A stretch of DNA of 64,000 nucleotides from Adineta vaga. Its lineage: Eukaryota > Animalia > Rotifera. Shown here piece by piece: positions 1 to 64,000 of this stretch. The notes beneath the pieces are model-generated. The model had not been told where the DNA came from and ran no database searches. It saw nothing but the letters and a program-made list of their open reading frames with translations. The translations under genes were made by a program, and so were the position numbers. The stretch is taken from contig CP075493.1 of NCBI GenBank assembly GCA_021613535.1, positions 6,014,001-6,078,000 of the forward strand, given 5' to 3'. How positions within the stretch are numbered: position 1 is the stretch's first letter; each line of letters begins with the position of its first letter.

Positions 1-501
1 AACTATCTTCTTTTGGTGAAAACCGTTTTTGCGAAAGATAACGACAGTGTACGGTTTAGTAATTATGATTGATTGCGTAATGATGAGTAGTGACGTTTAT
101 ATAATGAGTCATGTTTCATCGCGAAAATACGAGAAAAAAGGAAACGTTCAGTTTGATGTAAATTATTCTATTCAGTCAAAAAATGAGTCTTGTATTACTA
201 TAATTCCCTACGAACAAAAAAGATCATATTGTCAATCAAAATAACCTGTATGTGATTTCTTTTAATTCATAATTACGCAATATAGTAGAAATTACCTAAT
301 GAGTATACACAATAATTACAATTATTAATCACTCTTCCTCGGTAGTAATCTTGTCCAATGCATACATCCCTCATCTACTATAAATATGGGTCTAGCTCTT
401 GGATTATTTTACAAAGTAGTTACTTACACACTCACGTACTGTGCGATAGTCACTCCAAATATTCATTTGCACTGTCTCTTCATTCTGACAGTTAAGTCAA
501 A

Positions 502-1566
502 ATGCTTGCTAATTCATTAAGACCACCTATCTCCTATGCACCAAGACCTCACATGGGATATTCAACGGGCAATTCCAGTGGATTATCAACAAAAACGATT
601 ATTTGTATTGTTGTTATATTCGTCGTTGTTCTGTTTACAATTGTGGGTGTTGTAGCGATTGCACTTGGTGTTGGTCTCGGAGTTGGCTTGAATAGATCAG
701 ACTCATCGAGTTCATCAGATGCTTCACAATCTTCAACTACCATAGGCTCTTCAGTTACTACGAGTTCGACCAGTCAATTAACAGTTTCTGCAACTACAAC
801 TACAACTACGACTACGACTACGCCATGTCCTACTTGTGGCTGCTCATCGGTTAGTATCAATTCATCACTAGCACGTATCATCAATGGAAATAATGCAATA
901 CCACATAGCTGGCCATGGATTATAGCCCTTTATAAATATGGTGGTTTTACATGTGGTGGTGCATTGATCAGTTACAAACATGTTTTAACAGCCGCTCATT
1001 GTGTATATGATTTATCACCTAGTTCTCTTACTGTCTATGCTGGTTTACATATTTTGTCTGATGCACCCACGAGTCAATATCGCGATGTATCTTCTATCTG
1101 GGTTCATCCTAGTTATACGAGAGCTAGTCTAGATTATGACATCGCCATTCTAAAGCTATCATCAGATTTCATTGGTACAGGTACGGTTAGTCTTGCTTGT
1201 CTTCCTCCAGCAAATAATTCCATACCAACTAACAATGAAAAAGCGATGGCAATTGGATGGGGTAAAATGTCCATTTCAGCCTCTATCACTGAATCAAGCA
1301 CATTGCAGCAAGTTGTTCTTCAAGTTCATAATACAGCACGTAGCTGTTATGTAGGCTCTCGAATTGATCAACAATTTTGTGCAGGATTTGGTGAGACAGG
1401 TACTTGTAGCGGTGATAGCGGAGGACCATTAATGACCAATGTCAATGGTGCATGGACACTCACTGGGGTTGTCAACTATGGACTAGAAAATTGTGATGGA
1501 AGTTCTGGTTTTGCACGAGTCTCTTACTATCGATCATTGATCGATACTCAATTAAAAACGATGTAA
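502..1566 (+). CDS. Type II transmembrane S1 (trypsin-fold) serine protease, intronless
   Basis: 354-aa ORF: N-terminal hydrophobic anchor (IICIVVIFVVVLFTIVGVVAIALGVGLGVGL), Ser/Thr-rich stalk, CGC...R|IING activation site, catalytic motifs LTAAHC, DIAIL and GDSGGP. TATAAA near 379 and AATAAA near 1627. Confidence 0.95.
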   Translation: MLANSLRPPISYAPRPHMGYSTGNSSGLSTKTIICIVVIFVVVLFTIVGVVAIALGVGLGVGLNRSDSSSSSDASQSSTTIGSSVTTSSTSQLTVSATTTTTTTTTTPCPTCGCSSVSINSSLARIINGNNAIPHSWPWIIALYKYGGFTCGGALISYKHVLTAAHCVYDLSPSSLTVYAGLHILSDAPTSQYRDVSSIWVHPSYTRASLDYDIAILKLSSDFIGTGTVSLACLPPANNSIPTNNEKAMAIGWGKMSISASITESSTLQQVVLQVHNTARSCYVGSRIDQQFCAGFGETGTCSGDSGGPLMTNVNGAWTLTGVVNYGLENCDGSSGFARVSYYRSLIDTQLKTM

Positions 1567-4500
1567 TTTTGGTAGTTTTTTCTTTCATATTTAATCTTAT
1601 ATACAATGTAAAATCCATTGTCTTTTAATAAATTAATATCGACAATAAGTGATAAATGTCATATTTACATATACCATAGGGAGTTATCCTATGTTTTTTA
1701 AAATGAGATTGAAAAAGAAAATCGTGTTACTTGTTCGAATCAAGTGCAAAAAAAACGAATGTGAAATAATTCAATTCAGTTTTCGTTACTGACACATACA
1801 TAAGAAAATTATAGAAATATTTTTATACATTATTATGAATTATAAGAAGTCGAAACTGTATTGTGTTCTTCGTATTCTTAGAAAATACATCGTGAGCAAT
1901 GACTGTCTAATACATCATCGATTCTATTGAATAAATCACCGAGAATATTTAATAATAAATGAACTTCCGCATAGCATTGTTGATCGTACGATTTGATACG
2001 AGTAAGGAACATTGCGTTTTTTCTCCTCTATTAATATTAGGCAATTCATTTTGTTGACGTTATCAATCTCGATTAGATACAAGTCAAGGTTATTATCTCG
2101 TAAAAAGTGTCTTTGATAGAAATATTACATGTCATTTATTGAATGCAATCAAATATCATCGATAAGTTTGTCAGAAAATAAACAAAACTTTTGATTGACA
2201 ATTGAAGAGTTAAAAATTTATCAACATCAATGTCATTGATTAACCTTTATCAAAAAAAAAAGATAACTGTGTCATATATTCTTCGTGAAGGAAAAGAACT
2301 GAAATCTAGAATAAAAAAAAAAGACAAATCTACTGTCGACAATGACTTCATGTTGAAGATGGTTGATGAGTTTCCTTTTTCTTTCACTTCACTAGTCTAC
2401 TGTGGTATCTTAATGAAAAATAATATTCATCATTTAATTAAATAATATATCTATAGAAGAGATATGTATTGAAGGTAAGAATAAAGAAAAGATTCTTATT
2501 GTCAACGATAATGTATAGTTATATATGACGTTTTTCTTTTATGTAGAATTCTTTATAGACAATAATGAATTTCAATTGAAAGAGAACAACAATAGATTCT
2601 TTTCATCTTTCAATCTGGGATTTCAAGATTGAACTTCTTCTAATAATTATCGATTTAGTTTTTATTCTATTCTCTATCTACTACACGCAAGTATTTTCTA
2701 GACAATCAATGAACGATAATAATGTAAAGTCATAACTTCGTTATTATTGATGATTATTCTTCATGGTCTTCGGAAAGACTTATTATGTATAGTCAATTGA
2801 ATAGAATAGAATAACAACATTCATCTAATTGATATGATGTCACAGACAAAATCTATCCTTCCATTCGTCTCATTTCTGTCAATGATAGAGATTTCTTTTT
2901 TCACTTGATCGAACAACATCAAAGAAAATGAAAATATAAATCATGTCGATATGAGATAGTCATAATGATTATTGCTCGAAGCCTAAACCGACTTGATTTT
3001 GATGAGATTGTTTTTAACATTATATACATAGAAAACAAAATTAAAATGGACAGCGGGCATATACGTTCTATTTCCCGCTTCTATGCTTTCTTGATATGGA
3101 TCAAGAAAATAGGCTGCTTGAGGATAGTGAATGAACGAAAGACAAAAAAGAAAAAGAATAGCTCATATTCATTCTTCTTCTTCAATCCGATAACAGATAA
3201 TGCTCTCTCTTCTATTCACGTAGTATCAATGACATTCATTCACTCGTTTACAGTTTATTTTTTTGTTATCTCATAAGTATCATTTTGTTTCTTGTAGTCG
3301 GTAAATGGTAAGGTCATGTCAATGTAAGATTTACGACAGATGTCAATTTTGTTTTCTTGAAGTTGCTTTAAGATTCATATTGTTAATTTAATATATCGTG
3401 TAGAGTGTTTTGTATTTTTCTGTTCGACATTGATGAACTAAATACGTATCGACAATTTTCTTTTTCTCATTGAGACACTCTGTTCTAATTTATGGATCGT
3501 GTCGCGACATTAATTGCATCGATTAGAGTGAGACTGTCCATCTGTCTGTGAAGGCAAAAAAGATCGCAGAGAAAGAAAGAAACAGAGAAACAGAGACGGA
3601 AAAAAGTGAGGGTCAGATTGACTTTCATCTTTACACAGAAAATGAAAACAATAGAAAGACTTTTATCTTCTTTTTTTCTCATCAAATCATCACATTCTGA
3701 CATTAAATTTCATGTTTCAGTAATTTCTCACATATGTTCTATATGCACGAGCTATCCGACAGGTGTTTGTTCCATTTTGGTGTTATTAATATAAATCTTC
3801 AATTTGAGTTTTATTCAACATAGCATGTAAAGTTAGATTTGTTGAAGATTAGTTTCTTTTGTTCTCACCGAGTGTATAGCTTGTAACGAGTGTTCATCAT
3901 TTTACTCGTTTCTTCTTCATTTTGTCGATGAGAAAAGCAGACGAGAAGAGAATAGAGAAAGTTGCTCTCTTTCATTTCTAAGTTAAACAGGTAAATGAAA
4001 AAAAAGAAGAAGAAGAAGAAGAAAAGACAGAATATTCTTTATATTAAATATTTGCATCTTCTATCCCAAGGTGAACATATTTCTGTCACTTATCCTTTCG
4101 CCAGTTGCATTTTTTTTGGGTAAGTAAGTATTCAAGTACCACTTTTAGATCGTTCTTCCAACATAATTGAAGTCTATCATTGTTCTGTCCTTCTTCTTCT
4201 TCTTCTTTTTTTATAGATTCATTTACATCTGTTATTATTATGATTGTATTTGTAGACAATTTTGTCATCGATGTAAGTCGAACGTAAATAGACGAAGTTT
4301 CTTTTCTCTTCAGATAACATCTTAAGATTACCTTGAGAATGTCTGTCTGATCGATAATTGTTCTCGATGAACTCAATCGATCATTTAAGAGAAGATCTCA
4401 AGTGTAGAGTAAACATTGCATTGATTTTTTTTGTTTTTGTTATCTATTTCATCGTATTATTATTATTTTTTCTTTTGTGTGTCTTCAGCTTCATTCATTT

Positions 4501-5674
4501 TGTATGTTCAATTGAGTAGTAATCGAATGAAATTTATTATACAAGAAGAAATTTCGACAGTGCCATTTCTTCTCAAATTTCCAATAGAATTGATTACGAT
4601 CGAACAGACATAAGATATAATTGTTTCATTCTATTGTATTATATTGTACAGTAAAAATGACACAGACGGACAGACGGACAGACAGAAAGAATTTATACAA
4701 GTGTAGAATCAGTAAGTAAACATTGCGTTCATTTTTTTTTGAACATGAATTTGTTCATCTCTTCTCCCTTTGCTTGATGTCAAGGTTAATCTTCTCATCA
4801 GGCTTAAAATTTTCTACATGAATCAATATTCTTAATGTTCAATTATCTTTGCCTTTCTTTCTTTCTTTCTTTTTTGATAAGTTGAGAAACTTTTTCGGTT
4901 AATTACAATAATGCTTACTCATCACATAAAGGCCATTTTTCGAATGGCTCATCAATCATTCGATGCCTGCTGTGTGTCGGTCATCAAGGTTACTTATTGA
5001 CCAGCATATCTAAAAACATTCTCTACTTGGAAAGAATAAGATATGAACGAAACCTCCCTTTTCTTTTCTTCTTACCGGTCAGTCAGTCAGTCATCTATAC
5101 ATTGAACAAGACGTACACTCGATTTTTTTTTCGTTTTCTCTCTAATCTTGTTCACTTACGTATATACATATACATCACGAAATGAAATCATTTATCAAGA
5201 CTTGAACTACACTTTGCGTAACATGACAAGTAGTTCTTTCTCATAAGACATATGAAGCCTATATAGATCATAATTTCATTTTAAATGTTTCTCCACCCTC
5301 TTGTCTCCCGTCTAAACTAATCCAATCAACATGTCATTGTTACACAGTAGGATATCAGTTTGATTAGCATTTTATTTAATCACTTGTTTGAAAGATATTG
5401 ATACATAATGATTATTATCAAAAAATGCCATCTTTATATAAACACTCTTCGAAATTTTACACTTGATATCGACAATGATAAATGGTTAAATCAAATCTTC
5501 CTCATCTGATTTCATTCATTTCGTATTCTAACAGACACCTGTTAAGATAGACAATTGATTCGATTTTTTCTTTCTCTTTTCCCATACGTTGATGGAAAGA
5601 TATATATATATATATATAACGATCGATGTGATATTTTAGATACATATAGATTTTTTCTTCTCTGCAAGTGAAAC

Positions 5675-8319
5675 ATGTGGAGAATCATCTTACTTCTGGT
5701 GTTGTACGATGGAATGTTAGTTAAATCAATGGAATTGAGTAAGTATTGCATTTCGAATAGATCGATTCATTTGAAAAATATAACATTTTCTTTTTCCTCT
5801 TTTAGAAAGTATGAATTCATGTCAAATTCCACTTTTATCTACTGCAAAAATTCTTACAAGTAGTACAGATTTAAGCTCAAATACATGGTGTCCTTCATCA
5901 TCCGATCTTGATCGATATTTAATTTTTTCATTATCAAATTTAACATATATTACACGTTTCAATATGAAATCATTATCATCCCAAATACATTATTTTCTTG
6001 AATATACACGTGATAATTCTATTAATGAATATACAACATGGCGTTCCTATCCTGTGGTAAATAATCAAGATGAAACAATTCAATTGAATCCACCAATGAT
6101 AGCAAAATATATTCGAATACGAATTAAACAAAAACAAATAAATCTATGTATTCAAGTCGAATTTTTCGGATGTGGATTTACGGATGGGGTGGTTTCTTAT
6201 AGTATGTTACAAGGTGCTAGTCAACTTGAAGATGATACCTATGATGGGCAATATAATGAAAAAAGTCGTTATTTATATGGTAAAAATAATTCTAATTGAA
6301 GAAATAATAAGATTATATTATTGTTTATTTAGATGGTCTCGGTCAATTATCCGATGGTCAAACAGGACCTGATAATCATGAAGATCTTGGTGGACTTCAA
6401 TGGGTAAGAAGTTGTTTTTTGTTTTCGATTTTAAATAATAGAAATTGAAATTTATATTTCTAATTAAGGTTGGTTGGCGTAGACCACGTTCAGCCAAACA
6501 AAATTACTCCATTGAAATTCTATTTAAATTTGATGCTTTACGAAACTTTTCACGTTTGACCATTCATGCAAATAATTATTATCCAAAAAAAATCTATGTT
6601 TTTCGTTCAGTTATGATTGAGTTTCTTTACAATGAAAATTCAACATTTCTAACTTATAATCATCAACGTGATGATCAATTTGAAATGGCACGACCGATTA
6701 TGATTGATTTGAAAAATCAAATTGCTTCACAATTAAAAATTCATTTCTTTTTTGATAGCAGTTGGATTTTGATCAGTGAAATGACATTCGATTCATTTAT
6801 TGTCCCAACTCAAACATCGATCAAAACAGAACAAACATCACAATCAGCTTTTATTCTTATTTGTATATTAATGATGATTATGATTGTTATATTAATTATA
6901 ATTATTATTCTAATTCGATCTATAATTAAGAATAATTCACAGAAGAAAAACTGTTATTTATCACCAATACATAATCAAACAAATTCATCCGCATCAACAA
7001 CATCAAGTGAAATCGATGGAACTTCTTCACATCATCGTTATGCAACAATCGGACCAATTCATCCGTATTCATTTTCAGCAAAGCGAAATAATACATCTCC
7101 TTCGTATACAAAATTACTTCCAACAACAGCAACAACTTTAGTGCGATCACCAACATTAATTCAACAAAATCATATTGAAGGTATTTGTGGTAATAGTACA
7201 TATGGTACACAACGAATATTTACATTTGATACCAGTCAACATCAATTTATACCAAGTCATCATGTTTATATTACACAAAGAGTTGAAAATCGACATCAAA
7301 TTTTTGGAGGAGGAGAGGTAACTATATTTAACCGAATTGAATCAATCTTTTCAAAGACACATCATAATCTTTCGGTACATTTTTATTAAGATTTGTTATG
7401 GTAATCTGCAAGTTAATCAATCACCAATACCAATTACTATTCGACGTTTACTGCCAAATGCTTCCGTTCAATCGAAGTAAATATGAAATCATTTCAATCT
7501 CATACAATACGAACTTTTTCCTTTCTTTTTTAGAATTTCATTCTACAATGAAATTAGTCTTTTAACATCTCTTTGTCATCCAAATATTGTTCATGCATAT
7601 GGTTTCTGTTCTGAACCTACAATTTCTCTTCTAACTGAATCATTCGATAGTTCATCAATGGATCTTTATCAATATCTTCAACATCATAAAAACGAACAAC
7701 CGGACGAATCAACTCTTTACACAACGACTGTTTTCTTTGCAACACAAATTTCATCAGCTTTAGCCTATTTAGAATCCTTACATATCTGTCATCGAGATAT
7801 CGCAGCACGAAATTGTTTAGTTTCACTTAATCTCAATGTAAAATTATATGATTTAGCAATGTGTAATGAAATGTATGCCGATGATTATGTATTAGTATCG
7901 TCTGTTGGAAGTGAAAATAAACAAACACGAAGACCTATTCGTTGGTGTGCTTGGGAAACAATCTGTTTGGTAAGATAGTATTATTTCATTTTGAAAATAA
8001 ATTCAACTTCTCATCATTCTAGAATCAATTCACTTCAAAATCTGATGTTTTTTCATTTGGCATTTTACTTTGGGAAATGTTAACATTAGCTGAACGACCA
8101 CATAGTTTATTAGATGATGAACAAGTTCTCTTCAATTTAAACAATACAACTCATTCTCTAATGATTCCATCATATGCAGCCGATTTAACAGATCTTATTT
8201 TATCATGTTGGCGAAAATATGATTATGATCGACCTGCATTTTATCAAATAAATCATCTATTGAATCAACTACAACAATTATTATCAATGAAATCGAATAA
8301 TTATCAACAGATAGATTGA
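5675..8319 (+). CDS. Discoidin domain receptor-like receptor tyrosine kinase with degenerate (pseudo)kinase domain, multi-exon
   Basis: Signal-peptide exon at 5675. Discoidin-like segment (PPMIAKYIRI...CIQVEFFGC), DS-like segment (DDTYDG...GLGQLSDG...WVGW...WILISEMTF), TM helix near 6850-6915, kinase segments HPNIV, HRDIAARNCLV, PIRWCAWE, SDVFSFGILLWE and CW...RPAF. Confidence 0.88.
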
Positions 8320-8486
8320 ATTGTATTATTATTTGACATTTAATTCTAACCCGGTTGTGATCTTTTTCTCTCTTTATATATATATATATATGTGTGTGTG
8401 CTTTTAAATACATGCTAGTGACAAAGATTGATTAAAAATTATTATAAATAATGCCAATGAATGAAAATCATAAAGAATATAGTTAT

Positions 8487-11130
8487 CTATAAATTCGATT
8501 TCACAAATGATGTTTTTACTTCAATTAAAGTATGTTTAATTGAATTTGCCAATGTTTGTGCATCTGTATCTGGACAACTTCGATAAGCAGTAACAACAAA
8601 TGTTGTTCTACAATAAATAAATTATTCATAATAATCTAGACATATCGGTATTTGTTACTTACGCATCATTACCAATGCGATAGAAAACTCCATAGCCATT
8701 CCAACACATTGCTGAAGTTCCACCAACAGTTGTACTAAAACCACAACAACTTGTTGATAATAGAAAATTACCATTTCCACCACTACAAATAAATTAATAA
8801 TTTCATATCAGTAGATATTTCATCATCATCTTCATACCTTTCTACCCATGATGGATCATTGGTAAGTTCAAATGGTTGACCAGTTAAGGAAGCTATCATA
8901 CTTAAACCGAATAAATGTCGATCACAACCTTGATTTTCCGATGCTTCACTCATCAATTGTTGATGACGTTTAGCAGCAAGAAGAAACAATTGTCTTCGAT
9001 CTTTATCCTACATATCAATTGTCAGACGATCATAGATCTAAAAATTTCAATATTACTGAATATTGTTCTTGTTGATTAGTCATTGATCGACACCATGCAA
9101 GTACTTCATTTGTACATGTTCGTAATGTTTCTGTTCTTCCACGAAAGAATTTTCGCGTTGATGCTGTTTCATAGGTTGGTGCTGGTTTATATTTATGTAT
9201 TTTAAAATAAGCTAATTGAAGACATAATTGAAAAAATGTATCAGGATGGATATGAACATATTGTTTAATATCTTCTTTCGTACATTGATGTACACTAGTT
9301 ACTAAAAGATCGATATCAGCTGTTGAACGATTGAATAAAGTAATTGCACGTTCAATCGAAGCCCTTACATAGTCATCATGTATGAAGACTAATTCTTGAA
9401 CTGTTTCTTCATTGTATAATGTAGAAAGTATTGGCCATGAAGTAATTTTTTCAAGAGAATCAATATGATGTTGTATAAGATCACCGATTTGTAATGGAAT
9501 CAAACCTTCATAAGCCGAATGCTATAGTTTGAAAGATATCTAATCATAAATCATCATTATAAAATGATTTTTACATCACTGTTTGTTGCGATAAGACCAT
9601 TGCGAGTAACAATAAAGAGCATAGATCGATCAAACCAACGTGATTGAGGATTTTTTAACATGCTGATACTTGCAAGCTAAAAATATACTTTGATTAGCTT
9701 CGTGTATATTAACCAGCATCTGTTGTGTATGAGATAAAAATGATTTCAGACCAAAAATGTATGATAAAGAAACATATCTCTGGTAATTCTATGCCTTATA
9801 TTCGTTTCTGAAGACAGACTTTTTAATAGGAAAATATTTGTCGTTTTACAATTCATAATATAATGTCTATGCAAATAGTTGAAAAACATGACTTTCATTT
9901 CTAGTTCATGTTAAACAAATATTAATGATTATGTTCACAGAAGAAGAAAAAAAACTATCCTTTGCCTCTTAAATGCATAGTTTTTAATTGCAAACTTAAC
10001 AAACATTACTTTACCTCTGTTAAACTCTCGGTACTTTCATTATCAAATGCATAGACAGCTAATGCTTGTTCAATAATTTGAAGATTTTTTCGATTGCGTT
10101 CATTCATTTGACATAAATGATCACGGACCTAAAATTCCTTCAAATTTAACTTACAAAATCATTCGTTCATTTTAACTGACATCTGCCCAATCATCACGTG
10201 GTAATGCTGTCAATGCACCTATGCCTAGGCCAGGATTTGTCTCACTTCGTTTCATAATATCTTCTAATCTTTGTAGAATTTCCGGTGGTGTTAAAAGTTT
10301 TCCGAATTGATACAGATCAAAAGTATACAATCGACCATGATGTATAACAACCACATGCGTTGGTGGAGATTTGACATCTTCTGAAACTAGATAATAACAG
10401 AAAGACAAAAAAGATTTAGAAACTAAACACTTTTATTTTCATTTCAACAAACCAGTACGAAAACAAGTTGATAATTCATCACATTCTCTATGTGGAATAC
10501 GACATGTATTAAAATAATGTTTATATTGATACATTGTCAATGGATGTTTACCCATGTATGATATTGGATAACGTTCTCTGAAAACGAAAACCAAATTTCA
10601 TTTTATGTGATCTATCGATATAAATATAAGTACTCGCGAATCGTTTGAAATACAATTGCACAAGCATGCATATGAATGCATGTTCGTTCAAGTTGAGAAT
10701 CTACTTTTGGTTCTATTAAACAATTGAAACCTATCATATTCATAATTGGTACAATTGGTAAACGCCATTTGAAATAAATTTCTTCATCCCACCATTTTGC
10801 TAACTAATTCAATGAATAGATATATTTCATTGGTATGAAGATCTTACCCAATTTCTTTCTCGCTGTGTCTCAATTCTTATTTTCAATTGTTCGTGTAAAT
10901 CTCGACCGATTCCTTTCGCAAATTGTTCAACAATTTGTTTCGTTTTATTATAATCATTTTCATCAACAACAGCTCGTACTAAAAATATATACATTGACAT
11001 CGAATTTACGAAGACTTTTTTTCATGATTTTCCTCTATATACCAGAATCAAGATAACGTTCAAGTGTATGTTCCAATGTTGGCAATGGCAATGACGGTAG
11101 ATTATTATCGCATTCAAATGTTTTCTTCAT
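8487..11130 (-). CDS. CROT: Choline/carnitine acyltransferase, most like peroxisomal carnitine O-octanoyltransferase
   Basis: Spliced translation starts MKKTFECDNNLPSLPLPTLEHTLERYLDS and includes APTYETASTRKFFRGRTETLR, GCDRHLFGL and LLSTS (carnitine-binding STS). Ends -KSNL*, a PTS1-like tripeptide. Confidence 0.85.
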
Positions 11131-11454
11131 TGTTCTTTTATGACTTCAACAAGTATGTATATGTATGTATGTGTTTATTTGTCTAGAAAGAGAAAAAAAT
11201 CGCTTTTGTAGATAACAAGAAAGATATGATCTATTACATGTATTCAAAATGCTATTCTTTGATATCGAGATGTGTGTTTACATGATGATAATGTGTAGAA
11301 CATGATTCGAATATATCTAAATCATACAATTAAGATTGAATTGAATCAATTCATTTTATCATATTTTCTTTCCATGTAAGTAAGTAGTAGTAGTCTTTGA
11401 CAGGTTTTTCTTTTCAAAAACCAATAAAATCATTTTCATCGAAAAAATAATCTT

Positions 11455-11470
11455 CACTAGCGCCATCCGA
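11455..11470 (-). promoter_or_regulatory. CTCF-like motif in CROT/CERS divergent promoter
   Basis: Minus strand reads TCGGATGGCGCTAGTG. Flanked by CCAAT boxes at 11421 and 11482. Confidence 0.45.
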
Positions 11471-11726
11471 ATTCTTTCTTGATTGGCCGATTCACGCTAA
11501 CGATGGACAGACAAGCAGGCAGAAGAAGAAAAAAAAAGGGAGAACTCAATTTTAGCAAGATAGAAGAAGATGACTAACTAAATAAACATATCATGCTTTT
11601 CTTTTCATTCCATTTCTTTTGCATTTTCTTTTAGATCATGATTTAAGAAAATATCGAAATGTTCTTTTCATTGAAATATGTGATTTAAATTTGCTGTTTT
11701 CTTTTCTTCTTGCTTTTCCTTTGAAT

Positions 11727-13129
11727 ATGTGGAATGAACATTTTTGGTTACCAAGAAATACAACTTGGAAAGATTTTCTTGAACTTGAACAACAAGGTAT
11801 TTCTGTACCACGTTTTCAAGATCTTCTATATGTGTATCCATTGGCCGGTGTACTTTATATTCTAAGAATTTTATTTGAACGTTATATTGCTCAACCAATT
11901 GGTCGATTATTAGGCATACGAGAACTCTCGAAACGTTTGCAACGTGACACACCTCCTTTAGCAAAATTTAGTGAATCATTTTGGCGTTTTGCTTTTTATC
12001 TGGGTATATTTATCTATGGACTTATAATTCTAAAAGATGTAAAAACAAAACAGAAAATGATCGTGTTTTTCTAAAATAAAATTTATTTTAGAAATCTTGG
12101 ATCGCAGACACGCGTCATTGTTGGTTAAATTATCCAAATCATCGTTTAACCAATGATGTTTTTTGGTATTATATGATTGAACTTGCTTTCTACTGGTCAT
12201 TAGTCTTTTCACAATTTATCGATGTTAAACGAAAAGATTTCTGGCAAATGTTTCTCCATCATATTGCTACGATATCATTACTTTCGTTTTCTTATATTGT
12301 CAATTTTGTACGCATTGGAGCACTAGTACTAGTCGTACATGACTGTGCAGATTATTGGTTGGAAGTAAATACTTTAATTCATTGTTAACAACTAATTGAA
12401 TGCATTTCTTTTTAAGTGTGCAAAAATGGCAAAATATGCTAAAGTACAAAAGATATGTGATACATCATTCGTGATATTTGCACTTGTCTGGTTTGTAACA
12501 CGTCTTTGTTATTATCCATACAAGTACGTACAGAAAAGATAAATAATTAACTGAATTTTCGATAAGAGATTCGTATTTTTACGAGATCAAAAACCATGTA
12601 GAATAAATTAACGTCTTAAAAGATAACGGAAAACTAATAGGTATCTATTTATAGTATCTAACACGTTTCAAGTTGATTTCGCCGAAAGATTTTTTCGAAT
12701 AGATCAAAAAATCGATTCTTTTTCTTTTCAAGAGCACGTTACAACATTCACGGTCATTAGAAGACGTGATTGATTTTCCATGGGTTATTTACATACTACG
12801 TCAGATTAAGAAATCAAATATAAAATTTCTTTCTATTTAGAGTGTTATATACCACAACATTTGAAGAGTTAAATATTCTTGGTTTATTTCCTGCTTATTA
12901 TGTATTCAATGGTCTTTTAATTCTTCTTCAAATTCTTCATTATTTCTGGTTTTATCTTATTTGTCAAGTGGCGATATCAGCGTTCAAAGCCGGCAAAGTA
13001 ACATACATTCTTTGATTGAAACATTTTCTTGCAACTTTGTTTTATTTTTTCTAGGTAAAAAAAGATGAACGAAGTGACAGTGAAGATAGTGATTATGAAC
13101 ACACGAATGATTCTCGAAAAGACAAATGA
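11727..13129 (+). CDS. CERS: Ceramide synthase (TLC/Lag1 domain)
   Basis: MWNEHFWLPRNTTWKDF start, KFSESFWRF, Lag1 motif RKDFWQMFLHHIATISLL...VLVVHDCADYWLE, and acidic C-terminal KDERSDSED tail. Confidence 0.93.
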
Positions 13130-14513
13130 TCTAGTTTCCTTCTCTCGATAAACAATGTTTCTATATAGATTTTTCGTTTTTTTTTCTTTCATTATGAACA
13201 AACTTTCAAAAACAAATCACATACACTTTTTTTTCTTTCAATTCCCTTTGGGGACAACCGCTTCTTGTTTTTTAAAAAACAACAGTTATTTGATTTCTTG
13301 GAATGATGTGCCTTGTTTAGGAATATCCGATGTGAAAGATAGAAAGAAGCCGGTGTCTTTATTCAATGTGTATGTATGATGACTTCTGTTGTTGTTGTTG
13401 GTGGTGGTGTTGCTCTTCTTCTTCTTATTTGGATTGATTTGTTACCAGAAAAAAGAACGTTTTCTTCTGTTTTTTGTTTCTTTTTTTCTTTTTGAAAACT
13501 TTATATACATATACGTTTTTTGTTCAGAGAATGCTAAAGAGAAGAAAAACAAAGAGCACGCATGTGCGCATATAGCAAATTTGTTTTTGTTCAATTGTTG
13601 AATAATCAAAGAAAAAATGTTCTGATTAAATTCTTTTAAGAAATGAAGGAAGAATGACGTTTGAAAAATCTTCATTTAATGAATTTTCTTATACAAACTG
13701 AAATCTATAGTACATTTATTCATTGTATTTCACTATTAATAATGTGTTATGAATATAATATAAGGAGAAGATTCTATTATTGTACAAGTTTTGTAACTAT
13801 CGTATTCTATTGAAGTTTTCTTAATGTGTAGGAACGTCAAACAAAATTCAGTAGACTAGTAATCATTTATTATTAATAAAGAACAGTTTTTACTTGATCG
13901 ATTTTTCACAATTGTCTAGATTATACGTCGCAATCATTTTTATATAAAAAAACTATTTCTATGATCTTATCTACGAAAAAAGAAGTACTTGATTCTATTC
14001 TAATAACATGATTAAATAATAGAATTGGAATATTTATTAATAAATACAAATTGAGAATAATTGTGGGCAGTGCTAAGATCTTCTATAAAAGAATTTTTAT
14101 TCATAATAGAAATTAATATCCTATGAAAAGTATTCGCCTCCTTCTAACATATATAAAACCAATTATCATTCTCTTCTTTCTTATTAAACATTCATTAGGA
14201 ATATTGCCATTGATATTTTATAATTCATATACAATTCTTACATGCATGAAGTGTCCTATATAAAGATAGGTGACTTTCTTAGATGACGAAAGAAGGTGAG
14301 TGTAAATCACTAAGGATCAACACGCGTGTAATGATGGAAAAATCATCTATTTAACTGTATATACCATGCTCACTTTAGATACATAAATACAAGTGAATAA
14401 TCAGACAACAGAGTATACTTTTTTTCTCACTTCAGTAAGTTTTTGGTTTCGTTGAATCTTATCTCATATCAAGAATCTTCTCTTTTATTTTAATCAGTTC
14501 CATACTATAACAT

Positions 14514-14870
14514 ATGGCACGATCAGCATTCCTATCAATTATTTTTGTATTCATTTTATCCATGTATCAAATTAACCAAACATTAACATTCAGTTTATCA
14601 TATCCGAAATATATTCCACTATCAAATGATCGTTATAAATTTATTCATGAATATTTTCGACAAGTAAGAAAATGGAATTTTCAAAAATCATTGCTTATTC
14701 ATCTATTCTAGATGAATCAAAAACAAGTGTCTCCACTTAACAATTTTCTTGAATCAGATAATACTCAAACTATGCCTCGTATAAATTGGTTCAAACGCGA
14801 TTTACATATATCGCCTAGAATGAATCGACGTATGCTTTGTTTCTTTAATACTGTCACTTGTTTTGGTTAA
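14514..14870 (+). CDS. AstC: Allatostatin-C/somatostatin-family neuropeptide precursor (exons 14514-14663 and 14712-14870)
   Basis: Signal peptide, 48-bp GT-AG intron, then KR and RR dibasic sites before the C-terminal MLCFFNTVTCFG*. This matches the AstC C-x-F-N-x-x-x-C-F ring and has an amidation Gly. AATAAA follows the stop. Confidence 0.88.
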
Positions 14871-15556
14871 GAAATATAAATAAATTTATGTTATTAATAT
14901 CAATGACATACGCGTTGGATATAGTAAACTATATTTATTCTATTCGTCGTATTTTATGACATTTAGTTTTAATAAAAAGTCGATGAGTCGTTAATACTTT
15001 TTTCTTTTCTTATTATTTTCATGATCTTGTGTAAATTTTATAACATCAACCTTTTGATTAACAGTCTCATGAGTTAATCGTAATTGTCTTTCAAAAGCAA
15101 ACGTAAACGTCTCATGGACAGCAAGAGATCAATAACTAAAACTATCAATAAATGTTGCTAGAATGTAAAGTACATCTACTACATAGTCATCAGGTTTTCC
15201 ATACGAATCAGTAACAATATAATGTGATGTAGGCGGTAAGCATCTCGAAAGACATGATTAGACAAACATCAAAGTCTAATTGCATGACGGAAGTGTAAGT
15301 GACAATATAAATGACTTTTAATAAGTATCTGAATTATGCAAAATAGTGGATGCTCTTAGATCAATCGATTTTGATCTTCAAATCTCTTGTTGATATTTCG
15401 ATAAATATTTACTCAATAAAATCTATGAGATAAATACTTATGACTACGTTACGAAAATGTTTCTAGTTTTATTATTTTATTATATGAAGATAACAATATA
15501 AAATCGTTATCTTCTATTATAAAAATTCAAACATTGACCACTGATTTTCGTTTATT

Positions 15557-18500
15557 ATGGCAAAGTTGGAACGGAACAGGTTTGTAGATTTTCATAATTG
15601 ATCTTCTCGAAGAATAAGAAATACTTCCCATCTAATTTGTACTTTACATAAAAATGTTGTCAGTCAAGATGTTCTTTAATATGCATTGGTGTATAAACAA
15701 AATTTTTGTCATCCGGAATACAGATGTTTAATTCTTTCTATTTGATAATTATGAATATTTATATAATCGAGGGAGCAAAAAAAAGAAATGTCATTTTTGG
15801 ATTTTCTGATGGCAAAAGAATTGTCCTATAGTAGTAATAATCGAAGAAAGTAAGTAGAAAAACAGAATAATAAATTTCATTTCGATGACAATAGAAAATA
15901 AGTTCGATTGTTTCATTATTGAATAGAATTATTTTGATTGCTCTTGGTATTCTTGCTGGAGCACTTCTCATCTCAACGATTGTTTTAGGTGCTCTATATG
16001 GAGCACAGAAAAATAAAACATCAACTACAACTGGTAAGAAACATATTCTTTATTTATGTATATTGTCTAATTATTTAATGTTTGTTTTTTATATAGGAAC
16101 AAATGATGATTTATGTTTAACACCGTATTGTGTTAAAGCAGGTTAGATCAATTTGAGTAAATCAATTGAACGTTTTGTTTTGTTACTATTTTATAGCAAA
16201 TTATATTTTGGAAAGTATTGATGAAACAGTAGAACCATGTGAAAATTTCTTTGAATTTACTTGTGGAACTTGGTTAAAAAATCATCGTATACCTGATGAT
16301 GGTAAGTGAAATTGAAACGATTGATGAAGGAATCTATATGAACATTTGATTTATTTTAGCGGGTTCACAAGATACATTTAATGTTCTACGAAGTCAATTG
16401 GATAACGATATTGTTGGTAAATAAAAATTCTCAATTATTTGTTATTTTTAGTCAGTTTTTTGATAGATTTATATGTATTAACAGTGAATAGTAATCATAG
16501 AGATGATTAAATGTACTTTCTTCGATTTGATGTGACATAGGAAATGAACAGAAAAGTATAATTTAAGATAACTGATTCATTGAGACGCGATGTGATAGAT
16601 GTTTTCTTCTATTTGTTTACATGTTGCAACTTTTCAACGTCTAATCGGATCCTTCGATCTCAAATATTTTATTTATAATTAGATATTTTAACATTACCAC
16701 TTCCAGATGGCATGACTAATATTAAATCAATTAATAATGCTCGTGTTCTCTTTGATTCATGTGTTAATGAATCAGCTATCGAAACCGATAGTGTCAATAG
16801 TATACTCTCTTTAATCAATACTGAGTTTGGTGGTTGGCCAATGCTTCAAGGTTCATCATGGAATTCGTCAACATTTAATCTTTCACGTTTATTACTTAAA
16901 CTACGTGAATATAATCATCATATAATTTATAGTTGTGGAACATCTATTGATGATACAAATTCTTCTATCTATTATATTCGTGTAAGTATTCTTCCAAGTT
17001 AATTAGTGATTTATTTTCGAATTATTTCCAACATTTAGGTTTCACAAAGTGATCTTGGTCTTGAACAACGATCGAATTATTTCAATGACACACGTTTAAC
17101 AACTGCTTATCGACAATTTATGCGTGATTTAGCATTGTTATTAACAAATGATACGACAATGATCAATCAAGATGTTGATGATATATATAATTTTGAGAAA
17201 AAAATTTCATCTGTAAAATATGATTTTTCTCTCTTTGAAATGTAATTAAAATTATTCGAATATTTAGTCTCATCTTACACCTGCTGAACAACGTGACAAA
17301 CAAAATGAAACTGTTCGAACAACAATTGGTAATCTTTCGACAATATTTGATACGAATGTAAAAAGATTTTTCTCTTCTTTTCTTTTCATAACTATGTTTG
17401 ATCTTTATTTAGTTTGGATTTACGAATTACATAAGACAAATTTATTCTTCAAACAATATAACATTGAATGATAATGATACTGTTTCAATTAGTGATATAG
17501 ATTTTCTACGAAATGCATCAACAACTCTGACAGAATCAAATTCACGTACAATACAAAATTATTTTATATGGCGTTTTATGATGAATCGAGTATCAGATTT
17601 GCCAAAACGTTTTCGTTCAATTAGAGAACCATTTGATCGAGAATTTCGTGGTATTAGTTCACAAAAACCACGTACAATCACATGTGGAAGTTTTGTTAAT
17701 AATAATATGGGATTTGCTGTATCAAAAATTTACGTTGTACGATATTTTGATGAAAATGCAAGAAATCAGGTATTAAAATTTCATATTAAACATTAATAAA
17801 TATACACCAATCATATTTCAAAATTTATTTAGTCATTAGAAATGATTCGTAATATTCGAAATGCATTCATTGAAATGATTGATGGTTCATCATGGATGGA
17901 TGCAAGTTCGAAAACTAAAGCCAAAGAAAAGGTATATTGAAAATCACTATTTTCAACTAGAGTTTTTTCAGAGAATTCTTTTTGAAAGGCAGTGGCAATT
18001 GATGAAAAAATTGGTTATCCTGAATATGTCGGTAGTAGTAATACATCCGAATTGGAAAAGATGTATTCTGAAGTAAGAAAGTGTTGAAGATATTTCCATA
18101 CATCGATGAATATATTGTTTCATATGTTTTTTAGTATGTTTTCGGTACAATATATTCGGCTAACGTTATAAAATTATTACAAATCAAATCTCGAGAAAGT
18201 CTTCAAAGACTTCGTGAAGTTGTAGATCGAAAGGCATGGGGTACAAGTCCACCGACAGTTGTCAATGCTTTTTATACGCCATCAAGAAATCAAATTAGTA
18301 AAGAAACTATTATTTCATTTCATATTCATTCGATATATATATACTTTCGTTGTCAGGTTTTCCAGCTGGTATTCTTCAAACACCATTTTTTAATAAAGAT
18401 GCACCGAAGTGAGTTTTATTCTATTATTTATAACCTGTGCAAACCATTGAACTCTTATTTAGATATCTGAATTATGGTGGTAAGTTGCAATTGATAGTCG

Positions 18501-19833
18501 AGTTTCTAGAAAGAATCAAGAAAGTTATTAGGAATTGGCGCAGTTATCGGTCATGAAATTACACATGGCTTTGATGATAATGGTCGTCAATATGATAAGG
18601 ATGGTAATCGCGTACTTTGGTGGACTCAGGAAACTATCAATAAGTTTATTGAGCGTAAAACATGTATCGTCGATCAATATAGTAACTATATTGTTGCTCA
18701 AATCAATCGAACAGTAACTACGATATTTTAATTGTGATCCATGATTTTATATGATGTCATTTCAGGTAAATGGTAATCAAACTCAAGGTGAAAATATTGC
18801 GGATAATGGTGGAATAAAAGAAGCATTTTATGTAAGTTCTGAATGTAAAATCTATTTCGAAAGAAACAAAAGATATCGTTTTTTTTAAATTTAATCTAAA
18901 CACATAATCTCTGTTTCATATCTAGGCGTATAAAAAATTATCATTGACAGAAGATAATCTAACTTTACCTGGATTAAAAAATTATACGAGAGAACAACTT
19001 TTTTTCATTTGGTTTGCACGAATTCGTTGTTATTCAGAATATCATGATTATGTAGCCTATATAAAACGATTGGTTAAGAAACAATCGACTGGGCATGCCA
19101 TTGATGAATTTCGGTAGTAAAAGATTTTCTTTTGACAACGTCCTTGTGTTTGATGTGTCTGCTTTTGTTTTTGTAATCTGTTGTATGTTCATTGCATGTG
19201 CATGTATGTTTGTTTTTGTAGTCTTATCAAAAATGGATGAAAGCAAATGGAAATATTGATAGAAAATTACCTGGTTTGAATAAGTATTCACCTGAACAGT
19301 TATTTTTTATTAATTATGGTCAAATTTGGTGTTCGAAAATGACAGATGCAAATGCGTTAAGTCGAGTTTTATCGGGTGTTCACTCACCTGGAAGATTCAG
19401 GTATTGTGAAAATCGATCTCTAAGCATACTGGAACGAGAAAGGACGTCAAATAAGATTTCTTTCCGACAGTTCTCTAGTCTTTTGTTAGAATGATAAATA
19501 CCGATTACTATGGTTAAATAGTTATTGAGTCATATAATTCTATTAGTTACATTGAAATAGATTTAAATTTCGAATAGCAAGGACTCAAACGTTCTGTTTC
19601 ACTTGTAGCGACAAAGTATGATTGTAATCACTGTTATCTATTGTATTTATAATCATTACTCCCTTCCTGCTTGACGCATGTTTTTTGTTCTCTTTTATTT
19701 TATGTGCAAAACTAACATTCCGTTTTTTTCTAGAGTTATTGGTCCAACATCAAATTTTGATGAATTTGATCGCGTATTTGGTTGTAAACTTGGCCAGAAC
19801 AATAGCCGGTTAACAAAATGCACTGTGTGGTAA
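15557..19833 (+). CDS. Neprilysin/ECE-family (M13) type II membrane zinc metallopeptidase, many exons
   Basis: Putative first exon MAKLERN(R) at 15557 splices in phase to the TM exon. Motifs [41 protein letters not shown] (HExxH), GENIADNGG, and final exon ...KCTVW*. Confidence 0.95.
18926..19113 (+). CDS. Neprilysin alternative exon A (divergent duplicate of exon 19222-19400, predicted mutually exclusive)
   Basis: AG acceptor at 18924-18925, 188 nt open (62 codons + 2), GT donor at 19114. Translates [35 protein letters not shown]...TGHAIDEF(R), with the same phase 0/2 as the canonical exon. Confidence 0.8.
19222..19400 (+). CDS. Neprilysin alternative exon B (canonical M13 sequence)
   Basis: 179 nt (59 codons + 2): [37 protein letters not shown]...VHSPGRF(R). 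Phase 0/2. Confidence 0.9.
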
Positions 19834-20351
19834 TCAACAATAAGAAAATCGATTTTTATCTACATCTACATTGAATTTCGAAAAACAAACACACGGCATT
19901 TTTTTATTGTGTCTTGAAATATGTCTAAAAGAACGTCATTTTCAATGTATTTTGATTCCTAAATAAAAGAAGAATTAATTTTATGAATTCTCTTTAGTGT
20001 CTCTATGTTTATTATATATATATATATATCAATAGAATAAAACTGTTTGAATTCGAAAAACGGAAGAAGAAAGTTTATAGAAATGTACACCATGAAAAAT
20101 TGTTTGGAAGTAAAAATAATTGTTCAATTATGTCCTAAAAAAGAGAAATTTCAAGTTAATAAATAGTTGATCGAATTCATCTAAGAAATGAGAATTAGAA
20201 GTGCAATGCAAAAAATAACATGCTAAATGAATTCGATAGTCGAAGAAAAAGAAATCATCAAATCGATTTTCTCTGCGAATAGATATTTATATATGTTTAT
20301 GTATATATATGTAATAATAGCATTAAGAGCAATTTTCTTACATGAAAATAA

Positions 20352-23300
20352 CTAAAGAAATTTCGCCGACATTTCTGCCGACACATTATTCCTAATTGAA
20401 GTTAGTTATTGATAACAAGTATAACAATCAGAGATAGTAACTTACTGACTAAAATGTTGTTCAGCTTTTGGATCGAAAACATTCAATGAGACCGTTGAGC
20501 CGGGACCGATTTTATCTGAAGGAGAAAACACACTAGTTTATTAGAAAAAAAAGAGAATTATTCGATATTCTATACCAGTCGCGAATATTTTTGGTATATC
20601 AGGTATCATATCAATAGAAGATGGAGGCATACCAGGATGAAGAGTACGTATAACAGGTCCATATGTAACATCCCATGTGTCCAAATTACCGATCTTTTGT
20701 GGAATGTATAATGGAAATCGACAATGACCAAGAGCACCTGAACTTTAAAAATAATCAATGAAAATAATCTATTCAAAATCATACCACTCAATCGTTGTCG
20801 AACAATGACAAGTGCTTGAATACGTGTAGGCATAAACGATTGACGAGTTTCTTTCATTGATAGAATTAATTTATCATTAGGAATATCAACAGTTAGTCGT
20901 TGCCAATTTTGTACAGCTGCTTCTTTCTCACCTAAAAGTTCACATAAAGATCATTATTTTCAAAATAATTCAATGAAATTTCTTTACGAAGAATGGGAAC
21001 TGATTCAGTTCCGATATCACATAGTTTTTCACCCGCTCCATAAACTTGAATATCTACTGTTAATGATTTTGTATCAAAATCATTTCGGGATCCTCCACTC
21101 TAAACAAACTTCATGCATTCAAACTATCTTTTACATAATAAATCGCTGCTTACAACTGAAGAATTGACTGGAACAGCTAATGTTAATGATATATCTTTGA
21201 TACCAATTGTTTCTAAATAAGCTTTTTTACGATTGATTATTTGTTGATAATTACTGTTCTGCGGTAAACTTTGTTTTGCCGGATACGAACGTTGATTCAT
21301 TCCAGGAATATATTTTGGATCTTCATTTTTCAAAGCCAAATGAACAAAAGCTGCTTGAACATCCAATGTATGTAATAGACATGGTTCCTCAAGGAAAACT
21401 TTTCGCATTTCATCATAATCAGTTGCATACATAAAACGATCACGAAGTAAATAGAGAACAGCTTTAGTCGCATGTTCGATATATTGCGTATTCCATTTAA
21501 TCATAAAGAATTGATCCCATAGATAGAGAGCAGCATTCGAATTAAGAATACCGAAAAACATCTATGACAAAAAATAGATCAGTAATTCGTACACTTTCAA
21601 TCATATGTCCCTATATCTGTCTTACTTCTCCAATCCATTTTCGAAGAAAAATCACTGGATCAGCCATTAAATCTCTTGAATATTGCGATGCACTACCACT
21701 ATGTTTACTTTCTAATGAAATAATTTCTGCAACGAAATCCTATTTTAATAGACGAAAAGAATTCATTTTCAATCAAGTAAAAGGAAAATGAGTATTCGTT
21801 TACTTTCGGATTAATTTTTGTTCGAATTTTTGATATTGTTTTCAAATGATCATAAAATTCTGGATCATTCGTCGATAAATCTGTCATAATTTTACTTGCA
21901 ATTGAGAAAACATTTGTCCATTCTGGAAAACAATGACGAACAAATAAATCCAAATGCATAGCAATAACATAGATTTCTTCATCTAAATCGATACAATACA
22001 TGAATGAAAAAAAACCAAATAGACAATTTTGAAGATACAAAATAGACTACCTTTATTCGCTTCATCACGATATGATAATTGAAATGGTAATAACCAATAG
22101 ATAAAATAAGGTTCATAATCTTTTCTATATGTATAAAGAACATTGAGAATTTTAATTGTAAATCGAAGATGATGTTCTTCAAGAAATGGTTGTAATGCAT
22201 GGACTTTACTGTAGGTCTACAAATAGAATAAGTATTACTTAACTATTGATACTAAATAGTCTTGTTAGTAATCATTTAAAATAATCTCAAAGTTTTCTTT
22301 GTATGAAATATAAATTGGATATAACGAAAGTATCTTACTTCTATAACTGCATTTTCAATTAAATTTGTTACTGGTGTACTAGATGGATTAGTTAATTTCA
22401 GATCAGTTTTACCACGTGTAATACCAGCTGCAAATTCACGTCGAATTTGAAGTTCAACCAGACTCTAATCAATAGATAAAGAATAAAACTCTCATTCTCT
22501 CACGATCAAATCATCTTACTAGATCATAATCATGTGGTTTCTTTTCTACACGAAGTAAACATTCAGTCCAAATAAATTGACGAAGTGAAAGTGGAATTTG
22601 TTGACCAAATAATTTTTCTGTTATAAAAATAACACGACGTGGATCACGTTTGAGAAGAGCAACAACGGAACTGGAAACAATATCACTGTAATCGGACGTC
22701 ATCGGATAAGGTGCCGATGATAATTCTATAATGAAACTATTAAAATATTGTATTCCTATTGATTTCATACAGACCAGTAATCATTGGTAATTTTTTTGAA
22801 TTAGTTTTTGAATCTCTCAGAATTGATCGTAATTTTGAACCACTATTCAATTCATCTAAATGTTTTCTTTTATTTGCTTCTTGTAATTTTTGTTCTTCCT
22901 GTTTTGTACTCTCTTTCTGTTGAACTTGATATAAATAACGTTCCAATGATTTACGAACGATTTGATAGGTATGTTCAAGAAAATTTTTCATATCATTCGA
23001 TAGTTTATTAATACTAGAAAAACACAATTATCAATCGATGACAATGTAAGTTAGAATGTAATTCTTACTCTTCGTCTTCCGTCACCGCTAAAGAAATAAA
23101 AAAAAGATTATATAAGAGTTCAGAATTAAATCTTTGTTTCTATACCTGCGCCTATTTCAAGTGCAGATTTATGTGTTTGAATTTGTAACCATGATTTTGC
23201 TTCGTTTTCAAGTTTACGTCGATATTCTTCAGACATTGCTGGTGGACGCTAAATCATATTGAAATAGAATATTTAATCGGTATTCAAAATTGTCTACTCA

Positions 23301-23640
23301 CTAATGAATTAGGATGATAAGATTCTGATCGAAGTAGTCTAATATGAAAAAGTTTACCAAGTAATTCAATCAATATTTGTCGACGTTCAGGATTATTAAA
23401 TTGTTGACGAACTTTATTTGCTAGAGCGGGTTCCAAATCATTGAGTATCTATGAGGAGATAGTTGTAGTATTTCAAGACAAAACAAAATAGTTTTCTACT
23501 TTTTGCCAAGGACTATCCGGTAAAAGTGTTTGTTGATAACTTGAATCAAGCCATTGAATATTAAATGGAATATAATTTATATTATCTTCTTCTGCTACTT
23601 GTTTGACTGTTTTTTGACGATGATCAGTCTTATTTGCCAT
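20352..23640 (-). CDS. Uncharacterised protein with Rab-GAP TBC-like domain, multi-exon
   Basis: Consistent chain of GT-AG exons from MANKTDHRQ to ...EMSAKFL*. TBC-like segments QIPLSLRQFIWTECL, DPEFYDHL, FLRKWIGEMFFGIL and LYLWDQFF. Confidence 0.7.
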
Positions 23641-23733
23641 TATTACTAATATGTAATAACAATTGAGAACTCGAAAGTAAATGATTTTTAACAAACACTT
23701 AAAGATATCGTTAATAAATGTTGAAGAGCTTCC

Positions 23734-23747
23734 GTTGCTATGGTAAC
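23734..23747. promoter_or_regulatory. RFX X-box
   Basis: GTTGCTATGGTAAC is a near-palindromic match to the RFX consensus GTNRCC-N(0-3)-RGYAAC, about 95 bp upstream of the TBC-like gene ATG. CCAAT boxes lie nearby (about 23808-23830). Confidence 0.75.
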
Positions 23748-24181
23748 CGATAGGAAATGTATCGCATAGAAAATAAACTTAGAAGATTTTATCAAATCAT
23801 GATTTCTGATTGGTAGCTTTTTCGACCAATAAGATCACTTATTTTTCTTAATAATATTCACGAATTTAATTATTATTTCCTTTCAAAATAACTCTGCGTA
23901 GTAAAAAAAAGTCCACAAAAAAACAGAAACAAAAAGAACTAGAAATATTCTTCTACACAGACACACACACACATATATATATAAAGTAAATTCGATTTTT
24001 TTATTGCATCATCCAAGCTAGCTTTTGTCTCTCCACTCAAACGATTATAGAATAAGAAAGAGTTCTATATTAAAGAGATACTTGCAGGAATAGAATGAAT
24101 ATGTATGGAATGATACTACATTCACAAACAAAGGGAGAAAAATATATATATGTATATGGATCATAATCACCGGCGTAGTCA

Positions 24182-26995
24182 TCAGAAATAATCATCGTTC
24201 GTAGTGTCGTTGAATGATAAATTTGAATAACCTTGTTGTTCAGGATCAATATCTGCAATTCGAGTCATCATATTGCTGTCTTCATCTTTATTTGGTGATG
24301 TTGGATTGATGCTATTGGACGACAATAAACGATGTTTGTTTTTTGATTTCGTTTTAAAAGGAGCATTTGTAAAGACATTTGTTGATGGTGAAGATTTATC
24401 CGGAGGAAAAGATTCCGAATGAGGTAGTTTAGTTATTGATATACCAGAAATACTGGTAGCTTCACTCACTAGAATAAAATCAGTTTATATTTCTTTTTTT
24501 TTCTCAAAAATCGAACGATATGATACTAACCACTATTGTCAATATTCGTTCCTGGTTTTTTATAAGGAGCAAATGCACTTAGTTTCTTTCCAGTAACGAT
24601 ACTATTTGAATCGAATGAAGATGAAGGAAATGTAGTTATTATCCGATCAACAGTTGTTGATGATGATACTGATGTTTGTTTACTTGCAGATGAATGATGA
24701 AAAGGTGCACGAAGAAATGGATTGTTTGCATCATTACAAGAATTATTTGATGCATTTGCATATTGATTGGATATAGTCGAACGATGTAATGATTCCGTTG
24801 TTTGAATTAATCCACTGTCCGAATCATCATTGATAAGTCGATCAAAACCATTACTAATACTATTATCAAAATTATGTCCTGTTGAGAAGTTAGGTAAAAA
24901 TATTTGAAATTGATCTTGATGCATAGAATTTTCATAATATGAGTTTGAAGAAAAAGTATTTTTTTCCGCCTCCTCCGTTGATGGATGATGATTGATGGAT
25001 TTTGTTTTAACTTTCTATAGAAGAAAACAAATACAATTGTGTATAAAAGATTTCAAAAAAAAGACTTACTTGACTTTCTGATAAAAATACTTGATCATCA
25101 TCCGAATATAATTCTGAGCTATTTTGAATTTGATATTTACGAAGATTTTTTTTTACTAGATCAATGTTATTGTCATCATTGGCTATTTCATTTCGAACTG
25201 ATTGATCAACGGAGGAGGCGTTTTGAAAAGACGACTGGACGTTTGTTGGACTGATAGTTTGTGATGAACTACGTCGATGTATATGAACATTAGACGAAAG
25301 AGAAGATGGGGGTGGTGGTAATGGTGGTGGAAGCATTTGTTGATGTAGAGCAAAACCTGATGCAGTTGAAACAGATGCTGGTGGAGATGGTCGTACGCGA
25401 GATACATTTTGTTCACTAGTCGTATTTGATGTTAGAGTTGGAATATGTGTTAAACTAATTGCATGGGAGGGTATTTTTGAAAAATCATCATCGAACATGA
25501 GTTGAGCTGCTGAACCTGATCGAGATGGATTAGCTGAAGATGATGTTGGAGGAGGTGGTGGTGGAACAGTAAGAGTTTGTGGTTGATGAGGAGTTTGATT
25601 GAAATTAATTAAGGATGTCGATGGTGCTATCATACCACGTGGACGTTCACGTGGATTGACAGCTGTACCAAGAGATAAAGAATCATCGAGGACATTAGTT
25701 GAAGTTGATTTTATTTTTGATAGAGCATTTGTTCGTTGATATCGAGATTCACTATCGGTTAATGGCATGGATATTGCTTTTAAATCTGGAATTTTCGATT
25801 GACATCGATTAGGAATAGGACATTCTGTACCGAGTAATTTATATGTAAGATAGGAAACCTACATAGAAAAATTATGATATCGATCATAAGAAATCATGAA
25901 GACTGTTTTATTACCTGCCAGATATCTGGTCGTTTATTGATATCAATTTCTAATATGAATCGAACGAGTAAATTCAATTGTCGACTATATGTTTGAGCCA
26001 TATCATCTGGTATAACAAAGATTCCATTTTGTATTGCTAAAATACTATCACCAAATGGCATTGTATTATACATTAATCTATAGAGAAGACAACCCATCGC
26101 CCAAATATCGGCTTTTAAAGTAATTGGTAATCGACTATATAAATCAATCATTTCTGGTGCACGATACGATAATGTTGTATAACGTTGAATTTCTTCTTCG
26201 AGTTGTTGAATAATATTGGTTGTTAATTGATTCGCAGGATATTGTTGAAAGTCATTTGTTGTTGAAGGTGGTAGCAAAATTGCTGAACCAAAATCACAGA
26301 GAACATAGCTTTGATTAGAATTGATAAGAATATTTTCTAGTTTAATATCACGATGTAAAATTGGTTGAGGACGACGAAAATGAAGTGCACTAACAGCATT
26401 ACATGTATCAGCAAATATACGTAAAATTTGCTGTTCATTTAATGTTAAACCAATAGAACGTTGTTCATTAAGACGAGTCTAGAAAGAAGAAAGATGTATC
26501 AATTCAGAAATAGATATTAACAATCAAACTTACAATTAATGCTCCATATGAACAATATTCTGTTAATAGAAGAATTTCATAAATAGCATCATCATCATCA
26601 TTACCACTTTCATCTTCACCTGGATAATAATGACGTTTTGGTACATTCGTTGATGCTACTCGATGCACAGATGAATCAACATATTTGACAACATTTGGAT
26701 GTGTTGAAAATTCTTTCATTAACGAAATTTCACGTTGACAAACATGTAAATCACGTTGATTATTAACATACATTCGTTTAAGTGCATATCTTTGTTGATT
26801 ATAGGCTCGAACAAGGAAAACAAATGCAAAACCACCTTGACCAAGAATACTTTCTACCACAACTTGATGTTGATTTATTATTAAAATCTTTCCAATATAC
26901 GACGTAATATCTCCCGCATTTGTCGATGATGAATTTGTCTCATTCGATGATGGATTATATACATGGCGTCCGGGAACTCTTTGTGGACGTATCAT
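24182..26995 (-). CDS. AAK1: Numb-associated kinase (AAK1/BMP2K-like)
   Basis: LGQGGFAFVF, YALKRMYVNN, HRDIKLENIL, LCDFGSA and YTTLSYRAPEMIDLY. Long Pro/Ser-rich tail with NPF and FDDDF endocytic-type motifs. Confidence 0.92.
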
Positions 26996-27224
26996 TGACT
27001 AAGCAATGCTTAGTAAAATAAATTTGCATATATATACATTGAAATTTTACATCTAGAAAGAAGATTATTGATATATTTTTTTCAATTGTAACTATACATA
27101 TATTTGAATTTTTATGTATGAGAAAGATTTGTTGGTTGTTTTTGCTTAAAGGATGAAAAAAAGAAGAAGAAGAAGGAAGAAAGATACAATAAATGAGACT
27201 GATTGGACAAAGAAAAAAAAATCA

Positions 27225-28063
27225 TTATTGATTTGCTGATGCTGTGGCTTGTCCTTCATGATTATTATTGTCATTATTATTATTATTATTGTTATTTTCA
27301 TTATTTGATGATGATGATTTATCACTGGATTTTTTACTTTCATCATCATTATCATCAGATATTTTTAAATCATTGCTTATTTGATCAGCCATTATTGATT
27401 CTTCGACTAATTTACGTACTTTTGTTTCGTATAAACGACGATTTTCAAGAAATAATTTCGCTGCTTCATTATTTGCAGGAGAATTAGGATTTGGATCATT
27501 TAATAATGAACGAATGGATGTTAATATAGCACAGACATCATATGTTGGACTCCAATTTCGTTGTAAAATATCCAAACAAATACTACCATCAGCATATACT
27601 ATAGATCAAAACAACAGAAAATGTCATAGAGAAGTAACGAATACGTATAAAAACGCTAAAGATTTATTTGCTTTTGGTTACTGTACGTATCGAAGACTTA
27701 CCATTAGGATGAAACATTTTACAAGTAAATCGAACATTTGGCGGTGTCAATGGATAAGTATCTAGAAATATAATTATCATCATTATATGTTCATTAGATA
27801 ATTAATTTCTTGTTTTCTATTTACCTGTAAATTCCATTCGAAGTGTAAATAATCCATCTTCATAGCAAGTATCAGCAGGTCCATCAATTAAAGCATTCCA
27901 TACCCTCATATCATCATCGACAGGAGTAGCATTGATACCTGTTTTAAGTAAATAGAAGAAAGTGGAAGATTAAATAAATTCAAATGTAACCTGGTAATTC
28001 TTCCTTGCGAATTTTTTGTAAATCTTTAAATAAACGTCGTTGACTGGTATTTGGATTCGACAT
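27225..28063 (-). CDS. Rad6/UBE2A-like ubiquitin-conjugating enzyme with C-terminal acidic/Asn extension (4 exons)
   Basis: [17 protein letters not shown]...MFHPN|[22 protein letters not shown]...PNPNSPAN. The catalytic Cys and HPN motif are intact. Confidence 0.9.
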
Positions 28064-28431
28064 TTTACATTCGTTCGATCAATGTTTCTATCTAAACAAC
28101 AGATATATTATTGACTTAAATGCATAAAACTATACATATGACTTGTGTAGGCGAAAGAGGAGGAAAAAAACAACAAAAAAACAATCAAATTTGTACAATT
28201 TGACTGAGTTATTACATAGATTTCTTGCAAGAAGACGAATCATCACAAAAGAATAAAAAAGGAAAACGATGAGAAATGATATAGAATAAAATAAATAAGA
28301 GTATTCCATTTCAATGATAAATCTATATAGTTTATGAAACGATAGAGAGCAGTAGATGTTAAAGTAACAAAACATATGAATGGATGAAATGAATGAAGCA
28401 ATAGAATAAAGAATAGATGGAGACTAGATTA

Positions 28432-28444
28432 CAGCGCTATCTAT
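28432..28444 (-). promoter_or_regulatory. CTCF-like motif in UBE2A-like/COX7B-like divergent promoter
   Basis: Minus strand reads ATAGATAGCGCTG. Confidence 0.4.
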
Positions 28445-28541
28445 CGTAATTTCTCTCATGTCAAAGACAGTTTTTCGTATATCATACTGTTCATTATTGT
28501 ATACAAGCTATTTTTTCCAGATTTTATTCAATCAATTCATT

Positions 28542-28853
28542 ATGTTAGCACGAATAGTAACACCAAGTACAACGATTCTTCCTGTACAAAATCTTACAAG
28601 TATTTATTTCATCAATTCTCGACGAAATACAAGTCATACTAGTAATGAACTTGATCCGTATAGAGCACGTTATGAACGTTTATGGCGACAAAAAGCAACT
28701 TTAGATTGGTTACCAAAAGCACAAGGTGATTGGCATGAGGTTCATGGTAAAAAACAAACGTATTACAATAAGATCCTTCTTACTGGCATTATTTCTTTGG
28801 TTTTATCGTTAATTTATTTACGAACAGTCATTATAAAAGATCAGGTGCATTAA
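28542..28853 (+). CDS. Small mitochondrial single-TM protein, probably of the Deltameth_res/COX7B-like family
   Basis: Basic, Ser/Thr-rich N-terminus resembling a presequence, then ATLDWLPKAQGDW...KKQTYYNKILL and one TM helix. Resembles, from memory, the insect CG7630/COX7B-type motif. The C-terminus is uncertain. Confidence 0.6.
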   Translation: MLARIVTPSTTILPVQNLTSIYFINSRRNTSHTSNELDPYRARYERLWRQKATLDWLPKAQGDWHEVHGKKQTYYNKILLTGIISLVLSLIYLRTVIIKDQVH

Positions 28854-30642
28854 CAACATCTCCATATCATCTTATTGGTAATGAAGATTTTCCTGGTTCA
28901 AAATATGATCATACGAAACAGTAACTCATATGATCTTTTCCAATCATGTACATTTTGATGTTTATTATAACAATACTTTTCGTTACATGTCCACATATGA
29001 AATACTATTACAATACAAAAGCACAATCCTTTTCAGAAACTATCGTTTGAAAGAATATTTTTGATAGTTGTTTTTCTCATGACGTAAATAAAGGTACTCT
29101 TTCATACTAACAATCAACGAATATTCTCGATTTTTTAGTTTTATTTGAGAGAAAAAAATGCATTTAAATAAGAATTTAATAGCATAACATCTTTGATTAT
29201 AAGTGTCAAATCATTAATTCGATGGATTTTGTTTACAATGCGATATCTATAATGAATAACACAAAGATGTAATCTCGTACCTTCAAATCACTAAAAAAAA
29301 CGATGCACAATGTAAATGCGATGAAAGTATTAAATCATCAATATACGTCAAAATAAGATATGACTGAAAATGCAAAGCACAAGGACGTTCGTATCCTTTT
29401 TTTTCGATACGTCTGATTGATACACATCACGATTATCATTGACTAACACGGACTACGGCCTTCGAAATAATAGCCTTGTATACAAGATTCTTCTTTTTTT
29501 CTTCTTATATACATTTGCTTCTTTTCATGAACACGGAAGTATGATTGAGTCTAGTGGACAATCACCATACTGGTTTTAGTGAAAATTTAGAGAGAAAAAA
29601 CGATGAATGTTGTATGCAAAGATAACGAAGGTAGATTAAACGACCATCTTCCTTTTCCGCACGAATAATTTTTTGCTTTTATCTTCGCATATGTTATAAA
29701 CATTAAAAAAGGAAGTACGAAATATCTTAATATAATAGACAAGCCATTAAGTTGGGAGAGTGAAAGAATCATTTAATTTTTGCGCATCTTCATCACACGA
29801 GAAAAAAAACACATTATACATAAACTTTATTTGTACTAATGATAGACGACGAATGAAAGTAAACAAACAAAATAATGTTCTCATCAATGTTATACTGAAT
29901 CTTATTTCACTTGAACTTTAGTTCCGTTGATCGATATATGATGTCAAGATAATTCCGAGTCATTTAATACTTAACCAACGATCAGATTCATATAGCTACA
30001 AATAAGGAGTATCTGTTTGTTTAGTCTATTGTTTCGATTGTGTTATCGATGCAGCAAAAAAGAAAACAAAAGCGAACTTGGAATAAATCATCTTAGAAAA
30101 TACTGTCATTTAAATATTGCATAAACAGATTATATTAGTTTAAATTTATTTAAGCGAATAATATCATTGAAAGATATTGTGTATGTGTTGAAATCGATAG
30201 CAATATAATAGTTTTCACTAACTAAATGCTACCTATTTACATAAACAAAATTAGGCGTCAAAGACATTTTTCATTTTCAAATGCATTCGTTTTTTTTATC
30301 TCGCTTTTTCTTTGATAGCTAACGTCAATCTTTCATACTCTGATGGTTTTTGCGAAATTTTCTCTGAGCAAACCTGCCTAATAGGATAGAATATATGAGT
30401 AATGATCCAGATCAATCAAGAGAAAAAAATGTACAAACCATAGAGAGACTAGCGAAAAAGTGACGTTAGCCAATAATATTGATTTATTCAAGGCTACTAC
30501 CTAAAAACAAAAGAGAAAAGATTATGGACATCGTCGAAAAAAAAAGATGGGGAAAAAAAGTATATAAACTGGTGGTTTTCATACATGATCACACATTCGT
30601 TTTCATTTTTCCTTTGAATATCACCTCGTCGAAAACACAAAG

Positions 30643-31588
30643 ATGTACGCTCCTCCACCAGCTGCTGCTCCCGGTGGTGCTGCCAGGTTAGTGAACGAAT
30701 CTTCACATTTCAGCACTTTCATATCTTGCAATCTTTATGTTGAATAGAACCGGATTGGCTGCCAGTGGTCCAATTTTGGCTATCTGCTGTCTCTTATTTA
30801 TCCTGTTCTTGATCGCATCAACAATCGTTCTTGCATTAATTCCTGTGTATCTTTCAACACGCGATAGCACTGCGAGTAAGAATATCGTTTATGATAAAAT
30901 CTACTCAACTTTGATGCATTGTACTGTTTTTATTTAGCTGGTAAAAGTCCAAGTTATCTTCTTGATCTAGACCAAACCGATTCTACTACTAATAAAAAAC
31001 GCGCTACCATCACAAGCTTCGATGAAGGTCAAGAGTTAGATTCAGATTCACGTACAAATACCGCCAATGCAGTAAATATATTTGAACATACAAATACATA
31101 ATCAAGAGTTTTATTAAAAATACATATTTTTTTATAGGTAATATCTAAATTGGGTTTGTCAAGTGGCGCATTTCTTGTGGATCAGTGTATAACTAAATAT
31201 ATTACTTCACGTAAACGACGAGGATTGTAAGTGTTACAAAAAATATTAACGGATTAAATGTATTACTTGTTCTAAAATTACTAGCGGTCTCTTACGAGAA
31301 GCACGTGCTAGTAGTCCAAAACTCTTTTGCAAAGTTCGTTTCAATTTGGCAAGATGTGGAAGATGTGGTGCTACGTCATTTCTCCAAAGCATTTCAACTT
31401 TCGTCATCACAGTTTCACAAACTCTTCTAGTTAGCGGGTCCCCTGTATCACGAAGAATAACGTATTTGTGTAAACTTACTCTTTCAAGTAGGTTTTATGT
31501 TTCATATGTACAGTACAAAACTTTTGCTCTTTTAGTTGCTGGCTACCCATCATCTTCCAGTACAGCCACTGGAAAAGTCCTTGGTTAA
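30643..31588 (+). CDS. Unrecognised type II membrane protein, family copy 1 (6 exons)
   Basis: MYAPPPAAAPGGAAR-TGLAASGP-TM (ILAICCLLFILFLIASTIVLALIPVYL)-module with KKR, SRKRRGF, LFCKVRFNLARCGRC and YLCKL, ending ...TGKVLG*. All introns are GT-AG and in phase. TATA box upstream. Confidence 0.85.
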
Positions 31589-33965
31589 ATGGCCGAAAAA
31601 AATAATTCAAAGACATCTATTTTTATTCTTCTCCACTATTTTTCATACTAATCTTCTCTATGCTAATTCACAACTAAAACACATCCATTTCATTCTGAGA
31701 TTCCTCATCATATTTATCTCTCGATTGAACATTTCGTGGAATAAATACAGTTTTCTTTCTTACTCTGGTGAATGAAAACTTCCACATTCGGTTATTTTGT
31801 CTCTGATCATACAAAAACTAACGAAAAATATGTCTCATCTTTTTTTCCATCCTTTTTCTCATCAATAAAGTATTCATTTTACCTCTTACAGTTGGCTAAA
31901 AATCATTTTCATTGATTCGCATGAATAGTTTTCTCATTATGAAAAGTTTAATATCACATCCTGTGTTTTCTTCGTCTAAATTATCTTATGATTGACGCGA
32001 TGTACCTTGATGTAGACATTTCATTAATGAATAAAATCATGCTTTTAATATCTATGAAGAAAAACACAAGACTTAATTTCGTACATCGTATAGTGTACCT
32101 AAGTACTCTTATCACTATTGATTATCATTTGATTATATGCCCCTCATGATATTTCGTACTCTTACTCTTTTGAAAATATTTCCATCTGAATGGATATTTA
32201 CGAGAAGGCCCACGAGCTCATCGACCACATGAGACACTCGTGAAAGAAGTTTTCTAAATTTTACATTCTCATTCGATTCAGTATCGTTTCGAATCTCAAA
32301 TCTAACTCCCTACCCCGTTTTGTCCAATTGCTGAAAAGTATGATCCATTTTACTATTGAACATTCTCCAAGATATGGAAATAATACAAGTCAAAATTCTC
32401 TTTAAATCTACAGTTTTTTCTACTTACAAGAAGTTAACGATAGATTCTTGCGTCAAATACCAAACGAAACAGTGTGGAAAGCTAAAACATAGATAGTTAT
32501 TTATATATTACTTTGGAATGAAATAATTCAGAACCGTCGAGGATTGCACATTTTGTATGCAGAATAATATCTCCTATCTCTAGCATATTGATCGTCATTA
32601 ATAACTCTTCTTGGATCCCAACGTTGCATTTCAGATATTTTATACAACTTTGTCTCTTCTAAGAAACGGTACAAAAGAGGTGGAAAAGAAATTTGCGCTT
32701 GATATCTAACTTGGTTCACATTTTCGTGGTATTAGATCGATTTTTACGATTTTTGATAAGAATCAAATATTTTGTGCTCATTTTAATGATTACGATATTC
32801 GAAATCAGTGTCAGCCTTTGTAGCCACTCATGATGCAAATAGAGGATCGACATTGTCTCACTGAAAAACTCAAAAATGCCCTTCTATTCATTGCAATACT
32901 TTTGAATTATATCCAATTTTTGTTTATGAATAGCAAGAGAGAAGAATATAACATATGTGTTCGATTCATTAGTGAGTAGTGACTTTAAATCTTTACAAAA
33001 CTAAAATAAGGTGAAAATACAACAAAAACTGCATATCACTATCATTATTAATCCACTTTAACCATTTCTGACTAAACTTCATATCTTAAGATATGGACCA
33101 ACACGTTTATATCAAAATAATTCAAGGGAATTCGAACGACAGTAATATCTTGAACATTATAAATGAGCAAGAGAAATTTGTCTCTCATTTTGTCTTCATT
33201 GAGGATTAATATTTATTTTGATGGCAGATTCGTCACTTTAGGTTTAATCAGGCAATGAAGAGCACATAAAATAGTTTTGACTAGGGATCACCGATACTAT
33301 AATTCGCAGTGAAAAACCAAAAGTTAGATTAAAATATATCCTGATGCAGAATAAGTGATACAGAAAAATTGTTACTAGTCTCTGTTGGTTTACTCGAAGC
33401 TATGATTATGGGACTATAGTTCAAAGTATTTTCCTACTTAAAATCGTCGATCTGTGACAAAAAATCAGTTCTCTGGTGTACAGAACGACTATGAAGCAAG
33501 TGAATGATTTCGAGCAATAAATAAGATATCGATCAATAGGCAATTCATAGAAACCAGTAAGAACCTGAAATCGGACATCTCATCTATTTAAATAACAAAA
33601 TAGTATACTTCTGGAATAAATTTCAATTATTTAGTTGAATTATCTGTCATTTCTCTAGAATGTAAAGTAAATATATGTGCATCATACTCTGATGTTATTT
33701 CGGAATTTTCTTTCAGTAGACTTGCCTAATATGATAGAATATATGAGTAATAATTCTGATCAATCAAAAGAAAAAGGTATCAACGATAGACAGACTAATG
33801 AAAAAATGATGGTAGTCAAGAATGTTAATTTCTTCAAGGTTATCAGCTAAAATCACGAGAAAAATAAGGTGAGAGAAAACGGTATATAAACTGGTGATTT
33901 TCATACATGATCATACATTCGTTTTCATTTTTTCCTTTGAATATCACCTCGTCAAAACTACAAGG

Positions 33966-35551
33966 ATGTACGCTCCTCCACCAGCTGCTGCTCCCGGCGG
34001 TGCTGCCAGGTTAGTGAACGAATCTTTTTAGATTAGTGCTTTCATATGTTGCAATTTTTATGTTGAATAGAAGTGGCTTGGCTGCCAGTGGTCCAATTTT
34101 GGCTATCTGCTGTCTCTTATTTATCCTGTTCTTGATCGCATCAACAATCGTTCTGGCATTAATTCCTGTTTATCTCTCAACACGTGATAGCACTTCAAGT
34201 AAGCATTTCATTTATGACAACATCTATTCAATTCTGATTCACTGTACTGTTTTTATGTAGGTTCTAAAAGCTCACCTTATACTCTCACAGGAACACCTGG
34301 CAGCATTATAGGTGAAGATCGCAAGCGCACGTCTTACAGCGCCCTGACTGAAGGCAGTTTGGATTCAAGCGTACCGACAGCAATCGCTAACGCAGTAAAT
34401 ATTCAAATATATAAAGACGAAGTCAAAATTTTTATTTAAAATCTATATAATTTTCTAGATGATATCGGCATTGAGTCTGCAAAGCGGTTCAGTCCTTGTA
34501 GACACTTGTTTAATTTCATCATCGAGTTCGCGTAAACGACGAGGATTGTAAATACTCAGAATTGTAATCAAAACCAGAATGTATTAAGTTTTTAATAATT
34601 TTTAGTGGTCTCCTACGAGAATATCGTGATACCATTCCGAAACTCATTTGTTTATTTCGCTTTGAGAAGACGAAATGTACGAAGTGTGGTGCTTCATCAT
34701 ATCTCAATAGCATTAAAAGCTTCACTATGACAGCTTCACATAAGGCTACACCTATTGGTAAATCCGCATCTATACAATTAATAATCCTGTATAGCTGTGT
34801 ACTCTCAACAAGCACTAGCACTGCGAGTAAGAATGTTGTTTATGAGAAAATCTATTGAATTGTGATGTATTGTACTATTTTTATTTAGCTGGTGAAAGTC
34901 CAAGTTATCTTCTCACTGCAGACCCTACCGCCATTACAGATACTAGTGGTAAGCGCGCTGACTACCAAAGCTTCGATGCAGATCAAGAGTTAGATTCAGA
35001 TTCACGTACAAATACCGCCAATGCAGTAAATATATTTGAATATATAATCACATAATCAAGATTTTTCTTAAAAATTCATATTCTTTTATAGGTAATATCT
35101 ACATTGGGTTTGTCAAGTGGTGCCTTTCTTGTAGATCAGTGTAGAACTGCATATACTACTTCACGTAAACGACGAGGATTGTAAGTATTGAAAAGTATAT
35201 TCACGAATTAAATGTATGACTTGTTCTAAAATTTCTAGCGACATCTTACGAGAAGCTCGTGCTACTAATGGTGTAAAACTCTTTTGCAAAGTTCGTTTCG
35301 ATTATGCGAAATGCGGAAGATGCAGTTCTACGTCGTATCTCCAAAGCATTTCAAATTTCGCCATCACAGCTACACAAAGTATTAAAATTTCTGGTGAATC
35401 ATCAGTTCCAAAGCGAATATTCACATATTCGTGTAAACTCACTCTCTCAGGTAAGTTTTATGTTTGATATGTACAGTACAAAACTTTCGCTCTTTTAGAT
35501 GCTGGGTATCCAACATCTACTAGCGGATTCACTGGAGCAGTGTCTGGTTAA
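33966..35551 (+). CDS. Unrecognised type II membrane protein, family copy 2, with two tandem extracellular modules
   Basis: Same leader and TM exons. A divergent module (about 34261-34826) splices in phase to a second module (about 34889-35551) that ends GFTGAVSG*. Confidence 0.82.
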
Positions 35552-36704
35552 ATGCCCGAAAAAATAATTCAAAGACATCTATTTTTATTCTTCTCCACTA
35601 TTTTTCATACTAATCTTCTCTATGCTAATTCACAACTAAAACACATCCATTTCATTCTGAGATTCCTCATCATATTTATCTCTCGATTGAACATTTCGTG
35701 AATAACGGAAAAATATATCCCATCTTTTTTCTTCATTCTTTTTCTCATCAATAAATTATTCGTTTTACCTCTTGCATTTGGATAAATATCATTTTCATTG
35801 ATTTGCATGAATAGGTTTCTCATTATGAAAGGTTTAATATCACATCCTGTGTTTTCTTCGTCTAAATTATCTTATGATTGACGCGATGCACCTTGATTTA
35901 GACATTTGAATGATAAATAAAATCATGCTTTCAATATCTATGAAGAAAAACACAAGACTTAATTTCGTACATCGTAGTTGTCATGTGATTATATAACTGT
36001 ATAATATTTCATACACTTATTCTTAAAAAGATAGTTTCTATCTCTATGAATATTTCAAAGAAGGACCAAGAGCCCATCGACCATACTAGACACTCATGAG
36101 ATAAGTTTTCTAAATTTTACATTCTCCTTAGATTCAGTATCATTTCGAATCTCAAATCTATATTCCTACCCCATCTGGTCCACTGCTGTAAAGTTTGATC
36201 AATTTTACTATTGAACATTCTCCAAGATATGGAAATAATACAAGTCAAAATTCTTTTTAAATCTACAGTTTTTTCTACTTACAAGAAGTTAACGATAGAT
36301 TCTTGTGTCAAATACCAAACGGAACAGATAGATAGTTATTTATATATTACCTTTGAATGGAATAATTCGGAATTATCTATTCACAACCATCGTAGAGTGC
36401 TCATTTTTTTATGCAAGGTAATATCTCCTATCTCTAGCATATTGGTCGTCATTAATATATTTTCCCGGATCCCCAAGTTGAATTTCAAATATGCTGTATA
36501 ACTTCTTCTCTTCTAAGAAACGATACAAAAGAGGTGGAAAAGAAGTTTCCGCTTAAGATCAAAGCACAGCTCAGATCGCTTGGGTATTTGATAGCTTTTT
36601 ACGATTTTTGATAAATACCAAATATTTTTACTGACTCTCATGATCATGATACTCGAAATCAGCGTCAGCCTTCGTAGCGACTCATCATCAAAACATAACA
36701 CCTA

Positions 36705-37433
36705 CACTAGAGTGCAAAAACCATTGCCCTCTATACGTACTTTTTTTTGACAAGAGATCTTGAGAAATGTTTTGAAGTTTTTCTTGAAAAAGATATCAAA
36801 AATGATTTTAGACCAATATCTGTTTGCACAACATCAAAATAGTCGGAAGCAGCATCAGTTACAGAGAATGCTATCATGACGATATTCTATTTCGTGAGAA
36901 AACAGAGTAGAAGTTTCAATTACATTTTCATATAATCATTCAAAACTATCTCTTCAATTTGAGTTTCAAGACGACAATCTTGACTCGAATTTCACAAAAA
37001 TGCCTCTATTTCACTGAAATCGTCAAACGACAACAGAGTTTCTAGCTTTAACTAAGTTTACTCGCCGAAAAAATGGACGACATCATCAAATTGATATTAA
37101 GTGAACTTAAAGTTAATACATCAGAAATCATCTAATCTATAATAAAACATCCCACTTAAGAAAAAAATGATCAAAACTTCATCATTTGAACAGTTTTCCT
37201 CGTGCAATATTTGAGAAAACTAAATAAGTTAGTCTAAATAATTTTATCCAGTCGATAGCAATCAGATATTTCTGTCATAGACAATTCAAAGAAACACCGA
37301 ATCAGATAATTGTTTTGCTAATTTTGTAGTTCGTCCTATGCCTTATCTATCAGTATGTGTGATGATTATAATTAGCATACACATTCAAAGATATACATAA
37401 AATACTAAGGGCTAACACTTTTGCACCTGACTG
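36705..37433. mobile_element. Degenerate non-autonomous Tc1/mariner-like element
   Basis: Absent from the homologous spacer after copy 1 (about 32840-32860) and flanked by TA on both sides. Imperfect TIRs: CACTAGAGTGCAAAAACCATTGCCCT versus reverse complement CAGTCAGGTGCAAAAGTGTTAGCCCT. No intact ORF. Confidence 0.65.
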
Positions 37434-38951
37434 TATATAGAACGACAGTTTATCACTGAAAAACTCAAAAATTGCACTTCTATACAATGCAGTACTTTTG
37501 AATTATATGTACTTTTCGTTTATGATTAACAAGAGAGAACAAAATAAAGTGTCTGTTCAATCCATTAATGAGTGTTGACTTCATACCTCAACGAAACCAA
37601 TATACGATAAAAATATAACAAAAACTGTAAACCACTATTGTTATTAATTCGCTTTAACCATTTTGGACTTAGTTCCATCTCTCCGGATTTAGATCAACAC
37701 CTTCATAGATAAATAATCGAATGAAATCTGAACTACAGTAAGATCTTGAAGACCAAAGCGAGAATGAATGTTTATTTCCGAAGTGTAGAATCTGGCCTTC
37801 TGTGCCAACGTACTGGAAGAAAGTTTTCCTCTTAGAATTATGTTTTAAAAAGAATGATTAGCTCTAAAGAAGTTTTTCTATGCGGAGAAGTAGAAAGAGA
37901 TTTTTGTTTTGTATTATGGATTGAATTCGTAATAGCTTTATCCTTTCCTTAAGTTTTATGAGAAACGTATTCCTTAAAAAAGGCATATTCGTTTATGATA
38001 ATAGCAAGAGAAATTTGTCTATTATTTTGTCTTCATTGAGGATTAATATTTATTTTGATGGCAGATTCGTCATTTTAGGTTTAATCAGGCAATGAAGAGC
38101 ACATAAAATAGTTTTGACTAGGGATCACCGATACTATAATTCGCAGTGAAAAACCAAAAGTTAGATAAAAATATATGCTGATGCAGAATAAGTGATACAG
38201 AAAAATTGTTACTAGTGTTTGTTTGTTCACACAAAGCTAAGATTATGGAACTGTAGTTTAAAGTGTTTTTCTACTTAAAATGTGTCGATCTGCAAGAAAA
38301 ATTCACTTCTCTATATACAGGACGACCATGAAGCTGGTGAATGATTTCTATCATGTTTATCATTCAAAGCGATATCTTTCACGAACCTCCTAACCTTCTT
38401 CAAAATTATTATTTGAAATGAGTATGGGATATGCGTCCACAGTTTTCGATTTCATACAAACTAAATAACTGATTTAGAGCAGTATATGAGATATCGAGTA
38501 AAGGGCAATTGGTAGAAACTGGTAATAGCATCAGATCTGACACCTCATCAGTTTAAGTAATAAAATGTTATACATCTGGAATAAATTTCAAATTTAGTTC
38601 ACATATCTGACACTTCTTTAGAATGTAAAATAAATAAAAGTGCATCTTACTCTAATGGCTTTGGCAAAATTTTCGCTTGACGGACTTACCTAATATGATA
38701 CAATATATGAGTAATAATTTTGATCAATAAAGAGAAAAAGTACAAACGATAGAGAGATTAGAGAAAAAATGACATTAGCCAATAATGTTAATTTCTTCAA
38801 GGTTATCAGCTAAAATCAAGAGAAAAAGTCATGAATATCGTCGAAAAAAATAAGGTAGGAGCATACGGTATATAAACTGGTGATTTTCATACATGATTAT
38901 ACATTCGTTTTCATTTTTTCCTTTGAATATCCCCTCGTCAAAACTATAAGG

Positions 38952-39904
38952 ATGTACGCTCCTCCACCAGCTGTTGCTCCCGGCGGTGCTGCCAGGTTAG
39001 TGAACGAATCTTCAGATTTCAGCACTTTCATATCTTGCAATTTTTCTGCTGAATAGAACCGGTTTAGCTGCCAGTGGCCCAATTTTAGCTATCTGCTGTC
39101 TCTTATTTATCCTGTTCTTGATCGCATCAACAATCGTTCTTGCATTAATTCCTGTGTATCTCTCAACACGCGATAGCACTGCGAGTAAGAATATCGTTTA
39201 TGACAACATCTATTCAATTGTGATGCATTGTACTACTTTTATTTAGCTGGTAAAAGTCCAAGCTATCTTCTCACTGCAGACCCTACCGGCTTTCCAGACA
39301 ATAATGGTAAACGTGCCACCGCCTACGAAAGCTTCGATGCAGATCATGATTTAAATTCAGAATCATGTACAAATACCGCTAATGCAGTAAATATATTTGA
39401 ATATAAAAATACACAATCAAGATTTTTCTTAAAAATACATATTTTTTTTATAGGTAACATCTAAACTGAGTTTGTCAAGTGGTGCTTTTCTTGTAGATCA
39501 GTGTAGAACTGCATCTAGTGCACGTAAGCGACGAGGATTGTAAGTATTGAAAAGTATATTCACGAATTAAATGTATGACTTATTTTAATATTTCTAGTGG
39601 TCTCTTACGAGAAGCACGTACCAATAATGGTGTAAAACTTTTTTGCAAAGTTCGTTTCAACTATGCAAAATGTGGAAGATGTAGTGCTACGTCATTTCTC
39701 CAAAGCATTTCAACTTTCATCATCACAGTTTTACAAACTCTTCAAATTCGTGGGGACTCTGTAACACTAAGAGTAACGTATTCGTGTAAACTAACTCTCT
39801 CAGGTAAGTTCTATATATGATATGTACAATACATAACTTTTGCTCTTTTAGATGCTGGTTATCCTACATCTACTAGTGGGATCACTGGAAAAGTCCTTGG
39901 TTAA
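38952..39904 (+). CDS. Unrecognised type II membrane protein, family copy 3
   Basis: Same 6-exon structure. GKR, ARKRRGF, LFCKVRFNYAKCGRC and YSCKL, ending TGKVLG*. Confidence 0.85.
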
Positions 39905-40803
39905 ACGCCCGAAAAAAGCAACTCAGAGACATTTATTTTCATTCTTCCACAATATTTCTCATACTAATCTTCTCTATACTAATCCGCAACCAAAACAAAT
40001 CCATTTCACTCTGAAATTATTCATCACATTTATCTTTCGATTGAATATTTCGTGGAATAAATATGGTTTTTTTCTTTTTCTTGCCAATGAAAACTTTTAT
40101 CCATTCTTTTTCGCTTCAATAAATCATTCGTTTTATGTCGTATAGTGGGCTAAATATCATTTTCATTGATTTGCATGAATAATTTTATGATTATGACACA
40201 TTTTATATCACGTCTTTTGTTTTCTTTGTCTTCATACTATTATAGTTAACGCATTATACACATTGATTTAGACGTTTGAGTGATTAATAAAAACATGACT
40301 TAATTTCGTTTTTCGTATAGAGTATCTAAGTATTCTTGTCACTATTGATTGTCATTTGATTATATGCTCCTATAATATTTCGTGCACTTATTCTTATAAA
40401 GATATTTTCAATCTCAATGAATATTTGAGAGAGGCCCCATCGACCATAGGAGACACTCGTGAAAAGAGTTTTTTAAATTTTACATTCTCATTAGATTCAG
40501 TATCATTTGAAAGCCCAAATTCAAATTCCTACTAGATTTGGTCCAATTGCTGAAGAGTTCGATCAATTTTACTCTTCAACATTCTCCACGATATGTAAAT
40601 AATGCAACTGAAAATTTTCTTCAAATGTTTTAGCTTCTGCTATTTGCAAGAAGTTAACGATACTTTCTTGTTTCATGTGCCGAACAAAGTAGTGTGGAAA
40701 GCTAGAACAAAGATAGTTATTTATATTCGAATAGAATAATTCAGAATTATTTATTCACAACCATTGAGGATTGCGTATTTTTTATGTGATATAACCTATG
40801 TCT

Positions 40804-41210
40804 AGAAAATCTTCGTAAAGAATGCGCTAGCTAAAATAAAGATTTTTTTGCACTTTTCAGGACTTCGAATGTGATAGATTCACATCGTTTACAACAGTAT
40901 GTAGGAAACAAGATAGATATGGTATTTTGTAGAGCAAGCTTCCTTCTACAAACTGGCATATAAAACTACCATCTTGAATTTAAATTAAGAAAATTATAAT
41001 CAGAATTCAAACTAATAGGCTTTGTAAAAATGTAATTTTTGTCTTCATCAAAGATTCGTGTCTTATTACTTCATTTCAATAGAGCAAAAACTTCTGAACA
41101 CATATTCAGAAAAAGTATCACATTCTGCTTCTAACTCACTTTTTTTTCATTCTCTTCAGTTACGTCTAAATGAAAGAAAACTACTAGCACATTCTGTACG
41201 AAGACTTTCT
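40804..41210. mobile_element. MITE-like insertion with 27-bp terminal inverted repeats
   Basis: AGAAAATCTTCGTAAAGAATGCGCTAG versus reverse complement AGAAAGTCTTCGTACAGAATGTGCTAG (3 mismatches). It interrupts the CCTATCTCTAGCATA site that is intact at about 32573 and 36427. Confidence 0.8.
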
Positions 41211-42193
41211 CTAGCATATTAGTCGTCGTTTTTGTATTTTCTCGGATCCCCACATTGAATTTCAGATATGTTGTACAACTTCTTCTCTTCTAAGAAACGA
41301 TACAAAAGAGTGTTGGAAAATAAGTTTCCGCTTGATATCTAACTTGGTTCACATTGTTATGGTATTTGATGGATTTTTACGATTTCTGATAAAAGCCAAA
41401 TATTTCTACTGACTTTCATGATCATGATATCCGAAGTTTCGAATCTCATTTTTTGTATTATTGATTGAATGCGTTCTAGCTTTATTCCTTCGTTAAGTTT
41501 TTTGAAAAACTGGTTCGTTAAAAAGCGCACATTTGTTTTAATCTGATGATGAAGAGCATATAACAATTTTTTTACAAGTTATTGTCAACACTATAATTCG
41601 CATTGAAAAACCAACAGTTAGACCCAAATATATGTTGATGTAGTTCAAAGTATTTTTCTGATTAAAATGTGTCGATCTGTGAGAAAAAATCAGTTCTCTG
41701 ATATACAGGACGACTATGAAGCCGGTGAATGATTTCAAGCAATAGGCAATTCATAGAAACCAGTAAGAATCTGAAATCTGACATCTCATCTGTTTAAGTA
41801 ACAAAATAGTATACTTCTGGAATAAATTTCAATTATTTAGTTGAATTATCTTTCATTTCTCTAGAATGTAAAGTAAATATATGTGCAACATACTCTGATG
41901 TTATTTCGGAATTTTCTTTCAGTAGGCTTGCCTAATATGATAGAATATATGAGTAATGATTCTGATCAATCAAAAGAAAAAATATAAACGATAGAGAGAC
42001 TAATGAAAAAATGATGGTAGTCAAGAACGGTAATTTCTTCAAGGTTATCAGCTAAAATCAAGAGAAAAAATCATGGACATCGCCGAGAAAAATAAGGTGA
42101 GAGAAAACGGTATATAAACTGGTGATTTTCATACATGATCATACATTCGTTTTCACTTTTTCCTTTGAATATTACCTCGTCGAAACTACAAGG

Positions 42194-43151
42194 ATGTACG
42201 CTCCTCCACCAGCTGTTGCTCCCGGTGGTGCTGGCAGGTTAGTGAACGAATCTTCACATTTCAGTACTTTCATATGTTGCAATCTTTATGTTGAATAGAA
42301 GTGGCTTGGCTGCCAGTGGTCCAATTTTGGCTATCTGCTGTCTCTTATTTATCCTGTTCTTGATTGCATCAACAATCGTTCTTGCATTAATTCCTGTGTA
42401 TCTTTCAACACGCGATATCACTGCGAGTAAGAACAACGTTTATGAGAAAATCTATTGAATTGTGATGTATTGTACTATTTTCATTTAGCTGGTAAAAGTC
42501 CAAGTTATCTTCTCACTGCAGACCCTACCGCCATTACAGATACTAGTGGTAAGCGCGCTGACTACTCAAGCTTCGATGCAGATCAAGAGTTAGATTCAGA
42601 TTCACGTACAAATACCGCCAATGCAGTAAATATATTTGAATATATAATCACATAATCAAGATTTTTCTTAAAAATTCATATTCTTTTATAGGTAATATCT
42701 AAATTGAGTTTGTCAAGTGGTGCATTTCTTGTAGATCAGTGTAGAACTGCATATACTACTTCACGTAAACGACGAGGATTGTAAGTATTGAAAAGTATAT
42801 TGGGAGATACAATGTATGACTTGTTCTAAAATTTCTAGTGGCATCTTACGAGAAGCTCGTGCTACTAATGGTGTAAAACTCTTTTGCAAAGTTCGTTTCA
42901 ATTATGCAAAATGTGGAAGATGTGTTTCTACGTCGTATCTCCAAAGCATTTCAACTTTCTTCTTCACAGCTACACAAAGTATTAAAATTTCTGGTGAATC
43001 ATCAGTTCCAAAGCGAATATTCACATATTCGTGTAAACTCACTCTCTCAGGTAAGTTTTATGTTTAATATGTACAGTACAAAACTTTCGCTCTTTTAGAT
43101 GCTGGGTATCCAACATCTACTAGCGGATTCACTGGAGCAGTGTCTGGTTAA
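42194..43151 (+). CDS. Unrecognised type II membrane protein, family copy 4
   Basis: Same 6-exon structure. The module is nearly identical to module 2 of copy 2 and ends GFTGAVSG*. Confidence 0.85.
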
Positions 43152-44554
43152 ATGCCCGAAAAAACAATTCAAAGACATCTATTTTTATTCTTCTCCACTA
43201 TTTTTCATACTAATCTTCTCTATGCTAATTCACAACTAAAACACATCCATTTCATACTGAAATTCCTCATCATATTTATCTCTCGATTGAACATTTCGTG
43301 AATAACGGAAAAATATATCCCATCTTTTTTCTTCATTCTTTTTCTCATCAATAAATTATTCATTTTACCTCTTGCATTTGGATAAATATAATTTTCATTG
43401 ATTTGCATGAATAAGTTTCTCATTATGAAAGGTTTAATGTCACGTCCTGTGTTTTCTTGGTCTATATTCTATTATGATTGACGCGATGCACCTTAATTTA
43501 GACATTTGAATGATGAATAAAACCATGCTTTCAATATCTATGAAGAAAAACACAAGACTTAATTTCGTTTTTCATATAGTGTATTTAGGTGTTCTTATCA
43601 GTATCAATTATCATTTGGTTGTATGTTTATTCAATATTTCTTATACTGAACCTCAGGGACATTCTCCATTCGATTGAATAAATAATGAGAAAGAGTAGAT
43701 AGAAATAAGAAAACAATATTGTCTGAATTATAATGCAAATTCAATGTGTCAAAGATGTGTATCAAATTCTTTTGCAATTTGACTATTTTTTATGATAGAA
43801 AATAACCATATTAAGTCATTTCGACCAGAAATAAAGTTTTAATAGGAGAAATTTAGTGTGCTAGAGTAGATTCAGCAAAATAGATGTTTTGTATTCTTTT
43901 GTCGAAAAATTAATCCATTTGAAAACAAAATATAGGTTTTTCTTTGTATATCTTCTGATCGTGAATATGTTACTAAAGAAGAATGTATTTCAATATACGT
44001 TTGATTTCTAAAGCTTTTATTTGTACTGACAATCTATCGTCAGAATACCGTGATAATTTATCAGTTACATTCTATTGCGTTTTTCTCTCTCATTTTTCTA
44101 ATGAGTATGAAGATAGAAGAACGCATGAAATCATTAATAACGAGGTGTAGAAGCAATTAATATACGTATTTCATGCGAAAATAAAAAATTTCATTGATAA
44201 ATGCAAGAAAAACACATTCAAACCGTGTCAAATACATTCAGCATTCAAGGTTGAATATTCAACTGACGAAACTACATGTTCATCAGTGTATCTATGTACA
44301 TTATATAGAAATTGTAATTTTTGGAATAGAATACAAAAAGTTATTTAAGATTAACCTCTTTCATTTACTGCTTTCTGTTAGGTTGTCATCAACTTACTGA
44401 TAAAATCTATCAAAAGAAAGGTGATAAAAGAAAAAATTGTTTACAAAAAAATACAATGAGAAAGAAAGCATACATTTATATCACGTTTACACATAAAAGA
44501 ATAAAAAGTAGAAAGAGATTGTGAGGGCAAAAATAATAATAAAAAAAAATACAT

Positions 44555-46720
44555 CTAGTTAATTAAACTTTTGGTTAATGTTTCATAATCAACTGTTTCT
44601 TTGTCATGTTCAACAAATATTCCTGAGAAATTTCGTTCGGCAACACAAGCTACCATTGCTGCACCTTTGCCACTACCTAGAAGGAATTTATAGATTTGTC
44701 AGATATCTAAGAATAAGGCACTTACCATCATCAGACAATGCCAATTTGAACTAGAATAAAATCAAGTAATAAATAAGATCATCTCAAAACATTTCACCAG
44801 AGATATTCTAGTGTAATATTTAGTTAGTTCAATACCTTTATATCTTTGTTGACTAATGTTTCCATGCATCGTTCCATATTACGTTTAAATCGTGGATGAT
44901 ATCGATAGAGTGATCCATCAACACCAACTGTAATGTTCTTTTTACCAATACGATTGATCAATACTGCCAAACCTTTTTGAAATAGATGAATGTACCCAAA
45001 TAATTCAAAAGTAAAATGATACATACCAGCACCAGCTAATCGTGCAGCTCTTTTTGATACTTGTCGACAGATATGTTGAACGATAGCACAATCATCGTAT
45101 GTTGGATTTCGAATACCAATATCTTCGAGTACTCGTCGTGTATTAGAAAATTTAATACCTAAAATAAAAGTTTATTCTCATTATCATTCAATGTATTCTC
45201 AATGATTACCTTCATCTGTTTCGACAGTTGAAACAAATTTAGTATAGAAACCACCACGATTATAAAGTGGCGTTTTATAATCACTATATGTATCTCGATG
45301 ACCAAGAAAAAGTAATTCATGTTGAAGTAAATCTAAAATAATGAGTCGTACGATTTCACCCATATACATTCCTGAAATCATTTTTTCGAAACTAAACGAA
45401 AGAAAGAAACAGAGAATTTCTAAGAGAAAGATCAACGGAATGATTTACATCTGTTTGCCAGGATTTATCGATGAAATATCAACTTCTTCATCATATTTTG
45501 TTCGTATATTTTTCAAACGACCATTATCACCAAAAGCACCCCATTCCATGTTAATAATAACTTGTTTTGGTTCATTATAATCTCCGTTCCATGTACCTAC
45601 TTTATCTAGATTTTCAATATAACATGCATTTGTTCCTGTTCCTAATATAAGACCAATAGCTGTTGATGGATCTTTATATGCACATGCCATTAATGTTCCC
45701 ACTGTATCATTGACTAAAGCAACACATTTTGCATTGATACCCTAGAGAAAGAAATTGAGTATGGATAGGTTTGTTAATGCAAAGAATAATTTGAGTTTCT
45801 GTTTTGTCTCATACTATATTATCTTACCTTTTCAGTAATTGCTTCTTGTAAAAGTTTCACGACATCTTCATTAACAACACCAGAACAACTGAAACCTTTA
45901 GTCCATGCTGTTAATCTAGCAGATGCTAAACCTTCTTGTTTACAAGGAAATGAAAATGTAAAACCTGAGGAGAAAAAACACATGTTTAATTTATCTTCTA
46001 ATTGAACTTTTATTAAGTAGTCATACCTAATGGATAACATATTCCTGAATGTAGTATGTTTTCTTTTGCCATAAATTCTGCTAAACATTCAGCTAAATGT
46101 CGAAATAACTAAATTAATCAAAAATACATTAAGAATTTTTCTGTATCAATAAACTAATTATATCAATTACATGTTTTCCATCGCCAATCATAATTGATTG
46201 TGGAATAACAAAAATTTTCGATGTCAATTCAATTTTTGCATTACCACGTAAATCAATTAATAGAACACGAAAATTTGTTCCACCTAAGTCTAATGCAAGA
46301 ACTTGACCCATTTCTGTACCATTTGGAATGTTTCGTACATATGTAGGAAACATTTTTACGTTGGCTTGTTTATGTGTAGTAGGAGAAAGACCAGCACTCA
46401 TTTCTTCTTCTAATATATGCATGATATGTATCAATTGTTCATCCGAAATTTTTAATGAATCAAGTACTTTCTCAATCTAAATTTAAAATAAAATTTTTTC
46501 TACTAGTGTAAATTGAAACATGTTCCATTATATCATTTACCTGGTCATTGAGTTCAGGATGTCGATGCCGTTTTATAAGATGTTTCTCTGGTGCAGCTAC
46601 ACGATAACCAGCATATACTGCAGTACCAATAACACAAGTTGTGACAAGGCCATATGCAGCTTTTCGAACTAATGATGTTATTGAATCATGCGGTAGCGTG
46701 TGAACGAAATCGAGTGTCAT
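44555..46720 (-). CDS. HK: Hexokinase (single catalytic unit) with hydrophobic N-terminal extension
   Basis: [78 protein letters not shown] and DGSGKGAA. Confidence 0.96.
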
Positions 46721-48286
46721 AGTTTATAGCTAAAAATACAATAATAATAATAATAAATAAAGTTAGTTAATGAAATCATCACATATATATATATATATAA
46801 TCAATCATGATTCAATAGAGAAAAACAATTCATAATGAATAATGAAGTAGTATCTATTTATTCATATGTATCTATATCTATACGTATTAGAAAGAGAGAA
46901 AGATCAAGTGATCAAATAAACTGAAATGGACTGATCTATGTGTATACTAAGTGACGAAAGAACCATACATAGACAACTAATTTTTATCATTCTGTTATTT
47001 TAAACTTTTAAGTACACAATATCGCCTGTGAAATCAAGTAGAGAGGTGTGTACATCACAGAGACGTATGTGTGTTATACAGACAAGTCATTGTCATATAA
47101 CATTCGATCGTATTGATGTCTGACAATGAAAAGAGAAAAACAAATAATGTTAAGTTCAATCACACCTTCGTCCGTAATGTTCTATTGCGCAGTATTATTT
47201 TATTCATGTGATATGTGTATAAACTAGTGCACACTATTGTCTGTTACAAAAGTATCAATGTTCATAATTAATGGTCGATAAAATTAGTACTCTTTAAATA
47301 TAAACATATGTGAGATTTAACGATCCGTTACGTAAAGCTATTAGTATTCATAGTAGATAACAGTTTTTATGGAAAATATGGTATTTCATATCACATAACA
47401 TTAACAACTAGTATTCCTCAACAGCAATATCAATTCAAGACGGACTATATCTATTCACTAAGCAGCCTCGTAATCGGTTATCTGTGGATGTTAGTCTTAG
47501 ACAGTTATTAATTGTTTACACATACACAAAGTATATGATAAAAAGTCGCTATAATTCTGAAAAAATATGAACACACAGATGTAGCCTCCCAAGATTTTAA
47601 ACACATTAAACACAACTGTTAGGAAGACAATACCGTACAAACAAATAACATTTTAAGCAAAAAGTCATTGCTTCATTCTAAATTAACTAACTCAAATCGA
47701 CAAAGGAAGAACTGCAGTTCAGTTCATCTAGGTTACCAAATTAGAAGTGAAAAGTACATCTTCGTCACAAATTAATATACAACATTTCAAAATCAAAGAT
47801 TAAGGAGATTAAGTTGTATATGCAATAAGTACCACATTTACTTCGTTTTAATAGAGATTAAAGCTAGAATAAAGAGCATAAACAATATGGTATTAAACTT
47901 CTGCGTTCCAAAATATCATTGTGAACTCAACTGTATTGAAGGAATGGATATCAATCTCACCCATACGGAATATACAAAATAAAGGACTTCAAGCTGCATC
48001 AATCATATCAAGACATTCATGTTCGATACGAATCCCGATATGTGTGAAGTAGAAAAATTGTATGACTAAAATTTGTTAACTTATTTTTTGTACAACTAGC
48101 AGCATTGTTTAACACAAATTAAAAAGTGTAAGTTTCAAAGCGAGAAAAAAGGCAGATTTTTACGTTATAATAGATTTAATCAATAAATATATTTCGATCA
48201 AAGTAAAATGCAGTGAAAAAAAGAAGAAGAAGAACAAACGATCATCGTATTCACAAATTATTTGATAGGAATAAATAAAATAATAA

Positions 48287-51200
48287 TTAACGAAATGTCC
48301 ATAATGGATCTAATTGATTGAAGGGATCAGATAAATCTTTCATTGGTGATGGTTTTGTTCGAAAGAAATCATCTCGTGTTGTTTTTGGTTTTATATGACT
48401 TTCCTCTGGACGTAAATTAAAATTTGCTTCAATAGATGTTAATTGTTTCGCTGGTGGTTTTTCTTCGATAATTGTTGAAGTTGGAGTTGATGACAGAATT
48501 GGACCAACATCATAATTTGGTGTAGATTGAACTATTGGTTTAGATTTTTCCATGATAGTTTGCATTTCTTCAGTAAGTAGAACAGTATTTGTATTTGGAG
48601 AAGTAGATCTTAGATTTGAAGACATTGATTGTTCGTGAAGTATCGAAGTGACATTTAACGTTCCACCTGGAAAATGATTTAATTTAAAAAAAATTGGATA
48701 TTAAAAAAATCAAATCTTACGTTTAACGAGACGTTCTTGTGTATAACGAAGAAGAGCTTCATAGACGAACTTTAGTTGATTCATGTCTTGTATCATATTT
48801 CGACGTTTTGTACGAAGTAAACGTATAATTTTGTTTAAATCAGGAAATGATCGACCTTCATCAATATCTTGAATGCTCGTAAACAAAGCTAAAAATGGAC
48901 CTGTACGAGAGACACCACTCCTAAAAATTGAAATAGATGGGTGATTCTAAAGTATGAAGTGATGAGACTTACATGCACGTAACTAATATTGTACTTCGTG
49001 GATTTCGTGTTTGAGTAAGAAAATGTTGTACTTCTTGAATAAATTTCAATAATTCAGTTGAATTATCTGGCATGTCTCTAGAATGTGTAAAGTAAATAGT
49101 CTTGCATTCTATTGCAGAAAACAAAATAATACTTCGGTGGCCAACCAAAATGTTCAAGCCAAACGACAGTTCTTGATTGATTTATCTTTAGTATTAAAAA
49201 AAGAAGAAATTGATACAGAATGATTAGTGAAGTTAAATGAAACATACTTGTGAATGATGTATACGTATTATTCTATGATTAGTCAGTGAATTAGGACTTT
49301 TTGTACTAAGTAAAGTGATAGTAAAAGATGAAATTTGTAGTTCTTCTCCCACTTTTTCTGGGTAAACATTCTAAATATCAAATCGTTAGAATTATACTGA
49401 CGAATCTAAACAATCTTCTTACTATTGATTGTATTTCATCAGGTCTTAGAAGAACAGCAACAATGGCAACATGTTGATCATAAATCATTGACCAAAAATC
49501 ACCAATAGTTGTAGGTAATGGATATTGAGCAGTGATAAATGAAGCATCACGAATTTTCTACAATGGTAAATAGGAATATTACATTGAAATAAATGAAGCT
49601 TCTATTGTTTCATTGCTTACTCCAATTGATGTTGCATTTATATAATCATTGAAATGTTTTTGTTGATTGGAATTCGATTGAACCAGACGAATACGTGAAT
49701 TATCATCTATACAATATTCTGGTATTATTCATACAATTAATAAATAAAACTTACAAGGAATTAAGTCTTGAAATCGATTGAGTTTTGGATTACATTTTCC
49801 AATTGCACAGGTTTGAGTATGTACATCTTTTTCTTGTAAATCAGATAGTTCCTAAGAAAGAAAAAAAAACACTTTTTGGTTATTCAAATATTAAAATAAG
49901 AGAATTTAATCTTACTTTCCATTCCACTTCAAGTGGTACTGTACCATTTAAAATCTTTTTGGTCATTGTACTAACATGTTTTTCAAAGCGTTGACTATCA
50001 GCGACCAATTGATCAAGTTTATCTTTATCGTCATGTGAATCTTGTGATTGTGATGAACTTAGAGTAGGCATTGGTGTTACAGGTGATTGTATTGATTGTT
50101 TCTCTTCTGTAACTATTGGTAATGGTTGAATGCAAGCGATGGGTTTACCATGACTTTTCATGTGTAATTCATCATCGATTGGACTGAGTGGTTCAGGTTC
50201 AGATGAAATTGGTTCTGTATTAGAAATCGATAGTGTTGTTTCTAATTGTTGCTCAAGAGCTAATGATAATAGATCATCATCAATTTTAGGTACTGATGGT
50301 TGATTTGATACTGAATTCGCAGATGTTTTACTAGTTGTTGGTGAAGGAACAAGTGGAAGCGATGGGACAGGGGCAGCAGGTGATGGAATAAGAGGAGTTA
50401 CAGGTGGCGGTAGAGGAGGGGTCGGTGTAGAAACATATTGCACGAATTGGTTTGGATTATAATTGTTATTACTATTGTTATTGTTATTAATTGTTGATGT
50501 AGGCATTTGTGGTGTGTTTGTTGAAAGTAAACCACCAGGCTGATAAACATCTTGCGGTTGAAGACGAGCCGTAGGTGGTACTATGTTTTGTTGCTGTTGA
50601 GATGATGGAGTAGTCGGTGGCACAAAGGATGGATTTTGTGATTTAGGAATATCATAAGCTCCTACAGGTTGTGGACGGTAAGGGTCAAACTTTGTCGGTG
50701 GCTGAGCAGAACGATTGGGATCATTTAAATTTTGATACATAGTTGGCTGTTGTATCTGATAATGATTTGTTTGTTGAAGAAATGGTGGTTGTGCTGGCTG
50801 TTGAAGCGAAGAAGATTGGTGAAATTGTTGCTGTGACGATGATGGTTGATATGTTGGTTGTTGAGTTGGATGTGATTGATAGAATTGTTGCTGTGGAGGT
50901 AACGGCTGAGGAAACATTTGTTGAGATGATGATGGTACTTGATGAGAAATCTGTTGAGTTGAAAGTGTTTGGTGGAACATCTGCTGATTTGGAGGTGCTT
51001 GATGAATTAATTGTTGAGGTGGTAGAGGTTGATGAAAGGCTTGCTGCTGCTGCGGTGGTAGTGGTGGCGGCGGAGAGGGTTGATAAAATGTTTGTTGAGG
51101 TACAACACTAGGCTGATGAGTAGCAGTTCGTGAATTGTAGAATTGTTGTTGATAAGTTACTTGCGGCTGAGTACCAAAATTCTGTGTAAGGAAAGCTGGA

Positions 51201-54200
51201 TTGGAATCTATGGAATGTGATTGATTATATTTTGGTTGGTGATATGATAATGATTGCGTTGGTAAAGGTGGTGCATACGGCAATGATGGTTTTTCGAAAT
51301 GTGTGGGTGATTCAACTTGATAATGATGAGGATGAAATGCAGGCAATGATGTAAGTGTCGATCCAGATGGATATGAAGGAGTTGATGTTGGCATTATATT
51401 AGCCGAGAAATTGCCACCATCACCCATATTTGATACAGGTGGTGGTATGTATAAATTTTCATCACGATTAGTAGAGGATCGTTTTGACGAACGACCTGTA
51501 GTTGAGCCCCAAGTATCAGGTTTCATAGCAGCCAAATAATCTTTCAATCTTGGTCGATCAGGTGTTGTTGATGGTAGACTTGCTGTTGGAAATTGAGGTT
51601 CAGGAACATCTTGACCCTGCCAAGTAGGTAATGGACTTTGGCGTGATGGTCTTGATGATGGTAATTGACGATGTAATGAAGATCTTGATGGTATAGTCGG
51701 TATTGTTGGTGATTGATGTTGAGATTGTAATGTTGCAAGACGTTCATTTAATTTGATTAGTTTTGCACTTTGCTATTGTGGAAAAAAACAAGAAGAAATA
51801 AAATATAGATTCCGAATGAAAAATACCTTTTTATAAAATTCAATGCCTTCATGTGCTTTTGACAGAATATCTTCGAATGATTTAAATGAATTGATATAAT
51901 CTTGAATTAATCGACTACGTCTATCATAAGGGAAAATCATAAGGGAAATAGTGAATTTTATATTTATATTTGATAAACAACAACAATATTTTCGTATACT
52001 TACGTCTCAAATGTTGTTCCAATTTTTGTTCGTACATCGGCAATTTCTGCATTAGCTTCTGTTAATGATTGTAATATATTATCTTGTGCTACACAATTTT
52101 GTTTTATAATATTAATAAGTTCTTCATGTTTCTTCACTTGATCAGTAAATAAATTCTATAAAAAAAAAGTATATACTATAGATTATTTATAAATAGTTTC
52201 AAAATCATTTTACTTTATGATTCTCTTGTCTTTGCATAAGTACCAATTTAGTGATGTCATCATCATGAATCTTTTTACGAAAATCAGTTAATAATGTCTC
52301 ACGTTGATTCTTCATCGTTTCGATCTTTTCATTTAAGAAGACTAAACGAGCTAATTTTGATTTATTTGCTTCATCTGAATTCGAAGAAAAAAACAAGATC
52401 ATTAGTAAAATAACAATGAAAAACGAAATATAATCTTTTACCATCAAGTTCCGTTATAATTGGTAGCTTTTTTTCCAATTGATCCATTGGTAATTGAAGA
52501 ATTTTTAAATGATCAAGAATTGTTGTCATATGTCGATGTAATCCAATGTTACTTTCATTGGCCTGTACCATCATATCACGAATAGTTTTAATATTTAATT
52601 GTAAATCTTTAAATTCTTTATCAGATTTTATAGAACCATTTTTTTCTTCAAGATTATTCAATGCTTGTTCAAAATCGTCAAGTTGACCAGTGACATCATG
52701 ATGTTGACTATTCAACTCTGAAATTAAAAAATAAATTATTCACCTATAAATCTGTAGATGAAAAGCCGTAGTCTCTTCTTTGATTTAGACATTTTTGTCT
52801 TTGAAAAAACTATCGAAACATACGTTGCATAGCTGTAACAAGATCTTTTGACATATTTGGACGAGCAGCAACAGCAGCACAACATTCAAGTAATTCTCGT
52901 GGTAAACGAAGATATTCATTATTCATTGGAATACGATCCAATTGTAAACAAAGCATAAATGTACTATAAATAGAAAGAATATTTGAAAATATCAATACTC
53001 AATTTTATTTTCATACTCAAGTTCTCGATTTTTATTTTCTGTTAATTCAATAATTTCACGTAAGAGTTTCGCTTTTTCTTCACTATATTCCGATGCAGCC
53101 AAATGTGCATCCTAAAAACAGGAAAATATGTGTAAAATTATTTGAATAAAAAAAAACTATCCTTACCAATGGAACCAATTTTTGAAAAATATCCGCTCCG
53201 CATACTTCAGCATCATGACAATCAAATGGTTGTGATTTCGCAACAATTGCTCCTATAGATAAAAATCAGCAAATTCTTTTCATCTTATCCTATCAAGACA
53301 TACCTTGAACAGCTGGTAGACTTGATAATGCTGGTACTTTCTCAAAATATACACTATCATTATCACGTTTAGCTACTTTATATCTATTCAAAAAAAAAGA
53401 TTTTATTTAATTTGTAAATAATAAGTCATTTCTTTACGTACTTTCCCATGACAACATCATAAGTAAATGTATGTGCATCTTTAAATATATTCGCTTTGTC
53501 TGAAGAAATTTTCTCCGCATTTTTCCAAGCTTCTTTTAATCGTTCAACACCTGCTTCATAGTAACAAACACTTTGACCATATTTTTTATTTTCTTCAGCA
53601 ACTAAACCAGAAAAATAATATGCAATTGCCAAGTAATACGACAATTTGTATGTTAAAGCTACACGCCATTCCTAGAAAAGATAAAACAAATGTCGTCTTT
53701 GAACATATATATATAAATCAATAATGAATCAAAGATTTCTATGTGAATGTTTAGAAGACTTCTAATTTTGCGACTTTGATTGGTTCACATTGTATGAAAA
53801 TAGAAACGATGTGAATCCAGTACTAGTAATCGCATTATATGTGAGACAAAATATGAATTATGAGTTATGTGAGGAGCATCTGTTTATAAGATTCGAACTA
53901 TGTCACTTTGGACTGATGAATAAATCAATTACCATTCAACTGTAATTCACTTTCAAGTTAATTCTATCACTGGACAAATGTGAAAACTTACACGATATCG
54001 TTTTGATATAATTGAATTAATTCCTGGTTTTGTTAGATTCAAAAGTGCCATTTGATAATATTCCGATATTTGCATAGCAATATGAGCGTTCACTGAAGGT
54101 GCTCGTTGATCAAGTAAAGACTTTTCCAGTACGGATTCATGTGCTTGTGCCTATACATAATCATCAGTATTCATTATCGAACGAACGAATGAACGAAATT

Positions 54201-55016
54201 CTTACCAAAAGAATATGAACTTGACATGTTAATAAATCTGGAGTCATATCTGATGTATAAGTTGTATATTGATCACGTACTTTTTCATAACATGCAGCTG
54301 CACATCGAAAATATGTACAAGCATTTTTAATGCTCTAAACAGAAGAGAAATAGAAACAAGATCAAATAGTTTGCTTTCGTACATCATGTGTTCTTCGTGG
54401 TTCATTGGCACCTAATCGTGAATACATTGCACCAAGATTATATAAAATACATGCTTCTTCAAATCGAACATCATTATATGAATTTTCTTCTTTTTGATAA
54501 GCATCTTCCCTAAAAACAAAGAAGAATCAAACATATTCGATTGATGAAAAATCGTACCAAGTAAATCGAACAGCACATTCCGTTTCAGGTAACATTGGAA
54601 AACGATTTCGTAATAATTGTAATTGACAAAAATATCGTTTAAGTAATTGAATACCCGACTGATCAGCTGTTGAATTAATTGTATTCTATAAATAATAATT
54701 TGATTTTACCATATATTTCAAAGAATGTTTACTTGACGAAGACGATTCATTTGTTCACATTCACTGGCATATTTATCACCTGATTCTTGATAAGTTGATG
54801 CAATATACTATAATTTTATATACGATTTTTGTTTTAGAAGACATAAGAAAACAACAAGTTAACATACACTAGGAATTTTTTCACATAGATTAACTGTTTC
54901 AATCGAAACTTTAGGATCGAAACCGATCGCAGATAAACGTGGACAACCTGTATAGAAATATACAAATAATTCTAATGAAAAAAAACAAAAAAGTTTTTAA
55001 TCATTTTACCTTCCAT
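48287..55016 (-). CDS. PTPN23: HD-PTP (Bro1 + V domain + Pro/Gln-rich region + PTP domain)
   Basis: Start MEG|CPRLSAIGF. Bro1 motifs (LKRYFCQL, FEEACILYNLGA, DNDSVYFE, DIFQKLVP...ASEYSEEKAKLLR), long Pro/Gln exon, and PTP motifs NRFQDLIP, DYINAT, DFWSMIYDQ and VTCMSGVSRTG. Confidence 0.93.
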
Positions 55017-55605
55017 ATTGATGACAAAGAAAAATAAAATCTAAAAATGACGATGATTAAATAGAATTATCTTCTGATTTTGATGACTTCTTACCGAAAA
55101 ATGATTAGATACGAAGAGAATAACTAAATATAAGAATGCTTCATGTTTCTTCTAATTAGTCATAAATCTAAACAAAATATCATTGGTTGATTTATTTGTA
55201 CTAGACAATGAATGTAGTTTAAGGAAGGGGGCGTGATAGGATTGTTACATACATACTTCTCAACGAAAGATTTCAATTTAAGAAAATAATTTGTTCTTGT
55301 ACTAGTAAAACAAACTGCATATTTTGTACTACAGATAATAAGTAATTGATATCAACGATGCTCTTAGTACTCGCATAGCGATAGTATTTTGTACAATTCA
55401 TAATAATGATATATATTCAATTCATCTGAAATATCAGTATCCGAATTCGAAAGCCTATAATAATCGTATTGTTAAGTATTTGATGTTTGTGTATATTTTA
55501 GAGAAATTAAACTTGAAAATTTTCTTCCAATTAAATGAAATATGTCAATTTCTCGACAGAGTGAGAATATTAAATAATTAGTGAGGTATAGACAAATCTA
55601 GTGAA

Positions 55606-55625
55606 CACGAGCGCCCTCTCTTCTG
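55606..55625 (-). promoter_or_regulatory. CTCF-like motif in PTPN23/GTF3C3 divergent promoter
   Basis: Minus strand reads CAGAAGAGAGGGCGCTCGTG. Confidence 0.45.
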
Positions 55626-55759
55626 CAAACTCAATACTTGGTTATATCATGTCGCAATAGAATGATACGATCACGAGAGATTTACCAATCATTATCTTCT
55701 TTCAAAGTTTGTGATGAAACCACGATTGTATCTCTTGTAATTCAAATTGAACTATAACA

Positions 55760-58700
55760 ATGACATCATCTAATAAATTTCTCGAACATTTTCGTAATTT
55801 ACAAGCTGGAGAAAGTGAAAAAGCAGGTGCAGCAGAAATACTTGCTTATCTTAATGGTTTGGATTGAAAATTGAAATTTTTGAAAAAAGAAAATCATATC
55901 ATTTCGTCTCTTTTCAGGTGATTTATCATTTCAAGAGTATGAAAAACGTGTTCGTGAAGTGAATACCGATTTTTCCAACGTATCTGTCGGTAAAGTTCTC
56001 GATACGCGTGAAACTGAAATTGTTGATATTGATAAATTAATTGATGAATTAAGTGATATTGATGATATAAGTGGATTAAGTAGTAGTTCAAGTGAAAATT
56101 CCGAAGAATCTCAACAAGAAACTGAATCTTCAAAGAAAAAAAAGACTGAAAATGAATCGAAAACAAAACGTCGTCGACGAAAGAAACCACAGGAATCAGA
56201 TGACGAAGATGATTCCAATGATGATAACGACGAAAAAATCATGGATCCAAATGAAATGCGTAATAAAATGGTACGACATTTAGAAGAAATGCGTTTGGCT
56301 AATCAAAAAAGAAAACGAAGTAATAAAAAATATTCATCAATCATCTTTCGAAATTTAATTATTTGTTTTTCAAGAACGATCTGAAAAATCTAAACGTTCA
56401 ACAGCTCGAAAACGACCTGCAACAACCGTAAGGACTTTTCCACATAAATTTTCAACCGATTACAAATATGTGTTGTTGTTTTTTTGTAGACAGAAAAAGT
56501 ACCGAAAAGCCGTCTAAATCAAGAATATCAAGCATTAATGGGTGAAGCAAATATGGCTTATGTTCATGGAGATATTCCGAAAGCATTAAGAATATGTCAA
56601 GAAGTTATTACAAATGGTAGAAATCTCTTCTTCTATTTTTGAATTATCAATTCCTTTTGTAATCTTCTTCGTTAGTACCAAATGCAGCTGAACCATATCT
56701 GACGATTGCACGAATTTATGAAGATCAAAACGAACATGAGAAAGCATTTGAAGTAAATAATTCACGTTACTTTATTCGAAAAGAAGACTTCATTTTTTTC
56801 TTAGATGAATTTTTTTGCTGCTCATTGTCAACGTTCGAAAGATTTATGGACTCGTATGCTTGCAGAATGTCAACAACGACAAGCGAATGATTTAATAACA
56901 ACATGTTACAATCATAGTAAGTTTTCTTTTATCATTATGATTGAATCCTTTGACTCACAATAAATTCATTCCCTTAACTTTGACAATAATTTATTTATTT
57001 ACATCAAAGTAAACCACACATACACACTATGCTTACAAAAACAATGATTGATTAATTAATAAGTTCATTTTCATAAATATGATCATCATATTGTGGTAGA
57101 GCAATCCATCGAAATGTTTCGCCACCGAAAATAAATGGTGATTTATTTTCTAAGTGATCTATTTTTCGTGGTTGTTCAATTGGTTTATGTCGTTGACATT
57201 TGAAATTCTTGAATAGTTTTGTTAAATGTTTCAATGGCATAAAACATGATGATGATGTTGTCAGAGGATTTTCAATAATTTGTTCATATTGTTTTTGTAT
57301 GGATTCAACATTATCGAGTATTTGTTGAAGAGTATAATTTTTCTTCTGTTGGACATAATTATCATTGTCATGTACATAGTCGTAAATAGAATCTCTTTGA
57401 TGATCACGATAATCATCATTGGGAAGAATTGGTGATAGGATATCTTTCTTTGGCGTTGAATTTGTAAAACTTTTTGTCGAAATATCAACGTAAATATCAA
57501 CATTAAGTGGATGAACGTCGTCAATGTGTATACGAAGCATAGTATGAAAATGAATGAGTGGAAAAAACAGATGTGGTTAATTGAAGAAGGAGAAAATATT
57601 TAGTTGACAAAGAAAAGGTGTTATAATGAGTGTATGCAACAGATGGACACATTCATTAGAAGGAAAAGAGAAAAGATATCTCATCCTGTCTCTCATAACA
57701 ACACGTTCAGAAAGAGAACGCGACTGAGACAAAAAATATTTGTTTGATGAGTAGAAGAACACAAATTCAAGTGATTTGTACCTATAGAATGATCTTTTGT
57801 ATTTCGTCCAAATGACTTTGTTCATGTAAATATAAGTAGATTTATATACCTAATTTACAGTAGAAAAAGAAAGAATAACATGTGTATTATTGTCCAGACA
57901 TTAGACTATTTATTTTGTAAACTTGATTAGTAAATTCAACTTCACACTCAAATAACTGTTAACTTTATTTTTTAGTTGTCAAAATCGATCCTACGGATAT
58001 TGATATGCATTTAAGCCGTATAGCTCATATTGAAACGCATGGAACTCGAAAACTTTATTTAAGTGGTTTACAATCATTACTTATGGCTTTACATCCATCA
58101 GAAAAGCCGGAACAGAAACCATTATATTTAGAAAAATATCGAATTCTTTTACAAGTCAATAGAATATTTGTTTAATGATTCCTAATGAAATCTTAATTAT
58201 TTTAGGCAACATTAGCATCGGAACGAAAAGATACAGATTTACAAACATTATTCTACAAAGGTCTCAATGATCTTGGAACAGATTTTCCATCTGAATGTTA
58301 GTTTTATTTCAAATCCAATAAAAGAATATTGTCTAGACTAATATTTTCAGATATCGAACGTTTATTACAAATGCAATATAATTCAAAATTATATCCAGAA
58401 TTACTCAAAGTAAAACGAGGGATAATCCATCGAGTGTATTGAATTTTTAGTTTTTTTTTCTATCGATGTAGAATATGATCAATTTTACTGGTGTTCGTTT
58501 ATCGAAATATCAAACTGAATTAGAATTACCTGTTGATACAACAGATTTAGATGATCTGAAAGATGCAGAGTAAGTTCTACAATACGTAGTACACATTTTA
58601 AAGACTAATGAAAAACTTTATTAAAAAAGACTTGCCTTATGCAATGTATTGCTAACATATTCAAAAAAGCATGAGTCATCCTTATACTTGAATTTATATC

Positions 58701-60414
58701 GATGAACATAAGAGAAAAAGAATTCTATGTTTTGTTTTCTCCATTTAGTTTTTCATTACCCGAATTTTATCGAACAGATTATTATGCTATGTTTCTCGTA
58801 GCAATTACTGATTTAGGTTGTTCTACTGTTGCATTAGTAAGTGAAGAAAATGATCGTTGTTCTTTATTTTTCGAAAAACGAAACCATTTTTCTAGCGTCT
58901 TTTACCTGCTTATAAATCAAATGTTCGTTCTACAGATCAATTATTATGTCTTGATGTTATGTCAGCATTTGCATTAAATGATTATCTGATTGAAGCATGT
59001 CAATTATTTGAACATCTCTCATCATTATCAAAATTATCAGCACAATCTTGGTTTCAATATTCGGAATGGTTAATAGCTCTATCAAAATCTCATGAAGCAT
59101 ATGAAGCATTAGAACAAACATTAAGACTTGAACCACAATATAATGAAGCACGTTTATCTCTATCAGCATTACAAAAACAAAATGGAATGAATGAACAAAG
59201 TCAACATACATTAGCTGAAGTTGTTAGTCGACCAATAAAACAAGAATTAAATGAACAATCCGATTTTCATGATCAAAATGATGATGATGAAGAACAACAA
59301 GAAGTAACAGTTGAAAAAATTCATCTATTAGTGGAACGTTGTATTACACTCTATGATCAAAATCAACTGACACTCTTCATTCCATGTGCAATGCAATTAT
59401 TTTTTGGTTCAATTAAATATCTTCTAACACTTGATTGTTCGAAACGTTTAATTAACTGTGGAACACGTGCACGTCGATTAGAATTAATACAAAAATTAGT
59501 CGATGAAAAACGAATTATATTAAATCCATCATATACAAGAATAAATACAGTATTAAAAAATCGTATCATTGATATCTATGGTAAATTTTGTGATGTACTT
59601 ATACAGATTAAACGACATGATCTACTGTTAAGAGTAACTGCAGCAGGAACAGTCATTCCGTTTCTTTATGCAAGAATCGATTGGTATGATGTGAAAAATA
59701 TCTTCGTGTTGTTTTTCTCTTGAAAATCATACGGTATATCTTTATTTTAGGCTTGTTTTAACTGAATTTCTTCTATTCATCAGTTTAATGCTACAACAAA
59801 ATGGTGATCTTGCTTTTCAAACATGTCGAGAAATCTTTCGTTGTTATTCGAAATCTTCTGTCATTCAAAATCTCTTTGCTTTAACAGCAACGATTACACC
59901 CAGTGTTCGTTTACAAAAATTTTGTGTTCGTTCATTACAAAAACGACCTAATTCACCTATTCTTCATCATATGGTTGGTAATTTTGCTTTAATCGGTGGT
60001 ACCTATCGTTTAGCTATTATACACTATATGAAATTATTTCGTTTAACACCAGATGAACCACTTGTTTCGTTATTATTAGCTATTTCATTTGTACATGTTG
60101 CTTGTCAAAAATATGCATATTCAAGGCATCAACGTGTTCTTCATGCACTTGCTTTTCTTAAACAATATCGAAATTTACGTGGTGAATGTACAGAAACATA
60201 TTATAATATTGGTCGTCTAATGCATTTTCTTTCCTTACATTATGCTGCTGCATATTTTTATCACAAATGTTTAGAAACAGAATCGCCCATTGTTGATCAA
60301 CATGATATCTATGGAATGAAATATCAAGCAGCATATAATCTTGCTTTGATTTATAAAGCAAGTAAGAATGAAAAATTTGCTCGACATATTATACGAACAT
60401 ATATGACTCTGTAA
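55760..60414 (+). CDS. GTF3C3: General transcription factor 3C subunit 3 (TFIIIC TPR subunit)
   Basis: EILAYLNGDLSFQEYEKR N-terminus, LMGEANMAY TPR start, and C-terminal ETYYNIGR...AAYNLALIY characteristic of Tfc4/GTF3C3. Confidence 0.9.
57052..57540 (-). CDS. Nested antisense intronless ORF (162 aa) in GTF3C3 intron 56917-57975, unknown function
   Basis: Long ORF for this AT content. Minus-strand GGTATATAAAT TATA at about 57839-57850 and AATAAA at about 56990-56999. The host intron is about 1.06 kb, against about 55 bp for typical introns here. Confidence 0.6.
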   Translation of the reverse strand: MLRIHIDDVHPLNVDIYVDISTKSFTNSTPKKDILSPILPNDDYRDHQRDSIYDYVHDNDNYVQQKKNYTLQQILDNVESIQKQYEQIIENPLTTSSSCFMPLKHLTKLFKNFKCQRHKPIEQPRKIDHLENKSPFIFGGETFRWIALPQYDDHIYENELIN

Positions 60415-60786
60415 TTTCATGTCTTTTATTCGTGATTTTTGATTGTTTTATGCATCATAGACTTTCTTGAAAATATCTCTAAATGAACTAGCCCAAATCA
60501 CTTTAAAAATATGATTTTGTACAGAATTAAAAGTCGATATTAAAGCTGAAATACATTCACTAGATCATATAGCCCTTTAGTAGTAGAATTTCGTGAATTC
60601 TGAAAGACTTTGATGACATAATGAAAAATCGCATCTCGGTTTTTTATCAGAATTGATCATCAAAAGAATACTAGACTTATAAATAAAAAAAATAATGATT
60701 TGAATGTCAGTTTTATCATAACTAGTTTATTTGTAGGATAAATGTAAAGTAGAGTCTATCATATATGAATCAAAATAAACGAACTA

Positions 60787-61052
60787 TCAACCGTCAAAAC
60801 AAGCAAAACAGCAAATATCACAACAATCCGTATCACCAGACGTATCTTCAAAATTACAAGCACCTTGATAATTGGAAATTAAATCAATAGAACTGATTCC
60901 AACCATGGATTCCGAAGAATCTTTATACTGTTGATTAGAAGATCCCATCTTATCTAAATTAAAATAATTTATCAGTAAAAATAAATATTTTATCAAGAGA
61001 ATTTCTTACTGGATGAATCTAATACTGGTTGAACACTAGCACGACTACCCAT
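60787..61052 (-). CDS. 69-aa microprotein with N-myristoylation motif and Cys-rich tail (exons 61052-61010 and 60953-60787)
   Basis: MGSRASVQPVLDSS(N), then a 56-bp GTAAG...TTTAG intron in phase, then ...DTDCCDICCFACFDG*. TATA-like sequence at about 61103-61112. Confidence 0.65.
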
Positions 61053-61949
61053 TGTTGATCGTTTATGGTACACTTCTATTACTTTTCCAGTTATTGCAAG
61101 TTATTATATAAGACGAAAGGAATGTTTCTCTGACTTACTTTTTTTGAGTTTTTTTTCTTCAACTAATTTGAATTACTGTAAATCATAATGTATATTGACA
61201 TCAGTTAGAGCGTATATCATAGTAATTCTATGATTTTGTCTCTTTCAAGAAAAGAAAAGAAAGAGACGTTTGTAATATACATCAATGCTTTAGAAACAAT
61301 AAGAATGCAGTTTTTTTGTGAAATCTTTCATCTTCTAATTGAAGTTATTATTTGATCAGGAATTCTATCATCGATCTATTGCTTTCGAAAATGAATTGAG
61401 ATGACTTACTTGTTGAAGAACTATCCGCAAAAATACTTATCGAAACCATCCTTGCCCTCTTCTGATTTACGGTATCGTTCCGATTAATATCTGCCCAGTC
61501 AGTAACTTCATTATTCCACCCCAAAACTACTTAGACGATTTGAAATTAATAACAGTAAACGATTTTATAATATGTTGTCTTCAATCTACTGTTTCGAATG
61601 TTATTTTTGCATGAAAAATTATCTTTATAATTCAATCTTTCGAAGACAACTAGTTCTCATCTAAAGTTTTGAAAAACGTTTTATGTTTATTTAATTGATA
61701 AAACAAAAATCTTTACCAAAATAAGAGATATTTATTGTAAACAGAACTGTCGCGAGTGGAAAGCCACAAGAAAATATTTGATTTCCTCCTAATGATAAAA
61801 AATAATGGATAATATGTATTCAACTGCTGTGTTCATACGTTACCCATGATTGTTACTACTAACAAGCGTAAATTTTCCAAAATTAAAATCAGTAGATCAC
61901 AATCACGAGTGAAAAAAGTTATAACAAACTTCAATATCCCATCTATTTC

Positions 61950-61964
61950 TATAGATGGCGCTAT
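61950..61964 (+). promoter_or_regulatory. CTCF-like motif in microprotein/GOLPH3 divergent promoter
   Basis: Plus strand reads TATAGATGGCGCTAT, directly followed by a CCAAT box. Confidence 0.5.
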
Positions 61965-62390
61965 CGGCCAATAATTCAACTCTTTATTTTTCATTCTATT
62001 TAATTTATTATCAAAATAATATGATAGATAAAAAACTTTATTTTTCATTTATTTTTCATTCTTGACCAAAGTCAAACAGGTGTGCTCATATCAAATCAAT
62101 GACTCATAGTTAAGCAAACAAAACAAACATACATTTTTGCTTCATTCACAAACATTTCACACTCACATGTCATTGAAAAAAAACAAGTAGCAATGAAAAT
62201 TACATCGTTTTCAATCTTTTTTCTTTTAGTAGCTAAACAAAAAAGTTCTAGTTCCAAAAACTTTCTATATTCATATCAATAATTTTGATCGATTCATCTA
62301 GAAATGATCGAACTGACTGACCTTGGTTTATAATTTTCACTTCTTGTTTTCTTTCTAGAAAAAAAACTTTCCTAATTATAAAACAAGACG

Positions 62391-64000
<1,610 letters not shown>

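Follow-up and report, generated by a model that had tools for sequence, protein, structure and literature searches.

Gene and locus organization

The window, a 64,000-nucleotide stretch of the Adineta vaga genome, carries on its plus strand the neprilysin (M13) gene I4U23_001917, whose database protein UJR14935.1 (P0232) displays 100% identity to the window exons. Both Peptidase_M13_N and Peptidase_M13 score above the Pfam cut-off, for P0232 as well as for the Rotaria socialis protein P0181. The HExxH motif, the GENIAD glutamate and the VNAFY motif are all present (window positions 18552, 18787 and 18261), and the membrane anchor is based on an N-terminal helix (residues 6-35) in predicted models of R. 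socialis proteins. The features of the locus are as follows.

15788..19833, plus strand: gene for a neprilysin-family (M13) type II membrane peptidase, by identity to UJR14935.1 and by Pfam M13_N and M13
18261..18275, plus strand: VNAFY motif, common to both isoforms
18552..18566, plus strand: HEITH zinc motif, common to both isoforms
18766..18831, plus strand: constitutive upstream exon with GENIADNGG, the third zinc ligand; ends in phase 0
18832..18925, plus strand: intron 1, 94 nt, A-rich, partially conserved among orthologues
18926..19113, plus strand: alternative exon A, 188 nt, phase 0/2, donor CG/GTAGTA
Within exon A: W688 at 19010, R691 at 19019, R693 at 19025, C694 at 19028, H711 at 19094, D714 at 19103
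19114..19221, plus strand: intron 2 (A-B), 108 nt, U/UG-rich and A-poor; the final 96 nt before the acceptor are free of AG
19193..19204, plus strand: tandem Fox-type element TGCATGTGCATG, 18-29 nt 5' of the exon B acceptor, kept in orthologues
19222..19400, plus strand: alternative exon B, 179 nt, phase 0/2, canonical pocket (W693 at 19327, H711 at 19381, G714)
19401..19733, plus strand: intron 3, 333 nt, with one GCATG at 19676
19734..19833, plus strand: constitutive last exon, starting in phase 2; completes R717 and ends with Cys-x-x-Trp and a stop

The public model UJR14935.1 takes exon B only, and exon A is therefore absent from it. This model also reads into intron 3 (19401-19491), probably an annotation error, and omits the conserved last exon (19734-19833). 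A search of the A. vaga genome (100.8 Mb, 6 contigs) found 14 other neprilysin loci, all with a single exon at the swapped segment. With respect to neighbors, the upstream region at window positions 12000-13130 resembles a TLC-domain ceramide synthase, and TLC proteins and the Rotaria orthologues have adjacent accessions, consistent with conserved synteny. Exons of a convergent downstream gene are found on the minus strand at 20540-20935.

A pair of homologous exons

The tandem exons A and B share phases. Both have lengths of 2 mod 3, are free of stop codons, and are preceded by AG and followed by GT. Exon A alone or exon B alone keeps the reading frame; inclusion of both leads to a stop six codons into exon B (codon 69), and omission of both also breaks the frame. 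The initial annotation had described two homologous open exons of phase 0/2, either of which restores the frame and which together cause a frameshift, and these features are confirmed. The amino acid identity between the two exons is 40%, and both match positions of about 116-173 in the PF01431 profile. A property not mentioned in the initial annotation is that the exon A donor, CG/GTAG, yields a stop codon directly after the Arg when it is read unspliced.

Twelve orthologous loci have an intact exon A, namely those of A. vaga, A. ricciae, R. socialis, R. magnacalcarata, R. sp. Silwood-2, Didymodactylos carnosus and six distinct metagenome loci. A metagenome scan with exon A revealed six loci with 66-76% identity and the order upstream exon-A-B; the further loci (A. 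ricciae, three Rotaria, one more metagenome contig and D. carnosus) were reached via database proteins. The order of exons, the 0/2 phase and the AG and CG/GT ends are kept throughout. Exon A is 188, 185 or 182 nt long among the orthologues, such that insertions and deletions are multiples of 3 and all lengths are 2 mod 3. D. carnosus is the sister to the other sequenced bdelloids (PMC7943196).

Pocket residues and predicted fold

In human neprilysin (NEP), W693 lines the S1' pocket and moves into a space left free by G714, and these two residues are neighbors that shape S1' and S2' (PMC4908401). The mutation G714K alters the cleavage preference of NEP (PMC4121237), and the S1' pocket of M13 peptidases has been described as conservatively hydrophobic (PMC2259306). 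Exon B, numbered on PDB 1dmt, has N688, Y689, Q691, I692, W693, C694, H711, P713, G714 and R717; it is canonical, as the initial annotation held, with Y689, I692, W693, C694, H711, G714 and R717 in place. Exon A was said to keep the Cys, His and Arg and to replace the conserved Trp by Arg, and in the same numbering F689, I692, R693, C694, H711, D714 and R717 are found. All intact copies of exon A have W688, R or K at 691, R693, I713 and D714, with five extra residues between the Cys and the His. C694, H711 and R717 are invariant in the 12 intact copies, the spacing from His to Arg is unchanged, and the equivalents of H711 and R717 are in register in a phmmer alignment to 1dmt. Position 689 varies (F, Y, N, M). 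The Cys-to-His spacing is 22 in exon A versus 16-18 in 219 other M13 segments; among the latter, W693 is found in 198, W688 in none and D714 in 4. Exon A thus departs from the hydrophobic S1' pocket with W693, R693 being present in every copy. The longer helix attributed to exon A is also borne out, with a predicted 14 residues versus 10 in exon B.

Structure models of both isoforms, a check that had been proposed, are available as AlphaFold models of the natural R. socialis proteins P0181 and P0289. The A isoform is predicted to fold as a neprilysin; pLDDT values of the A/B pair are 93.0 and 93.1, with 83-98 in the A segment, and the A model (AF2) superimposes on human NEP with an rmsd of 1.8 A over 674 residues. 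The alignment behind the A model is dominated by B-type rows, and thus the model shows compatibility only. A search of the ESM Atlas returned generic M13 clusters only.

The A isoform would be a full-length, folded and probably active peptidase, since its zinc ligands come from exons common to both isoforms and it retains H711, R717 and C694. The prime-side pocket of this isoform appears rebuilt by W693R, Q691R/K, N688W, G714D and a helix longer by one turn; such a pocket would be expected to cut a different set of peptides. An active enzyme with changed specificity is the reading that we favor, with appreciable room for doubt.

Alternatively, the A isoform may be spliced exclusively and folded, yet have little or no endopeptidase activity, an R693-D714 pair closing S1' to leave a decoy that binds peptides or an enzyme of very narrow range. 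Neither R693 nor D714 varies in exon A, and their NEP equivalents are adjacent (PMC4908401); since the two are fixed jointly, an ion pair between them could narrow or close the pocket, an alternative that is just as testable. The rarity of the exon A residues among the 219 segments, the change of P713 to Ile, the position of the five-residue insertion just before the catalytic His and the presence of non-peptidase members in invertebrate M13 families (PMC2259306) are all in keeping with such an inactive form. It is nevertheless rather unlikely, given that the catalytic-site residues H711, R717 and C694 never vary, that constraint on exon A is strongest around the His (dN/dS 0.12), that the zinc ligands sit in shared exons and that PHEX is active with R693. 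It is improbable that A and B are two active forms of largely equal specificity, with exon A acting instead on stability, on the pH optimum, on sensitivity to inhibitors or, via an exposed basic helix, on a surface contact. Many of the fixed changes of exon A do fall in the extended helix, a basic and partially exposed element, and the variation at residue 689 is compatible with this proposal, but the invariant changes include 693 and 714, which are documented S1'/S2' determinants (PMC4908401; PMC4121237).

Isoforms in annotated genomes

The BRAKER gene predictor adds alternative transcripts where RNA hints support them. Both R. socialis and R. sordida have annotations made by BRAKER with their own RNA-seq data (PMC7943196). 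The R. socialis annotation has three A/B protein pairs that are on the same contigs, have neighboring accessions and are identical before and after the swapped segment. For R. sordida, A-only and B-only gene models are both annotated. As the models are predictions, they are suggestive of exon A use and do not constitute proof. Some models stop at the in-frame TAG after exon A or join part of exon A to exon B. Four R. sordida gene predictions (P0317, P0321, P0322 and P0324) use an internal phase-0 donor in exon A with an in-frame join to exon B. Exon A alone had no match among short proteins, and a search with the full-length region returned P0181 only, with no transcript-derived exon A protein. 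Mollusc isoforms that were fetched differ only outside the C-terminal 150 residues.

The models that end at the exon A stop (P0206, P0277, P0280, P0300 and P0320) raise the question of whether exon A is an alternative terminal exon with an unused donor, its Arg-stop giving a truncated or degraded protein. The CG/GTAG sequence produces this Arg-stop in 11 of the 12 intact loci, but D. carnosus has CG/GTATTA and no stop at this place. All loci (12/12) keep the G after CG, as a GT donor calls for, whereas read as coding sequence this base would be an unconstrained third codon position in AT-rich DNA. A truncated protein would also lack two conserved C-terminal cysteines and the terminal Trp, and full models from exon A to the last exon exist in two RNA-annotated species. 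A terminal exon is accordingly very unlikely, and splicing of exon A to the last exon is the preferred reading.

Conservation, selection and loss of exon A

Comparison of exon A in related species together with dN/dS was another of the proposed checks. The pooled dN/dS of exon A, found intact in 12 loci, is 0.31 for the whole exon, 0.25 for the pocket part and 0.12 for the last 12 codons; that of exon B is 0.20, and shared exons have values of 0.06-0.12. Exons A and B also have a low level of synonymous change, and their dN/dS values are inflated for this reason. Between A. vaga and A. ricciae, exon A has 18/38.5 synonymous versus 16/147.5 non-synonymous changes (Fisher p=2e-6). Among four independent pairs, two have a dN significantly lower than dS (p=2e-6 and 0.003); the other two do not reach significance, in part because of the low synonymous change in A and B. 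Neutral change would leave exon A stop-free in just 1-4% of lineages, and it is observed open in 12 loci. These substitution patterns indicate that exon A is under purifying selection and is not decaying.

In a tree of the region upstream of the swap, constructed without PHEX, the A-bearing genes form one clade with a sister clade beside it, and the Didymodactylos gene is outside both. A sister-clade gene of R. sordida has a decayed relic of exon A; therefore, the exon duplication predates the split of the clades and exon A was lost from both sister-clade genes examined. The A. vaga chromosome-4 sister gene (G000:C4:7002580-7005756; L011) is without exon A. The intron end of the chromosome-4 gene resembles a degraded A-B intron, with TTCATG instead of TGCATG. 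In a copy from R. sp. Silwood-1 (L031:934-1122), exon A has a 1-nt frameshift and a His-to-Tyr change and the Fox element is lost; by its sequence, this copy represents a single-copy loss of exon A in progress. In an A. steineri copy (L036:5020-5087), just the last exon A codons and the donor are left, fused to intron 1, and the Fox element has become TGCATA. Exon A is thus dispensable in any one copy, as it is broken or lost in several duplicates.

The initial annotation had named absence or disruption of exon A in related species as a sign of a decaying duplicate; most relatives have the exon intact, and its loss is limited to some duplicate copies. The view of exon A as a duplicate in decay or out of use, or as nothing more than a poison exon, is largely refuted: the broken and lost copies of R. 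sp. Silwood-1, A. steineri, R. sordida and A. vaga chromosome 4 fit such decay, but an open frame, amino acid constraint and splice signals are kept across the deepest bdelloid split sampled, with the low neutral survival per lineage given above. The exon pair is real and old, and exon A is very probably spliced into a full-length protein in A. vaga.

A Fox-type element in the A-B intron

The 12-mer TGCATGTGCATG has just 34 copies in the 100.8 Mb genome; the 33 other sites are candidate RBFOX targets, and 30 of the 34 copies were retrieved with their surroundings as L040-L069. TGCATG occurs in the A-B intron in every intact locus (12/12), most often as two copies in tandem, versus 0/4 loci with a broken or lost exon A (nominal p=5e-4, the loci being phylogenetically non-independent). 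It is absent before the single exon of 13 paralogues. Several orthologues also contain TGCATG in intron 3. A. vaga has two RBFOX-like loci, on chromosomes 1 and 4 (L038 and L039), and the one that was checked matches the FOX-1/ASD-1 RNA-binding domain. The genome therefore has both a conserved intronic UGCAUG near the putatively regulated splice site and an RBFOX gene. The 12/12 versus 0/4 distribution suggests an RBFOX switch with exon B as the default, and exon B is likely the default exon. On these grounds, control of the A/B choice by RBFOX appears likely.

Two regulated exon pairs of Caenorhabditis elegans have similar properties. RBFOX proteins repress an egl-15 acceptor, and in neurons they act together with the CELF protein UNC-75 to select exon 7a of unc-32, the weak upstream exon (PMC3585155). 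As in unc-32 7a/7b and egl-15 5A/5B, the rotifer gene has a weak upstream exon, a probable default downstream exon, a UG-rich intron between them and UGCAUG elements (PMC3585155). The best-conserved UGCAUG pair is in the A-B intron by the exon B acceptor, which resembles the repressed egl-15 acceptor, whereas in unc-32 the element follows the second exon.

Two other mechanisms of exclusion were considered. Intron-intron RNA pairing of the docking/selector type is not supported, as duplex z-scores range from -1.3 to +2.3 in the 12 loci and none is strongly negative. The length of the AG-free zone before the exon B acceptor was used as a test of steric exclusion via a distant branch point; among 10 intact loci, 8 have a zone of 82-108 nt, a length mostly explained by composition (p 0.02-0.22).

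Proposed model

Mutually exclusive use of exons A and B is strongly supported, though indirectly, by conservation, purifying selection, phase, splice sites, the Fox motif and the RNA-guided two-isoform annotations. The initial annotation had proposed a splice switch that gives two specificities. The exclusive splicing it called for is upheld by this indirect evidence, and the difference in specificity is plausible and gains from the presence of R693.

In the proposed model, an ancient tandem duplication of the exon for NEP residues of about 660-717 would have taken place before Didymodactylos split from Adineta and Rotaria. Use of exon B by default would give an ordinary neprilysin with a hydrophobic S1' pocket. 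In RBFOX-containing cells, which are probably neurons or muscle, this protein would bind UGCAUG just 5' of the exon B acceptor, probably assisted by a UG-binding factor of the CELF type. With exon B blocked, the weak donor of exon A would be spliced to the last exon. A frameshift would affect transcripts that include both exons or skip both, and these would presumably be cleared by nonsense-mediated decay, which would act as a backstop. Taken as a whole, the model of two isoforms with altered specificity is somewhat favored by the comparative data.

Relation to PHEX and other known systems

Among M13 peptidases, PHEX is the one with a preference for an acidic P1' residue (PMC2259306). The human, mouse and rat PHEX proteins have Arg at the position of NEP W693 (supplement of PMC2259306), as does exon A, and we infer that this Arg causes the acidic preference. 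PHEX differs from exon A in that it is encoded by a separate vertebrate gene, has the normal Cys-His spacing, has Pro at 714 and differs at positions 688 and 691; exon A adds W688, R/K691, D714 and the five-residue insertion. The resemblance is limited to a single residue and is most likely convergent. As PHEX has Pro and not Asp at 714, D714 could neutralize R693 in exon A. A shift of the A isoform to acidic or polar P1' residues as in PHEX is the leading guess, and a preference for acidic P1' specifically is a tentative suggestion. Equally speculative is a tissue-specific RBFOX switch from a hydrophobic-P1' neuropeptidase to an acidic-P1' PHEX-like enzyme that arose independently in rotifers, by splicing and not by a new gene.

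The rotifer protein shares with human NEP and ECE-1 the type II anchor, M13_N and M13 domains, VNAFY, HExxH, GENIAD, C694, H711 and R717, and its predicted fold matches NEP. Unlike in NEP and ECE-1, there are two mutually exclusive versions of the exon that carries F689-W693, H711 and G714. To our knowledge, the M13 splice variants described thus far change the N-terminal tail or the anchor. The searchable literature has no report of an exon swap in the catalytic segment of an M13 peptidase, in agreement with the initial annotation, which knew of no such case.

Homologous mutually exclusive exons are found in ketohexokinase (A/C), pyruvate kinase (M1/M2) and the reactive loop of insect serpins. 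As in these systems, one gene has two homologous exons that would give a different substrate, regulation or target range; unlike in these systems, the swapped segment belongs to the prime-side pocket of a zinc peptidase, and the transition-state His is part of it. Mutually exclusive homologous exons that alter enzyme sites are thus already known, and the gene itself is a typical member of the M13 family.

M13 peptidases terminate neuropeptide signals (PMC2259306). Judged from sequence comparison, one bdelloid rotifer gene very probably encodes two enzymes, which are likely to differ in the peptides they cleave. If the PHEX-like reading is true, rotifers would have gained PHEX-type specificity via splicing, without a new gene. 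An isoform pair that differs in just about 60 pocket residues is a natural experiment on the determinants of M13 specificity, and could reveal whether Arg at 693 explains the acidic preference of PHEX. The locus also offers a compact, deeply conserved putative RBFOX-type switch in a group where alternative splicing has been little studied, with natural exon-loss copies as controls. Separately, the A. steineri paralogues P0045, P0159, P0180, P0184 and P0256 display an independent change of W693 to Arg in an exon that is otherwise B-type.

Follow-up and report, generated by a model that had tools for sequence, protein, structure and literature searches.

A tandem gene array of Adineta vaga may encode small, cleavable membrane proteins with a divergent SEA-like stalk

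What kind of protein do four adjacent genes of the rotifer Adineta vaga encode, and is it cut on its way to the cell surface? We addressed this question in a window of 64,000 nucleotides (the whole stretch of DNA analysed). With about even chances of being right, our reading is that the four intact genes are paralogues in an orphan family centred on Adineta, whose members would be type II "mini-mucins" cut by furin-type convertases within a divergent SEA-like stalk.

RESULTS

Gene array and gene models

The leader pattern ATG-TAY-GCN-CCN-CCN-CCN-GC had exactly four matches in the window (at 30643, 33966, 38952, and 42194) and none in 100 out of 100 shuffled sequences. The repeat analysis of the window resolved four units of ~3.3–5.0 kb each, 75–99% identical to each other in a mosaic pattern; the homology of unit 4 stops near 43630. 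Reading the DNA directly, we obtained four genes whose GT-AG introns have the same series of phases (2,1,0,2,1):

30400..43630, no strand assigned, complete array of four duplicated units, with their promoters, introns, and spacers
30643..31588, + strand, gene 1 (I4U23_001922, P0001), 216 aa, 6 exons: 30643-30686, 30748-30875, 30938-31071, 31138-31226, 31285-31487, 31536-31588
33966..35551, + strand, gene 2 (I4U23_001923, P0018), 368 aa, 9 exons, two modules
34261-34394, 34459-34547, 34606-34826, + strand, exons of module 2a (gene 2)
34889-35025, 35092-35180, 35239-35450, + strand, exons of module 2b (gene 2)
38952..39904, + strand, gene 3 (I4U23_001924, P0020), 218 aa, 6 exons
42194..43151, + strand, gene 4 (I4U23_001925, P0021), 220 aa, 6 exons: 42194-42237, 42299-42426, 42489-42625, 42692-42780, 42839-43050, 43099-43151

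The exon models are those of the public Adineta vaga records I4U23_001922-001925, all labelled "hypothetical protein", and the proteins P0001, P0018, P0020, and P0021 contain every exon translation in order, with one split codon per expected junction. The ends of the span are exact, 30643 being a start and 43151 the stop of gene 4. Thus the leader pattern, the exon reading, and the public records bear out the four intact genes with five modules described by the initial annotation. The sequence elements it listed are likewise present in the per-exon translations: the MYAPPPA[A/V]APGGA leader and a transmembrane (TM) segment with CC, a KR in each of the five modules (as GKR in three of them), RKRR and, after it, GF[G/D][L/I]LRE[A/Y]R in 5/5 modules, and the cysteines of the motifs D[Q/T]C, L[F/I]C, CxxC, and Y[S/L]C.

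The two modules of gene 2 may reflect a fusion, with its putative junction read directly from the DNA:

34802..34826, + strand, candidate fusion junction of gene 2

Because the final 25 nt of exon 5a agree at 21/25 positions with those of an exon 2, and the intron after exon 5a is an intron 2, gene 2 appears to be two neighbouring genes joined in frame at a CTYTCA microhomology. Such a fusion would have removed exons 6 and 1 with the spacer between them, as well as most of the TM exon.

Layout of the proteins

Each protein begins with a 17-residue leader (MYAPPP...R), predicted to be cytoplasmic, and a long hydrophobic helix that bears a CC pair. These are followed by one or two modules of ~140 residues, each with a predicted divergent SEA-like fold, and by a short Ser/Thr-rich tail ending in Gly. 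The module begins ~10 residues past the only hydrophobic helix. The helix is encoded by exon 2, whose protein sequence is 95–100% identical among the four genes:

42299..42426, + strand, signal-anchor exon (exon 2) of gene 4: TM helix with CC, IVLALIPVYL
30748-30875, equivalent exon of gene 1
34071-34198, equivalent exon of gene 2
39057-39184, equivalent exon of gene 3

Sequence and structure searches

The earlier statement that the family cannot be assigned to a known one holds at the sequence level, with Pfam, NCBIfam, and PDB all without a match. Indeed, Pfam and NCBIfam searched exon by exon gave only a chance 16-bit match to ribosomal L37e, Pfam searched with 34 full-length members gave nothing at E up to 1, including PF01390 (SEA), and the PDB sequence profile search gave only matches with E > 0.3 (bL32 and snurportin). 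A word search with the longest stop-free reference, of 112 aa (31250-31585), had no match; the 216-aa proteins fall outside its length rule.

Structure prediction was more informative. The AlphaFold2 model of the gene 1 product, built on 34 related sequences, had a mean pLDDT of 77.7, with ectodomain blocks at 87–94, and contained, after an N-terminal membrane helix, these elements (in residues of the protein):

64-70, beta1
93-107, alpha1
114-122, beta2
123-143, low-confidence loop between beta2 and beta3, holding RKRR (127-130) and REAR (136-139)
144-152, beta3
162-167, alpha2
170-181, beta4
184-197, beta5

The predicted ectodomain is therefore a beta-alpha-beta-beta-alpha-beta (ferredoxin-like) sandwich plus an extra strand, and the strand-helix-strand-(basic loop)-strand-helix-strand order first noticed in the sequence is seen in the model. 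The model places an R-x-[KR]-R motif in the exposed beta2-beta3 loop, as in furin-cleaved SEA-like domains. The model of the two-module gene 2 product, based on 8 sequences, had a pLDDT of 48.7, and only its repeated secondary-structure pattern is usable.

Structural matches include the solved SEA or SEA-like domains of MUC16, Gpr126, IA-2, dystroglycan, TMPRSS6, and HAT, with RAMP and RRM domains also among the top ones. Foldseek with the whole model returned noise, the RNA polymerase matches probably coming from the long helix, and the ESM Atlas shape search (best TM 0.41 by query and 0.50 by match) was uninformative. In the language-model (ESM-feature) search, the three best named clusters were all PF01390 SEA, with scores of 0.80–0.82. 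The predicted topology, the SEA structural matches, and these clusters support the SEA/ferredoxin-like fold proposed previously, and the ectodomain probably shares fold and cutting place with the SEA stalk of mucins and Notch.

Three other assignments were discarded. BRICHOS (PF04089) had no Pfam match and no chain in the top 50 of the structural search. The presence of only one CxxC excludes a zinc ribbon, and no match supported it. No match supported a viral fusion-peptide-like reading of R/GFG either.

Membrane topology

We infer a type II topology (N-in, C-out) from a weak positive-inside bias and the Ser/Thr-rich tails. The net charge is +1.95 on the N flank of the helix versus +1.33 on the C flank. 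This bias is small, N-glycosylation sequons are rare (0.48 per protein), and the RAMP and RRM matches, as well as a weak basic-plus-CxxC likeness to ribosomal zinc ribbons, would fit the opposite topology (N-out, C-in), with a cytosolic RRM- or RAMP-like domain whose basic stretch binds nucleic acid or acts as a nuclear localization signal. However, we consider this highly improbable: the N flank is richer in Arg and almost devoid of acidic residues, the tails are mucin-like, with (GSSGT)n in relatives, the language-model matches are extracellular SEA clusters, and the single CxxC excludes the ribbon.

Conservation, range, and selection

In the alignment of 34 single-module members, L30, I37, A38, L43-P47, Y49, R127, and C159 are invariant, and conservation is 90% or higher for M1, Y2, R15, the CC pair, R129, R136, R139, F151, C156, and the terminal Gly. 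From the conservation of its residues, the basic loop is the best conserved element of the ectodomain despite its predicted disorder.

Relatives with species names are confined to A. vaga, A. steineri, and A. ricciae; ~25 environmental contigs also carry the family. Across the three species and the environmental transcripts, members keep the same motifs at 31–53% identity. Two environmental contigs (JGI L028 and Logan L029, 0.93–0.94 kb) encode 50–53% identical homologues and are intronless, so close relatives are expressed; L028 also has near-identical 5′ and 3′ UTR motifs, and its exon junctions coincide with those modelled. For the four exact proteins no transcript record was found, in a search that may omit the source genome's own records. 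No flanking gene is common to the array and the C2 paralogue pair (64 kb versus 50 kb compared).

The anchor is under strong purifying selection and the ectodomain is weakly constrained: dN/dS is ~0.08 in the former versus 0.5–0.9, reaching up to 1.0, in the latter, in agreement with the "constant anchor, variable ectodomain" of the initial annotation. Ectodomain exons diverge at least as fast as introns (K 0.16–0.21 versus 0.12–0.145). Together with the missing transcript records, these rates could suggest fast-evolving lineage-specific genes with little or no function, in a recently duplicated array under near-neutral drift, the fold being over-read. This is very unlikely in our judgement, since open frames, splice sites, Cys residues, and the basic loop are retained in all five modules, purifying selection on the anchor is strong, and the family persists with its motifs in three Adineta species and many environmental transcripts.

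About 30 other loci of the genome share a similar anchor helix. The family HMM matched only their TM exon and not their ectodomain, hhalign of the exon of one of them (the C3 locus) gave E 0.18, and an anchor-only word search recovered only the same family. The search for PF01390 found none in the genome, which is not proof of absence. Since no PF01390 was found and ~30 loci share the anchor, a more speculative possibility is that this cassette generally takes the place of the canonical SEA stalk in the rotifer.

Basic loop and candidate cleavage sites

The RKRR codons of the five modules are:

31210..31221, + strand, gene 1, end of exon 4
34531-34542, equivalent in module 2a (gene 2)
35164-35175, equivalent in module 2b (gene 2)
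39523-39534, equivalent in gene 3
42764-42775, equivalent in gene 4

The Phe codon of GF is split by the exon 4/5 junction, which places the second site (RE[A/Y]R) in the first part of exon 5. RKRR is invariant or nearly so in the 34 members, 33 of which have a polybasic R-x-[KR]-R site; some two-module relatives are without the basic site in their first module. The loop consensus is [KR]R[KR]RR-GFGL-x-R-x-x-R. The autoproteolysis motif G/S[VI]VV is absent from all modules, the polybasic loop standing in its place. Among family members, only the clade of these genes has the KR site and two of the five Cys.

In a disordered luminal loop, an R-x-[KR]-R with Gly after it makes a standard convertase substrate, and proprotein-convertase P-domains were found at several loci of the genome. 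These points, and a loop position that is the SEA cleavage loop, argue against an uncleaved surface protein whose polybasic loop binds sulfated glycans, acidic lipids, or a partner protein. We regard that reading as unlikely, although the Arg/Lys content of the loop is far above what furin needs (up to RRRRR plus RxRR) and conservation reaches past the minimal motif (GFGL).

If the loop is cut, the product could instead be a released peptide. A membrane-tethered precursor would use its two or three basic sites to release the conserved nonapeptide GFG[LI]xRx[RAE]R and/or a C-terminal chain of ~80 residues with amidated terminal Gly, the SEA-like fold serving as a scaffold. Coherently, most members have two R-x-[KR]-R motifs at a distance of exactly 9 residues, the intervening peptide is conserved beyond the needs of a simple spacer, Gly immediately precedes the stop codon in 38/42 proteins, Cu2-monooxygenase (PHM/DBH-type) domains are present in the genome, and a further loop predicted to be disordered (residues 73-81 of the gene 1 model) contains the clade-specific KR. 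On the other hand, the sites fall within one compact predicted domain of which neither half is expected to fold alone, known furin-cut SEA domains remain assembled (PMC6954182), the nonapeptide itself would not be amidated because no Gly precedes the basic sites, and no receptor is known. We rate this precursor as improbable. A bdelloid-specific form of it, rather more doubtful, is that a double cut excises the nonapeptide and frees the amidated, beta-rich chain of ~80 residues as a diffusible signal or coat unit, with the array supplying variants.

DISCUSSION

Comparison with known systems

The SEA stalks of type II serine proteases (matriptase/TMPRSS6, HAT/TMPRSS11D, and enteropeptidase) and of mucins (MUC1 and MUC16) are likewise ferredoxin-like, ~110–140 residues long, and adjoin a single membrane span, as predicted here. 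They also have a processing site in the beta2-beta3 loop, where the Adineta family has its candidate site, and an attached Ser/Thr-rich (mucin-like) stretch; the proteases share with it the order of N-terminal anchor and then SEA. Unlike them, the Adineta family has no PF01390 match, a polybasic convertase motif replaces G/S[VI]VV, and there are a predicted fifth strand and a conserved CxxC. Moreover, no protease or long mucin domain follows the module, which is therefore nearly the whole ectodomain.

A convertase motif in the beta2-beta3 loop is shared with the Notch HD (S1 site), the SEA domain of human GPR126/ADGRG6, KIAA1549, and IA-2. However, these receptors are large, of type I or 7TM architecture, and contain many further domains, whereas the Adineta proteins are small and predicted to be type II. 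In the Notch/GPR126 group, there is a single furin site rather than two sites nine residues apart, neither a conserved post-cut peptide nor a terminal Gly is present, and the distribution is wide in animals, not limited to Adineta and environmental transcripts. We know of no SEA protein with a second R-x-x-R nine residues after RKRR or with a C-terminal Gly.

The BRICHOS type II proproteins (ITM2B/Bri2 and proSP-C) are also small, with a luminal beta-alpha domain and conserved Cys, and furin-type processing frees a C-terminal piece; the Adineta proteins are predicted to resemble them in these points. In Bri2 the furin site is after the domain, in contrast to the candidate site inside the domain of the Adineta family.

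Proposed mechanism

In the mini-mucin reading that we prefer, the module would fold in the endoplasmic reticulum. A furin-type proprotein convertase acting late in the secretory pathway would then cut behind RKRR, within the disordered beta2-beta3 loop. A further cut behind the second R-x-x-R, nine residues downstream, would remove the conserved GFG[LI]xRx[RAE]R nonapeptide in most members. Cleavage with continued association of the halves is suggested by analogy: MUC1 (by autoproteolysis), Notch2, and human GPR126 (both by furin) are cut in the SEA beta2-beta3 loop and their halves stay associated (PMC6954182), KIAA1549 is cut by furin within a SEA-like domain (PMC13570299), and the outcome expected of furin-cleaved SEA-like domains is a non-covalent two-chain protein separable by force (PMC6954182, PMC2726630, PMC13570299). 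The shared beta-sheet would hold the halves together, as in MUC1, Notch, and GPR126. The product would be a surface "mini-mucin" made of two chains, the outer one of which could come off by pulling or shedding, with a putative surface-coat or sensor role. The anchor is kept constant and the ectodomain drifts or diversifies in tandem arrays.

Significance

The Adineta family is probably an uncharacterised variant of the known SEA-stalk design. A family labelled "hypothetical" in every database thereby gains a predicted fold and a processing mechanism that can be tested, and the double site, the nonapeptide, and the terminal Gly offer specific handles for proteomics. If confirmed, it would be a very small, type II, sequence-unrecognisable addition to the cleaved SEA-like stalks of mucins, Notch, and adhesion GPCRs, in which the "cut but stay together" design arises or persists in minimal form. 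For bdelloid biology, a fast-evolving array of surface proteins could bear on coat renewal, desiccation, or contact with parasites.

Gene models of the array

The window (C1:6014001-6078000 in a 100.8-Mb assembly of six contigs) is AT-rich, with ~30% G+C. The leader pattern occurs four times in it and never in shuffled sequences, and repeat analysis places every copy within its own repeat unit of 3.3–5.0 kb. From the DNA reading, four genes were modelled with short GT-AG introns (48–66 nt) and identical intron phases (2,1,0,2,1). Genes 1, 3, and 4 have six exons each; gene 2 has nine and encodes two ectodomain modules, 2a and 2b. The spliced models were searched one exon at a time, and the full-length proteins used later are database records. 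All exon translations are present, in order, in public proteins, the only gaps being split codons. The array described by the initial annotation is confirmed, and the per-exon translations contain every motif it had named.

Genes of the array (start codon; stop codon, directly after a Gly codon; product)
Gene 1: ATG at 30643; stop 31586-31588; P0001 = I4U23_001922
Gene 2: ATG at 33966; stop 35549-35551; P0018 = I4U23_001923
Gene 3: ATG at 38952; stop 39902-39904; P0020 = I4U23_001924
Gene 4: ATG at 42194; stop 43149-43151; P0021 = I4U23_001925

The 48-nt intron 5 of gene 1 (31488-31535) is in frame and contains no stop codons; a transcript retaining it would encode 16 additional residues in an unbroken frame.

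Two other open frames of the window were also recorded:
502-1566 (+): single 354-aa frame that, by eye, runs from a membrane helix at the N-terminus through a Ser/Thr-rich stalk to a trypsin-like serine protease domain (IINGN..., ...GDSGGP)
49880-51547 (-): 555-aa frame of extreme Gln and Pro content, within the window's one stretch of raised G+C (0.38), where GC skew is strong (+0.44)
The former resembles a type II transmembrane serine protease in which no SEA domain is recognisable.

Origin of the array and of gene 2

Identity between the repeat units is 75–99% and extends through promoters, introns, and spacers. Its mosaic distribution suggests that the units underwent unequal crossing-over or gene conversion. 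Module 2b hardly differs from gene 4 (dS 0.04); the oldest module is 2a (dS about 0.7–0.8). The last 25 nt of gene 2 exon 5a agree with an exon 2 end at 21/25 positions, and the next intron is likewise of the intron 2 type; we therefore infer that gene 2 arose by in-frame fusion of two neighbouring genes at a CTYTCA microhomology.

Family range and conserved features

Searches of Pfam and NCBIfam found no family, neither per exon nor with the full-length proteins, and a PDB sequence profile search returned no match. The longest stop-free reference gave no hits in a word search whose length rule excluded the real proteins; therefore, an exhaustive profile search was run with an alignment of exon 5 from seven modules, giving 17 hits among 1.84 billion proteins. 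A word search with the full-length alignment retrieved 47 proteins. Those with a species name were solely from A. vaga, A. steineri, and A. ricciae, all labelled “hypothetical” or “unnamed”, with none from Rotaria or any other named taxon; about 25 others of the 47 came from JGI and Logan contigs of 0.9–1.3 kb.

Within the A. vaga genome, the family members are the four array genes and a diverged tandem pair with identical intron phases (C2:1077750-1081240, minus strand), one member of which is I4U23_006001 (P0002, 214 aa). The pair keeps the six-exon structure, leader, anchor (the exon 2 membrane helix), KRKRR site, and FC..C..C; it has no KR site, and two of the Cys are missing. The flanks of the pair and of the window array showed no shared synteny.

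Family members start with MY followed by prolines, with an Arg ahead of a helix of ~30 residues bearing CC and IVLALIPVYL. Ectodomain conservation is limited to the polybasic site, one Phe, and a CxxC. The polybasic site [KR]R[KR]RR, followed by GFGL-x-R-x-x-R, is present in 33/34 members, most of which carry two R-x-[KR]-R motifs at nine-residue spacing. The KR site and the Cys of D[QT]C and Y[SL]C are confined to the clade of the window array. The tail is rich in Ser/Thr, and 38 of the 42 family proteins have a Gly immediately before the stop codon (T-[GA]-x-[VLI]-x-G in named Adineta members), for which C-terminal amidation is one candidate explanation. The genome encodes convertase P-domains and Cu2 monooxygenase domains, which is necessary, not specific, evidence for processing.

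At ~30 other genome loci, an exon matches the family anchor helix (E 1e-12 to 1e-3), as at C3:12910505-12910627, C3:15310564, C4:6975146, C6:9431913, C5:1565758, C1:2362803, and about 25 more. By eye, the exons that come next at six such loci combine a C..C motif with a polybasic site (RRKR, TRTKR, KKKKR), and large exons follow; one locus has a weak G8-domain match, below cut-off (E 0.0018). Ectodomain likeness between these loci and the family was not significant.

Selection and expression

dN/dS by exon
E2 (anchor): 0.08
E3: 0.86
E4: 0.62
E5: 0.56
E6: 0.51

The ectodomain is weakly constrained: divergence in its exons equals or exceeds that in the introns (K 0.16–0.21 vs 0.12–0.145). These rates are compatible with diversification and are not proof of positive selection.

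Close relatives are transcribed, with splicing as modelled, because a JGI contig (L028, 930 nt) encodes a 53% identical homologue in an uninterrupted 651-nt frame, with exon junctions coinciding exactly with the modelled intron positions, and a Logan contig (L029, SRR17873661) is of the same type. Furthermore, the 5' and 3' UTR motifs of L028 nearly match those of the window. No transcript records were found for the four exact array proteins, in records that may omit the window's own genome.

Predicted fold and comparison with SEA domains

AlphaFold2, run on P0001 with 34 relatives, gave a model of mean pLDDT 77.7 and pTM 0.62 (ectodomain blocks 87–94).

AlphaFold2 features of P0001 (residues)
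19-53: TM helix
64-70: beta1
73-81: disordered loop with KKR
93-107: alpha1
114-122: beta2
123-143: low-pLDDT loop with RKRR (127-130) and REAR (136-139)
144-152: beta3
162-167: alpha2
170-181: beta4
184-197: beta5

The SEA-like fold and cleavage-site position put forward in the initial annotation are supported at the level of prediction, given this topology and the convertase motif in the beta2-beta3 loop. The two-module model was poor, with the same secondary-structure pattern occurring twice. Foldseek with the whole P0001 model returned only noise; in a language-model feature search with the ectodomain, the three best named matches were SEA clusters (0.80–0.82), which is a lead only.

The SEA beta2-beta3 loop is where MUC1 (autoproteolysis), Notch2 (furin), and human GPR126 (furin) are cut, and their chains remain joined until force parts them (PMC6954182). 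A non-covalent heterodimer is the product of Notch S1 processing (PMC2726630), and furin cuts KIAA1549 within a membrane-proximal SEA-like domain (PMC13570299). Like the SEA domains of MUC1, Notch2, and GPR126, the rotifer module carries an invariant convertase motif in its predicted beta2-beta3 loop; like type II transmembrane serine proteases, the rotifer proteins place an N-terminal anchor before the SEA-like module. Unlike known SEA domains, the module has no PF01390 match and no GSVVV motif, and it adds a second basic site with a conserved nonapeptide, a CxxC, and a fifth strand; unlike known SEA proteins, the rotifer proteins have the terminal Gly and almost no ectodomain beyond the module. 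Searched in six frames, exon by exon, the whole genome yielded no PF01390 match up to E 0.001; with the controls also unmatched, this result no more than hints at rarity or divergence of classical SEA domains in A. vaga.

In our best reading, the array proteins would be small type II “mini-mucins” with a variant of the convertase-cleaved SEA-like stalk that is restricted to one lineage and an orphan in sequence.
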